The notes beneath the pieces were generated by a model that searched no databases, was not told the origin of the DNA, and worked only from the letters and a program-made list of their open reading frames with translations. 64,000 nucleotides of DNA from Callorhinchus milii (lineage: Eukaryota): positions 77,750,001-77,814,000 of the forward strand of contig NW_024704742.1 in assembly GCF_018977255.1 (NCBI RefSeq). Reading direction: 5' to 3'. A program made the position numbers and the translations under genes. Positions 1 to 64,000 of this stretch are shown piece after piece. Every line of letters starts with the position of its first letter. Positions within the stretch are counted from its first letter, which is position 1.

Positions 1-61
1 TTTGTTACGTGCTTAAGAAGCTGCTAGTACTCAAAATAGTTACTTTTTGACATGTGAACAG

Positions 62-153
62 CAACAAGATTACATTTGTATAGCGCCTTTCACGTCAGGA
101 GGACATCCCAAGGCGCTGGACAGTGTACAGCATTTCAGACCCGACGCTGGGGT
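62..153 (-). mobile_element. L2 LINE 3' tail fragment
   Basis: Reverse complement of the L2 tail (gcgccttgggatgtcctcc..gtgaaaggcgctatacaaatgtaatcttgttg) also seen at about 7065-7125. Confidence 0.85.
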
Positions 154-1474
154 GAAGGCTAAATAACCGAGAGGCCAATGATGTAGCAGTCGCTGCTTTC
201 AGCCAAGGCAACAAGGAATTATTTTTTAATCTAATGGAATTTGTTTTAACCTATGTCTAGGCTGTTGAGATAAGCCACATTCCAAAGAGTGACAAACTAA
301 ATGCTGTTTGTTGTCGTTTTGGTCAGCCGAATAAATTTTCTTGATTGAATATTTCTTGATTTATACCATAAAATATTCAATCAAAAAAAACTGGCAATAC
401 ACGATTGATTGAACACGTTCATACCTAGACTAGTGCAAATGTTCGGCGGGTTCCTTTTTGACAACAAGTGGACCGTGGGTTTGCCATCACTCCTATTATG
501 TCTATGAGTAAGTAAATTGACAGCTTGTTCATGATTATTGAACCATTTTGAGTCATATTATTGCGGCACTGAAAAATGATTCACTTCGTCAATTGCTATG
601 GTAACAAACCTGAAAAAGTAAAACAAAACAACCCAGATTGTGTGAAATGGAGCAGATGTAATTGCTTGTAAATCTGCATGGCAGCAATTAGTGATCTAAG
701 CTTCTGATGTTTATTGAGGGTAACCAAATGTGCACATTTTTTACAGTACATCTGTTTTGTTTTTTCTCCTACTTTGTACAGCACCTAACGTCTCTAGACT
801 GACCATGCAATACAGTGCTGGGGTGATATTACATTGTGCATTAAACCAAGATTATATCTACTTCTTCAGGTGGCCGTTAAAGAACCCAGTCTGGATAACT
901 TGTCACTGAGCTTTTTTTTCCCTTGGAGTGACGAGTTATCCAGAGTTTATTGTATTTGTTTTTCAACTATTTGTTTTACAAGGGTGCAATTTTTAAAACT
1001 ATTGATTAAGTTTCTCAAGTGTATATGTGAAGACACATCATTTTTACTGCAATGGAGGCCTAGGTCCCCTATTTTAATTTGTGCCAAATCTGCCAAGGCC
1101 AGTCTAACAAAGCGTATAACAGGAAAACAAGCTGCTAAGATTCCCTGTTGCAAGACTGACATTTCTGACAAGTTGTTTGTCCCAGAATTAGGTCTTGTCT
1201 ACTTTATTTAATAATTTTTACAAGAATTTGATTATTTGTTCCTATTCAGCTGGTTTGGAGATGGAGTGGTGGAGGTGGAGCATATTGAATGAAGAGTAAG
1301 AAAGGTATACAAATTCACCTTGGATGTGGAAGTCATTATTCTTCAAATTAAGTTAACCTCCAATTCCCTTATTCTTCCTTTTGAGAATAGGATCTTTGTA
1401 CATATCCATGCTATCATTCTCATACTGTTTTACTAAAAAAAACTATTTTGCTATTTTGATTTTTCCCAATTGGT

Positions 1475-2470
1475 TCCTGCAAGCCAAAGTCCAAATGGGT
1501 AGGGAGCTCCTTGCTGGACAAGCAGCGTGAAGCTTGCCAGTCAGTGCTCTCCATGGCAAATTTTGCGGTTTTACCTGGGTAAACTCCAGCAAATCCTCAA
1601 ATCGCACTCTGGAGTGACTTGGCTCTCAGCAACATGCGCTCAATATTCTCCAGAATTAGGTTAACAGGGTGTGTCCCTCCAGCAAAGGAGTACACATTCC
1701 ATTTCAGACACAGGAAAATTTCCACGTGTGAATAGTAAAAATAGAAAAGCGGATTATGTTCTAGAGGGGAAGAGACGAGGTAATGTTAGTGTTCAGAGGG
1801 ATTTGGGTGAACTTGTACACCAGTCGCAAAAAGTTAGTATGCAGGTACAGCAAGCAATTAGGAAGGCTAATGCCATGTTGGCGTTCGTTGCAAAAGGGTT
1901 TGAGTACAAGAGTAGGGAAGTCTTGCTGCAATTGTATAAGGCCTTGTTGAGACCACACCTAGAATATTGTGTACAGTTTTGGTCTCCTTATTTAAGAAAG
2001 GACATACTCGCCTTAGAGAGGGTGCAGTGTAGATTCACTAGATTGGTTCCTGGGATGAGGGGACTGACCTATGAGAATAGGTTGAGTAGACTAGGCCTAT
2101 ATTCTCTAGAATATAGAAGAATTAAAGGTGATCTTATAGAAACCTATAAGTTTCTTAAGGGTCTTGACAGGGTAGATGCCGTGAGACTGTTTCCCCTGTT
2201 GGAGAATCTAAAACTCAGGGTCATAGTCTCAAGAATAAGGGTCAGCCTTTTCGAACTGAGTTGAGGAAACATTTCTGGAATTAGGTTAGAAGATCAGCCA
2301 TGATCTTATTAAATAGCGGGGCAGGCTCGAGGGACTGAATGGCCTTCTCCTGATCCTACATCTTATGGTTTTATGGGTAGCATACGTATGTGGGACCCTT
2401 GTCAGATTTGTATACTTTTAAACAAGGTGATGAGTATCCACATGTATTAGATGTCCAGCTGCCTAAAAAA
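1475..2470 (+). mobile_element. Repeat family X copy (1475-1730 and 2376-2470) split by a CR1 insertion
   Basis: The two halves join into the same sequence as the copy at 4285-4772. Confidence 0.75.
1731..2375 (+). mobile_element. CR1 LINE 3' fragment (RT C-terminus + 3'UTR)
   Basis: ORF 1671-2264 has LYKALLRPHLEYCVQFWSPYLRKDI; 3' end gaatggccttctcctg..ttatg. Confidence 0.95.
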
Positions 2471-2644
2471 TATTGTAGCGTACATAGAGCTGTTGGAGAA
2501 GCAGCAGTCTTCACCGGTCATCGGGAAGAAGCAAATCAACTTTATTTTCACAAATGCAACAAATCAAAGGCAACCCTGTGTGGAGGTCATCCACAGTAAG
2601 GGATGTCAGACTTGGTGTTCATGTGTACGGGAACACTCTTTATA

Positions 2645-2912
2645 TCTTTCTTGCATTTGACGTCGTTGAGACGTCTCAAAGTGCTTCACAGAATATATTG
2701 TAAAGTAGATTAACTGTATTTTGTGGGTGAAACACGGCAGCCAATTGTGCACAGCAGTGTCCCACAAAGACTTGTGGATTGAATGACCAAATTGTTTTTG
2801 AGGAATTATTACCCCTGGAAAACAATCTGCCAATCGACTAATAATCGTGTTCCTAATTACTGCTAGGTAAACAGAGGTGTGTGGAGTAAGGAAATTTGCC
2901 TAAGGTGTCGCC
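2645..2912 (-). mobile_element. tRNA-derived SINE lacking most of its head
   Basis: Same body as 9050-9413 (gcagccaattg..cacagcagtgtcccacaaa, gtggagtaaggaaa). Confidence 0.85.
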
Positions 2913-3705
2913 TCTCCCAGGAGCGGGGGTGTGGGGTGGGGCAAAATCTCAGGCAAGTTTCCTTACTCCACACACTAGACCACATTCCTTATTCCATGCT
3001 CTTCCAAAGACCCATTCCATAAGCCTTCCCTTAAACAGGTGGGAAGACATTGAAAGCACTGTTGCCAGAGCTGTAACTAGTCCCCCTGAGTTCTCTTTGA
3101 GTCTGGTTCCTCACCTTTGGTAGGTGGCAATTCACCAGCTTCTCTTCTCACCAGCTGGTCTCTCTGTTCCTTTCTCACCTGGAGCTCTAGTTTGTGGATC
3201 AGTATTGTTCTGCCCACTTTCCTCACTGGCATCAAGCCCCACAGTCATGATAGTGCCCCACTCGGACTTTGCAACAGTCCAATTCAGTGTGTTTACTATA
3301 TTAATACATAGAATGGGAGTTTTGGGTGACCTGTACTCTAATTTTCAAAACTTTCCTATTTTTTAAATGCAAAACATTTCTCCTGATTGCTACGTTATAG
3401 GCTGGGGGGGAGGAGGTCTGGGAGGGGTAATCACATTGTGCTTTTTGTTTCTCTTTATTCTTGTGCATTTAGTTTTCTCTTTATTCTAAGTACAATGAAA
3501 TAATATTTGTGTATTTGTGCACTGTTCATGGTCTCTTCATGCACTGTAGCCACTTCTAGATTCTGTAACTATAGTTCAGTTTTTAACTGTTTTGCCTTTG
3601 GGAGCATTGTGCTGGAGTTAGCAGCTTGTTAGATTCTCCAATAGGAATTATATTCTAGTGTGAAATGCAGAACAGTTATTTCTGTAACCTTTCTTTTTTA
3701 AAAAG

Positions 3706-3930
3706 GTAAATACCATGCCATCTTCCAAACCTCCCAGCTTTGACCTTTGTCAAGCAGGTCTCTCAGCCGCTGGTTTGGTTTCATCGCCTCTAAATGAATC
3801 ATACATGCTAGCTCAGCAGAATGGTAGTAAAGTAAACCAACCTGACACCTCGGTACAGCCTGGCTATCCTCATGTTAATGGGAAACCATCCAATGAGGAG
3901 TTTGATCAGATTTTGAGAAGAATGGCACAG
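3706..3930 (+). CDS. MPDZ: MPDZ coding exon (linker after L27): VNTMPSSK...HVNGKPSNEEFDQILRRMAQ
   Basis: aaaag|GTA acceptor, CAG|gtaaga donor; 225 nt, phase 0-0; resembles MPDZ HINGKPACDEFDQLIKNMAQ. Confidence 0.93.
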
Positions 3931-4284
3931 GTAAGAGAGCTGGTTCAGTATGATATCCTTGTTGCTAATGGGATGTTTAAAGCCATTTCATGTACTATTT
4001 GATTGTTTTGATTTTTAGTGAAGATTTTCATAGCAACCATGTTACCCTGTTGTGTGCATTATTAATGGGAAAAGAAAATAAATCATGACTTATTTGAAAG
4101 TTCTCAGTTTAAAGTTAATCAACAGGTACGGCTTTTCAATCTTGAGAGACAATGACTCAGAGGGTACCTTATACAGGTGGATATGATTTTAAATGGAATT
4201 GAAAGAGTAACCCCAGTTCAATACATTTGTGCTAGATGTTTTGTAATCTCTTCAAATTTTGTAATCAAGTCAATTCTTTGTGAT

Positions 4285-4772
4285 GGTCTTAGTTGTCCCA
4301 AGTCCTGAGACAGACCGGACATTTACTTCAAGGCACTGTTGATGATAGGCCAGCTATTCTCGCTCATCATCAGGACTTGGAGGAGCAGACCAGTCACTGG
4401 GATTCTTCGCTCTCTGCTCCTGTTAACCTTGTAAGCCAAAGCCTGGATAGGGTGGTCCAAGCTGGACAAGCCGAAAGAAGTTTGCCAGAAACTGCTCTCA
4501 ATGGCAAGCTATGTGGCTTTAGCTGGTTAATCTCTGGCAATATTCCATCCTACAATCTGGAGCTCAGGGCTTGGCCCCTGGACAACCTGTGCCTGCTACT
4601 TTATAGAATTGGGTAAGCAGGATACATTCTTCCAGGGAGAAAGTACAGATTTCATTCTAGACTCAGGGAAATTCTATGTGTAGGTGGCATACGTATGTGG
4701 AACTCGCAGGTTTGAATACTTTTAAGCATGGTGATGGGTTTCCGCATGTAAACACCCAGTTGACTAAAATAA
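4285..4772 (+). mobile_element. Repeat family X copy (5'-truncated)
   Basis: Shared blocks cagaccagtcactggg, ggtggtccaagctggacaagc, aattgggtaagcagg; 3' end cacccagttgactaaaa. Confidence 0.8.
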
Positions 4773-4918
4773 CTTGTGGACCGGTTGAAAGGACTGGTAT
4801 AAATGAAAACATTTTTTTTTTAAAAAGCAAACTGAGTATGGCCTTTAAGTATTTTTTAACTATACAATGTGTTTTTATGTACCATCAGGGATGACTGTGG
4901 TATCTTCTGTCTCATCAG

Positions 4919-5058
4919 GGTCGTCCTATTGAATACATAGATCTCATGAAACCTGCATGTGGTGGTTTAGGTTTCAGGGTAGTAGGACTAAAGAGTGAAA
5001 ATAAAGGAGAGTTAGGGATCTTTGTTCAGGAAATCCAAGAGGGCAGTGTGGCAGCAAG
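4919..5058 (+). CDS. MPDZ: MPDZ exon, PDZ1 N-half: [47 protein letters not shown]
   Basis: catcag| acceptor, AG|gtaaga donor; 140 nt, phase 0-2; GLGF loop. Confidence 0.96.
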
Positions 5059-5344
5059 GTAAGAATACATTCATTATAGCCTTCAGTGACTTCCAGCTGT
5101 TTAATCTTTGCGCACTGTTGATGATAATATCTCTCATTCTTAAATTTTAGGTTGCGTACAATACACGTCATCTTTATTCCTCCCTCAAAGATTGAATCAC
5201 CAAATCTTGATTTCTTCTATGGTTTTCAATGAGACAATGGAAATCTAGAGTTCTTCAGTTCGTTGAAGAGTAATTTTCTTTGTCTTGCAAATTCAATCAT
5301 TTTTGATGGCTTCACTGTTTGACAGCACTAAAGTTATTGAATCT

Positions 5345-7127
5345 TCTAAAATCGAGGGGATACATTCAGCCACCTCAGCCCTGTCCACAGCCACCCCCAC
5401 ATCACCTCTCCCTCATGACCCACCCCCCACCCATCCCGTCCTTTACTCCTTCGACCCTATCTCTCCCTCCTCCCTCACCACGACTGTCCGCAAACTCAAA
5501 CCCACCACCTGCTCCCTCGATCCCATCCCAACCTCTCTCCTCGTCTCCCAGCTCCAACTTCTGGCCCCCCTCCTGTCCGATGTCATCAACCTCTCCCTGT
5601 CCAGCGGTTCAGTTCCCACCCCCCTAAAAACAACCATCATCACCCCCAACTTGAAAAAACCTTCCCTGGATCCATCCCTCCTCTCCAGCTACCGCCCCAT
5701 CTCTAAACTCCCATTCCTCTCCAAGGTCCTGGAACGAGGCATCGCATCCCTGCTCCGCTCCTTCCTCACTCGCCATTCGCTCTTTGAACCCCTCCAATCC
5801 GGCTTCCGCACTGCCCACAGCACGGAAACAGCCCTGGTCAAAGTCACTAATGACATACTGAACATCTGTGATCAGGGCTCCCTCTGCCTCCTTGTCCTCC
5901 TCGACCTCTCTGCCGCCTTCGACACTGTCTACCGTTCCTTCCTCATACACCGCCTCTCCGCTTTACTCAATCTTCACAGATCTGCCCTTGCCTGGTTCGC
6001 TTCCTATCTCTCACTATCTCCACTTTGTTTCTTCTAACGGTTTCTCTTCCAGCCCCCGCACTGTCACATCTGGTGTCCCCCAGTGCTCTGTCCATGGCCC
6101 TATCCTCTTTAATATCTATATGCTCCCCCTTGGTGACATCATCCGCAGACATGGGGTCAACTTCGACATGTATGCAAATGACACCCAACTCTATCTTTCT
6201 GACTCTACCCTCAACTCCAGGACCACTGCTGTCCTGACAGACTGTCTGTCGGGCATCAAGTCCTATATGAGGGCAAATTTCCGACAGTTGAATGTGAACA
6301 AGACTGAGGCCCTCCTGATTGACTCACGCCAGCGCCTCAGCACCTCAGGCTCTGGCAACATCACCCTCCATGGTTGCACATTTCCACTCACCAAGACAGT
6401 CAGGAACCTAGGGGTCTTGTTCGACCCTCAACTGTCTTTTCACCCCCACATTCAAGCCATGACCCACTCTGCCTTCCCTCACCTCCTTAACATCGCCCGA
6501 CTCCGCCATTATCTCACCCCTCAGACCACTGAAACTCTGTTCATACCTTCATCACCTCCAGGCTCAACTATGCAAACGCCCTGCTTGTCGACCTTCCCAA
6601 CTCCTCCCTCCACAGGCTGCAGATAATCCAGAACTCTGCAGCCCGTGTCCTCTCCCGCACCAAACTCCCCCACTCTTGCCCGACTCCACTGCCTCTCTAT
6701 CCTTCAGAGGATCCAGTTCAAGATCCTGGTCTTCACATACAAAGCCCTCCATGGCCTCGCCCCACCCTATCTCTGTGACCTCCTAACCCTCTACCAACCC
6801 ACCTGTTCCCTCCGCTCAGCCGGCTCTGGTCTGCTCCACGTCCCCCAACCCACCCGCCCCACCATTGGCGGGAGAGCCTTCAGCCACTCTGCCCCCAACC
6901 TCCGGAATTCCATCCCCCAGTCACTCCGCCTCGCCCCCTCCTTAGCCTCCTTCAAGTTCTGCCTCAAGACCTTCCTCTTCGACCATGCCATCGGCCACCA
7001 CCCTTCCCCTCCCTTCCCCCCCTCCCAAACCCAGCTCGGGTCTGAAATGCTGTACTCTGTCCAGCGCCTTGGGACGTCCTCCCAATGTGAAAGGCGCTAT
7101 ACAAATGTAATCTTGTTGTTGTTATTG
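5345..7127 (+). mobile_element. L2 LINE, 5'-truncated, frameshifted RT + 3' tail
   Basis: [50 protein letters not shown] motifs; (ttg)n tail. Confidence 0.96.
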
Positions 7128-7199
7128 CTTCTCTGAAAATTCCTCTCGTTGAAATCAAGGCCTATTACAAAATCGTCTTCCCCCTTCACATTCCCTTAG

Positions 7200-7505
7200 T
7201 AGGCAAATCTGCTGATTAGCGTGAAACTGACCCATAGCAATCAGGAACGTCTCCAGCTCAATCTGTGCTGAACTACTCAATCTTGGCTGCGTTGCTAAAA
7301 TTGGCCACCATGCCTCTGGGCTCGTGTGAAAAAATGTATTTCTGATTGCTGGAAGTGGCCTTTGGCAGCAGACAGAATTAGGTACTTCTGTGAAAGTCCA
7401 AGAGTCAAATATCCTGCTCGTATTAGCTGTGTAGGCTCACACACGAAGAATGACATTTGTGCAAAATACTGGAGGCTTTACCACCTGTAGGACCATATGC
7501 CAGTA
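7200..7505 (+). mobile_element. Old degenerate SINE-like family Y copy
   Basis: Weak similarity to the reverse complements of 8935-9615 and 51170-51845. Confidence 0.45.
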
Positions 7506-8349
7506 TAAATATTTGCAAATTGGCATATATCAGTGATAGGATGTTAGCTAAATGGCAGCTTAAAACCATCTTGATGCCAGGAGTAGCGGGAAGAACTCCT
7601 CACTGATGTTGTCATTTTTTTGATTTTAATAAAATACTTGCGGTGGTGAAACAGTTTCTGTTACAATTTAGCTTTCAATCTTTTAGGAACAAACTAATAA
7701 AATTTAACTAAAATATTAACAAATCGATTTGTTGTCCATAAAAAGGGCTATTTGAATTTTCTTTTGGATTTGTGAATGATTTATGACTGAATAATTTACA
7801 ATTGGTAAATTCATAGGAAAAGAGTGTTGAATTTGTTAAATTTCTGTTCTCCTTAAGTGCTTTACTTCCCTCTGGCCTTGCTTTAATTAATTTAAAATTC
7901 CATGCAGTTTTGAGGATTTATTCCACTGGCTTTGACTTTGGTTAGGAATCTGCTTGCAAATCTGACTCCTCTTGTCTCAGCCTTTCTATTTCTTTTAGAC
8001 CTCTCTTGTTAGCTTTTCATCTATCCTTGATCTATTCATTGGGAGCTAGCATTGTGCCGAACTGAATTGCTCTGCAACTTTCAGCCATTCAAATTTGTCC
8101 CCCTGTGTAGATGAGTAGATCAGTCCCTGGGGGCAGAGATTCTTCTTTGCTTTGCGCATGTGCAGCATACAGAAATTGACACAGTCAGTGACCCAATAAT
8201 CTGGAGGTTGGTCATTTTTTTCTATTCGCACAGGAACTGGCTATGGAGTTGGCCTTTGGGCATGCAAAGTCAAACCTGCTATTGCACCTCTGTATAATGT
8301 GGGTGAGGATTTTTTAAGAACCCAAACAAAGCTCCACTGTATTTACTGA

Positions 8350-8572
8350 CCTGGCTTAGTTGGTAACATCCTTACCTATGAGCCAGAGGGTTCTTCATCT
8401 GCACAGGCAGATAGGAGCTTGGTTTATAATGTCTCATCTGAAGGCACCTTCAACAATCTAATGCTCTCGCAGCACTGTATTGGAGTGTACGCCTTGAGTA
8501 AAATTCAACGTGAGGTTTGAACCCACAACCTTCTGACAAAAATGTGAGAGTACTTCTAACTGAGTCAGGCTA
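8350..8572 (-). mobile_element. Deu-type tRNA SINE 5' part (minus), preceded by a short plus-strand head fragment
   Basis: ttgaacccacaaccttctgac..gagagt..aactgagtc is the reverse complement of the head at 34017. Confidence 0.75.
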
Positions 8573-8664
8573 ACACCCAATGTTGTAGATCGTTCTGTTT
8601 TAATTGAGTGGTACTGGAATTTGTGCTGAAGTTCATGTTAGGTTTCTTTGCTCACTGTTTATAG

Positions 8665-8878
8665 AGATGACAAACTAAGGGAGGCGGACCAGATTCTAGC
8701 TATCAATAGACAGCCCCTTGACCAGACTGTCACACATCAACAGGCTATTGTCATCTTGCAGAATGCCACTGACAATGTTCAGTTGGTGATTGCCAGAGGA
8801 TCTATTCCACATCTAAATAGTCCAATGGTCTCACGTACACCATCAGATGCTAGCACACTTTCTGTTCATTCTTCTACA
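8665..8878 (+). CDS. MPDZ: MPDZ exon, PDZ1 C-half: [28 protein letters not shown]...VHSST
   Basis: tatag| acceptor, ACA|gtaagt donor; 214 nt, phase 2-0. Confidence 0.96.
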
Positions 8879-8934
8879 GTAAGTACATGCTTTGAAACCT
8901 GAGTAAATCCAGATGTTTTTATTTTCCCTCTTAA

Positions 8935-9615
8935 AGGCACCAACTCTTGCCCAGTGGCCATTTATGTTTGACCTTAGAGATAGAGTGCTCTTCAGCCATT
9001 GAGGGAATCAGAAGCAGACATGAACCTTTTCTTATCCCGTATCTAGACATAATAATATAATAATAATCCTTGCATTTGATATAGCGCGTTATCATGTCTG
9101 CAAGACGTCAAAAAAAGCGCTTCACAGAATACACTGTTAAGTGAATTGACTGTATTTTGTGGGCGAAATGCAGCAACCAATTGCATACAGCAGTGTCCCA
9201 CAAACAGTCGTGGATTGAAGTGACCAATTTTTTTTTGAGGAATTATTACCCCCAGAAAAGCTATCCACCAATCGACTAACAGCCAGGTTCCTACTTACTG
9301 CTAAGTAAACAGACGTGTGGAGTAAGGAAACTTGCCCAACATTTTGCCCTGCTGGGAATCAAACCCAGGTCTCCCATTTGCGAGGTGAATGCTCTAACCA
9401 CTGAGCTACAGGACATGTGCACTTTCATGCAGAGGTCACTGGGTAACTGCAGAAAAAAGGTTGACTTTTCTGTGTTGCCATTGAGGCCTGTTGTACTATT
9501 TCTGATGCTCTGCTGTGATTAGCTAACTCAGATTTGAGATTAAATCTAAGAGCTTTCAGGTCTGTAGGGCTGAGTTTGACTAGATGGTGCCTTTACCAAT
9601 CAACATTGAGGGAGC
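8935..9615 (-). mobile_element. Old SINE-like family Y copy interrupted by a younger SINE
   Basis: Ends ggtctgtagggc..ggtgcctttacc, as at 51785-51825; sequence is continuous across 9050-9413. Confidence 0.55.
9050..9413 (-). mobile_element. Complete tRNA-derived SINE
   Basis: A/B-box head (rc of gctctaaccactgagctacagga), L2-like tail, (att)n end. Confidence 0.9.
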
Positions 9616-9717
9616 ACTTCTTGATGATCAAAAGGATGCTCAAAGGTACAATAGGCAAAAACTTTCTTTAAATCAAAAACCTTGGATTATTCATTTGAGT
9701 ACATTTATCCCCAAAAG

Positions 9718-9846
9718 GTCCACTGGCAGCATGTTGAAAGCATTGAGCTAGTGAACGATGGATCTGGTTTGGGATTTGGAATTGTCGGTGGAAGAACAAC
9801 TGGTGTTGTTGTTAAAACCATTTTACCTGCCGGAGTCGCTGACCTC
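9718..9846 (+). CDS. MPDZ: MPDZ exon, PDZ2 N-half: [25 protein letters not shown]...GVADL
   Basis: aaag| acceptor, CTC|gtaaga donor; 129 nt, phase 0-0. Confidence 0.96.
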
Positions 9847-10233
9847 GTAAGAAAAATGCATATTATTTATTTTACTTTTCATGGAATACATTTGTTCTAT
9901 CTTGTCAACTCTTTATATCTATTGATGAGAATTTGAAAAAGAATAAACTGCACAATTCTACCAAATATACATTAATGCTGCATTATCAAACATTTTAAGA
10001 CTTAATACATTTTTAGAAGAACAAAACCAACTCAAGGAATATAATTCTGATAAACTTTCAGCACAACATTAAAATAGATAGCTTCTTAGTCACCTGCATT
10101 ATCTACGCACTAATGAATTAACAAATAAAGGTGAATAGGATAAAAGGGAAAAACAAAAGTCATGTCAAAGAAAAGAGCAGAACTTCTTCAAGATAGGCAT
10201 TCCTGGAAGAGAAGTGGCAGTGAATTAAACAAT

Positions 10234-10475
10234 AAACAAAAGGCAAAATGCTACAGATGCTGCAAATCTGAAATAATAACAGAAACCACTGGGAACCTCA
10301 GCAGGTCAGGCAGCATCTAGAGAAAGAGGAAAGTGAATTAACGTTTCAGGTTGACAACCTTTGTAATGGCTTTTCATTTTAAAGCCTTTTTGTAATGCAT
10401 GACCTGCTGAGTATTCCTATTGACTTCTGTTTTTATTTCAGGTTTCCAGCATCTGCAGTATTTTGTCTTTTGTTT
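10234..10475. mobile_element. Palindromic Penelope-type non-autonomous element (~75 bp imperfect arms)
   Basis: 10234-10308 pairs with 10400-10475; left part homologous to 19446-19578. Confidence 0.75.
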
Positions 10476-11168
10476 AACAAATAAAGCTTGAATATGACTT
10501 GTGGGATACTGTTCATATTCCATAGATGAGCTACAGTTAGTGCCACAAATGGATGTAGATTATATCCTATGGCTTTTTTTTATTATAAGGCCTTTTTGTT
10601 AATTGCCATGTGCACACATTAGGTAAGTGCTGAAAATGATTACATTTTAGTTTTAAATGTGATCTAAATTTGTTGCACAAATGATTGTGATTCTGACTAA
10701 AATGCCCTTTTATTCTCTCAGTATTGTTCCTGTTGTTTATGACATTTAAATTACAAAAAATATCTAATAACTGCCAGGAAATATTCACCCAATTCTAATT
10801 TGATAATGCCATCCTGTTTGGCATAGTGTTTGATGAGTAGAATTTTCTAATGAAGCAGAACTATGTTCTCCTAAATGAAGGGAAGTTGAATAACACAGAC
10901 ATTTGGTGGTCTTGGAAAAAACAATAGGATTTGAAATCAGTCATGAAATATTCAAATTGATTTGTTTTTAGAATTTTCTTACTTGCCTATCCTTTTTTTA
11001 CAGTTTTCAGGGAGATTTTCATTTTAATGGTGATACAGTTTTTCAAGATGTATTCTATTGTGTTAAATTTGTAAAGAAAGACATATGTAGTGTTTTTCAT
11101 TGAGTGTTGATCCTTTAATACAGTATGCTTTCATCAAATATTCACAATCTTGTACTGTTTGTCTGAAG

Positions 11169-11375
11169 GATGGACGACTTCAAAGTGGAGATCATATTCT
11201 GAAGATAGGTGACACAGACCTGCATGGAATGGGCAGTGAGCAAGTAGCTCAGGTCTTGCGGCAGTGCGGAAACCGGGTGAAATTAGTCATTGCTAGAGGT
11301 GCTATGGAAGAGTCCTTGGCAGCAGTTCCTCAAACAGTCCCCGCTGTACCTTCCGTGCCTCCTGTAGCAGAAGAG
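11169..11375 (+). CDS. MPDZ: MPDZ exon, PDZ2 C-half: [18 protein letters not shown]...PPVAEE (GC donor)
   Basis: tgaag| acceptor; best donor is GAG|gcaagt; 207 nt, phase 0-0. Confidence 0.92.
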
Positions 11376-12050
11376 GCAAGTTTGACTTCTCTTTGATCAG
11401 CATCTGCACGAATACACTCCAAACCATGATGCTATAATGGGGGCAGCCTGTATCTGTAATAAAACATTTACCTCTGTAAATGACTTATTTAGGAAATTGT
11501 TGGCACTGCCATAGTGTTCTGCACAGCATCGTGAACAAAGGGTTAATAGAATTTAAAATTATTTTGAAATACTTGACCTACTTGAGGATAGATTGGATGC
11601 TTATTTACAGATTTACTAAATTCTGCATTTAACTAAATGTGGATTCCTGATATCAGCCGTGCTTTCAAGGAAGATGCCGAGTAGAGATCAGACAGTTCCC
11701 CACAGAAATATTAAGAAAGCTGCTTGTTTTGGACCCTTAGCAAGCACCTCTTTAAGTAGCTATCTCCAGTGATCGTAGCAGAGACCTAGGAGCAGGTTGT
11801 CTCTCAGCCTGTATTGTGGAGCGGTGCAAGGTTTGGGAAAGGCCTAGAATGGAGAAAAGGAAAACTGAAAATAGACCATTAATTTAGAATTGCTTATGTA
11901 CTTTCATTCAGATAGTAAATAAAAGTGGTCCATACACAGCGGTGTAATCGTGGGTTCCGCCCACCATAATAACGTGTAACATCTTATTGTTAGAACAGTT
12001 ATCATTTGTTTCTCTTTTAATTAAAATATAAATTCTGTTTGTTTTACTAG

Positions 12051-12165
12051 CCTGAACCAATTGGTTCCCAAGAGTTTGATGGTGAAACATTTGATGTGCA
12101 ACTTACAAAAGATACACATGGACTGGGCATAACCATTGCTGGTTATGTTGGAGACAAAAATTTAG
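12051..12165 (+). CDS. MPDZ: MPDZ exon, PDZ3 start: PEPIGSQEFDGETFDVQLTKDTHGLGITIAGYVGDKNL
   Basis: tactag| acceptor, G|gtagta donor; 115 nt, phase 0-1. Confidence 0.95.
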
Positions 12166-12201
12166 GTAGTATATGAAATATTAAATGTTTTCTTATAATA
12201 A

Positions 12202-12315
12202 TTCTTGTATTTGATATCGAGCCTTATCACGTTGTTGAGATGCCTCAAAGCGCTTTACAGGATAAACTGTAAAGTGGTGAGACTGCCTATATATTTTGTG
12301 GATGAAATATCTGCC
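12202..12315 (-). mobile_element. SINE 3' fragment
   Basis: cttgtatttgatatc..ccttatcacg..ctcaaagcgctttacagg. Confidence 0.75.
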
Positions 12316-12339
12316 CACATATATGTATGTAATGAGGAA

Positions 12340-13247
12340 ATGGTGGGAGTCTGTTTTCAAGTTTTGACGCAAGAAAATAAAAGTTCATTAAACGTCTTGT
12401 TAGACATCTTGTTGGATAAAAGTATTCATGTAATTGATGGAACCATCGCTCAATGGGAAGGAACTTCTACCCAAGCTGCAGACAGGAATATGGTGGCAAT
12501 GCTCTTCATGCATTTATTGCTGAGATGCGTTGCCCACCAAAAAGCTTGCAGGGAGTTTCTTGCATGTGCCATCCACCCATCCACCCAGTGTGGGCGCACA
12601 CCATGCTTGTCGGATGTCAAACGACCAACCAGTGACTATCCTCCTGAGTAGTGGGCGGGGTTGGGGAGTGGGTGGTAAGTGGGGTCTTTTTTGAGCTGAA
12701 CTGGCTCCAAGGTGACATGCCTGGCAACAGAATGACAGAATTGAGCCAACCCTCTGTGGCAGTCTCAGTAGTCCGGGTCCTGAGCCAGGCATGTCCACAG
12801 TATTCTAGGGCACTGCAGCACAGCAGCCTGGCTCATCGGCAGGATCTGGAAGGGCAGACCAGTCATTGGGGGCATGAGTAATCCCACTTAGCTCCTGGTA
12901 AACCAAAGCCCTAATGGGTAGGGTGGTTCAAGCTGGACAAGCAGCAGGAAAGCTTGCCAGACAGCAATATCAATGGCAAGTTATGCCCTTTTAGCTGGTT
13001 AGACTCCAGCAGTACCCCAATGTATACTCTGGGGTCTTGCCAACCTGAGCCTAATACTTTTCAGAATTAGGTAAGCAGGATGCGTTCCTCCAGGGAGAGA
13101 GTGCACATTCCATTCCAATAATATATCTCTGGAATTTCCATTTGTAGGTGGGATGCATGGAAATCTCAGCACATTTTGGATAATCTTAAGCATGGTGATT
13201 GGTTCCACATGTGTCAGACACCCAGCTGCCCCCCCCCAAAAAAAAAA
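12340..13247 (+). mobile_element. Longest family X copy; putative RLE-type non-LTR retrotransposon 3' end
   Basis: Decayed LDILLDKSIHVIDGTIA motif, then ~600 bp shared with other X copies, ending cagctgc(c)n(A)10. Confidence 0.7.
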
Positions 13248-13551
13248 TCCATAGATTTATTACCTTGTCAAAATCTGTTTGTTTCACGTGAGTGAAATTT
13301 CCATATAAATTTCCCTGTCTGTGTCGAGTGGAATACGCATGTAGAATTTCATAAAAGGATCCTAGAGTCTAGTAAAGAAAGGATTTCTTGACAAATCAGC
13401 CTGGAATAGATTTTTTTATGTGTCCTACAAATGAAGTCAGATTCTGTAAGAAATGAATACCGATGTGTAATTACTGCTATTTAAACATGGATAGGAATAG
13501 AATTTTATATACATATACACTGTATTTCCACGTATGTGTTTGTCCTTCCAG

Positions 13552-13640
13552 AGCCTTCTGGTATCTTTGTGAAAAGCATTACCCAAAGAAGTGCAGTTGA
13601 GCAGGATGGTCGAATACATGTTGGTGACCAGATTATAGCA
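13552..13640 (+). CDS. MPDZ: MPDZ exon, PDZ3 middle: EPSGIFVKSITQRSAVEQDGRIHVGDQIIA
   Basis: ttccag| acceptor, GCA|gtaagt donor; 89 nt, phase 1-0. Confidence 0.96.
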
Positions 13641-13907
13641 GTAAGTAGAATTTTAATATTCTTCTGTCTCCAAATACAAATCTAAAATTGAAACAAGGAC
13701 TGCAGTGGAATCTTGATTATGATTCATAATGGAGGGGCCTTCAGCAGATAATTGTTATTGGCGGGTGATCAAGGTATCACAGTACTGTATATCTGTGTAA
13801 GAATATTTTTTTATGTTGCTCAATACTGCTTTTGTGCTTCACTGATTACCCCGATGCAGCTCCCATTGTGTTGAGTCAGTCAGGGAGCTGAGCAGAACAG
13901 GGAATGT

Positions 13908-14590
13908 TATACAATACAAATTACACTTGTATAGAGCCTTTCACATCGGGAGGACATCCCAAGACGCTGCATAGTCAGGGATTTGGACCCGAGCTGGTGG
14001 TCGGGATCGTGGAGGGTAGGAGGGTGGCTGAAGAGGAGGGTTTTGAGATGCACCTTGAAGGATGCAAGGGAGTGAGGTGAAGGGAATGTGGGATGGAGTT
14101 CCATAAGATGGGGGCAGAAAGGCTGGAGGCCCAGCCGACCATGGTCGGGCTGGCCGGGTGGGGGACGTGAAGCAGGCCAGAGCCTGCTGAACAGAGGGAC
14201 TGGATAGGTTGATATAGCGTCAGCAGGTCACAGAGGTAGGGAGGGGCAAGGCTGTGGAGGGCCTTGAAGGCGAGGTTGAGGATTTTGAACTCTTATCTGT
14301 TGGATGAGGAGCCAGTGGAGCAAGGCGACGGGGGTGGGCGGTGACAGTGTCGTGGAGCCTGGTGGGGGAGAGGACACAAGCTGCAAAATTCTGGATGATC
14401 CGCAGCTTATGGAGGGAAGATTTGGAAGGCTGACAAGCAGGGAGTTGGCGTAGTCAAGCCTGGATGTGATGAATGCGTGGATGAGGGTTTCGGCGGCCTG
14501 AGGGGTAAGGCAGTGGCAGAGTCGGGTGATGTTGCGCAAGTGGGGGAAGGCAGAGCAGGTCATGGCACGGATGTGGGTAGAAAGGACAGT
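13908..14590 (-). mobile_element. L2 LINE 3' fragment
   Basis: AFPHLRNITRL..TLIHAFITSRLDYANSLL on the minus strand, plus L2 tail. Confidence 0.93.
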
Positions 14591-15005
14591 TATAGTAGAT
14601 AGTCAGAAAGGGCGTTAATGAAAATTCACATTTTCCTGAGATAGTGTGAAAGAAAACATAAGGTAGAATTAAGAGCTTGAATGTTTGAGCTTAGGCCTCT
14701 TTGTTCCCTGGTCTGTCTGGGACAGTATTCCTTCCTGAAGCCACAAAGAGAGCTTGCTGGTAGCTTGGACACCCCCTTGATGTGGCACCAGTTTTACCCT
14801 CTCTCTAGTACAACCCAAAGGCCCACTGTAGCTGCCTTCCACACACCCAGTTTTCAGAGTCCGTTACAATACTCAAAGCTGAATCCTACTCTGGTTTGCA
14901 AAACCTTATCTACCAAGCTCATTTTATCTTTAAAAGTATCATTTAGATAGACTTTTAATCCTGGTTTGGGGTCATTTTTGCCATTAATATATTTTTTTCC
15001 ACTAG

Positions 15006-15201
15006 GTGGATGGGACAAACATTCAGGGTTTCACTAACCAGCAAGCAGTGGAAGTTTTGCGTCATACAGGTCAAAGGGTGTATCTCATCCTGATGCGAAG
15101 AAGACTCAAACCAGAAGCTATAGCACAGTCTGAGGATAAAGAAAGTGCAAAATCTGAGAAGGATGAAAATGAACTTAAAATTGGTGATGGACCAGCTCCA
15201 G
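15006..15201 (+). CDS. MPDZ: MPDZ exon, PDZ3 end: VDGTNIQGFTNQQAVEVLRHTGQ...GDGPAP
   Basis: actag| acceptor, G|gtacac donor; 196 nt, phase 0-1. Confidence 0.93.
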
Positions 15202-15795
15202 GTACACTGAGAGTCCCAGTTGCTTCCTGTGTTTTCCTATGCAGGCTCTATGACTCTAATTTTTTCAATCACTTCTCAATACTCCAAATCATGATGACTA
15301 TATAAAATATGGGTAATATGAAGAAATCATATTGAATAAAGAGGGCGGGCAAAGAAATGAAAAGACATGTAAAATTAAAATGTTTCTATTCAAAATGAGT
15401 TTTGTATAATTGTGAATTTTTTAAACTTCTCAAACAAGAATGCACTGAAATTGACATATTTGCTGGCAATTGGAGTATTATTTATGGGTTCTGTATGACT
15501 CGTGAACCTTCTTTCAAGCTAGGGGTCCTGTACTGTTGTTTGACTCAAGTACAAGTGTTAAATTTAGGCAATTAAATATGACATGAACATATCAACAACA
15601 ACAACAACAACATATCAGTGTTAATGTACTAAAATTGAGACTGTAGGTGTCAAATGGCAGTGATTGATGGATAAGAAGATGTTTGTACTAGTTATGTAGG
15701 TTTTCTTCTCTCTTTCCTCCACCTAGTCCCTACCAATAATAATAATCCTTGCATTTGATATAACGCCTTATCACATCTTCGAAATCTCTCAAAGT

Positions 15796-16115
15796 GGAGT
15801 CCTGTAGCTCAGTGGTTAGAGCGCTCGCTTTAGAAGCGAGAGACCTGAGTTCAATTCCAGGCAGAGGGTGAAACCTTGGGGAAGTTTCCTTACTCCACAC
15901 GCATAATAATAATCCCTCCAAAACCCAAAACAATAATAAATTGGTCATTTTCAATCTACGACTGTTTGTGGGACATTGCTGTGCGCAATTGGCTGCCGCG
16001 TTCGCCCACAAATATACAGTCAATTCACTTTACAGTGTGTGTTCTGTGAAGCGCTTTGGGACGTCCTCCCGACGTGAAAAGCGCTATATCAAATGCAAGG
16101 ATTATTATTATTATT
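15796..16115 (+). mobile_element. Young complete tRNA-derived SINE inserted into an opposite-strand SINE tail (15736-15795)
   Basis: tagctcagtggttagagcg A box, gagttcaattcc B box, L2-like tail, (att)n end; very similar to rc of 34299-34625. Confidence 0.93.
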
Positions 16116-16358
16116 TATTAAAATACTTCACAGATTAAGTATTCAGTATTGCTGTCAACTCGCAAAATCCATCAGTGAAGACAATTGAGTTTTAACAATT
16201 TAAGACCTTTTTAGCCTAGTGATTTATTAAAGTTGCTGAGCTATACATTTCCTGTAATTCCATGGCACGCTGTATGTGCAAACTACCACTGCTGTGTCAC
16301 CTTTTTGATTTCTTCATTCTTGTGCTTAATCTGAAGTAATTTATTGATCTATTTACAG

Positions 16359-16460
16359 CAGTATCTGATACTAATGAAGAGCCAATACCATTACCCATGA
16401 AAGTGTCCAATGCTACTCCAGTTACTGATCGTGAAGATCAAGATGAGGTTCCCGATGGAG
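16359..16460 (+). CDS. MPDZ: MPDZ linker exon: (A)VSDTNEEPIPLPMKVSNATPVTDREDQDEVPDG
   Basis: tttacagcag tandem acceptor, G|gtaaac donor; 102 nt open, phase 1-1, fits flanking exons; low sequence conservation. Confidence 0.8.
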
Positions 16461-16679
16461 GTAAACAGAATTTCTGCTTTTTGAATATTTTTAAAAATAT
16501 TCATTAGTATTTTTTAGAAGTAAATTTAGGTAAATTTGATCTCCCCTTCTCACTTGAGGGTATTGATTTATACTAGTGTTGGATCAGTACCTCAGGAACC
16601 TTACCCATATATGAACCCAAATATCAAACAGTTGCACTAATCATTGCTGGAATATGATACGCTAGAATATCTCCAAGTA

Positions 16680-17065
16680 CTGATCTCTATCCTGCCCATT
16701 CCCCTCCAAGATACCGCAGTGCTTCGTCACCTCCCAGTTCCGCTCCTTGCTCTCCCAACATTCCACATAGGAGTACTTCCAAGCTGGCTTCTGCCTGCCC
16801 AAAGGATTGAGACAGACCTGATCTAAGCCATAAATAACCAAGGCTTACTGTGACTCCTTGTCCTTTTGCTCTACCCACCACTTTGACACCGTTGAATCGT
16901 CCTTCCTCTTCCACTTTCCATTGTCTCTCCTCCATGGTACATCTCTGATTGTGTTTTCTCTGGTTTCATTTCTACCTTCATCAGTATGTCTCCTCTAATG
17001 GCTTTATCTGCCTCTGCATGATCAGGGCTGTGTGCATTCTTGGTCCTCTCATTTTCCTTATCTAA
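16680..17065 (+). mobile_element. Old decayed L2 RT fragment
   Basis: ctttgacaccgttgaatc, ctggtttcatttctacc, cttggtcctctcattttcct correspond to degenerate FDTV, WF.SY and LGPL.F motifs. Confidence 0.6.
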
Positions 17066-17409
17066 ATCAATGTAGTGCTTATACGGTGAATCAACTTGCA
17101 ACATTAATGGATGCACAATAATTTCATGTGTGATTATTTTGAACAAAGCTGTGAATACTGATCTGTTAAAACAAGACAGAATTGTTCTCATTTGGAAATG
17201 AATCTTGTCAGCAAAAATATGAGAATTGTGTTAGAAAACATTAGATTCCAATCATTAAAAGATTTCAATATTTAAAATAATTTAGGCTCTTGGAATGAAT
17301 TAACTGAATTTCAATGCCTTTTTTATTCTCAACAAACAATTATTTTATAAATTGGGATGTGTTCAGTGAATCAAAGACGCTAAACCATTGCTTTACTTCC
17401 ATCTGCCAG

Positions 17410-17489
17410 GCTTTCAGCTTAGTACATCAGAAGAGGAAAATATACGTACAAAATGGCAGCAGAATTTAGGAGTCACCTATGAAATTGTG
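17410..17489 (+). CDS. MPDZ: MPDZ exon before PDZ4: GFQLSTSEEENIRTKWQQNLGVTYEIV
   Basis: tgccag| acceptor, GTG|gtaggt donor; 80 nt, phase 1-0; resembles TKWQRIMGINYEIV. Confidence 0.93.
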
Positions 17490-17978
17490 GTAGGTAAACT
17501 ATAAATGATACAGATTTAGTTGTTAAATTGGTAATGGATATCAAACTATTATAATCTGTCAGACTATAAGGAATCCTTTCTGAAGATAACTTTTGCACCC
17601 ATTAAATTGTATTGACTAGGACCTACATTTCTTTGGCGGTTTGCATAACGCCTACCCTAACCAGATTTTTCTGTGTTTGCAGTTTGGATACGTTAACAAC
17701 AGAAGGTGCTTTTTAAAATAACTGGGAATTGATCGTCCAAATAAATTAAAACTTTACAGAAGTCGTATAACATGACTGGGTACTTTGCACCCACATCAGT
17801 CACCTTTCAGATAACTTCAGATATCGTGCATAACTATATTGCTAAACTGGTTCACAATGGGTTAATAAAATGATAAATTATTTTTCAATATTTCGTTATG
17901 TTTTCTGTGGATAAAAATATAATATTGTTGAATAAATCAACTATTAAGATTGATTTGGAATTGTTCTTTTGTGTTCAG

Positions 17979-18125
17979 GTGACTCACGTTATAAAGTTCA
18001 GTGAAAGCAGTGGTCTAGGCATAAGTTTGGAAGCCACAGTCGGGCATCACTATATTCGCTCCATCCTGCCTGAGGGACCTGTGGGACTTAACGGTAAAAT
18101 ATACAGTGGAGATGAACTATTGGAG
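17979..18125 (+). CDS. MPDZ: MPDZ exon, PDZ4: VTHVIKFSESSGLGISLEATVGHHYIRSILPEGPVG...GDELLE (GC donor)
   Basis: ttcag| acceptor, GAG|gcaagt donor; 147 nt, phase 0-0. Confidence 0.95.
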
Positions 18126-18859
18126 GCAAGTTTCAATTTGACTTATCCTGTTCTCTCTGTGCCTTAACTTGTCATTAAGTGTACTTCATGTAATAGTAAT
18201 CCAAAATGTAAGTGTAGTGTTGGCTACTTTTCTTTAAAGAATTGTCCATTTTTCTTTGAAGAACAAATATAATTGATCACATTACAAACATTTCAGAATG
18301 GCTAAGGAAGTTTTTTTGTCACTTCTATGCTGTACAGCTATAGTTTTTTACTCTGGTGTTTAGAAACCAGCTCTAAACTGTCGTGTTCTGCCCATGTCGG
18401 ACAGGCACCTGTTCTTCAGGAAGGAATACAACCTGGCTCAAAATAGCTCAGGAAGAAAAACAGAAAGTGGCCTTGATCACTGCTTGCTTTCCCACACTAT
18501 TGATGTAGTATCTGACAGTGCTCACAGAATGATCATTGGGGAATCATATTTTTTATTTTGCAAATTAATGAAAAAACGTCTTTTCAGATGGCGGACTGAT
18601 GAAGTCTATCAAGGAATCTTATTTTTTAGTTTTCTCTAACTGATGATTGGCTATTTATCAGGAAAGACTGTTTTTTCTTATGCAGGTACTGTTTTTCACA
18701 GATTTGTAGAACTATCTGCATTTTGTAGTCATAGAAAATATTAGTTTGGAGGTTTGATCTTGTCTTGACAATGATTTTGATCATTACCACATTTGGCTTG
18801 TGACCTCCAATATTACCATCTCTTGCTTTCTGTGACAAAACCCCCAAACTCTTTGCCGC

Positions 18860-19766
18860 AAATCATTTCCGCCATTCATTCTCCTTCCTTACAGCTTTGG
18901 TCAAAGTGACAAAGGACGTCCTGTCCATCTGTGACCGGGGTTCCCTCTGTCCCTTGTCTCCTTGAACTCTCTGCTGCCTTTGACACTGTTGACCACTCTA
19001 TCTTCCATCACTGCCTCTCCTCTCACCTCAGCCTTCATGGTCCTGTCCTTGACTGGTTCAGATCCTACCTTTCATGTTGTCTCCACTTTATCTCCACAAC
19101 CAGCTTTTCCTCCAGCCACCACACCGTCTCATGGGGCGTTCCTCAGGGCTCTGTCCTTGGTCCCCTCCTCTTCAATATCTACATGCTCCCTCTTGGTGAT
19201 ATCATCCGCAGACATGAGGTCAGCTTCCACATGTATGCGGATGACACCCAACTCTATTTCTCTGCCTCCACCCTTGACTGTCAGACACCAAGTCCTGGAT
19301 GAGAGCTAACTTTCTCCAGTTGAATGTCAACAAGAATGAGGCCCTCCCGATTGGCTCCCATCAGCGCCTCCACACCTCAGGCACTGGCAACATCACCATC
19401 CATGGATGCACAATCCACCTCACGGAGACAATCCAGAAACTTGGCCCAAAACACAAAATTCTGCAGATGTTGGATTCTGAAACAAAAACAGAAAGAGCTG
19501 AGAAAACGCAGCAGGTCAGGCAGCATCTACGGAGAAAGGAAAGTGTGTCAACGTTTCGGGTCTACGACCCTTCATCAGAAACTTGGCATCTTGTTTGACC
19601 CTCAACTTCCATATCATGACACCCTCTGCCTTCTCCCACCTCCACCACTGCTTCTTCCCTTAAGCTGCTGAAACCCTCATCCATGCTTTTATATATTATA
19701 ATGTAATATAATCCTTGGAGACACTACAGTGCATGAAGGGTGCTATATAAATGCAAATTGTTGTTG
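18860..19766 (+). mobile_element. L2 fragment (RT) carrying a Penelope-type insertion
   Basis: [31 protein letters not shown] in ORF 18931-19302. Confidence 0.92.
19446..19578 (-). mobile_element. Penelope-type terminal-repeat fragment with hammerhead-like core, flanked by a 12-bp direct repeat
   Basis: cagaaacttggc at 19434-19445 and 19576-19587; minus strand CTGATGA-A-GGGTC-gta-GACCC-GAAA-CGTT. Confidence 0.75.
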
Positions 19767-20388
19767 TAAATTTTGAAAGCTGGGTGTACTCAAGAATGTA
19801 GACTTTTATGCCTGACTTAACAGTGAGGCCAGCTTGGATGGAACGTTACAACACCAATTACTTGTTTCTCAAGGTGCCATTGCCTCTTAAAGTTAAACAG
19901 ATTACGTAATATGAAAAATCTTATAAATATGATCAAGAATAATGTTTTGCTCGTATACCCAAAATAAAACAAGATTAGTGAAATGAGTTTCACCTTTTCT
20001 TGCATCATGACTAGTGAAAATGAATGTATCCTCCGGATCAATTCACATTTTTACGTGATTTTCCGTTACCAACATAATCTAAATTGATAATCTCTTAGTA
20101 TATCTTTAAGTGTGTCCAACTTTTTATTTGAAATGGGAAACTGATAAGATCAAATAACTTGTATTTTATTAATTATCCTTCTTTCAGCAAGAGATCCATT
20201 TGAGTGAATTTTCTCTTTCCCTTACAGAATGTCTGACATTGGTAACCTTGAAGGATTCTTCATGTAGTATTACTTGTATCGGCTAGAATTAAATATTTGT
20301 AGGAAAAACAATATTTCAACTGAAAAATCAATATGCTGTGCAATGTAATTAAAAACTAATTTGAAAATTTACTTCCACTTTATTTTAG

Positions 20389-20547
20389 GTGAATGGAACA
20401 CAACTCCTTGGTCAAAATCACAAGGATGTTGTCAGTATTCTGAAGGAGTTGCCAGTCAATGTCATAATGGTCTGCTGTCGGCTTGTGCTTCAGACTGATA
20501 GAGATAACATGAGCTTCACAGAAGAGCCCATTCAGTCAGCAGAAGAG
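20389..20547 (+). CDS. MPDZ: MPDZ exon, PDZ4 end: VNGTQLLGQNHKDVVSILKELPVNVIMVCCR...QSAEE
   Basis: ttttag| acceptor, GAG|gtattc donor; 159 nt, phase 0-0. Confidence 0.94.
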
Positions 20548-20954
20548 GTATTCATGAGCTCTAACTCATTTCATATGTGTGGTATTAATTATTGAAAATG
20601 TGATTATGCAAGTTCTCCTAATTGGAGAGATGCTTAGTTTAACTATTAACATTACTTTTATTACGTTTTACGTTTATTTTTACCAGTTTTGCGTGTTTTT
20701 ATTGCAAATTTATTGTGGTACTAATAGATTAGATTATAACAGACATGCATTTATTAAGACCAGGATTTTGTGTTTAACAGTTGGTAAAAGATAATTCTTT
20801 CCTTCCTAAACATGTAATTAATTACAGAAATTGTAAAAATATGATTGGGACTTTCCTTTCTATTTGTTCCTTCAAATGAAGTGAGGATCACTTTGTGATT
20901 AAAAGAATATAGAAATGTAGGATGTTGTTATTAAAGTTTAGATAATTCCTCAAG

Positions 20955-21125
20955 TAAAATTGGTCATTAATTATGTGGCTGTCTGTGGGACATTGCTTTG
21001 TGCAAATTGGCTGCTGAGTTCGCCCACCAAAACACAATCATTGTACTTTACAGTATATCATATGAAGCGTTTTGGGCTGTTCTCCCAACGTGAAAGGTGC
21101 TACACCAAATATAAAGATTAATAAT
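20955..21125 (+). mobile_element. SINE 3' part
   Basis: tgtgggacattgc..caaattggctgc..aagcgttttggg..gtgaaaggtgctac. Confidence 0.8.
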
Positions 21126-21342
21126 TGTAAATGGGACACTGAAATTAAACAGAAAGTGAAGAAGCCTGAATTTATTAAAAGGATAACATTAATATACAGT
21201 AATTATTTTTAATTAGAAATATGAAATTAGCAGGATAAATGTCTGGAGCCCTTTAAATATTCTTTAGTTCCTTCCCTCCCTCAAAATGAAAGGATACACG
21301 TTGCAGTGAGGCCATTTATACAATATATTAATTCTCCTTGAC

Positions 21343-21605
21343 TATGTGGTAATTTTAGCTGATCAGACTCCTGCATTAACCCAACGCACACTCTGGCTTT
21401 TACCAACCTGCACCTAATACTTTCGGGAATTAGGTAAGCAGGATGTGTCCCTCCGGGTCAAAAGTGTGCATTCCATTCCAACAGTCTATCTCTGGAATTT
21501 CCATGTGTAGGTGGGATGCATGGAATTCTCAGTTGGGTTCAGATACTCTTAAGCATGGGGATGAGTTTCCGCAAATGTCAGATACCCAATTGTCCAAATA
21601 AAAAT
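21343..21605 (+). mobile_element. Repeat family X copy (short, 5'-truncated)
   Basis: ggaattaggtaagcaggatg..ctggaatttccatgtgtaggtgggatgcatgg..gtcagatacccaattgtccaaataaaaa. Confidence 0.85.
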
Positions 21606-21835
21606 TGAGATTGGATGCATTTGAAATATCTACAAACTTCTTTTATTTTTCCAGTAATAAAAGATCACCTGAACTGAATGAATTTAGAAGATTATAACCA
21701 AATACCTAGTTTATACCAACTTTCAGCACATTTTAAAGAAACAAAACTAACATTTTCACTTTAGAGAACTGCGTGAAGAATTTGGAAGAACTTGGACATA
21801 TTTTTCTAATGTGCTCCGCTGTCATTATTTTTCAG

Positions 21836-21919
21836 GTGCTTGACTTTGTTCCTTCCTCTGTACCTCCACCTTGGAGTGATGACCAAGAGGTATCAAATAC
21901 CGACCAAGATCTTTTGCAG
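21836..21919 (+). CDS. MPDZ: Candidate extra/cassette MPDZ exon: VLDFVPSSVPPPWSDDQEVSNTDQDLLQ
   Basis: tttttcag| acceptor, CAG|gtataa donor; 84 nt open, phase 0-0; no homology recognised. Confidence 0.55.
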
Positions 21920-21964
21920 GTATAATGTTATTTTTGAATTCAGATCAAATTTGACTTATCTGTA

Positions 21965-22545
21965 TTGAGCATGATCCTAATACCAATCCCTGCAGAACAC
22001 CGCTTCTCTATCTCTTTAGCTTGAGAAGCGACCCTCCTACACTTAATATTTTCTATATTCAAACCAACTTCCAGTCCATTCTATTACCTCTCCCACGACT
22101 GCAATGTCTTGATTTTAATCTTAAGAGCCTTTTATATGCCACCGTATTGAAGGCCTTCCGGAAATCCATGTACACCACATTTCCTATATCGACTTTATTT
22201 GTTACTTCACAAATTCAATAAGGTTCGTCAAGCATGACTTTCCTTTCATAAATCCAGGCTGGCTGCTTTTAAATATATTCTTCTCAGATTAGATATTTCA
22301 TCCTTTGTTATAGACTCTCATACTTTTCCCACCATAGAAGTTAATCTAACTGGCCTGTAATTTTCTGAATTAGCTCTTTTTTTATAAAATGGGTGTTGCA
22401 TTTGCCAGCCTCCAGTTCTCTAGCATCATTCCTTTCTCTATGTAGTTTTTAAATATGTATAATAGTGCCTCAGCTGTCTCCTCCTTTGCTTCTTTAAGTA
22501 TCCTCAGGTTCAGTCCATTTGGACCTGGTGCTTTGTCCTCTTTAA
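21965..22545 (-). mobile_element. Old CR1 RT fragment
   Basis: Minus strand encodes YMDFRKAFN, HGFMKGKS-like, YRPVRL and PGPNGL motifs. Confidence 0.8.
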
Positions 22546-22565
22546 GTTGGTATGATTTATGAAGT

Positions 22566-23038
22566 ATAATAATAATCCATGCATTTGGTATAGCGCCTTA
22601 TCACATTGTCGAGACATCTTAAAAGCGCTTCACAGGATATACTGTAAAATAGATTGACTGTATTTTGTAGGTGAAACGCAGCAGCCAGTTTGCATACAAC
22701 AATGTTCCACAAACAGACATGGAGTGAGTGACCAATTTTATTTGGGCGATTGTTGGCCAGGACACCGGGAGAAATTACTTTCTCTTTTCGAATAGTGCCA
22801 TGGGATCCTTAACATCCACCTGAACAGCAGCAGGACTTTAATTTAACATCTCACCTGAAGGTCGTCGTCTCTGATGATGCAGCACACCCCCAGCACTGCA
22901 TTGGAGTGTTAGCTTAGACTAAGCGATTCCAAGTCTCAATGTGGGACTTGAACCACAACCTTCTGACTCAACAACAACAACAAAGTTACATTTGTATAGC
23001 GCCTTTCACATTGGGAGGATGTCCCAAGGCGCTGGACA
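22566..23038 (-). mobile_element. Deu-type SINE (22566-22968) followed by an L2 tail (22969-23038)
   Basis: aatagtgccatgggatc..ccacctga Deu-like core; gggacttgaaccacaaccttctgactc head. Confidence 0.85.
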
Positions 23039-23422
23039 ATCATTGTTTTGGAAGATTAGAAGTGTGCGTGTGTGCGTGACTCAGAGTGCTCCTTTATGGG
23101 ATAGATCTCCTTTTATCTTAATTGTTGTGATTTAATTCCCTGAACACCTTCTTAGGAACTTAAGCTATTCTGCCTGTCAAGCCTGCTTTACCAATTTATT
23201 GGACAATATGACGTCCAACATGTAACAATCACAAGAACAATGTGTAGCGCAGACTGCAGACTAATCATCACTTTTATTAGATCAAAACAGTTGCCTGTGT
23301 GGCACTATGTCAATGAAAGTGTACAAAATCAATGAAGGATCATTCACAAAAAAGAATCTTTACATTGAGCTTTGAAGTGACGTCCTGATAAAACTGTAGT
23401 TTGAAAGTCAAAGTCACATTTT

Positions 23423-23615
23423 AACAACAACAGCTGAATTTATATAGTGCCCCTTGCGCAGGGTGGCGTCCCAGAGCACATGACAGTGGCGGAGCACAAC
23501 TCCAAGCCGAGGGGAGGGGGCAGGTGACCGTAGGCAAGGTGAAAGAGGAAGTTCTACAGGCAGAACCTGAAAATGGGGAAAGGCGGATGGATAGAGGAGG
23601 AGTGTTCCTGAGTTT
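23423..23615 (-). mobile_element. Older L2 3' tail fragment
   Basis: (aac)n + tttatatagtgccc; similar to 62541-62750. Confidence 0.65.
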
Positions 23616-24465
23616 TATGGACTAAAATGTAATGGACTTGCCCTCCTTAAAAGGTGCAACCAACATAGTGATTACAAATAAGAATCTGTGTTCTGATGAA
23701 TAATTGAACACTTCATTGAACACCTTGGCACACCATCAATAGTGGATGTGGAAGCAATACATATTATTGAACATCCCACTTGGCATATGCATAAAGCCAA
23801 AATGAAGTTGATGTGGCCGTCTAATGCCAGGAGAACTGCAAGATTCCTGGGACAGATGAGGAACATGGAACAGATGGTATTGTTACATATGTTTTTGTAC
23901 ATGACAGACCCTCTGCTCCCACCTACAGAGGCTCATCTGGGAGAAAAAAATCATTCCACAAGCCCTTTCATGTGCAACACATGCAGTGCATCTGTCTTGC
24001 AGACAGCTGGACAGGCAGAAGTTGAATTTCAGAGAGGCATTGTGTAATGGTACTTGCCACTTTGAATCTATGTGACTACCTGCTCTAGAAAAGAATTTAT
24101 TTTAGAAGATCACAAAATTACTTCCTACGTATAGTACAGTTCCTAATTATTACACCCATAAGATACACATGGTCACACCATACCATTGTACGGTATATCC
24201 TGTGAATAGCTTTTGACACGCCTCCAAGTCATGATAAGATGCTATATGGAATGTAAGGTTTGTTAATATCCAACTTGTAAAATTTAATTTTTCGCAATAT
24301 TATTGGTTCCCTTCCATTTTAATATGTAGCTACAGCTTCTGGTTAGTGATCTGTTTTGGAGAAACAATTTTGACCTTTTTTATTTTATTTTTATGAAGAT
24401 TATGGTTCCTTATTCATTAACTTCCATGCACAAATGAGTTAGACATCATTCTAATAGGAAAAACA

Positions 24466-24720
24466 CAGCTGCTTAAACTCCAGCATTACCCAATGCACTC
24501 ACTGGGGTCCCCAAGCCTTGGCTATTGCAACCTCCGCCATAATACTTTCCAAAATGAGGTAAGCGTGATGTGTCCCTACAGGGAGAGTGCGCAGTCCATT
24601 CCAATAAATATAATTTCCATGTGTAAAGGGGGGGGGAATGGAATCTCAGTTTGACTTGGACACAGTTAAACATGGTGATTGGTTTCCGCATGTGTCAGTT
24701 ACCCAGCTGACCAAAAAAAG
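24466..24720 (+). mobile_element. Repeat family X copy
   Basis: aaactccagca..ggggtccccaagccttggct..cccagctgaccaaaaaaa. Confidence 0.85.
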
Positions 24721-25109
24721 CCTTCCTGTTTCTTTTTGTCCTGACCTGTGGTTTAGAGCAACAAAACTGTTCCATTTTATTGTATTGTGTGTTGTTTTGG
24801 AGTAATGTCCAGAATAAACTTATATTTACTGCAGAGTGGGGTAAATAAACACTTTGAGATATCTCAACAACGTGATAAGGGGTGATATCAAATGTAAGGA
24901 TGATTAAAGTCACCTGACTTACTCAAGACGTGAAATTCTTAAGAGGGCAGTTTTCGAGGAGTTTTTTTTGTGAAGGTTGAGTTTCTTTCAAAGTATGAGG
25001 AAGACAATTATTAGTTGAAAGTTTGTACAATGCATTCTTTAAACCTTTTTATGGATCTTGTTTGTTATTGAATGCAAATTATAACTTATAAAAAATATTG
25101 TTTTTCAAG

Positions 25110-25289
25110 GTGCATGTAGATCTAGATGGGCTTACTGTACCTTCTGAGACTGATACAGATGAGATTGATACAAGACAGAGTGGTATAGATGCACCTGGGT
25201 CTCACTTAGCAATGTGGGAAGCAGAAATCCAAGACATAGAATTGGAGAAGGGCAATTCAGGTCTTGGGTTCAGTATTCTTGACTACCAG
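25110..25289 (+). CDS. MPDZ: MPDZ exon, PDZ5 start: VHVDLDG...LAMWEAEIQDIELEKGNSGLGFSILDYQ
   Basis: ttcaag| acceptor, CAG|gtatgt donor; 180 nt, phase 0-0. Confidence 0.95.
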
Positions 25290-25504
25290 GTATGTAAATA
25301 TAATTTGATTATTCGTGTCCAACATGTTTTGCTCATCAGAGGTTATGAGAGTTGTATTATTTTTTTAAAAAACAATTAAAATGAGATCTAAATTGCTGCA
25401 CTGTAGTTCAAACTAAAAGGAAATATAACAACAACAACTTGCACTTATATAGCAGCCTCGATGCAGGATAACGTCTTAGAGCGTTTATGAAATGGTCTCA
25501 TCTG

Positions 25505-25857
25505 AAATGTCTGAATCACTTCATGCCCTAGCAACTCCCTACCTCTCTGGCCTGCTTGCACCTCACTTCAATGCCTGCACCCTTCATTCAGGTGGCTCCG
25601 GCCTTCTGCAAGTCCCTCATCTCTCCCCTTCATCATTGGCAACCATGCTTTCATCCACTATGCCCCGAAACTCTGGAAGTCTGCCTAATCTCCACCTTGC
25701 CCCCTCTTTGCCCATCTTCTGACATCTGAAGACTTTCCTCTTTGACTGTGGCTATGGTCATGTCCCCTTTCTCCCTGGCTTGGTATCAAACTCCACCATT
25801 GTTAAAGCGCTATGAGATGCTACCCTGAGGCGCTGTATAAATGCAATTTGTGATTGT
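25505..25857 (+). mobile_element. Old L2 3' fragment
   Basis: gactttcctctttgactgtgg..gcgctgtataaatgcaa tail. Confidence 0.75.
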
Positions 25858-25894
25858 CCATCTTTTCAGAAGAGATTTTACAACTGATATGAAC

Positions 25895-25944
25895 TATTAA
25901 TGGTAATATAATTTTATATTAATAGTAATATAATTTTATATTAA
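25895..25944. repeat. 22-bp tandem duplication (about 2.3 copies)
   Basis: tattaatggtaatataatttta / tattaatagtaatataatttta / tattaa. Confidence 0.85.
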
Positions 25945-25951
25945 ACCACAG

Positions 25952-26161
25952 GATCCAGTTGACCCAATACAGACCGTTATTGTGATTCGTTCATTGGTAC
26001 CCGATGGGGTAGCGGAACGAGATGGCCGATTACTTCCTGGAGATCGACTCATGTTTGTAAACAACACCAACTTAGAGAATGCTGCTCTTGAGGAAGCTGT
26101 TCAGGCACTGAAAGGTGCAACAGCAGGCAAAGTTAGAATTGGAGTAGCCAAGCCTTTACCA
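25952..26161 (+). CDS. MPDZ: MPDZ exon, PDZ5: [37 protein letters not shown]...GVAKPLP
   Basis: cacag| acceptor, CCA|gtaagt donor; 210 nt, phase 0-0. Confidence 0.96.
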
Positions 26162-26569
26162 GTAAGTTGATTTCATTTTTACATCCAAGCTGATGTAGTA
26201 TGAATTATGGCTTTACACTTGTTTAGCCTGTTCTGTTAATTATTTTGATTCCTGTGCAAAAGTGATGGCTCAAGAAATGTTCGTGCATTTGTTAGTTTGC
26301 TATTGTTTAATCAATTGTACATCTATTTATCACAGCATGGGCTGCAAGATAGGAATATTTATGTATCATTTTGGTAGAGGCCAACACACATTTTTCAGAT
26401 TTTTCTCTCTTCACAAAAATTGTGTTAAAATGTATAGATTACATAACTGTATCCTATTCTGTAAGGATTTAGACTCATTACAAAAAATCTTTCCTGGAAC
26501 TTTCCAGAGAAACCCAAAAAGAACTCAAGCAAAAACCCTTCTGATCGATCAAACTCTTTGGCTGAATCC

Positions 26570-26715
26570 TCCTTGGTCAGCCTCCTACCCCTTCCCTCCC
26601 TGACCTTCACCCCTCCCGATTCCATCCCCCAGCTCGGATGCGCATTCTTGACTGTCCAGTGCTTTGGGACGTTCTCCTGATGTGAAAAGTGCAATACAAA
26701 TGTATTTTGTTGTTG
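26570..26715 (+). mobile_element. L2 3' tail
   Basis: cccagctcgg..tgtccagtgctttgggacg..gtgaaaagtgc. Confidence 0.8.
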
Positions 26716-27559
26716 AATCTCTAATGTGAACAATTGTACCCGGCTCCCAGTATTTTAACTATTGTAATCCTTAAAGATCTACAATAACTGCCTCCCTCAG
26801 CTTTAAAAATAGTACACATTTTTAAAATTAACCAAAGTATCAAGTGAATGCCATGGAGAAGGTGGAGCATGGGAGATCTGGAGAACAGAGAGAGTGAGAG
26901 ATAGTTAGAAAACTGAGGGGAATGATTATGTGTAAATGTGAGAGGGAGTTGAAGGAGAGGGGGAGGAAGTAGTGGGTGAGAAATAGCAATAAAGAGGAAG
27001 ACAGAAAACTAGAGGGGCAAAAAGATACATGTAGACAAACAGGATAGATTCTCATTTACAAACCAAGCACACTTATGCTCACTGCCAACAGTTTGCTAAT
27101 ACAAACCTTCTTTCGCAGATGAGACCTACTCTCGATTGCCCAACCTGAGACAGATCACTTTACTAGTTAAATAGGATGCTTACTCTAGTATAGTGTCGCA
27201 GGAAACAAGTTTCATATTTTTAAAGGTGTTCTAAATTAATCTGAAAACATGTTGCACAGTATTGAAGGCTGTTACACAATATTGTCAGCTGCAGGATCAC
27301 CCCTTTATCTAGTGCAGGTAATTTGAACATCTCAACCAGCTAGGTGTAAATATAGTACAAGGCTCAACTTGTGTAATCTCAAGAATTCTGATACTGAAAT
27401 ACAAATCCTGTGCTGCTTACGTAGCCATGAATCCTAGTTTGACCCAGCAGAATGTCAGTGCAGTCGACAGGTAATTTTTATGTAATGAGATTGACAGGTT
27501 ATTTTGGACATTATTAGCTAATACAATTATAGCAGCAAAATTCACCTTTTGACTTGGCT

Positions 27560-27823
27560 TTAGCAGCTGTCTTTCAGCCTCTCTGCACCCACTCTTTGGA
27601 ACTCCATCCAATAATCCCTTCGCCTTGCTCCATCCCTTGCCTCTTTCAAGGCACGACTCAAGACCCTCCTTTTCGACCGTGCCTTCAGCTGCCCTCCTAC
27701 CTGTCTGCCCTCCCTCATCCCAACCCTGTCCTCCCACGCTCGGGGCCTGATCTCCAACTGTTCAGCACCTTGGGATATCCTCCCGACGTGAAAGGCGCTT
27801 TACAAATGTAATTCTGTTGTTGT
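27560..27823 (+). mobile_element. L2 3' end
   Basis: ctcaagaccctccttttcgaccgtgcc..cccgacgtgaaaggcgctttacaaatg. Confidence 0.85.
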
Positions 27824-28719
27824 TTAAAAATCTGCCTTGAGGTGATCAGTTAATTGTTTTTGTGAAAGTGCATAAAGAGCAAATTTTATCTTGTTTTTCT
27901 GATTGTTATTGTTATTGCACGAACATGTGTTTAATTGAGTTCAGACTTCCCGTATATTGGCAGAAAAAATAATTAATTGTTAGAGCTAAGACAGATATAA
28001 CCTGTGAGTTATCATTTTTGAAATACTTGTACTTGGGGTTGAAGATCCACAGAACCAGTCATGTCTGCCACAAGGTGTGGTGTATGTGTGTGAATCTTTA
28101 TCTAAAGTTGGTTTATTAGTGCTGGTGCAACGTCTTTACAGCTCTCATTTATAGTTAATTGAATGTACATGCTGTTTTAATAACCTGTCTTATGAGTTTA
28201 GTTTTTAATATACAATATGGTTTCAGGGTTCAAGTAAAATTTGCATGTGTCTAAATTCATTTCCTTTTTTATGTGCTTTGCTGTAGTTTCATTACTATTT
28301 GTGGAGATTTAAATCAAGAGACTAGAACTCCAACATGAAATATGCTGTATGAGCTTCAGTTAGAAACGAATATGTTAATTGCTGCGTGTAAAGTTGGGCT
28401 GAAGCTGGATAGTTCACTTTATTTAGGATGGTGTTTTTAGTCCTTTCAAAGACCATTCGTATGCTAGTGCTTTTACAGAACACCTGAGGTGTTTTATCAG
28501 ACAAACCAAAAATGTTTCTTCTGATTGTGACTTGCTTATGTTCTCAAGAAGATTGGAAGTGATGAAATCGCCACAGAAACATGCAAATTACGTTAAGGAT
28601 GAAATCTGGACTTTCATACTAACCCAGACGCTTTTAGCTATAACAATAGAGCTTTACAGGTTTATTTCATTTGCATGCCTGCTAATTGTGGTATACTGAA
28701 AACTCCACTCTCTCAGCAG

Positions 28720-28842
28720 TTTTCTCCAGAGGAGGGGGATGTGCCTATTAAAGAGGACTCTCTGCTCTACCTGGGTCAGCCTTATGGCATTGATGAGGAG
28801 GAAGCAGCCGATGCTGCTCTCTTTCATGCAGAACTGGCACTG
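28720..28842 (+). CDS. MPDZ: MPDZ linker exon: FSPEEGDVPIKEDSLLY...LFHAELAL
   Basis: ctcagcag tandem acceptor (28717 or 28720), CTG|gttagt donor; resembles LSPEEGYVSAKEDSFLY...LFRADLAL. Confidence 0.92.
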
Positions 28843-29799
28843 GTTAGTTATCTTTAAGTTCTGAGCTGCACATGAAATCTGCATGTGTAGTTGTCTACTA
28901 ACCAGCATCATTAAATGGGAGAACACTAAGCCACGCAAGTCCCAATTGGGCATCAACTAATTATTGTGTCCTGGATTGGCATTAACAAAAAGATTGTGAG
29001 TCAAAATCAGCTGTTGGAAGCGGATGAGAGCAATAGGTAATGACAGTAAACATTAGTTGTCAAGCTATCAAATAATCAAGTGTGTGCTTGCAAACATTAA
29101 AGGCTAAGACAAAACAGTTCTACCCTCCTGGTGTTCATTGCCACTGAATAAGAAAAACAGTGCCCTCCTATCTTCATGAATACCAGTTTAGGCAAGAAAA
29201 TAGAAACAGATTCTATTCTAAGATATTTAACCTTTGATTTTCATTTCTAAACTGAAGATGGCTAAATTAAAATGGTTGGCCAGGTTAATCTGTAAGATTT
29301 GCAGAGAAATTGACTGAATTTTATACAGTTGGAGCTTCTTATAATGCGGTGGTTTGGGTCGATAAAATCAGACTTGCATTATAATGTAGTGCCGGCACCA
29401 CTGACATCACGTCCTGAGTGCTCCCTGCCAATCCACACACATCTGCAGTATAAAAAGACCCATTTTGTTACTATGTCTGGTTGTATATTTTCTTATAGGA
29501 ATCCCTCAGATAACCATTTTTAAATAAAGCAGTACAGAATCATTTGATATATTCTTTGCTGCAGATAGACCCCTTTTTCATATGCTTCATCATGTTATTT
29601 AACCTTCCATTCCATCAGACTAAATGTTTTAGTGGCCTAGATTTTTTCTTATCCCAAACTGCTGCAAGGAGAGGAACAGAGAAATACAGTGCATTCTTAT
29701 TTATTTTTATTGAGAGGACATAGAAAAACATCAAGAAAATGCAAAATAAAAACATAAGTGGTGTTATTGTAATACTGGTATTTGGTTTAAATTATTTAT

Positions 29800-30035
29800 T
29801 CCTTCCTGGAGTCCCTCTAACTTGTTCCGTCCTTCACCTCATTCAAGGTCCATCTCAAGACCTACCTCTTTGACCGTGCTTTTGGTTACCTTTCCCCTTC
29901 CCAACCCCCCTTGGCTCCCACCCCCAGCGGCTCCGACTCCCAGCTTGGGTGTCCAGCCTGTTACTAGGCAATTGGGACGCTAAGCCATTTGGGACGTTCT
30001 CCTAGCATGAAAGGTGCTACATCAATGTAAATTTG
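29800..30035 (+). mobile_element. L2 3' end
   Basis: ctcaagacctacctctttgaccgtgct..tgaaaggtgctac. Confidence 0.8.
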
Positions 30036-30973
30036 TAATGTATTTGGTGATATGACAGAATACATTATCAGTGTGTCCAACATAAGGAATGGATACTACA
30101 TTCCAACCATGTCAACACAATTTTTGGATTCCTGCTTGAAATTGTTAAGTAGTTGAAAACTGCTATACAAGAAACTTGCACTATCATGCCTTTTGTTCAC
30201 CCATTGCCTGCCATGAACCCAGATGCTAAATTCCTTGTGCATGTTCCAGTGCGAGCACGTGTAAGTTAACTTGGACCATGTCCAAACCAACCACCAAATG
30301 TTCCAAGTGCTGTCTGCTTTTATTATTCTGTGGCTCAGTTAGTGCCATTGTTAGTGTGATGATGCAACAAATTAAATGAATCACCTGGTTGGTTAGATAG
30401 TATTACTGTAAATAGCATTTGGGAACAAATCCACACACTTCATAAACAAAAGCATTCAGTAACAAATCTATTATTCTCTCCTGATTATGATTTATAAGCT
30501 GTTTGATGTACATTTGTTTAGGAGATAGCTAGCTGTATATACTATTTGTGTTACTCAACCTAAATTCCTGAGATATGCAGATGGAAAGGTCAACTTGCAA
30601 TATTAAAAAATTAGCACTTTTGAAAAACGTGGAGGAAAGTGTCAATTTAATAAAATGTGTGGAATTTGCGTGGCCAGTGGAGAAACCAGGACCATCTTTT
30701 ACGAGTGCTTATGTCACTTAACCACTAGGTTTGTTTGCACTAATGTAACATTAACATGTATTGTGGTGATTCTTTTGCAGCACATGACTAATCCAACGTG
30801 GTTTTAGCTTCTAATTCTTCTCAGGAGAGGTGCCAAAGGTATTGATGATGGGAACCATATCTGATTTGATAACGGCTTATTTGGACAGTATGAAAACTTT
30901 GGATACATGTAATATTTTTTCCTTTTGTTTTATGTGGAAAATAAAATTAATATTTTTGAATACTAATTTCTAG

Positions 30974-31135
30974 GTAGAAACAACTGAGCCAGACTTTGGT
31001 GAAGAACAGATATTTAATGGGAAATTATCCCAAGAAGCTGAGGACATTCTTCATGCCTCCACTATTGCCATGCATGGCAGTACTTGTAGTGAAGACTTAA
31101 GTATTAACCTCTCAATTCCATCATTGATTTGCAAG
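30974..31135 (+). CDS. MPDZ: MPDZ linker exon: VETTEPDFGEEQIF...ASTIAMHGSTCSEDL...LICK
   Basis: ttctag| acceptor, AAG|gtaata donor; 162 nt, phase 0-0; resembles QASILSLHGSSCGDGL. Confidence 0.9.
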
Positions 31136-31854
31136 GTAATACATATATTTCAAGTGAAAATGTTACTTTATAATTCTTATAATACTACAGAACAACAGAT
31201 TTGCTGAGAATAATGGCTATTTCCTAGTATTTATGTCGTACCAAAATTATTAATGGATGTATTAAATTCTTCTTTATTCATTTAACCTCCATATATAAAT
31301 CAATGGACAGTATAAACACCTGAGTTCATTCAAACATGTGGTTTATCCCAAGATAGTGAATCTTATGTTTGCTTTTAAATGCTATTTGCAATTTCACAAA
31401 ATGTACATCCACTTATTAATGGAATATTGTAACGCTGCATGGTATCAATATATTAATTGCTGGAGTATTGTCCTTCGGATGAGACTTGCTGTGCACAAAT
31501 TGATTGCTGTGTTTGCTTCCAAATACACAGTAACAACAGTTTACAGTAATTCCTGTGAAACACTTTGAGGCATCTTGACAGCGTGATAAGACGCTATATA
31601 AGGCATGATAAGGCGTCCATAAAACATAGTCACTCCTCTTTACATTGTATCCTATGAAGCGCTTTGGGGCATCCTCCCAACGTGCAAGGTGCTTGGTGCA
31701 AGGAGGAGGTGACCAAGGGGGTTATTTTTAAATTGGTGAAAAGATTTGTTTCAATTCTGAATGTAACCCAGGAAATCTGTGGTATAGATCCTGAACCTAA
31801 GCTGTAAGATTGGCATTTTTTTGAAATCAGAAAATTCTCAAAAATAAATCCTGT

Positions 31855-32282
31855 CAGCCTGACTCTGGTAGCACTCTCATCTCTGAGTCAAAAGATTTTG
31901 GTTTCATGTTCCACCTTGGGACTTGGAATCGCATTGTCTAAGCTGACACTCCAGTGCAGTGCTGGGTGGGTGTTGCATTGTAGAATGTGCCATCCTTTGG
32001 ATGAAACATTAATGTCGACCTGAACAGGCAGACAGGACCTCGGTTTAAAGATCCCACAGCACTTCAAAAAGAGAAGGGAGTTTATCCCAGTGTCCTGGCC
32101 AACAAATTCCCAAATAAAATTGGTCACTTGTTTCATGCCTGTTTGTGGGACATTGCTGTGCAGAAACTGTCTGCCATGTTTTGCTTAAAAATACACAGTC
32201 AATCCAGTTTACAGTATATCCTGTTAAGTGCTTTTAGATGTCTCGGCAATGTGATAAGGCTCTATAACAAATGCAAGCATTA
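31855..32282 (+). mobile_element. Deu-type tRNA SINE (further SINE debris at about 31470-31700)
   Basis: ggtagcactctcatctctgagtca head, gctgacactccagtgcagt, gatcccacagcac, gtcctggccaac. Confidence 0.85.
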
Positions 32283-32826
32283 GAGAAAGATTTTTTTCTC
32301 ATATCTGCACATTTAAGAAATGTGAAAGGGTAGGTGATATTACATCAGAGACACTGCTCCATTCTGGCACAATATTCTAAACAGAAGCTTTAACATCTGG
32401 TTACACCAAAAGCCACAATCTAGTGCCATGTACGGATGGCTGTAAAATGGTCGGGCAAATTCTGTTACAATTCACACCATCATGTAATTAAAAAAAGACT
32501 TAAATGTTAGTGCTCGCACATAGTAAAGTATAAGTGAAGTGAGGATTTCATTTGAAATATTGAAACTTTAAAAAAATTCCTTAATTTGCGTTCATTTTCA
32601 TAAATCCTGAATTAAATGGGGCATGGTTAAATAGAAATAATTGTTTTTTTTAACCAATTTTTGTTGTGTTATTTAGCACAAGGAATGGGTCAAGAAATAA
32701 CTGCAATTTTCTTAATTAATTAGTGCCACTGTTCCTTAATCATCACTTATGTAATCAGCATCCTGTTCCAGCTTCTGATCCTGATCCTGCCAGGCATCTA
32801 ACACTCGTAAAAGCACATCACCATAC

Positions 32827-33177
32827 CATATGTATGGTTTCCATTTGTCTGGCATGGCATGCGGACTCTTGACCCCTGAAGGATATGCTGCTTATCTCAT
32901 CTCTGAGAATTTAGGTGCAAGAGCCAAGGCTTGGAGAATCCAGAGTGTGATCTTTGGTACTCCTTGAGGGTAACCAGCTGAAACTGTGCTGCCTATCCAA
33001 CTAGGACCAACCTTCGTGTTGGAGTATTGAGTTAAACAGGAGTTGAGTGAGAAGAATCTCAGTGACTGGTCTGCTCCTCCAAGTCCTACTGACAAACTAG
33101 GCTGGGATTAGGTAAGCAGGGCGACCCACAGGGGACAGAGTCCTCATACCAGACCAGACAAATGAAAAATGTATATG
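32827..33177. repeat. Fold-back element with ~75 bp imperfect inverted arms built from family X sequence
   Basis: 32827-32903 pairs with 33104-33177; interior is a minus-strand X segment. Confidence 0.65.
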
Positions 33178-34298
33178 TAGAATACTGAGTAGTTTGCTTG
33201 AAAAGTGTACGGTTATACAGACTGCAGCCAACACAACCAATCTTCTGTCCATCTCTCATTACCTTTGTGGATGAAATGCTGTCTAAGTTTTTAAAGGAAC
33301 AGTGTCCCAGTGGATGTCTTACTCTTTCATTTGTTATTCTTCTGTGTGTGCAGATTAAAAAAGAATTAAAAAAATACAGAAATGTAAAGTATATAGTGTA
33401 ACTTCCTTGTTATTTGCTTATGTAAATTGTGGCTATTGTGAAAAGGCATTAAATGTCGACCAGCGTAATTGTAATTATAGTGTTGCTAATTTCCTCACAG
33501 TTTGCAGAATTTGTAGAAATTGATGTTCCATGCATCATGGAGACCTGAAGCAGTGGAATTACATTTGCAACCACTTTCCACCAGCTGTTATGTTTTTCTT
33601 GAAATGATCTTGGTCTAAGTTCCACTTCAAGGCAAATTCAAAAAATGCTAAGTACCATAAAACTGAACCATATTTGTAGGACTGAGGAGTCAAATACTTT
33701 AGGTCAGTGCAAACATTCAGAACCTATGGAGCATTTTAAGCTCTGTTTAATTAACTGGATGAAGGCTTGTTTTAATTTCTCTAAGACCTGAAGATCTGAG
33801 TACATTATAATTTTCAAAAGCAATCAACAATCAATTTGGAAAGCAAGCTTAGGAACCATGAATGAATGCTAAGGTTTTGGATAAAAAAATTCAATGTAAG
33901 GAATGTTCTCTAGGTTATTGTAATGGATGGCTAAGGTTTGAGTAATATTCATTATTATTGATAAATAATAATCGGATTTTAGTTTTTTTAAAACGTTTTT
34001 TTTAAAAAATGTATTGCCTTAGCTCAGTTGGTAGCACTCTCGCCTCTGCTTCAGAAGGTTGTGGGTTCAAGCCCCCACTTTGGGACTTGGAACTCATACA
34101 GTTTAAGCTGACACTCCAATTCAGTGCAGGGGATATGCTGCATGGTTGAAGGTGCCTTTCTTCTGATGAGATGTTAAACTAAGACCCCGACTGCTTTTTC
34201 AAATCATCTCATGGCAATATTCTAAAAGAGAAGGGAGTTTCTCTCTCCTCGTGTCCTGGCCAACAATACTCCAAATACAATTGGTCATTCACTTCATA

Positions 34299-34625
34299 AT
34301 AATAATCCTATAATAATAATCCTTGCATTTGATATAGCGCTTTTCACGTCGGGAGGACGTCCCAAAGCGCTTCACAGAACGCTGTAAAGTGAATTGACTG
34401 TATATTTGTGGGCGAACGCGGCAGCCAATTGCGCACAGCAATGTCCCACAAACAGTCGTAGATTGAAAATGACCAATTTATTATTGTTTTTGGTTTTTGG
34501 AGGGATTATTATTAGGCTCTGTGTGGAGTAAGGAAACTTGCCCAAGGTTTCGCCCTCTGCCTGGAATTGAACTCAGGTCTCTCACTTGCAAAGCGAGTGC
34601 TCTAACCACTGAGCTACAGGACTCC
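34299..34625 (-). mobile_element. Young complete tRNA(Ala-like)-derived SINE
   Basis: Near-identical rc of 15796-16115; acttcat repeated on both flanks. Confidence 0.93.
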
Positions 34626-34659
34626 TACAGGACTTCATGGCTATTTGTGGGACATTCCT

Positions 34660-35219
34660 TTCCTGGGTCTCCTTCGAGCTGAACTGGCTTCAAGGTGACA
34701 TGCCTGTCAATGGAATGTCAGAATCAAACTGGCAGTCTTGGTCGCCTGGCGGTCTGCAGTATTCCAGGGCACTGCTGATAACAGCACAGCCGGCCTGGCT
34801 CATCGGCAGGACCAGGAAGGCAGACTAATCACTGGGGGCAGGGAGTCATCCCACTCAGCTCCTGCTAACCCTGCAAGCCAAAGCACTAGCGGGTAGGGTG
34901 GTCCTAGCTGGGCAAGCAATGAGACAGCTTGCCAGACAGCAATATCATTGGCAAGCTATGTGGTTTTAGCTGGTTAAACTCCAGCAATATCCCAATGCAC
35001 ACTCTGGGGTCCCCAAGCCTTGGCTCTTGCCAGCCTCTGCCTATCAGTTTCCGGAATTAGGTAAGCGGGATGCATCCCTCCAGGGAGAGAGTGCACAATA
35101 ATCTATCTCTGGGATTTCCATGTGTAGGTGGGATGCATGGAAACCTTAGCTTGGTTTGGATACTATTAAGCATGGTAATGGGTTCCTGCATGTGTCAGAC
35201 AGTAGGCTGACAAAAAAAA
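34660..35219 (+). mobile_element. Repeat family X copy
   Basis: gagctgaactggc..aaggtgacatgcctg shared with about 12690-12725; ends ggctgacaaaaaaaa. Confidence 0.88.
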
Positions 35220-36078
35220 CTGCACAACTTAGCTATCGCGGTTGCCCACAAAACACACAGCCACTTCAATTTACAATATATCATGTAAAGCACTTCCTTT
35301 GGATGTCCTCCCAACAAGAAAGCGGCTACACCAAAATGTAAGGATTATTATTATTAAAAATGTTTGCAGATGTGCTTTTTGCATTGAGAGGATTTTGAAA
35401 GCTAATAATGTATTCCTTTAATTTACAAAGAATGTACAGCATGGAAACCAGTCATTCGACTCAATACGGTGTTTATACTCCACACAAGTTGAGTTAAAAG
35501 TCTTAGTACATAGTGCTAAGACTTTTAAATGATCAGCAGTGAAAATTAATATATTTTTGAAAATATTATGCCAATGTTTCATGTTGAAACTGAGAAGTAT
35601 CAAGTACACTGTTTACAAAAATGAGCATTTAATAAACAAAGATAGCAAGATAAGAATTTTCGTAACTTTTTTTTGTCAGCCAGCTGTCTTGACACATGCA
35701 GAACACATGAGAACATTAATTAAATTGTAGCAGTACATTTTGAAGCAGTACTTGGAAGAATGAGAATGAATGAATGTCAGAAGAATAAATTAATGAATGA
35801 GACCCATTACCTAAATGGGGTGTTTTGGGGCTGGGCATGTTTGCTTCTAATCTGAGAAAGGTGTCAGTACCCTTGTCAGTAAGAGAAATTGTAAAAGTTT
35901 GTTTAAAGGGTTATTTCTTAATTCATAGCACTTGATAGTAGATATCTGTGAAGCGCTTTGAGACGTTTTGACATGATAAGGCAATGACAATAGATTGTTC
36001 TTTAACTAGTTTGGAATGATGCTGCTTTATGAACACTTCACTTTCAAGGTTTATTGAAGATTGTGTTTTACTTCTAAG

Positions 36079-36205
36079 GATGTACAGGAAAACTCAGCGG
36101 GTGAATGCAGTGTATCCTCACTGGAAGAGAGTGTTGAGAAGCAGATGTCCCCTACTAGCACATTTGAAAAAACTATCACTATTGCAAAAGGGAATGCTAG
36201 CCTTG
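36079..36205 (+). CDS. MPDZ: MPDZ exon, PDZ6 start: DVQENSAGECSVSSLEESVEKQMSPTSTFEKTITIAKGNASL
   Basis: ctaag| acceptor, G|gtaagt donor; 127 nt, phase 0-1; resembles FERTINIAKGNSSL. Confidence 0.92.
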
Positions 36206-36317
36206 GTAAGTTTATAAGGATATATATTTATTAAACTTCTAAGAGTTTTTTTTTCTGGTGGATCTGATTTGAAGATGTTATTTTACATGTTTTGCTGATA
36301 TATCTATCTATATATGT

Positions 36318-36948
36318 CTAAGCTGACACTCCCAACTGAGATCTGCGGATTGCTGCTTTGTTGGAGGTTACGTCCTTCGGATGAGCTGTTAATCGAGGAC
36401 CCATCTGCTTGTTGACATAAATTATCCCATGGCACTATTTGAAAAGAGAAGAGAGTTTCCCCTGGTGTTCTAGCCAAGAGTCCCCCAGATAAAATTGGTC
36501 ATTCACCTCGTGGCTGTTTGTGGGACATTACTGGGCATAAATTGGCTGCCATATTTATCTGTAAAATACACAGTATACTTTAGAGTAAAGACATCCTCCC
36601 AAAGTGAAGGAGACTATTGCAAATACAAATGCAAGGATAATTATGTTTTTTTTAAAAGTCCTTTTGGAAAAAAAATTTGTTACATTTTTGAAGGCATAAG
36701 AATTTTCAATTTACTTACAGTAAATGGTTAACAGGTTATAATGGGGATAGAGGTTTCTGCCAACAAGTTTAAAGAATGAAATCAGCAGTTACCTGCCAAC
36801 CATTGAGGAATAGAATTGCTGTTGGAGCATTTAGATAATAATAATAATCCTTGCATTTGATATAGCGCCTTATCACATCTTCGAGGCATCTCAAAGTGCT
36901 TCACAGAATATACTGTAAAGTGAATTGACTGTATATTTTGTTGGCGAA
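36318..36948. mobile_element. Deu-type SINE part (+, 36318-36642) and SINE tail (-, 36835-36948)
   Basis: cttcggatgag..atcccatggcactatttgaa; (taa)n-tccttgcatttgatatagcg. Confidence 0.8.
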
Positions 36949-37430
36949 AAGTTCAAATGGTTGAATATGTGACTCAGTGGGCCATCTGGGCCAGATTTAA
37001 ATAAGAAGGATCTGACAGAGAGAAGCCTAGGCCTTCTGTTCCTACTATCAAGTTAGATTGAATCTGAAGCCTCAGTCTTTCTCACAGCCTTCTGTTGGTA
37101 ATATTTGCCAGCTGCTGGGTTTGTCCTTATTAGATGGTTACTGCATGGTTACTTGTCATTGACCTTCTGCTGCCAGTTTCACCATCCAGTTCACATGATT
37201 CAGAAATAAAGGCACTGAGGAGATACCTTTTTCTTTCTTGGCATTCTTATTTAAAACCATCTTCATAATTTCCTGTGTGATGTAGAAAAGGAATATCCTT
37301 GCTTAAAATCTGCATACACTGACCGCGTGCAGAACCACTAATGTCTGCACCGTATGCTGCAGGAGCACAACAGCATTTTAATTTATCTGAGCTGTGTTCC
37401 AAAATGAAATTGACTTAATAACCAGTGTTT

Positions 37431-37446
37431 TGCTGCCATCTGCTGC
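37431..37446 (-). promoter_or_regulatory. CTCF-like motif
   Basis: Minus strand GCAGCAGATGGCAGCA resembles the CTCF core; motif match only. Confidence 0.25.
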
Positions 37447-38494
37447 TTGTATATAATATAACGCAATCCAAAGCTTTATTGCTTCATTGATTTGTTAAAG
37501 GGATTTGTCCAAGTAACACAACTGTTTGTAGGACAGAGGGATCACTACAGTTAAATATAAAGCATTCAAATTTTTAATGTGAATCTTTCATTTTTTTAAT
37601 GCTCACACACAGCTAGAAATAATTTGAAATAAAAGTAAAACAATACTGTTCCAATCAAATTATTCCTGCAATTACAAGCAAATGGGGTTTCTAAGCTTTT
37701 CCTTCACTCCTGAATAACAGTAACTTACAACATGTTGTGCCTTTCAGTCCTGGATATGTTGACTGCCTAGTCAGTTATTTACAAGGGACAGGATTGTACA
37801 CAAGAATGATAATTGCAAAAAAAAGCTGATGAGGTGGGGACCAGTCAGGGAATAAAAGCGACTCAAAATGCCCTCTTAGATTATTCATATTTTGCTTTTC
37901 TAAAGAAATGTTCAGGGTGAATTAGTTGATTGGCTGTCATGTCAGAGTCACAGCTATGTAATAACTTAGACCAGAGGGATGGGAAAATTGTGAAGAAAAC
38001 AGCATTGGGGAAGGATGTGCAATAATGATGAGAAAATGGCTACAAATCAGTTCATGTTCAGTACATGAAACCAAAATGGAAGGCTTGAAACTGAATTCAG
38101 CAACAAATATTTCACTTTCATCAGATTTTATTTGATTATTTTTGCTTTAATAAGAAGAAAAAATGATAATATTTGCATTTAATACCTTAGCGATTAAAGG
38201 TAGCCATTGCAACATGAAGTTAAAGCCTTAAATTTACTAAATAATTATTTGCTATGGGAGAGAGAACCAAGATATATTTAGTAAACAGTAATGGATTATT
38301 TCTTCTGCTCGATGAGTCATTGGCAAGAGAGAAAATGGCAACAGATTTAAGATAATAGCAAAAAGAATTAACGAGCATGTAACTTTTGCAGGCTGCTCCA
38401 TTTGGTTGTTTTATTAGATCTTTTGCATTGAAAAATTGTGTCCAATTATTCTAATTTCTGATCACTGGGAAATGCCTCTGCATTAAGTCAGGTC

Positions 38495-40046
38495 AAGTGG
38501 AGAGGAGAGAGCGAAGCTAGGACTGCAGGATGGAGTTCCAGAGGGTGGGGGCAGAGTGGCTGTAGGCCCATCCGTGGTAAGGAGTTAGGAGGTCACATAG
38601 GAGGTCACTTGGAGGGCTTTGAAAGTGAGAATCAGGGTCTTTAAATGTATCCTCTGTGTGATGGGATGCCAGTGGAATCGGGCAAGGGTGGGGTTGATAG
38701 GGTCGCGGAGCCTCGTGCGGGTGAAGACACGAGTTGCAGAGTTCTAGATGATCTGCAACCTATCGAGGGAGGAGTTGGGGAGGCTGACAAGCAGGAAGTT
38801 TGCGTAGTCGAGCCTGGATGTTATGAATGCGTGTATGAGGGTCTCGGAGGTCTTCGGTGTGACAGTGGCGGAGCCAAGCAATGTTGCAGAGATGGGGAAA
38901 GGCGGAGCTGGTCATGGTACCGATGTGGGGTATCAAGGCCAGTTGAGTGTCGAACAGGATGCCGAGGTTCTGTATTGGCTCCATGAGATGTAAGTGCATC
39001 CATGGAGGGAGATGTTGTCAGTGCCCAAGGTGTGGAGGCGCTGACGGGAGTCAAGTAGGAGGGCCTTGGTCTTATTGACATTCAACTGCACGCACTGGTC
39101 CTGGAATCGAGGGTGGAGGTAGAGAGGTTGAGTTGGGTGTCATCCGCATACATGTGGAAGTTGACCCCATGTCTGCGTATGATGTCACCAAGAGGGAGCA
39201 TATAGATATTGAAAAGGAGAGGGCCAAGGACAGAGCTCTGAGGGATGCCACACGTGACGGTGCGGAGGCTGGAAGAGAAATCGTTGACAAAGTGGAGATG
39301 GTGGGCGAGTTAGGATTCAAACCAGGCAAGGGCAGGGCCACGAAGATTGAGCTGAGAGGAGAGGCGGTGTAGGAGGATAGAATGGTCGACAGTGTTGAAG
39401 GAAGCAGAGAGGTCGGGGAGGACAAGGAGGCAGAGAGATCCCTGGTCGCAGATGTTCAGCATGTCGTTGTTGACTTTGACCATGCCGTTTCCGTGCTGTA
39501 GGCAGCACAATACCCCGAATGGAGGGGTTCAGAGAGGGAATGGCAGGAGAGGAGAGCGCGAAGCTAGGATGCAACGACTTGTTCTAGGGCCTTGGAGAAG
39601 AATGGGAAGTTGGAGATAAGGAGATAACTGGAAAGTAGGGATGGGTCCAGGGAAGATATTTTGAGGATGGGGGTAATTTTACAGGGGTGGGAACAGTGCC
39701 AGTGGATAAGGAGAGGTTGATGATGTTGGTTAAGAGAGGTGGAGGTGAGAGGGGTGGAGATGGGGTCGAGGAAGCAGGTGGTCGGCTTCATTATTGAGAT
39801 GATGAAGGTGAGGGAAGGGGGGGAGACAAGATCAAAGATGTATACGGAGGGATGGATGGGTGCTGTGGCGTGAGGGGAAGGTGGCGAAGGGGTAGCAGTG
39901 GACCGGGCAGAGGTAGTCGAATGAATCCCCTCGATTTTGGATTTGAGGAAATCCAACATCTCCTCGCAATTGGAATTAGAGGAGAGGATGGGCGAGACGC
40001 GGAGTAGGTGGTTAGTGGTGGAGAAGAGGAGCTTGGGATTCTCCTC
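38495..40046 (-). mobile_element. Decayed L2 LINE fragment
   Basis: Minus-strand ISNFPFFSKALE, VKVNNDML, DLSASFNTVDH, YADDTQL motifs. Confidence 0.93.
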
Positions 40047-40454
40047 TTAAACAAGGCCAAAAAATAATACAATATTAAACAAGGCCAAAAAATAACTGAT
40101 GAACAGGTGCACTGCTGTTCCATGGCTGTCAATTTCTACATTCCAGGTGTAAAATGATTGTAATCCTTTTATTTAGGGAATTATCAAAATATACTAAGTT
40201 AATTGTTCCTGAACATCTGTACAAATTAAACAGCTGTTGGGGCCTTTACCCACAATCACCTGACATCTTCATGATGCTGCTTTCTGCAATACAAAACCCA
40301 GTAGCACAACTCACACCAAGGCAATTATTTGCTAGTCCTTCCTGTCAATGTATTTTAAGTTCTACTCATTTATTTGTAACCCATTTAAAAATTTGCTTTT
40401 CCCAAGCCCAGTTTCAATACAGGTTTAATTTTTGGTGGATGAAGGATCTGTAAA

Positions 40455-40615
40455 TGATAATCATTCTTACATTTGGTATAGCACCTTTCACATCGGTAGA
40501 ACGTCTCAAAGCGCTTTGTAAGATTAACTGTGAAGTGGAATAACTGTGTAGTGACAGCGATGAAACACGTGACAATTTTATTTGGGAGATTGTTGGCCAG
40601 GATATCGGGAGAAAT
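40455..40615 (-). mobile_element. SINE fragment
   Basis: catttggtatagcacctttcac..ctcaaagcgcttt..ttggccaggat. Confidence 0.75.
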
Positions 40616-40974
40616 TTGTAAGGGTTTCAAAAAGAAAACCAGTCCAACTCTTGGGAACTAAAATGATTTGATGTTGATATAAATGTAGCAAATTAATCCT
40701 GTGAGAAGTTTCATGGATAGACCATAGTGACCAAAGGTTGATTCCTGCTGAGACTTCTTTATGTTTAAATAAAAAATGTTTTTGTGTCATATAAAGGGTT
40801 ATAACGTTGATGCATTTAGCTATTAAACCTTTTCTACCAGTTGATCAAAATTTAGCAAATTAGATCTTTTAATCCTAATGCCCCACCATTCCACCATACC
40901 TTTTAACACCTCTACAAACCAAATATAATATTACAAACCAAATATCTGCATATTAAACACCGTATTGATTCCTT

Positions 40975-41150
40975 ACTGCTTTTTGGGCCAAAACATTCCA
41001 CATTTTCATAACCTGTGTGAAGAAATGTTTCCTGACCTCAGTTCTAACTTTTGGCTCTGATTTTAAGGCTATGTCCTCTTGTAATGAGTTCCTCTACCAA
41101 AGTGTTGTACGCTATTTAACCTGTCAATTCCTTTCATTATTTTAAATACA
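40975..41150 (-). mobile_element. Old CR1 3' fragment
   Basis: cattccaca..gtgtgaagaaatgtttcctgacctcagttct; similar to 54370-54480. Confidence 0.6.
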
Positions 41151-41383
41151 GTGGTTTAGCATAGCTGAGGAATACAAGAAGACTGAGGCTAGATGCTTTC
41201 CTAATTTTCTTGATAATCCTGATTTCTCCCTAACATTTTGTTGGGAATTGGAAGATCCAGCTGTACATCATTTTCCTCTTCCTCATTCAATAATATCTAT
41301 GATTGCAAATGGAACGAACATATTTTATTGGTGTGAGCTTGGTGGTCCAAACTTGTTGATGCACATTTTTATGTTGTGTGTAG

Positions 41384-41582
41384 GTATGACTGTCAGTGCC
41401 AGTAAGGATGGATTAGGAATGATTGTGCGAAATATTATTCATGGTGGATCCATCAGTCGTGATGGCCGCATTGGGGTAGGTGACTGCATCTTGGCAATCA
41501 ATGGGGAGCCAACAACAGACCTCACCAATGCCCAGTCCCGTGCAATGCTGCGAAAACATTCTCTGATTGGACCAGAAATAAC
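41384..41582 (+). CDS. MPDZ: MPDZ exon, PDZ6: GMTVSASKDGLGMIVRNIIHGGSISRDGRI...HSLIGPEI
   Basis: tgtag| acceptor, AC|gtaagt donor; 199 nt, phase 1-2. Confidence 0.96.
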
Positions 41583-42699
41583 GTAAGTGGACAAATCCTA
41601 GCATTAGAAATCTATTTGGGGGATTAAAGTATGATCAACTAACCAGCTAAATTTTTAGATAATACTGCAATACTTTATATTTGTTAATAGTAATTGTTCA
41701 TACTTCAAGGGAATTATTTCAATATTTTTGAAGTTAGTGCTATTGATGGACCTGATCCAACTTTGACAAGCATTTGAAAAATAAAAGAGATGTCAACAGA
41801 TTGATGGATATTGAAATTTATTTATTCAGAAGTAGAATAAAATTTCCAAAATGTGGGTAATCTTGGCAGCTGTCAGTATGTTTCTGCATGCTCACTAGGA
41901 TAAATATTTGGCCCTGCCTTCATACTGAGATTGCAGTTTGAAATCAAGCTGGATCATAATAGATTGATGAATTTCTAATGAACAGATTGTTAATTATTAT
42001 AAATTGAGCTGCGCACAAATAGAGGATGATTTAAGTGAAAAGGGCAACTCGTGAGACTTACAATATATCTTGGAGAAGGTGGGGATCCAAAAATAATATT
42101 CTGTAGCTTAAGCAAACTTTAAACTTAGATTTTCTGTCTCGGACATGTTAGTTGAAGAGATTGCAGAGCAGCAGGACCACTAATTTCCCCTTTGTCTGGC
42201 TTGTGAAAAGTATAAGATATTGGTATTTATGCTATTGTGATGTTATGCCTTTGCTAAATGTGAATATAAAGACAGGCATTTTGAAAAATATCTTTCTCAT
42301 AACATCCTGAAATCTGTGTATAAAAGCAAAAAAAATCTAATTTGCTTAGAAAATAATTAAATGAATATTCGGAAGAAATATCTAACAGTTACATTTTCAA
42401 ATTAAACTCACAAGTTGTGTTAGCCAGTGGTAATGTTGATCATATGCAGTTACCTATGCAATACAGGTCTTTACATTCCATTTATTGTATTTTGCCTTTT
42501 TCATTTGTTAAGACTAACTGACAAGTTTGGAGTCATTTAAGTTCTCCATTTAAATATTATTTGAAGTGTATCTGATATGAATAGACTACAATATTAAGAG
42601 CCACAAATATCTTAAATATATCCCTGTTTTGATCAGGAACGTATATATCCACCATAATTCCTTGACATCAGCTTATGGTCTGAAATATTCTAATTTCCA

Positions 42700-42925
42700 A
42701 CACATAACCGAAGATATGCTGAATTTTTAGAGGTGCAGTCTTTTGTATGATATGATAAACTAAGAACAGGTCTACCTGTTCAGGTAGATGTTAAAGATCC
42801 ACCTGACACTTTCGAGAGGAGTAGGGAATTCTCTTGTTCTTGTCAACATTCCTCTCATTTAAATTCACACAAAAGATGTGCTGTGTTACTGGAGTAAATT
42901 GGCTGCCACCTTTGCCCACATAACA
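42700..42925 (+). mobile_element. Old Deu-type SINE fragment
   Basis: ctacctgttcaggtagatgttaaagatcc..aaattggctgcc. Confidence 0.65.
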
Positions 42926-45724
42926 TGAATTTGCATTGAATATAGTTGCCTTTTTTATTAATCCAACTTTCCAGTTGCATGATCTGCCTTAATATTTTGG
43001 CCCTATGCTTTAAATGTTCTCAACTTTAGAATTGAGTAGAAAACCAGAATTCTCACCTCTTTGCATTTTGAAGAACCTTTAGAATCTTTCTTAATTCAGT
43101 TTCAAAATTCATTTTCGGCTCTACAAATAGATCTAGATCTACCTTCACTCGATTGAAAATTAACTGATTCTTGCCAAGGGTTGGGAGGAAAAAGAGAAGA
43201 GAGAACAAGCATTCTCTGGTTTTGTTCATTGAAACTGTCACTGCAGTGATCTATGTATTTTTTTAAAAAATCTGAATTTCTGTGGATGAATTACATATTT
43301 GTATTGTTTGTTGAAAGTTTTATCAAAAGAATATTGCATATTATATACAAAAATGTCGTTTCATTTATTATTTCTGCGTGAAATTTCATCTCGCAGCTCA
43401 AATAATAAATTTTAGTATTAAGAGTGATTATATTTTACAATTTTCACATGGTGATGGACTCTTGAATTCAGAAGAATCTCTTGAGAACAATTAACAAATA
43501 AAACAAGAAATAAACTCTAAAGTGAAGGGCACAATTTGATTTTTTTTACATAAATGAATGACCAACCAAACCTTGTAAGTATTATTAATTTGTGTAATGT
43601 CTGTGCATCATGATGACTCTGGCATGAACACATGGTATGTGACATCAGTATAAAAGTTCCTGCGTCATATGCTTTTCACATTCTAGATCCCCTTGTGCAC
43701 CTGGTGATGACCAGTCCCATTTTTATGTGTGAGTATTAGTTTTGAGAAACTGCTGCGAGTATGGTAAATCATAGAATCCAATACAGCAGTACATCACATT
43801 TTATTAATTTAGAAGCATGCTTTAATAGTGTGTTTCACTTTTACGTTTTATCCAGATACATTATACTTTCAATCTTACAGAACTAGAGCTTAATATTCCA
43901 CATCTGACATGAGGCAATCAGCTGCAGATTTAAGTGTACAGTTGGGCCAGTTAAAAGTGTTACAATTGTAGATTGCAGATTACAGTTGTATGTCTTTTCC
44001 CAAGACTGCTGCAGTGTAAATGATTAACTAACCATAAAAGCAGTAAACATTTTGAAAAATGTCTGTTCCTTTCAACACTGTAAAGTTACATTTACATTTA
44101 CATTCAAAAAATTCTCATTTTGAAATGGGAAATTTTTTTGTACCAATTTGTTAACGGTAAAGGAAGGCGGCATAATAGTTGAATATGTCTTGACAGGCAA
44201 GTTGACTTCCAATGTTTGTGCTCTTGAGTTCCATTTACCTTTCATAATAGGCTAGCAAGGATCCCACAAACCACATCCTTATTCACTGCAACGTTACTAT
44301 CTGTGTTTCTGCTCATCAGTGCCTGCTTTGCTGCATTTAAGAGATTAAGAATTAACCCAAACCATTTATTTTGTGTACTGCATTTATTGTGGTCTTGTGG
44401 CATTTTCAAATTCTCTCCAAATAGCAGTTAGTATGACAGACAACAGGAAATTACAGACTTAAGAAAAATACTGACTTTATTTAAATCAAAATATAAAAAT
44501 CAAAATAATATCACCAAGGCACTATATTACTTAGTAGCGAAGCTGAGTTTCACTATCAGATGTCTAGTCAGATGTTTAGTATGACTCCCCTTTCAGAATT
44601 AAAAAGTCATGTTCTTTTTCAAACACTGACAATTAATGCAATTATTCAATTATTTCTACATATTTGAAGATGAACTGTCAAAAAAATTCAAATGTTGTAA
44701 AGATTGAAAGGTATCTGGATAAATTTCAAGATTTATTTGCATTCTTAAAACTAACAGCAATCTCATCATCGCTAATTAACAAGACTATATGATTGAGTTT
44801 TATGTTACTGTTATGTGTCTACGACGGTAAATGGAAATGTATCTTGAAAATTTGTAATCATTTGTCACAGCTAATTAATTTCAGTGATATGGATTGATTC
44901 AAGGTGAGTTTATCAGTAATGGGTAAGAGATTAGGCATGTAAATTATCCCACATATTAGTTTGGAAAAAATTAATTATTCTTAGATTAAATAATTTTGCA
45001 TGACAAATAATTATTTCGTCTGCTGTATCTATGGCAAATTGAGTTTAGGTTAAGTGTATATTCTTTTGCATGCACTGTCATTTAGGAGATGTCATGGTCA
45101 CTTAATCTTAAATAAATATCCCATTGAATATATTGGAGTTTATTGAAGATTTGAATTTTAGTGTAGGTCACCAAATTTTATGACTTGAAATACATGTGCT
45201 TTGGCCATTGCCTAACTTTATTAAAATGTTGCTTATAAATTGGCAGGATTTTAAAATAAGGTTTTCTTGGGTACAAACATACTAAACATTACAGATTAGA
45301 AACTCTTAACCCTTTTATTTCATTTTAATCCTAAAATGATCTGTACAACTTACTTGTCAGATTTTTGTTTTAACCTCTGTCAATAATATAACACAAATGT
45401 TACAGATGTGAAAACCACAGTACACATTGTTACAGTAGCTTAAAAGTTTTGTATTTGGTTACAAATCTGATCAACATAATTTACATTTTTCTAAAATTCA
45501 TTAAAGAGGTCACGTTACTTAGTATCAATATGCCATAGTTGATTGATTATCAAATCACTTCTTTCATACTAAAATATGTATTACAGTTGACCTGGTATCA
45601 TTGTAGGCCATGACAGTCCTATTGGCTTATACATCCATGAAAACAGGCTGATAAAGCATGTAATCCTGTCAATGAATGAGGGCTATGATTTTGTTTAAAA
45701 TTATTTCCTTATATTTTGTTGTAG

Positions 45725-45829
45725 TGTTACATATGTGCCTGCAGAAAACCTGGCGAAGTATAGAACCAGCATGGGTCAGCAACTTGAGGGAATCGCCACA
45801 GCTAATGCCTCATCATTGCCAGCTGCCAG
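45725..45829 (+). CDS. MPDZ: MPDZ exon, PDZ6 end: TVTYVPAENLAKYRTSMGQQLEGIATANASSLPAA
   Basis: ttgtag| acceptor, AG|gtaata donor; 105 nt, phase 2-2. Confidence 0.94.
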
Positions 45830-45844
45830 GTAATACCATTTCCT

Positions 45845-45968
45845 CGTATTTTCTTCACCTAATGGCAGTTGTTGAGACATCTGAAAGAGCTTCACAGAAT
45901 ACATTTTAAAGTGAATTGACTGTGTATTGGGTGAGCGAAACACAGCAGCCAATTGTGTCCCACAAACA
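45845..45968 (-). mobile_element. SINE 3' fragment just downstream of an exon donor
   Basis: gcttcacagaatac..aagtgaattgactgt..gcagccaattgtgtcccacaaac. Confidence 0.75.
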
Positions 45969-46661
45969 CTGGGGAACAGAATATTTTGCTTTTGAGATAT
46001 GTTGTCCATATTAAAGACTCAGATGCATAAGCAGCTGGATCAGATGTACAGTTAGGCTTTCTTGAATGCTTCAATAGTAGTTCCCTAATCTCAGAAGAGA
46101 ACCTTCTGATCCACCAGAATACTAATTTGCTCTCTTCTCCTTCTCCTTTCATCTACCTCTATAGACAAAACCTATGAGGTCATCGGTTTTCCTCTACATG
46201 AAGGCTGTTGCTGATTTAGCTGATTTCTATCTACAGTTCTCTCGTACAATAAAATAGCACCTTCTTGCAATGTTACTTTCAGGACCGATGACTCTTGGTT
46301 TTCTAAACCAGCTATCATGATTTTATTGAGTGAGATTGTCAGTTTGTTTTGAATTAGTTATGGACGTTTTACTGATGTGGGCCCACACCTACTAGGATGG
46401 GCTTAATAAAATAAGGGCCAAAAATCAAATGGACTGTCTGACCCATTGCGGTAGTCTCTAACCCCTTTGTGATTCAAATGTAATACATTTATTGGCATTT
46501 TAATCTGAATGAAAACTATTGCTATTATGTCAGAGAAATGTAGATGTTAAAGGATAATAACCAATGTATTTTATCTACAGTTTTTTAATTGCAAGTGATT
46601 TGGACACCCAATATTATTCCTGAAAGTAAAATCTATTAAAAAACACTTGGCTCTGTTTCAG

Positions 46662-46748
46662 CACTGAGCTCCCAGAGAGGGAAGAGGGAGAAGGAGAAGA
46701 GAGTGAACTACAGAGTTCATCTTATAACAACTGGAAACAAGCTCGGCG
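46662..46748 (+). CDS. MPDZ: MPDZ exon: STELPEREEGEGEESELQSSSYNNWKQAR
   Basis: tttcag| acceptor, CG|gtaggt donor; 87 nt, phase 2-2; ELPEREEGEGEE is an MPDZ/PATJ hallmark. Confidence 0.95.
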
Positions 46749-47409
46749 GTAGGTGATATTGTTGAGTATCTGAGTCTTATCGGGAAACTTGAGAATTTAA
46801 CATGAGAAAGAGAAAAATAATTTAGCTTCTACTGAAAACTCCTCCACCAGTCAGGAAAGTTCAATGACACTTTTAACACCTTTGGGCGGCCCAGAATCGG
46901 AATATATCCATTGTGGATAGCACTACTGATAGTGCTCAGGCTCTCACAAACAATTCCCACTGAGAGTCTCTTGTGTTTTTTCCCTGTTTCCTCGGGTCCA
47001 CTGTCAAGTGATCTTGTAGTTAGCACAAGAATAGATGAGACCTTTACAAGAAGCCTGCTGCTGAATTAGCATTGATCAGCTGGTCAAATAGCACCTTAAT
47101 GCATTTCCTTTCAATGGATACTCCCAACAGTTGAATCCCTAGAGTAGGTGCACCTTCCTGCAACATTCTATTCAAATCTAAATCTTCAAACCCAAGGAAG
47201 ACTGATCAATATCTTCTTGAGGACATAGGACATTTTTGAATGTGATGCAATTATTTTGGTTCCTTTAATTGGTTGCAGATTAAATATCTATCTCTGGTGT
47301 TTCACAGCCAAACATTTATGGAATTATACCAAATTTTCAATGCATGTTCAAGAAGGAAATGTAATATTTCCCCAGTGTTACCGTTTCATTCATTTCATTT
47401 TTATTTCAG

Positions 47410-47587
47410 TGTTGAGCTATGGCGTGAGCCTGGAAAGTCCTTAGGAATTAGCATTGTTGGTGGTCGAGGAATGGGAAGTCGACTGAGCAATGGTGAAGTC
47501 ATGAGGGGAATTTTCATCAAACACATTCTGGAGGACAGTCCAGCTGGAAGAAATGGAACATTAAAAACAGGAGACAGAATTGTAGAG
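47410..47587 (+). CDS. MPDZ: MPDZ exon, PDZ7: [39 protein letters not shown]...GDRIVE
   Basis: tttcag| acceptor, GAG|gtatct donor; 178 nt, phase 2-0; [16 protein letters not shown] points to MPDZ rather than PATJ. Confidence 0.97.
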
Positions 47588-47601
47588 GTATCTGTACAAT
47601 A

Positions 47602-47768
47602 CAATAATAACAACAACAAGAAGATTACATTTGTATAGCGCCTTTCACGTCGGGAGGACGTCCCATTTATGTAGTGCCCTTCATGTGGTTAGCATCTCGG
47701 AGCGCTTGGACGTCCCAAAACGTTTGACAGTACTGGCCAGACACTCGAGCTGGGGGTGGGAGCCAAGC
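47602..47768 (-). mobile_element. Interleaved L2 3' tails about 15 nt from an exon donor
   Basis: (aac)n..acatttgtatagcgcctttcacgtcgggaggacgtccc. Confidence 0.8.
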
Positions 47769-47977
47769 ATTGCATTTTACGATGATCTGAATTAATTGAG
47801 GAAGATTCATTAGTAAAGACATGGAGCCGTTATAGTTTTGATTCTTAGAAAATCTAAACTTGATTAGTATATAAAAGGAGTTATATGCGCAGTTTCATAT
47901 TTTATAGGCTGATCTGTTATTCTGTGTCTTACAAACTAGAAATATGAGGAATTGCTTAACCAAGCCTTGTTTTGTAG

Positions 47978-48088
47978 GTGGATGGAGTTGACTTGCGAGA
48001 TGCCAGCCATGAGCAGGCAGTTGAAGCAATTAGAAAAGCAGGCAGCCCAGTGGTATTTTTAGTCCAGAGTTTAATAACCAGGCCTCAG
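47978..48088 (+). CDS. MPDZ: MPDZ exon, PDZ7 end: [37 protein letters not shown]
   Basis: ttgtag| acceptor, CAG|gtacgt donor; 111 nt, phase 0-0. Confidence 0.96.
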
Positions 48089-49365
48089 GTACGTATGCTA
48101 TGAAAAGCATAAAAAATGGCAAAGTATACTGTCAAAGCTGCCTCCTGAACTGGATTAAACCTTTAATTTGTGTAGTATACACTTACACAAAGATCATTCT
48201 ACTTTTTGTTTCAACATTTTATGTCTTTGACTCAATGACCTGCAGTATACAGTACTATGGTAAAAACATATGTGGCTGAAGGTCCAGTTTTCAACATATG
48301 CAAACTTCTAAGGATAAAGAAATTGTAAACGGTGTTGAAAATGAGTGGCTATGCTAATAATATAATTTGTGGTATGCGATCCCATAGGTATTCACGATTT
48401 CTGATCAGTTGCACATTTGGGTAAAGTAAAAAGTTCCCAATGTGTCCATTCTCTATTAGAAAATATTGGAAGGAAGATAGATGCATCGGATCAACAGTTT
48501 GTTTAGATATTAGTTATTGAAGAATCCTAAGCTTTAGTGGAACTCATTTTTTATCTTAAATAAATTATGTAATTTTTTCAAGGGCAACTATTTAGAGCTA
48601 TTTATAAATTAACAATTTATTTAATTTACCTCTACAATTTAACAGTGTCATTTGCTTAAATGTTAGTCTGTTAGCCCAAACGTTCAGAACAAATGGATAA
48701 TGTCCAGTAGGTTTTAAAATATAACAAACTGGCCATACCTTCATATAATGCATCTTCCACAGAAAAAGGCATACATAATAGAACCATATTGTTACTGTAA
48801 CATACTTTACAGAATCTGCCTAGCAAAAAAAACACTGATTTTTGCGTTTTTCATATTTTCCAGTTTTCATCCACTACTGAAAATTAGTCAACCTATTCTA
48901 TCTTCTTCATTAAGTTTTTTTTTTGACATGATGTTGCTATGTGTAGCTTTATCACTGGTGCAACCTTAACCAATTTTCAGTCACTGAGATGTCAAGATGC
49001 CCCAGAATCATGTCAGTCAAATTTTATGCTCTGATATTAAATTTATTTTTTATTTATCTATAGTGCCAAAAGTAGCAATCACATTAATTAAGTGCTAGTT
49101 TACTGTATAATAATACGTTTCGCCTTTCTTTTCAAAAGAGATTTGTTCACCAGATGTGTGCAGCAAACCCAGTATAAAAAAGCATATTTTGTGATTACTT
49201 CTTGTACTTCTTTATGATTCAGCTGTATGGATAGTTCTGCACAGATGTTCCTAAATCAGGTGTACTAATGTAGTTGACCCCTATAGTGCTAATTTTTAGA
49301 GCATATTTCATCTTTTACTATTTTCATTCAAATTTTCCCTCCATTTCATGCCTTTGTGTTCCCAG

Positions 49366-49455
49366 CCAGAATCCCTGTGTAATTGTTCATCAATATTTGC
49401 TCTTAGAGGGCAGTAACCTACCTCCACTAACCCATTCTCCCTTGATTCAACTAAG
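49366..49455 (+). other. MPDZ: Candidate stop-containing (poison or decayed) cassette exon: PESLCNCSSIFALRGQ*PTSTNPFSLDSTK
   Basis: Long pyrimidine tract + cccag|, AAG|gtaaat donor; 90 nt, phase 0-0; TAA at 49414-49416; STNPF motif like the neighbouring exons. Confidence 0.5.
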
Positions 49456-50176
49456 GTAAATGTATCATTTCATTTGTGATGGTAGACCCCTTTGAAAGAT
49501 ATTGGTTTCTTCTTTACCATTTAAACATATCTGTTTAGTGGGCATTTTATATTTTGCTTCTTTAAAACTAAACAAATAGAGTATTCATCAACATAAAACT
49601 CCCCAATGAGATGATCAGAACAGCTTGTAATCTTGCATAATTTTCAATTAACAGCAGTTCTCACTAATACACATTGCACGTGAACTTATGTTACGCAGCC
49701 TCATTGCAGAGTGTGGTATCAGTTGTACATTTCTTAGCTTTTAAGTGAAGATACTGTTTTGGGAAATGCAAGTGTGTGCTGAAATTGAAGCAGTTATTGA
49801 GATAAGCTTGATGTTGTCATAGTTTCACTTTGCTCTCCTTAAATTTGGAGTGCAAATAAAAACTTGATTCTGATTCAATAGTAAATAAGTCAGTGCTAGT
49901 TTGAGGAGATTAAAATGAGTCATTCTGGTCCTTAAGGAAGATGAAAAAAATACAATGGAGTGAATGGCCTTTTCTCATTCCTACATTACTTTGTTCTAAT
50001 CAGAAAATGACTCTCTGAACATGTTATGGTGGAGTACAACCCAATCAAAAATGTAGTGCTAACAATTTCTAAGTCGTGTTTTATCTCAGTAAATGTAATA
50101 TATGCACCAGGGATGATAACGTGCCTGCACATGTTTTGATGCAAATGATGAAATGTTGTTTTTGTCTTGGTTTCAG

Positions 50177-50275
50177 AAACGACCTTTGTCTTTCCTGCAG
50201 TCTAACACCTTGCCCGAATGCAGCAGCGGCAATACTAACCCATTTGCTGAATCTTTTCAGACCCGTATTAGCCAG
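50177..50275 (+). CDS. MPDZ: MPDZ cassette exon: KRPLSFLQSNTLPECSSGNTNPFAESFQTRISQ
   Basis: tttcag| acceptor, CAG|gttgga donor; 99 nt; resembles human KSPLPSLLHNLYPKYNFSSTNPFADSLQINADK. Confidence 0.85.
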
Positions 50276-51007
50276 GTTGGATAACGCTTGTGTGTTCTCT
50301 CTTCATTCTGTGCCTTTTAGTATGTCTCTTATTATGAGATTATTCTTTCTAGAAATTAAATTTGTAAACTTGTAAATTAAATAAAGTGCAGAGCTATTGT
50401 TATGTTTTAGTAAAGATTTCTTCTGGGCCATGTATTAATATCTCAACGTGTTGCCTAAACCACTGAATATTATCTTGTCTCTAAAGACTTTAGTCTTGGT
50501 CTGCATGTTCTATTTTCTACATTTCTTTTTGTTTAAAAGAAAATCTGCTTCAGAACCCTTTAAAATCTCAAAATATTGTGTAAATATACTCTGAGGAGGA
50601 GGCACAATGTTAGAACCTGTTCCCTTTTACCTATTAAGATTTTGATTTGAGGGCTCCACTATCTGTTGAATTTGGGCTATCTCAGATTCTTAATGAGAGT
50701 GACCACAATGACCATAACATCACAAAAATTGGTATTGTATTCACCGATATGGACAGTAAAGATAGCTACAAAATGTAGGAAAGCGTTCAATTTACTGATG
50801 GGTCAAACGTGCTTTGAGCAGAAAATATAATCCCTTCAACATAGTAACATTGGTACTGTATTTGGGAAAAGAAAATGTCTTTGTCATAATTATTCAAACA
50901 TAGTTATTCCCTTTTGATTCAGTGTGATTTACTGAATGAGAAAGTTCTGTTGTTATTGGACAGGTCTTCAATATTATTTTTCTTATTGCATTTGTGCATT
51001 TTAATAG

Positions 51008-51091
51008 ACTTCTGCAGCTTCAAATGGTGAGAAGGCCTGCCAAATGCCTTATTATATGACCAAAAAAACATTTTACGAAAATAAATTGAAG
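51008..51091 (+). CDS. MPDZ: Candidate MPDZ cassette exon: TSAASNGEKACQMPYYMTKKTFYENKLK
   Basis: ttttaatag| acceptor, AAG|gttagt donor; 84 nt open, phase 0-0. Confidence 0.6.
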
Positions 51092-51169
51092 GTTAGTGAG
51101 TCACGTTGATGTGGACTGGCAACGATTGATTGTTTTTTGTCATAATTTTTTTCCTCTTTTACTCTCTAT

Positions 51170-51845
51170 TCCTCTTTGAGGGCACTGAGTGTTGGATTGG
51201 TAACTCTTCAGCACCTTGCTAAAGTTACAATTTTTCATATGTGATCCGGCACACAGTGAATGTTAGCAGGGTATTTGACCCTTGTAGTGAATGTGGTTAA
51301 GTTATTTGATCTTGTAGGACCAGGTCCCATCTGATTCCTTCTTATCATTCATGCTTTTCAGCAGAGCTGCTATTCCTTGTAATTTGCATCTTTCTGATAT
51401 GAGTGCCTTATCACGTCTTTGAGACGTCTCAAAGCGCTTCACAGGATATACTGTAAAGTGGATCGACTGTGTGTTGCGTCAGCCAGTTGCGCACAGCAAT
51501 GTCCCACAAACAGACATGGAGTGAGTGACCAATTTTATTTTGGGGGGATATGTTGGACAGCATACTGGGAGAAACTCCTTACATCTTTCATGTCCACCTA
51601 ACAGGTAGATAGGACCTCGGTTTAACATCTCATCCAAAAGAGTAAGTACTTTATAATCATTAGGAATGGAAATCTTAGCTGATTTGTTTTGCCCTTCCCT
51701 GTTCCAGGGTACTAAGTTAACTGTAGCACTCTCATTGAGCTCAGCTAAATTAGCACAGATAGGGAATTGCATCTGTGACTTTCTGGTCTGTATGGTTTGG
51801 TATAACACAAGACAGTGCCTTTACCCACTAGGCTATCAATGAAGA
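51170..51845 (-). mobile_element. Old family Y copy interrupted by a Deu-type SINE (51376-51640, minus)
   Basis: Y end ctggtctgtatgg..gtgcctttacccact; inner SINE ggacctcggtttaacatctcatcc. Confidence 0.6.
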
Positions 51846-52036
51846 TCACATCTTTATGATTTTAATGCAAGAAGTGCTCTACGCAACTAAAAGTGATACA
51901 TTAACACAATGTTTCAGTGTCTACATCAACATGTAGTTTGTTTTTACTTCTTAATAAATCTTTTAAAAAGTTTGCTAACACCTGAGGATGAGGTCTTCTG
52001 GTTTCTATGCAACCATTTGTTTTTGTTTTGTACTAG

Positions 52037-52093
52037 GATTCTGCATATCAAGCTAGAACCTATACGCTCCCTTTCCCAACTAATCCCTTTAAG
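52037..52093 (+). CDS. MPDZ: Candidate MPDZ cassette exon: DSAYQARTYTLPFPTNPFK
   Basis: tttttgttttgtactag| acceptor, AAG|gtttgt donor; 57 nt open, phase 0-0; TNPF motif. Confidence 0.65.
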
Positions 52094-53363
52094 GTTTGTG
52101 GATTCCTGCAGGATTTTGGATGTTAATGATGGTTGGCTATTCCATGTGCTGTAAATGTGTGATTCTTAAAGGTGATGTGAAAAGATTAATTAAATTGGCT
52201 AAGGTGTGTTGTTAGGGTGTCTTTTTGTACAATTAATGTTTCATCGCTAAATTCTAGATCCGAATTAATGTTATTTTATTTAAAAAATGGTAGTTTTATA
52301 CCCAAATCAATTTCCAAAACTAGCAATAGTTTGGCAGTGTGTGTACTTAGTACATAAATTATTCAGTTCCCCTTTCATCTTTGACATGTAATTTTTAAAA
52401 TTTAAACTTCTCAAGAAATTTACAATTAGAATGCCGCCATAATTTGTTCTAATTGAATCCTATATTTAAAACTGTAGTTTGAACAAAATTGTGTTTATTG
52501 TTTAATTTATATGAAGTTTCTTAGTTGAGTCTTAAGATGCTTCCTTGTCCAACCTCTACATTATAAACATAAAATGTATCAGTTAAATGTAAGAATGGGT
52601 AACATTAAGGGTATCGGCTTTCCTTTTGTACTTGTATTTTCTGGGAACTGGGACACTGTCCCTTTAAATGTTCAACACTTATGGTTTTCCCCTACAACTG
52701 ATGTCTGTTTTTGCGGACAAGGGAGACCAACTGTTCATTCCCAATTTCCATGCATTGATGCCTGCTGGAAAGCATATAAGTGAGGACAGAATGAGTAAGT
52801 TTAGATTTCATCCACAAACAAAAAAATTGATTGCACTTTGCTATCTCATTTGACTCATAATGGATGACCATTTCAAAGAGGTAACAGAGCTGGATGCTCT
52901 CCAGAATCTCTTCCAATGTCTTCAGGGAAGGAAAGAAGACATACATTTTGTAATACTCCTTTTACATGAACAAGTATTGCTGAACTTGTAAAGTTTTTAT
53001 GTATACAGAATGACCGAAGACTATATCTGAGATAAGTAACCTGGTAGAATATGCTTTATTTGAAGCATTTTGAGATGTCCTCCCAACGTGAACAATGCTA
53101 CTTTAATATAAATTGTACTGTTTTCCGGTAACTAAATTGGGCAAATATTTTACACTGAAAGTTCTTCCACTACATTCACCTTTCTGTATTCATAGTTTTT
53201 AAAGGTAAACTGTAAAATTCTATGTATTTCATTCTCGAGAGCATTTATAAAACAAGCAAAAGTATTTCACGGAGGTTCCTCAATCATTGCCAATTCATTA
53301 AAAGCAAGTAGGATTAGAAAGAGTCTGGCTATTTAATTATAGGATAGATGACACGGGGTGATA

Positions 53364-53549
53364 TTAATGTTGGGAGGCGGCGGCAGGAGAGCGCGGGGAG
53401 GAGCCTGGGCCTACTTTCAGGTAGTATAAAGCTCGAGGCGGCAGGGAGTTCAGCTCGGGGGGGTGGGGGGAGGGTAGAGCGGGGGAACCGCTGACATCAT
53501 GGTTTAGTTTCAGGAGTGTGCGCGCGCAAAAAAAAAAAAAAAAAAAATC
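53364..53549 (+). promoter_or_regulatory. GC/CpG-rich segment with TATAAA and an A20 tract at the L2 5' end (possible promoter or chimeric leader)
   Basis: tataaa at about 53425, tgacatca at about 53492, cgcgcgc + A20 at 53528-53547 in otherwise CpG-poor DNA. Confidence 0.35.
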
Positions 53550-56500
53550 CTCTGCGCCCACCCTAGGGCTCGCATCAGGGAACACCATGTTCCTGTTGGG
53601 TTGGCTGCCCCAGACCCAGCCTATGGGCTAATGTTGTCTGCCTGACCGCTCGCTCCCGGTCCCCGCGTGCACATTATGGCTGCCGCTCTGACCCTCACCC
53701 CCTCACCCCTCCCTCCCTCCTCCCTTCCCCCAAACATTCCCCCCTCTGCATCTCTCCCGCTCTCTCCTCCTCTCTCTCTGTCCCCCTCGCCTTCTATCCC
53801 CACTTGACCCTCCTACAACCTCCCTCTGCTCCAGCCTGGGAATCCTCCGCCGGGCTCACCGTGGAACTCGGCGTTGGCTGTCCAGCAGCAGCCACTCCAA
53901 CTGCCCCATTCCCCACCACACTCGCCAGCCACCCCGGACACAGACCCAGGGAACCAATCTCTCCTCCCTCATCCCCATCCCCCCCACCCCTGCCTCACAA
54001 TCTGGACCCCCCTCCCCTCCCACACACCTTTCTGTCAACCACATCGGACTACAAAATGTCCGCTCCCTCTGTAATAAGGCCCTGGTCATCAACGAACTCA
54101 TCCTTGATGAGAGCGTTGACATCATGGCCTTAACTGAAACCTGGCTCACCCCAAGTCACATAACATAACATGTAGGAGCAGGAGTAGGCCATTCGGCCCT
54201 TCGAGCCTGCCCCGCCATTCAATCATGGCTGATCTTCTAATCTAACTCCAGCTAATAACCTTAATCCTGCCTTATCCCCATATCCCTTAATCCCTTTTGC
54301 AATAAGAAATATATCTATCTCAGTCTTGAATATGTTCAAGGACTGAGCGTCAACAGCCCTTTGGGGTAATGAGTTCCATACATTCACCACCCTTTGAGTG
54401 AAGACGTTCTTCCTCAACTCAGTGCGAAAGGGCTGGCCTCTGATTTCAAGGTTATGACCCCTGGTTTTAGTTTCTCCAACCAGGGGAAACAATCTCCCAC
54501 TATCTACTCTATTATGCCCTTTGATGATCTTATAGGTTTCTATAAGATCCCCTCTAATTCTTCTATATTCTAGAGAATATCAGCCCAAATTGGTCAGCCT
54601 ATCCTCGTAACTCATCCCCTTCATCCCAGGCACTAACCTAGTAAATCTACGCTGCACCCCCTCCAAGGCAAGTACATCCTTCCTTAAACGAGGAGACCAA
54701 AACTGGACACAGTATTCCAGGTGTGGTCTCACCAGGGCCCTATACAGTTGCAGCAAGACTTCCCTACTCTTATACTCTAATCCTTTCATAATGAATGCTA
54801 ACATACTGTTCGCCTTCCTAATTGCTGCTGCACCTACAGACTAACTTTCTGTGATTGGTGTACAAGGACACCCAAGTCCCTCTGGACGCTAACACATTCC
54901 AATCTCTCCCCTTCTAAAAAAATAACCCCCTCTACTGTTTTTGCTACCTAGGTGGATGACTTCGCACTTCCCTACAGTATACGTCATCTGCCACCTACCT
55001 GCCCAATCAGCTAACCTATCTATGTCTCGCTGCATTTTTCTAATGTCGTCCTCTGTGTTGGCACTTCCTCCTAGTTTTGTGTCATCCGCGAATTAGCTTT
55101 GATGTCCTCATCTTCCCCCTCACGGAGACCACACCACCCGGCTACACCTCCCACCACATCCCTCGCCCCAACCGCTGTGGCGATGGTGTAGCCCTTATCT
55201 CAAGGACACAACTTGCCCTATCCCCCTACTCCTCTGGCTCTTTCCCTTCTTTTGAGCACCTCACCCTCTCCCACCCGTCCCATCTCTCACTCAAACTTCT
55301 CCTCCTCTACCGGCCCCCTAAAACCTCTCCCACCTTCATCTCTGACATTTCTACCCTCCTAACATCTCTCTGTTTCTGCTCTGATCGCCTCATCATCCTG
55401 GGCGACTTCAACTTGCACTTCACCCCCTCCTGCTCCACCTCCTCGGACTTCTCCTCCCTTCTCTCCTCGCTCAACCTCTCCCTGCACATCAACTCCATCA
55501 CTCACATTCACGGCCAACCACTCGATTTGGTGATCACCCAAGGCCTCAGTGTCTTGGATGTCACCATTACCGATAACGCCGTCTTTGATCACCACTTCAT
55601 CTCCTTCACCACCTCCACCCCCCTCCCTACCTCCACCAGACCCACCACCATCTTCTACTGCCCCTGGAAGAAGTTACCCCCACAATTTTTAACCGCTTCC
55701 TTGGAGTCCTCTGAACTCCTCTCCCTCTGGCCTTCAACCCTCACTGACCCCTCTTCTGCTCTCACCCTCCTCCACAACACCCTCTCCTCCACACTCGACA
55801 CTTTTGCCCCCATCACCTCCCGTACTGTCCCTTACTCTCACTCCTCCCCCTGGTTCACCATCCACCTCTGCTCACTGAAGAGCCAGGTGCGGGCCGCTGA
55901 ACGCACCTGCCTCAAATCTGGCCTATAAATCCACCGGCAAATCTGGCTGGACCGCCTCAAAACCTACCGCTCCACTCTATCTAGCCTCGGCCAAGTCGTC
56001 CTTCTACTCCAGGATAATCCTGGAGGCAAAGAACAACCCCAGGCTTCTGTTCTCCACCACATCCGTCCCCCACCGCCACCCCATGCAGGTCATCTCCTCC
56101 AACCTTCACTGCGAGGAGATGCTGGATTTCCTTGAATCCAAAATCAAGGGAATCCGCTCCGCGATCACTGCCCCTTCAACTTCCCCCCACCCCCCACCCC
56201 TTCCCTCCCACACGCCGACTCCTACCCATCCTCCCCTACACACCTTCAAACCCGTTTCCCCACCCTCTGTCACCAACCTCATCCTGTCCTTGAAACCCAC
56301 CACCTGCTCCCTTGACCCCATCCCCACTCCACTCCTTATCTCCCAGCTCCACCTCCTTGCCCCACTTTTCACAGACACCATTAACCTGTCCCTCTCCTCT
56401 GGCTCTGTTCCCATTCCCCTCAAAACTGCCACCATCATTCCCACACTGAAAAAACCCTCCCTTGATGCGTCGCAGCTATCAAGCTACCGGCCCACCTCCA

Positions 56501-57815
56501 ACCTCCCCTTCCTGTCCAAGGTTCTCGAAAGAGTCGTCGCCTCCCAGCTGCGCTCTTTCCTCTCCACCCATTCACTTTTTGAACCCCTCCAGTCGGGTTT
56601 CTGTGCTGCCCATAGCTCCTCCTCAACCTTCAAAGCCCTGTCCTTGAGTGGTTTAGGTCCTACCTCTCCCACCGTCTTCATTTTATCTCCGCTAACGGCT
56701 TTTCCTCCAGCCCCCGCACTGTCTCGTGCTGTGTCCCTCAAGGCTCTGTCCTCGGGCCCCTCCTCTTCACCCTCTATATGCTCTCACTCAGTGACATCAT
56801 CCGCAGACATGGGGTTAACTTCCATATGTATGCGGATGACACCCAACTCTACCTTTCCTCCTCTACCCTCAACTCCACGACCACCGATGTCCTGACAGCT
56901 GCCTGTCCGACATCGAGTCCTGGACGAGAGACAACTTTCTTCAGCTCAACGTGCGAAAAACCGAGGCCCTCCTGATTGGCTCACGTCAGCGCCTCCGCAC
57001 CTCAGGCGCTGACACCATCAGCATCCAGGCCGGACTCTCCACCTCTCAAAGCCAGTCAGGAACCTCGGGGTTCTGTTTGACCCTGAGCTGTCCTTTCTCC
57101 CTCATATCCGCACCACAACTGGCACCGCCTTCCATCACCTCTGGAACATCGCCAGACTACGGCACTACCTCACCCCTCACGCTGCTGAAACCCTGGTCCA
57201 CGCCTTTATCACCTCAAGGCTGGACTACAGGAACTCTCTCCTCGCCGGCCATCCCGGCACCTCCCTCCACAAGCTGCAGGTCATTCAGAACTCTGCAGCT
57301 CGTGTACTGTCCCGCACCAGGCTTCGCGACCACATCACTCCCACCCTCGCTCGCCTCCACTGGCTCCCCATCCCCCAGAGGATTGATTTCAAGATCCTCA
57401 TCCTCACCTACAAGGCCATTCACGGCCTTGCTCCCTCCTACCTCTCCAACCTACTATCCCCTACTTACCTGCCCATACCCTCCGTTCCTCTGGCTCCGGT
57501 CTGCTCCACGTCCCCCGCCCCAACCATCCTACCATCGGTGGTCGGGCCTTCAGCCTCTCAGCCCCGAGGCTCTGGAACTCTATCCCCCAGTGCCTTCGCT
57601 GCCTCCTCCCTCTCCTCCTTCAAGGCCGGTCTCAAAACCTTTCTCTTTGACCGTGCCTTCAGCTCCCCTCTCGACTCTCTACCCCCTCCTCGCTCCCTCC
57701 CTTCCCTGCCCTCACCCTGACCATTTCCCCCCTGCTCGGGTCCTGACCCAACTGTACAGCGCCTTGGGACGTCCTCCCGACGTGAAAGGCGCTCGATAAA
57801 TGCAAACTTCTTGTA
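53550..57815 (+). mobile_element. Near full-length single-ORF L2 LINE (APE endonuclease + RT), disrupted
   Basis: LGILRRAHRGTRR (53836), QNVRSL..ALTETWL (54052), [19 protein letters not shown]2 tail; frameshifts and an internal deletion near 56615. Confidence 0.93.
54158..55099 (-). mobile_element. CR1 LINE 3' fragment inserted antisense into the L2 endonuclease domain
   Basis: FADDTKL at its 5' edge, LYRALVRPHLEYCVQFWSP, (atgtt)n tail. Confidence 0.95.
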
Positions 57816-58745
57816 ATAAATCTCAAATGAATTATTAAAAAAGTATAGTAATTATTAGTTTCAATTATGTGTTTACGTCTAATAAAGTTTATTTTTAGTA
57901 AACAAAGATGTCTTTGGAAGGGACGTAGAAACATCATAACTATTGTCCATTAATATGCATCAAACTGGTTATGCTATTGGGGTGAAGGAGGAAGCAGGGT
58001 GAAAAACAAGACAGTGGACATAGAGAGAGGAAGGGAAGGTGGGAGAGAGAGGTTGAAGAGACAGAGTCAGCAGGTCCCCCCACGTTAACTTGTCACCTAA
58101 TGATGTGCAGTTATGAATATTAAATTAAGACATATTGAATTAATAGGAGACCTCATATTTATTGCTAGTTTTATCTTTCAGTTTAATAACTGGTTCAGTG
58201 TCCAATTACAGTACCTGAGTTAAATAACTTGTAATGTACACTTAGTACCTATTTCAATCTTTTCATATCACCGGTAATGATCACTTATCCATCTGTCTCA
58301 GTTTGCATGATGTGGTTGTTGAGGCAAGAAGGTTCTGCGATAGTGATCTGTAACAGAGTAATACAGCTACCCAGTAAGGTTTCCTGTGAGTATGAAGTGC
58401 TAATTTTTGAACACTTGGTGCTATTGACAACCGTTTTCTTTACTTATCTTGTTCAAATTGTTTGTGTATATCTTTGTGGTGAATTTTTTTTGCAATTTTT
58501 GATTTTTGTGTTTAAATTTACTTTGCATTTTTTAGGGGTTTCTTTGACTCTGAGCATGTTGGAAAGCTCTCCGCATGTGTGTTTGCTTAATCAAATTAAT
58601 GATGGTTTTCCTAGCAATATAATTTCAGTAAAATCTCCAGATTGTTATTCATATCTGGATAATATTCAGGCTTTGGTGATGGTCATCTTAACTTTGCAGT
58701 TAAACTTTTGGTTCTTTGACATTAAGTGATGTGGCAGAACAAGCC

Positions 58746-58814
58746 ATGCTTCCTCGTGCTGTTTCCAGCTTTGGAACTGATAAAGTTGGGGAACTGGGTG
58801 GCTTTGCTCAAGGA
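58746..58814 (+). CDS. MPDZ: Candidate alternative first coding exon: MLPRAVSSFGTDKVGELGGFAQG
   Basis: gccATG context, in-frame upstream TAA at 58701, 23 open codons, phase-0 donor GGA|gtaaga compatible with the exon at 59620. Confidence 0.4.
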
Positions 58815-59619
58815 GTAAGAAACTCATTCGCAAAGTCACTACAAGCAGCTCTTTCCACTCCCGAGTTAATTATTTTATGATTGTATTGATGAAGGTCTGA
58901 GGAATGTCACTTTTTGAACTGGTGCACGGTGTGTGAAATCTCAAGAAAGGAGAGAAAATAACTTTTTTTTGGGTGGCGGGATTAAGGTCTTGCCATCAAA
59001 AGGATAAATATATTGACTTAAAAATCATTCAGGCAAATGAATGATCATGAAATTATTTGTTTCACTATATCAAGTATACAAATACCAAGCTATGCTTACA
59101 AAATAATTGGTCACTTCACTGTAGAAATTTACAGCAGTCCAGGCATTTTTTTCTTTCATGCTTATTTGCTGCTAAAAATTCCTTCAAGCAGACTGAGCAA
59201 CATGGTGTTGAGATAGATTGAAATTGGATGGATGTTTTATACATGTAAAAAGGTCATATCTAGGATATTCTGAATTCATGTGGTTCGAAGATCTAAAGTC
59301 AAATTTGCCGCAAGTGCCTACAGCCAATAATTTACAAGCCACTGTAGATTGCACTTTATAGTCCACCTCTTCAGTGAAATAGATGCACCTGTTCTGCTTC
59401 TATTGAACTTTTTTTCCTGTTTTATTTAAATTGCAACCTAATATGCTTTACTGTGTGCAGTACTTTCTTTTAATTATTTAACCAGATCAGTTCAATACTC
59501 TGCAACATGAGAGTGAACATTGAATGCTCAAATTAATATAATTCCATGGCTCTTTCTCTTATTTCTTGTTTACTTCAACAAAATTTTATCTCACCATATT
59601 TTATTATTTCAACATTCAG

Positions 59620-59809
59620 ACTTCCAGCCAGCCTGATTTTGAGACTGAAATAACGCCAGCACTTAAGGATTCACTACTTGAAGAACCACTCTCTCAGCCA
59701 TCACCGCCTGAACCTGTTCCAGAAGCCAATATTACAGGATCTCTAGAGAAGCTGGGAATGAAGTCGGAGGATCCAACTGAAGAAGAAGATGAATTTGGTT
59801 ACTCCTGGA
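59620..59809 (+). CDS. MPDZ: MPDZ exon preceding PDZ8: TSSQPDFETE...EEEDEFGYSW
   Basis: attcag| acceptor, A|gtatgt donor; 190 nt, phase 0-1; EDEFGYSW motif. Confidence 0.94.
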
Positions 59810-60622
59810 GTATGTATTTTTCTACAGTTTTTTTAAGAAATTCGATGTGGTACGTTGTATAATGTATACATTGTATATATTGCATTGTAGTTTGGTTTGT
59901 TCAAACCATAATAACACTACTAAATTAACATGGAATATTTTACAGAATAGAAGTACTATTGTGTAATGGAACATTTCTAAACTTGCAATGAAAAAAGTTT
60001 ATTTTAATTTATTTTGTACAGCGTTTGGAAACACAATATTTCAGGTTTCTGAAAGTTGCCTGAGTAATTGCTGCTCATTGGTGAATAAAACTAAATTAGT
60101 GAACATCAGCATTCTGGCTCTAATCTGTACATTAACATTTTGTATGGGATGAGTACTTTAAATTGCCTTCTCTGCAGTAACATTTGGTTCTAATTTAGAG
60201 AAGTTAATGACTGGAACAACAACAACAAAATTAGATTTGTATAGACCTTGAGGATTTGCAATGTTTGGTTTGCAAATCCCTTCAAATCTTTTGAGTATTG
60301 CCTTAGAAGGCCTGGGAACATTTAATGTTCTTTATTAACGTTATCAAAGAGAATCTTTAATAGATGACTTTTTTAATAATGTTAACAACCAAACACACAA
60401 TTTTTCATGGGAATCAAGTGTTTGTAGTTTTAGTCATAGAACTACAGCAAGTATTGTTTCAGCTTTTTCTTATTGATTTGCAACAAGTTATACTTTTATA
60501 GCATCAATATTTTGCCTCTGTGTTGCATTAAAATGTCAGATTTTCAACAATTGTGCAATTGGAGCTATACAGGATTAAAACAATAAACAAGTCCCCTCAG
60601 GGATCAGACATTGAGGCTAGTA

Positions 60623-62485
60623 CAACAACAATAAAATCACATTTGTATAGCTCCTTTCACGTCAGTAGGACGTTGCAAGGCGCTGGACAGTCAGTGTTTC
60701 AGACCCAAGCTGGGGCTCAGGATTTGGGAGGGTGGAGGGCAGGGGGGGGAAGCAGGGTGATCAAAAGCACGGTCGAAGAGGACGGTCTTGAGATGGGTCT
60801 TGAAGGAGGCAGGGGAGGGGGTGAGGTGGAGGGACTGCGGGATGGAGTTCCAGAGAGTGGGGGCAGAGTGGCAGAAGGCCCGCCCACCAATTGGAGGGCA
60901 GAGGAGGCAATGTTGAGGAGGTGGGGAAAGGCAGAGCGGGTCATAGCACGGATGTGGGGGATGAAGGACAATGAGCGTGAAACAGGACGCCGAGGTTCCG
61001 TATTGGCTCCATGAGGTGTAGAGTGCATCCATGAAGGGTGATGCTGTCAATGCCCGAGGTAGGGAGGCGCGGACTGGAGCCAAGCAGGAGGGCCTCAGTC
61101 TTGTTCACATTCAACTGGAGGAAGTTTGCTTTCATCCAGGACTTGATGTGCGACAGATAGTCTGTGAGAACAGCAGTGGTCCTGGAGGCAAGGACAGGTC
61201 CGTGAAGGTTGAGCTGAGAGGAGATGCGGTGGAGGAGGATAGAATGGTCGACAGCAGAGAGGTCGAGGAGAATGAGGAGGCAGAAAAAGTCCTGGTCGCA
61301 GTTGGACAGAATGTGTTAGTGACTTTAACCAGGGCTGAAACCCAATTGGAGGGGTTCATTGAGGGAATAGCAGATGGGGAATGAGTGAAGCAACGACTCG
61401 TTCCAGGGCCTTGGAGAAGAAAGGGAGGTTGGAGATGGGGCGGTAGCTGGAAAGTAGTGATGAGTCCAGGGAAGATTTTTTGAGGATGGGGGTGATGGCA
61501 GCAGTGTTTAGAGGGATGGGAACAGTGGCAATGCAGTGGATAAGGAGTGGTTGATGATGTTGGTTAAAAGAGGGGCCAGGAACTGGGTTGGGGTCGAGGG
61601 AGAGGGTGGTGGGCTTCATTGTTGAGATGATGGAGTTGAGAGAAGAAGGGGAGACAGGGTTGAAAGTGCGTAAGGAGAGGTGGCTAGGGGCCAGGGTGTG
61701 AGGCAGAGGTGGGGAGGGCTTAGCGTAAACGCGGGAGAGATAGCCGAGCAAATCCCTTCGATTTTGGACTCGGAAGTACAACATCTCCTCGCAGTTGGAA
61801 TTGGAGGAGAGGATGGGCGAGGCGTGGGAAGGTGGACGGAGGAGGCGGCTTCTTGTGGAGAAGAGGACCTTGGGGTAGTCCTTGGCTCCTCTTCTCCGGA
61901 GCGGCAGGTTTTCGCATGGTCGAGCCATTTGATTTGATCTAGGTGCGTTCGGCGACACGCACTTGTGGATTGAGGGATCGGAGATGGTTGGTGTACCAGG
62001 GAGATTTCCGTGATTAGGAGACAATTCGGGAGGTGCAGGGGGCAAGGGAGTCAAAAATGTCAAGAAAGGAGGAGAAGGAGTTGTGGAGAAGAGGGAGCGA
62101 GGTGGGTAGATCATTATGAGAAGGCCAGAGAGGGGCAGGAGTTCGGATGACTCCAGGGCAGCTGAGAGGAAGTGGGGTAGAGATTTTTTTCCAGGAAGTT
62201 AGGAGATGGTGGTGGATTGAGTGGTGGGGGAGGGGGATAGAGGAGTTGAGGGGGATGAAATAGTGGTCCAAAATGGCTTTTTCAGTGATGGTGATGTCCG
62301 AGACGGTGAGGCCCGGGAGATCACCAGATCAAGGGGATGATTGTGAACGTGGACGTGGGGTTGATGTGGAAGGAGAGGAGGGAGGAGAAGTCAGCAGAGG
62401 TACAGCAGTAGGGGGTGAAGTGGAGGTTGAAGTCGCCTAGGATGAGGAGGCATTCGGAGCAGAGGAGAGAGAGGATAGGAGGGTA
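60623..62485 (-). mobile_element. Decayed, internally deleted L2 LINE
   Basis: Tail at 60623, YRPISNLPFFSKALE, ILGDFN near 62440. Confidence 0.92.
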
Positions 62486-62490
62486 GAATT

Positions 62491-64000
62491 AATAATAATA
62501 ATCCTTGCATTTGATATAGCGCCTTATCACGTCTTCAAGACAACAACAACAATTTGGATTTATATAGCGCCCTCCACGCTGGACGGCATCTCAGAGTGCT
62601 TCACATTAACGGATCCAAGGGCCGAGGCAAGGGGAGGGGGAGGAAGGTAACCAAAGGTGTGGTCGAAAAGAAAGGTCTTCAGCCGAGACCTGAAAATAGG
62701 AAGAGAGGGGGCAAGACGAAGGGAGCGCGGAAGGGAGTTCCAGAGCCTTGGGGCATAGTGGTTGAAAGCACAGCTGCCGAGGGTGGAGCGGAGGACTCAG
62801 GGGACAAGGAGGAGGCCAGACCCGGTGGAGCGAAGGCAATGGGCACTGTTGTGAGGAGAGAGGAGGTCAGAGAGGGAGGGGGTTGAAGAGGAGTGGAGGG
62901 ACTTGAAGACAAGGGTGAGGGATCTTAAAGTCGATCCTCTCTGGGACAGGCAGCCAGTGCAGTCTGGCAAGGACTGGGGTGATCGGGGAGCGCAGTTTGG
63001 TGCGGGTAAGAATGTGGGCAGCAGAGTTTTGGATGACCTGAATTTTATGAATGGTAGTAGAGGGGAGACCGGCGAGAGGAGGGCATTTGAATAGTCCAAC
63101 TGAGAGGTGACAAAGGCATGAACCAGGGTATCAGTGGCTTTTGGAGTGAGGTATTGGCGGAGACGGGCAATGCGACGGAGGTGGAAGAAAGCGGTGCTGG
63201 TGAAGGACCGGATGTGGGGCAGGAAGGATAAATGGGGGTTGAACCTGATGCCTAGGTTGCGTACGGGTTTGGATAGTTTTAGGGGGAGGTCGGGTAGGTG
63301 GAGGAGGTGAGAACCGTGAGATTTTAGACGTTGACGAGAGCCAGAGTATGGCTTCCGTCTTGTCCATATTCAGCTGAAGGAAATTTGTGCTCATCCAGCC
63401 CCTGAAGTCTGACAGACAGGCTCAAGAACATCAGGGGACTGGGGGTCGCAAAGTGAGGTGGAAAAATAGAGTTGGGTGTCGTCCGCATACATGTGGAAGT
63501 GTACCCCATGTCTGCGGATGACATTCCCAAGAGGGAGCATGTAGATCAGAAAGAGGAGGGGGCCAAGGATGGATCCTTGGGGTACCCAGCAGGTAACCGA
63601 GTGAGAGCGGGAGGAGAAGCCGTTTGTGCAGATGTACTGCTGGCGATTTGTGAGATAGGACTCGAACCAGGCGAGTGCGGTCTCCTGAGGCGGATGATGG
63701 AGGAAAGGCGGTGGAGGAGGATGGCGTGGTCGATTGTGTCGAATCCGGCGGAGAGGTCCAGGAGGGCAAGGAGGCAGAGGCAGCCCTGGTCACAGATAGA
63801 GAGGATGTCATTTGTTACTTTCACAAGCGCAGTCTCTGTCCTGTGGGCAGGGTGGAAACCGGACTGGAGGGGTTCAAAGAGGGAGTGGGAGGAGAGGTGT
63901 GCGCGGAGTTGATTGGCAACAACGCGTTCTAGGACTTTTGCGAGGAAGGGCAGGTTTGAAATAGGGTGGTAGTGGCTGGGGTTTGAGGGATCTAAGGAAG
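62491..64000 (-). mobile_element. SINE tail (62491-62540) then L2 LINE (another subfamily) running off the window end
   Basis: [33 protein letters not shown] on the minus strand. Confidence 0.92.

Follow-up and report, generated by a model that had tools for sequence, protein, structure and literature searches.

The MPDZ locus of the elephant shark (Callorhinchus milii) raises the question of whether a group of short exons between two PDZ domains allows splicing to set the number of NPF motifs in the protein, and which proteins might read these motifs. The window, by which we mean the whole 64-kb stretch of DNA that was analysed, carries the C. milii MPDZ gene: the exon at 59620-59808 is 100% identical to the UniRef C. 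milii MPDZ, and the RefSeq isoform X1 (P0121) maps to the window in 27 exon blocks. With an L27 domain (L27_2) and 13 PDZ domains identified by Pfam in this isoform, and with the match to C. milii MPDZ, the gene belongs to the MPDZ/MUPP1 family. An earlier note on this DNA had placed four exon-like segments with lengths divisible by three between PDZ7 and PDZ8, which start at residues 1113 and 1348 of isoform X1. This placement was confirmed for all four segments, here named e1 to e4 (Table 1): they fall between the seventh and eighth PDZ domains, have AG..GT boundaries, a length that is a multiple of 3, and phase 0 at both ends. Their splice sites had been described as good, which holds for the donors of e1 (score of 5.7, strong) and e3 (4.5), but not for the weak donors of e2 (0.5) and e4 (1.6), as judged with a rough scoring matrix. 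TNPF-coding sites occur only three times on the plus strand of the window, at 49426, 50234 and 52079, and once on the minus strand. These three sites correspond to the three TNPF exons that had been proposed; however, the site in e1 lies behind an in-frame TAA, so that e1 is not an open exon. Likewise, e3 had been regarded as an exon without NPF, which is correct for the elephant shark, but the e3 of sharks does carry the motif.

Table 1. Exons and exon-like segments of elephant shark MPDZ from PDZ7 to the PDZ7-PDZ8 linker (window coordinates)
Feature	Position	Strand	Basis
Upstream flanking exon, second half of PDZ7, phase-0 donor	47978..48088	+	Maps to C. milii MPDZ isoform X1; run X1 joints to 50177 and 59620
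e1, 90 nt, phase-0 exon homologue, in-frame TAA (49414-49416) before STNPF (NPF codons 49429-49437)	49366..49455	+	Translation; orthology to shark e1
e2, 99-nt cassette exon, 33 aa, one TNPF (NPF codons 50237-50245)	50177..50275	+	Run X1 joints; gene models; orthologue of the shark/bird/ruminant STNPFA exon
e3, 84-nt cassette exon, 28 aa, K-T-F (51065-51073) at the shark NPF site	51008..51091	+	Run X1 joints; gene models; alignment to shark e3
e4, 57-nt cassette exon, 19 aa, one TNPF (NPF codons 52082-52090)	52037..52093	+	Run X1 joints; alignment to shark/ray/bird/ruminant e4
Downstream flanking exon, remaining PDZ7-PDZ8 linker	59620..59809	+	UniRef C. milii MPDZ match; target of three run X1 joints

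Splicing of the segments was examined in 4 of 13 listed runs, none of which is on record as RNA. Among the runs X1, X2, X5 and X12, only X1 was informative for exon joints. Runs X5 and X12 had zero depth even over the constitutive exons 47978-48088 and 59620-59809, run X2 had no exon joints at all, and all three were excluded from the counts for or against any exon. The evidence from run X1 (as distinct from isoform X1) consists of contigs rather than reads, its RNA-type status is presumed, and its joints were placed after cut shifts. GT-AG joints were found from 48088 to 50177 (depth 113) and to 59620 (58.8), from 50275 to 51008 (49.8) and to 59620 (44.7), from 51091 to 52037 (49.8), and from 52093 to 59620 (54.7). 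Taken as a rough guide, the contig depths suggest that about 34% of the isoforms skip all segments, 31% include e2 only, and 35% include e2, e3 and e4, these forms having 0, 1 and 2 NPFs, respectively. The earlier note had suggested a search for junctions at 52037, 51008 and 49366; run X1 has joints at the first two positions and none for 49366. Thus, the view that these are real cassette exons with a splice-tunable NPF number was upheld for e2, e3 and e4, which are open in frame and have RNA joints for both inclusion and skipping, inclusion altering the NPF count. Splicing of e3 persists in the elephant shark although this exon has no NPF there. The 16 listed C. milii protein models include 8 with e2 and e3, 2 with e3 and 6 with none of the segments (e2 in 8/16, e3 in 10/16), so that RefSeq models with and without e2 and e3 exist; e1 and e4 are found in 0/16. 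As e4 is absent from these models, it rests on the run X1 joints and on orthology.

Some other features of the window are mentioned here for completeness. A short, open and coding-looking stretch followed by a phase-0 GT donor lies at 58731-58817, upstream of the 59620 exon. It is probably intronic, since it has no 6-mer match among the 260 MPDZ proteins described below and a low-depth unspliced run X1 contig spans it. Fragmented repeats of several kb at 53500-57850 and 60600-64000, which we take to be endonuclease/reverse-transcriptase-like and LINE-like, show very high contig depth and set e4 apart from the next exon. A 50-nt inverted pair (47616-47665 and 57765-57814) spans the whole array. 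Lastly, an open frame at 41146-41383, upstream of the PDZ6 exon, contributes in part to the UniRef models P0001 and P0003 but is left out of RefSeq isoform X1; this use is probably an annotation artefact.

The TAA of e1 is located in the STNPF frame, four codons upstream of the Asn, at a position where shark e1, an intact exon of the same 30 codons, has Lys. An assembly error can be dismissed, because both run X1 and run X2 have contigs with the identical codon. Nor can an internal acceptor rescue e1, as splicing at any of three alternative AG acceptors results in a stop or shifts the frame. Among the best 15 of the 57 joints in run X1, none involves either end of e1. An unspliced run X1 contig (49406-50202, depth 7.81) extends across the e1 donor, and its depth fully explains that of the bin at 49405-49825 (7.79). 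Elephant shark e1 therefore has neither an open frame nor detected inclusion, both of which are found in shark and bird models, and because of its stop codon the elephant shark has only two translatable NPFs (0, 1 or 2 per isoform) instead of three. Most likely, e1 is a skipped, recently inactivated exon in this species. Alternatively, e1 could be a working poison exon, the inclusion of which would direct MPDZ mRNA to nonsense-mediated decay or yield an L27-PDZ1-7 fragment. Such a role would be consistent with the splice-site scores of e1, which are the best of e1 to e4, and with its identity to shark e1 of 60-67% (18-20 of 30 residues), which is comparable to that of the constitutive neighbour; moreover, decay would mask inclusion in steady-state RNA. 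We nevertheless regard it as unlikely, since the listed joints of run X1 include none at either end of e1, the depth over the bin is fully accounted for by the unspliced contig, and a recent change of a single codon explains the kept similarity equally well. We thus continue to view e1 as most likely inactivated, and the genome annotation would gain from adding e4 to the listed gene models and from marking e1 as broken. At window position 49405 within e1, run X2 shows an A>C difference that is synonymous (Arg) in the NPF frame and destroys an internal AG; the run X1 contig begins at 49406, which is consistent with a polymorphism at 49405.

The relatives compared were the best 120 of 4458 matches and the members of 18 clusters, together 260 proteins, mostly RefSeq predicted models; this set is without teleost, amphibian, lizard, human and mouse proteins, and the query was without the cassette exons, which favoured skip forms. 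A phmmer query with the 33 aa of e2 alone gave 0 matches in the representative library, and a protein search with e2 restricted to lengths of up to 2000 aa was likewise empty; both outcomes reflect limited sensitivity and not absence. All four exons with five NPFs are present in models of Heterodontus, Scyliorhinus canicula, S. torazame and Carcharodon, along with many sub-combinations, and Cetorhinus has all four exons spread over different models. Among birds, e1, e2 and e4 with three TNPF motifs are present in one model each of Calidris (1/4) and Calonectris (1/3). The ruminants, represented by cattle, buffalo and deer, have two NPF exons and not one, their models containing e2, e4 or both, whereas e3 was found in cartilaginous fish only among the 260 proteins. 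The exons are well conserved between the elephant shark and sharks, with 68-82% identity for e2 to e4 (27 of 33 residues for e2) versus 58-61% for the constitutive neighbour. The TNPF core is kept although the shark and amniote exons are only about 45-50% identical. Both the reading frame and the NPF, whose conservation had been proposed as a check, are conserved from sharks to birds and ruminants.

This distribution indicates that e1, e2 and e4 were probably already present before cartilaginous and bony vertebrates diverged. Judged from the aligned protein models, the array is older and larger than had been proposed. By the same comparison, only two of five motifs are left in the elephant shark: e1 carries a nonsense codon, e3 has K-T-F in the place of its NPF, and e4 has 19 aa with one NPF, the second being absent, versus 24 aa with two NPFs in sharks. 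Erosion is also seen elsewhere. Five rays have e2 and e4 alone, in frame, with the motifs eroded to 2, 1, 1, 1 and 0; none of the 10 listed models of Mobula hypostoma has an NPF, and the array exons are absent from 13/13 models of Rhea. Some lineages can therefore do without the motifs, and the exons can be kept even where the NPF is lost. Together, sharks, birds, ruminants, the elephant shark and rays offer a natural valency series of 5, 3, 2, 1 or 0 motifs. The exons themselves are mostly already present in automatic gene models; a description of them as a conserved NPF array was not found in the literature covered. Two further splice variants were observed in the models. In the Scyliorhinus models P0147 and P0151, the second PDZ7 exon is skipped, so that e2 or e1 immediately follows the first half of PDZ7 and a broken PDZ7 lies beside the NPF array. 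In Heterodontus P0139 and P0140 and in Mobula P0170, acceptors inside e2 trim 8 or 2 residues and the motif region is kept.

The NPF motifs are confined to the linker, with 270 inside and 0 outside it across 252 proteins (252 of 255 proteins of at least 900 aa, 3 being without anchor; these are isoforms and kin and not independent). Sharks have up to 5 copies, birds up to 3, and ruminants and the elephant shark up to 2 each, spaced 24-33 aa apart except for one pair 5 aa apart. In 100,000 shuffles of the 118-aa shark insert, at least 5 NPFs were never obtained (mean of 0.155), and the clustering of NPFs in this insert thus exceeds chance. The exon region has a disorder score, based on sequence composition only, of 0.17-0.18 versus 0.07-0.12 for PDZ7/8, and no Pfam match was found in e2 or e3. 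It could be argued that such exons serve as an adjustable spacer or work through residues other than the NPF (Ser/Thr phosphosites or Phe/Pro patches), setting the distance between PDZ1-7 and PDZ8-13, with the NPF being incidental or secondary. The rays, which keep e2 and e4 with decayed motifs, and the elephant shark, which keeps a spliced e3 without NPF, agree with this idea. However, when e1, e2 and e4 are compared from shark to bird or cow, their most strongly conserved core is TNPF, the NPF recurs in four different exons and never elsewhere in the 252 proteins, and a role in length requires no fixed tripeptide. We therefore consider a spacer function quite unlikely and prefer to read the exons as carriers of NPF motifs.

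The origin of the exons was approached through their similarity to each other. At the DNA level, no exon pair was significantly similar (p≥0.064), and at the protein level, with xNPF fixed, only the e3/e4 pair stood out (p=0.015, uncorrected, 1 of 6 shark pairs). In e1, e3 and e4, exactly 6 residues separate the end of the NPF from the donor, both in sharks and in the amniote orthologues (P of about 0.005 under a uniform model, post hoc). An ancient duplication giving rise to e1, e3 and e4 is plausible on these grounds, and the distribution of the exons suggests that a duplication, if it occurred, would be older than the divergence of cartilaginous from bony vertebrates. A recent duplication within the elephant shark was rejected, as no repeat family joins the exons and their orthologues are older.

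EH domains prefer Ser or Thr before NPF. The motif is a class I EH ligand, and partners often carry it in multiple copies (PMC12808100, PMC2238750, PMC12370899; here and below, papers are cited for their accessible parts). EHD proteins favour acidic clusters after the NPF (PMC13282721), and non-EHD EH domains disfavour flanking acid (PMC2238750). The MPDZ motifs have 0-1 acidic residues at positions +1 to +3 and thus do not match the acidic-cluster criterion for EHD1-type ligands taken from PMC13282721, which would make Eps15, Eps15R, intersectin or Reps the candidate partners rather than EHD1. Splicing sets the NPF number (0-5 in shark gene models, 0-2 in the elephant shark), and we consider it probable, though far from certain, that the motifs dock the scaffold on Eps15/intersectin-type multi-EH adaptors. 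The PDZ7-PDZ8 linker of jawed-vertebrate MPDZ is extended by frame-preserving cassette exons, each with an NPF in sharks. In the proposed mechanism, the motifs lie 24-33 residues apart in a domain-free linker, tandem EH domains would be bound with an avidity that grows as exons are included, and PDZ-bound junction proteins and receptors would thereby be coupled to endocytosis or transcytosis.

The NPF is short and common, with 509 copies in disordered regions of 446 human proteins, and non-EH readers exist (PMC12808100). It is accordingly conceivable that the MPDZ motifs are functional but read by a non-EH receptor, such as COPII Sec23/24, POLE2, LDB1-SSBP or another protein, for example for export control of MPDZ cargo. 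The accessible text of PMC12808100 names these readers and cautions against assigning partners by consensus, and MPDZ is missing from the EHD partner table in the accessible part of PMC13282721. Conversely, spaced multi-copy NPFs in a membrane-proximal cytoplasmic scaffold fit the multivalent EH pattern (PMC12808100, PMC12370899), and the searchable supplements of the POLE2 paper contain no match for MPDZ. A non-EH reader is in our view decidedly unlikely, and we retain the multi-EH adaptors as the preferred partners. Choroid plexus lacking Mpdz shows increased transcytosis, LDLR surface level and LDLR uptake 'through a yet unknown pathway' (PMC6328942), and Eps15 has been tied to junction composition (PMC5391185). 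The accessible main text of PMC6328942 contains neither 'NPF' nor 'EH domain', and a literature link of MPDZ/MUPP1 to the NPF motif, EH domains, Eps15 or intersectin was not found, the coverage of subscription journals being thin. Since the knockout removes the whole protein, its phenotype is not NPF-specific. Nonetheless, for the hydrocephalus with raised transcytosis and LDLR uptake that follows MPDZ loss (PMC6328942), the NPF array provides a concrete candidate for an endocytic link.

The array may also bear on myotonic dystrophy (DM1), in which an exon of the same gene is mis-spliced. MPDZ exon 27 is repressed by MBNL and shows an inclusion shift of more than 30% in DM1 (PMC12946605). Mis-splicing in DM1 brain has also been reported for an MPDZ 'exon 28' (PMC9253038), which could correspond to e2 or e4; the source data of that paper give an Mpdz inclusion of 25-31% in wild-type versus 60-70% in DMSXL astrocytes. 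In addition, Mpdz splicing is developmentally regulated in muscle (PMC7913682), and an MPDZ exon of unspecified number is reported in PMC4817768; MPDZ has no match in the searchable supplements of PMC5082313, PMC8903011 and PMC12946605. In their accessible parts, the DM1 papers treat the MPDZ exon as a splicing marker and assign no protein function to it (PMC12946605, PMC9253038). Human Asp1434 is encoded in exon 31 (91 nt) of 47 (PMC9688216). The equivalent Asp is residue 1436 in the cattle isoform with e2 only and residue 1403 without e2; the human reference thus likely includes e2, because its numbering resembles the former and not the latter. Counting back from exon 31, the human orthologue of e2 is likely exon 27, where one exon border in this count (59809) is seen in the window, one is suggested by isoform divergence, and one is assumed by analogy with other PDZ exons. 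In the elephant shark, YGCY (MBNL-type) motifs number 1-3 per 200 nt near the exons versus a background of 1.95, and such background-level counts give no indication that MBNL controls these exons in this species. A more far-reaching proposal would be that MPDZ belongs, so far unrecognised, to the EH endocytic network, and that its exon-by-exon valency dial arose before sharks and mammals diverged. On this proposal, the MBNL-controlled exon 27, which is mis-spliced in myotonic dystrophy, would turn on a site for Eps15/intersectin docking in a junction scaffold, and this site would also account for the transcytosis phenotype in MPDZ hydrocephalus. We put this forward tentatively and regard it as doubtful in its entirety. 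If the NPF array is indeed splice-controlled in this way, a standard DM1 mis-splicing marker exon in MPDZ would gain a concrete candidate endocytic link that is cheap to test.

Several known systems resemble the MPDZ array in part. The ligands of EHD1-4, such as MICAL-L1, Rabenosyn-5 and Rab11-FIP2, share the NPF core, but have acidic clusters after it (PMC13282721), whereas in MPDZ no motif is followed by more than one acidic residue at +1 to +3. The Eps15 ligands epsin 1, stonin 2, Dab2 and Numb also have several NPFs in a domain-free region suited to tandem EH binding (PMC12808100, PMC12370899). In contrast to these four proteins, MPDZ is a junction scaffold with 13 PDZ domains, in which each motif is placed on its own optional exon and EH binding is a prediction. 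A precedent for a splice-dependent segment of the Eps15-binding type is the 170-kDa isoform of synaptojanin 1, in which an isoform-specific segment reportedly gives Eps15 binding. This segment is presumably a spliced tail with three NPFs. Unlike such an on/off tail, the array of MPDZ, with its putative EH binding, is internal and combinatorial, forming a series of 0-5 motifs on up to four phase-0 exons.
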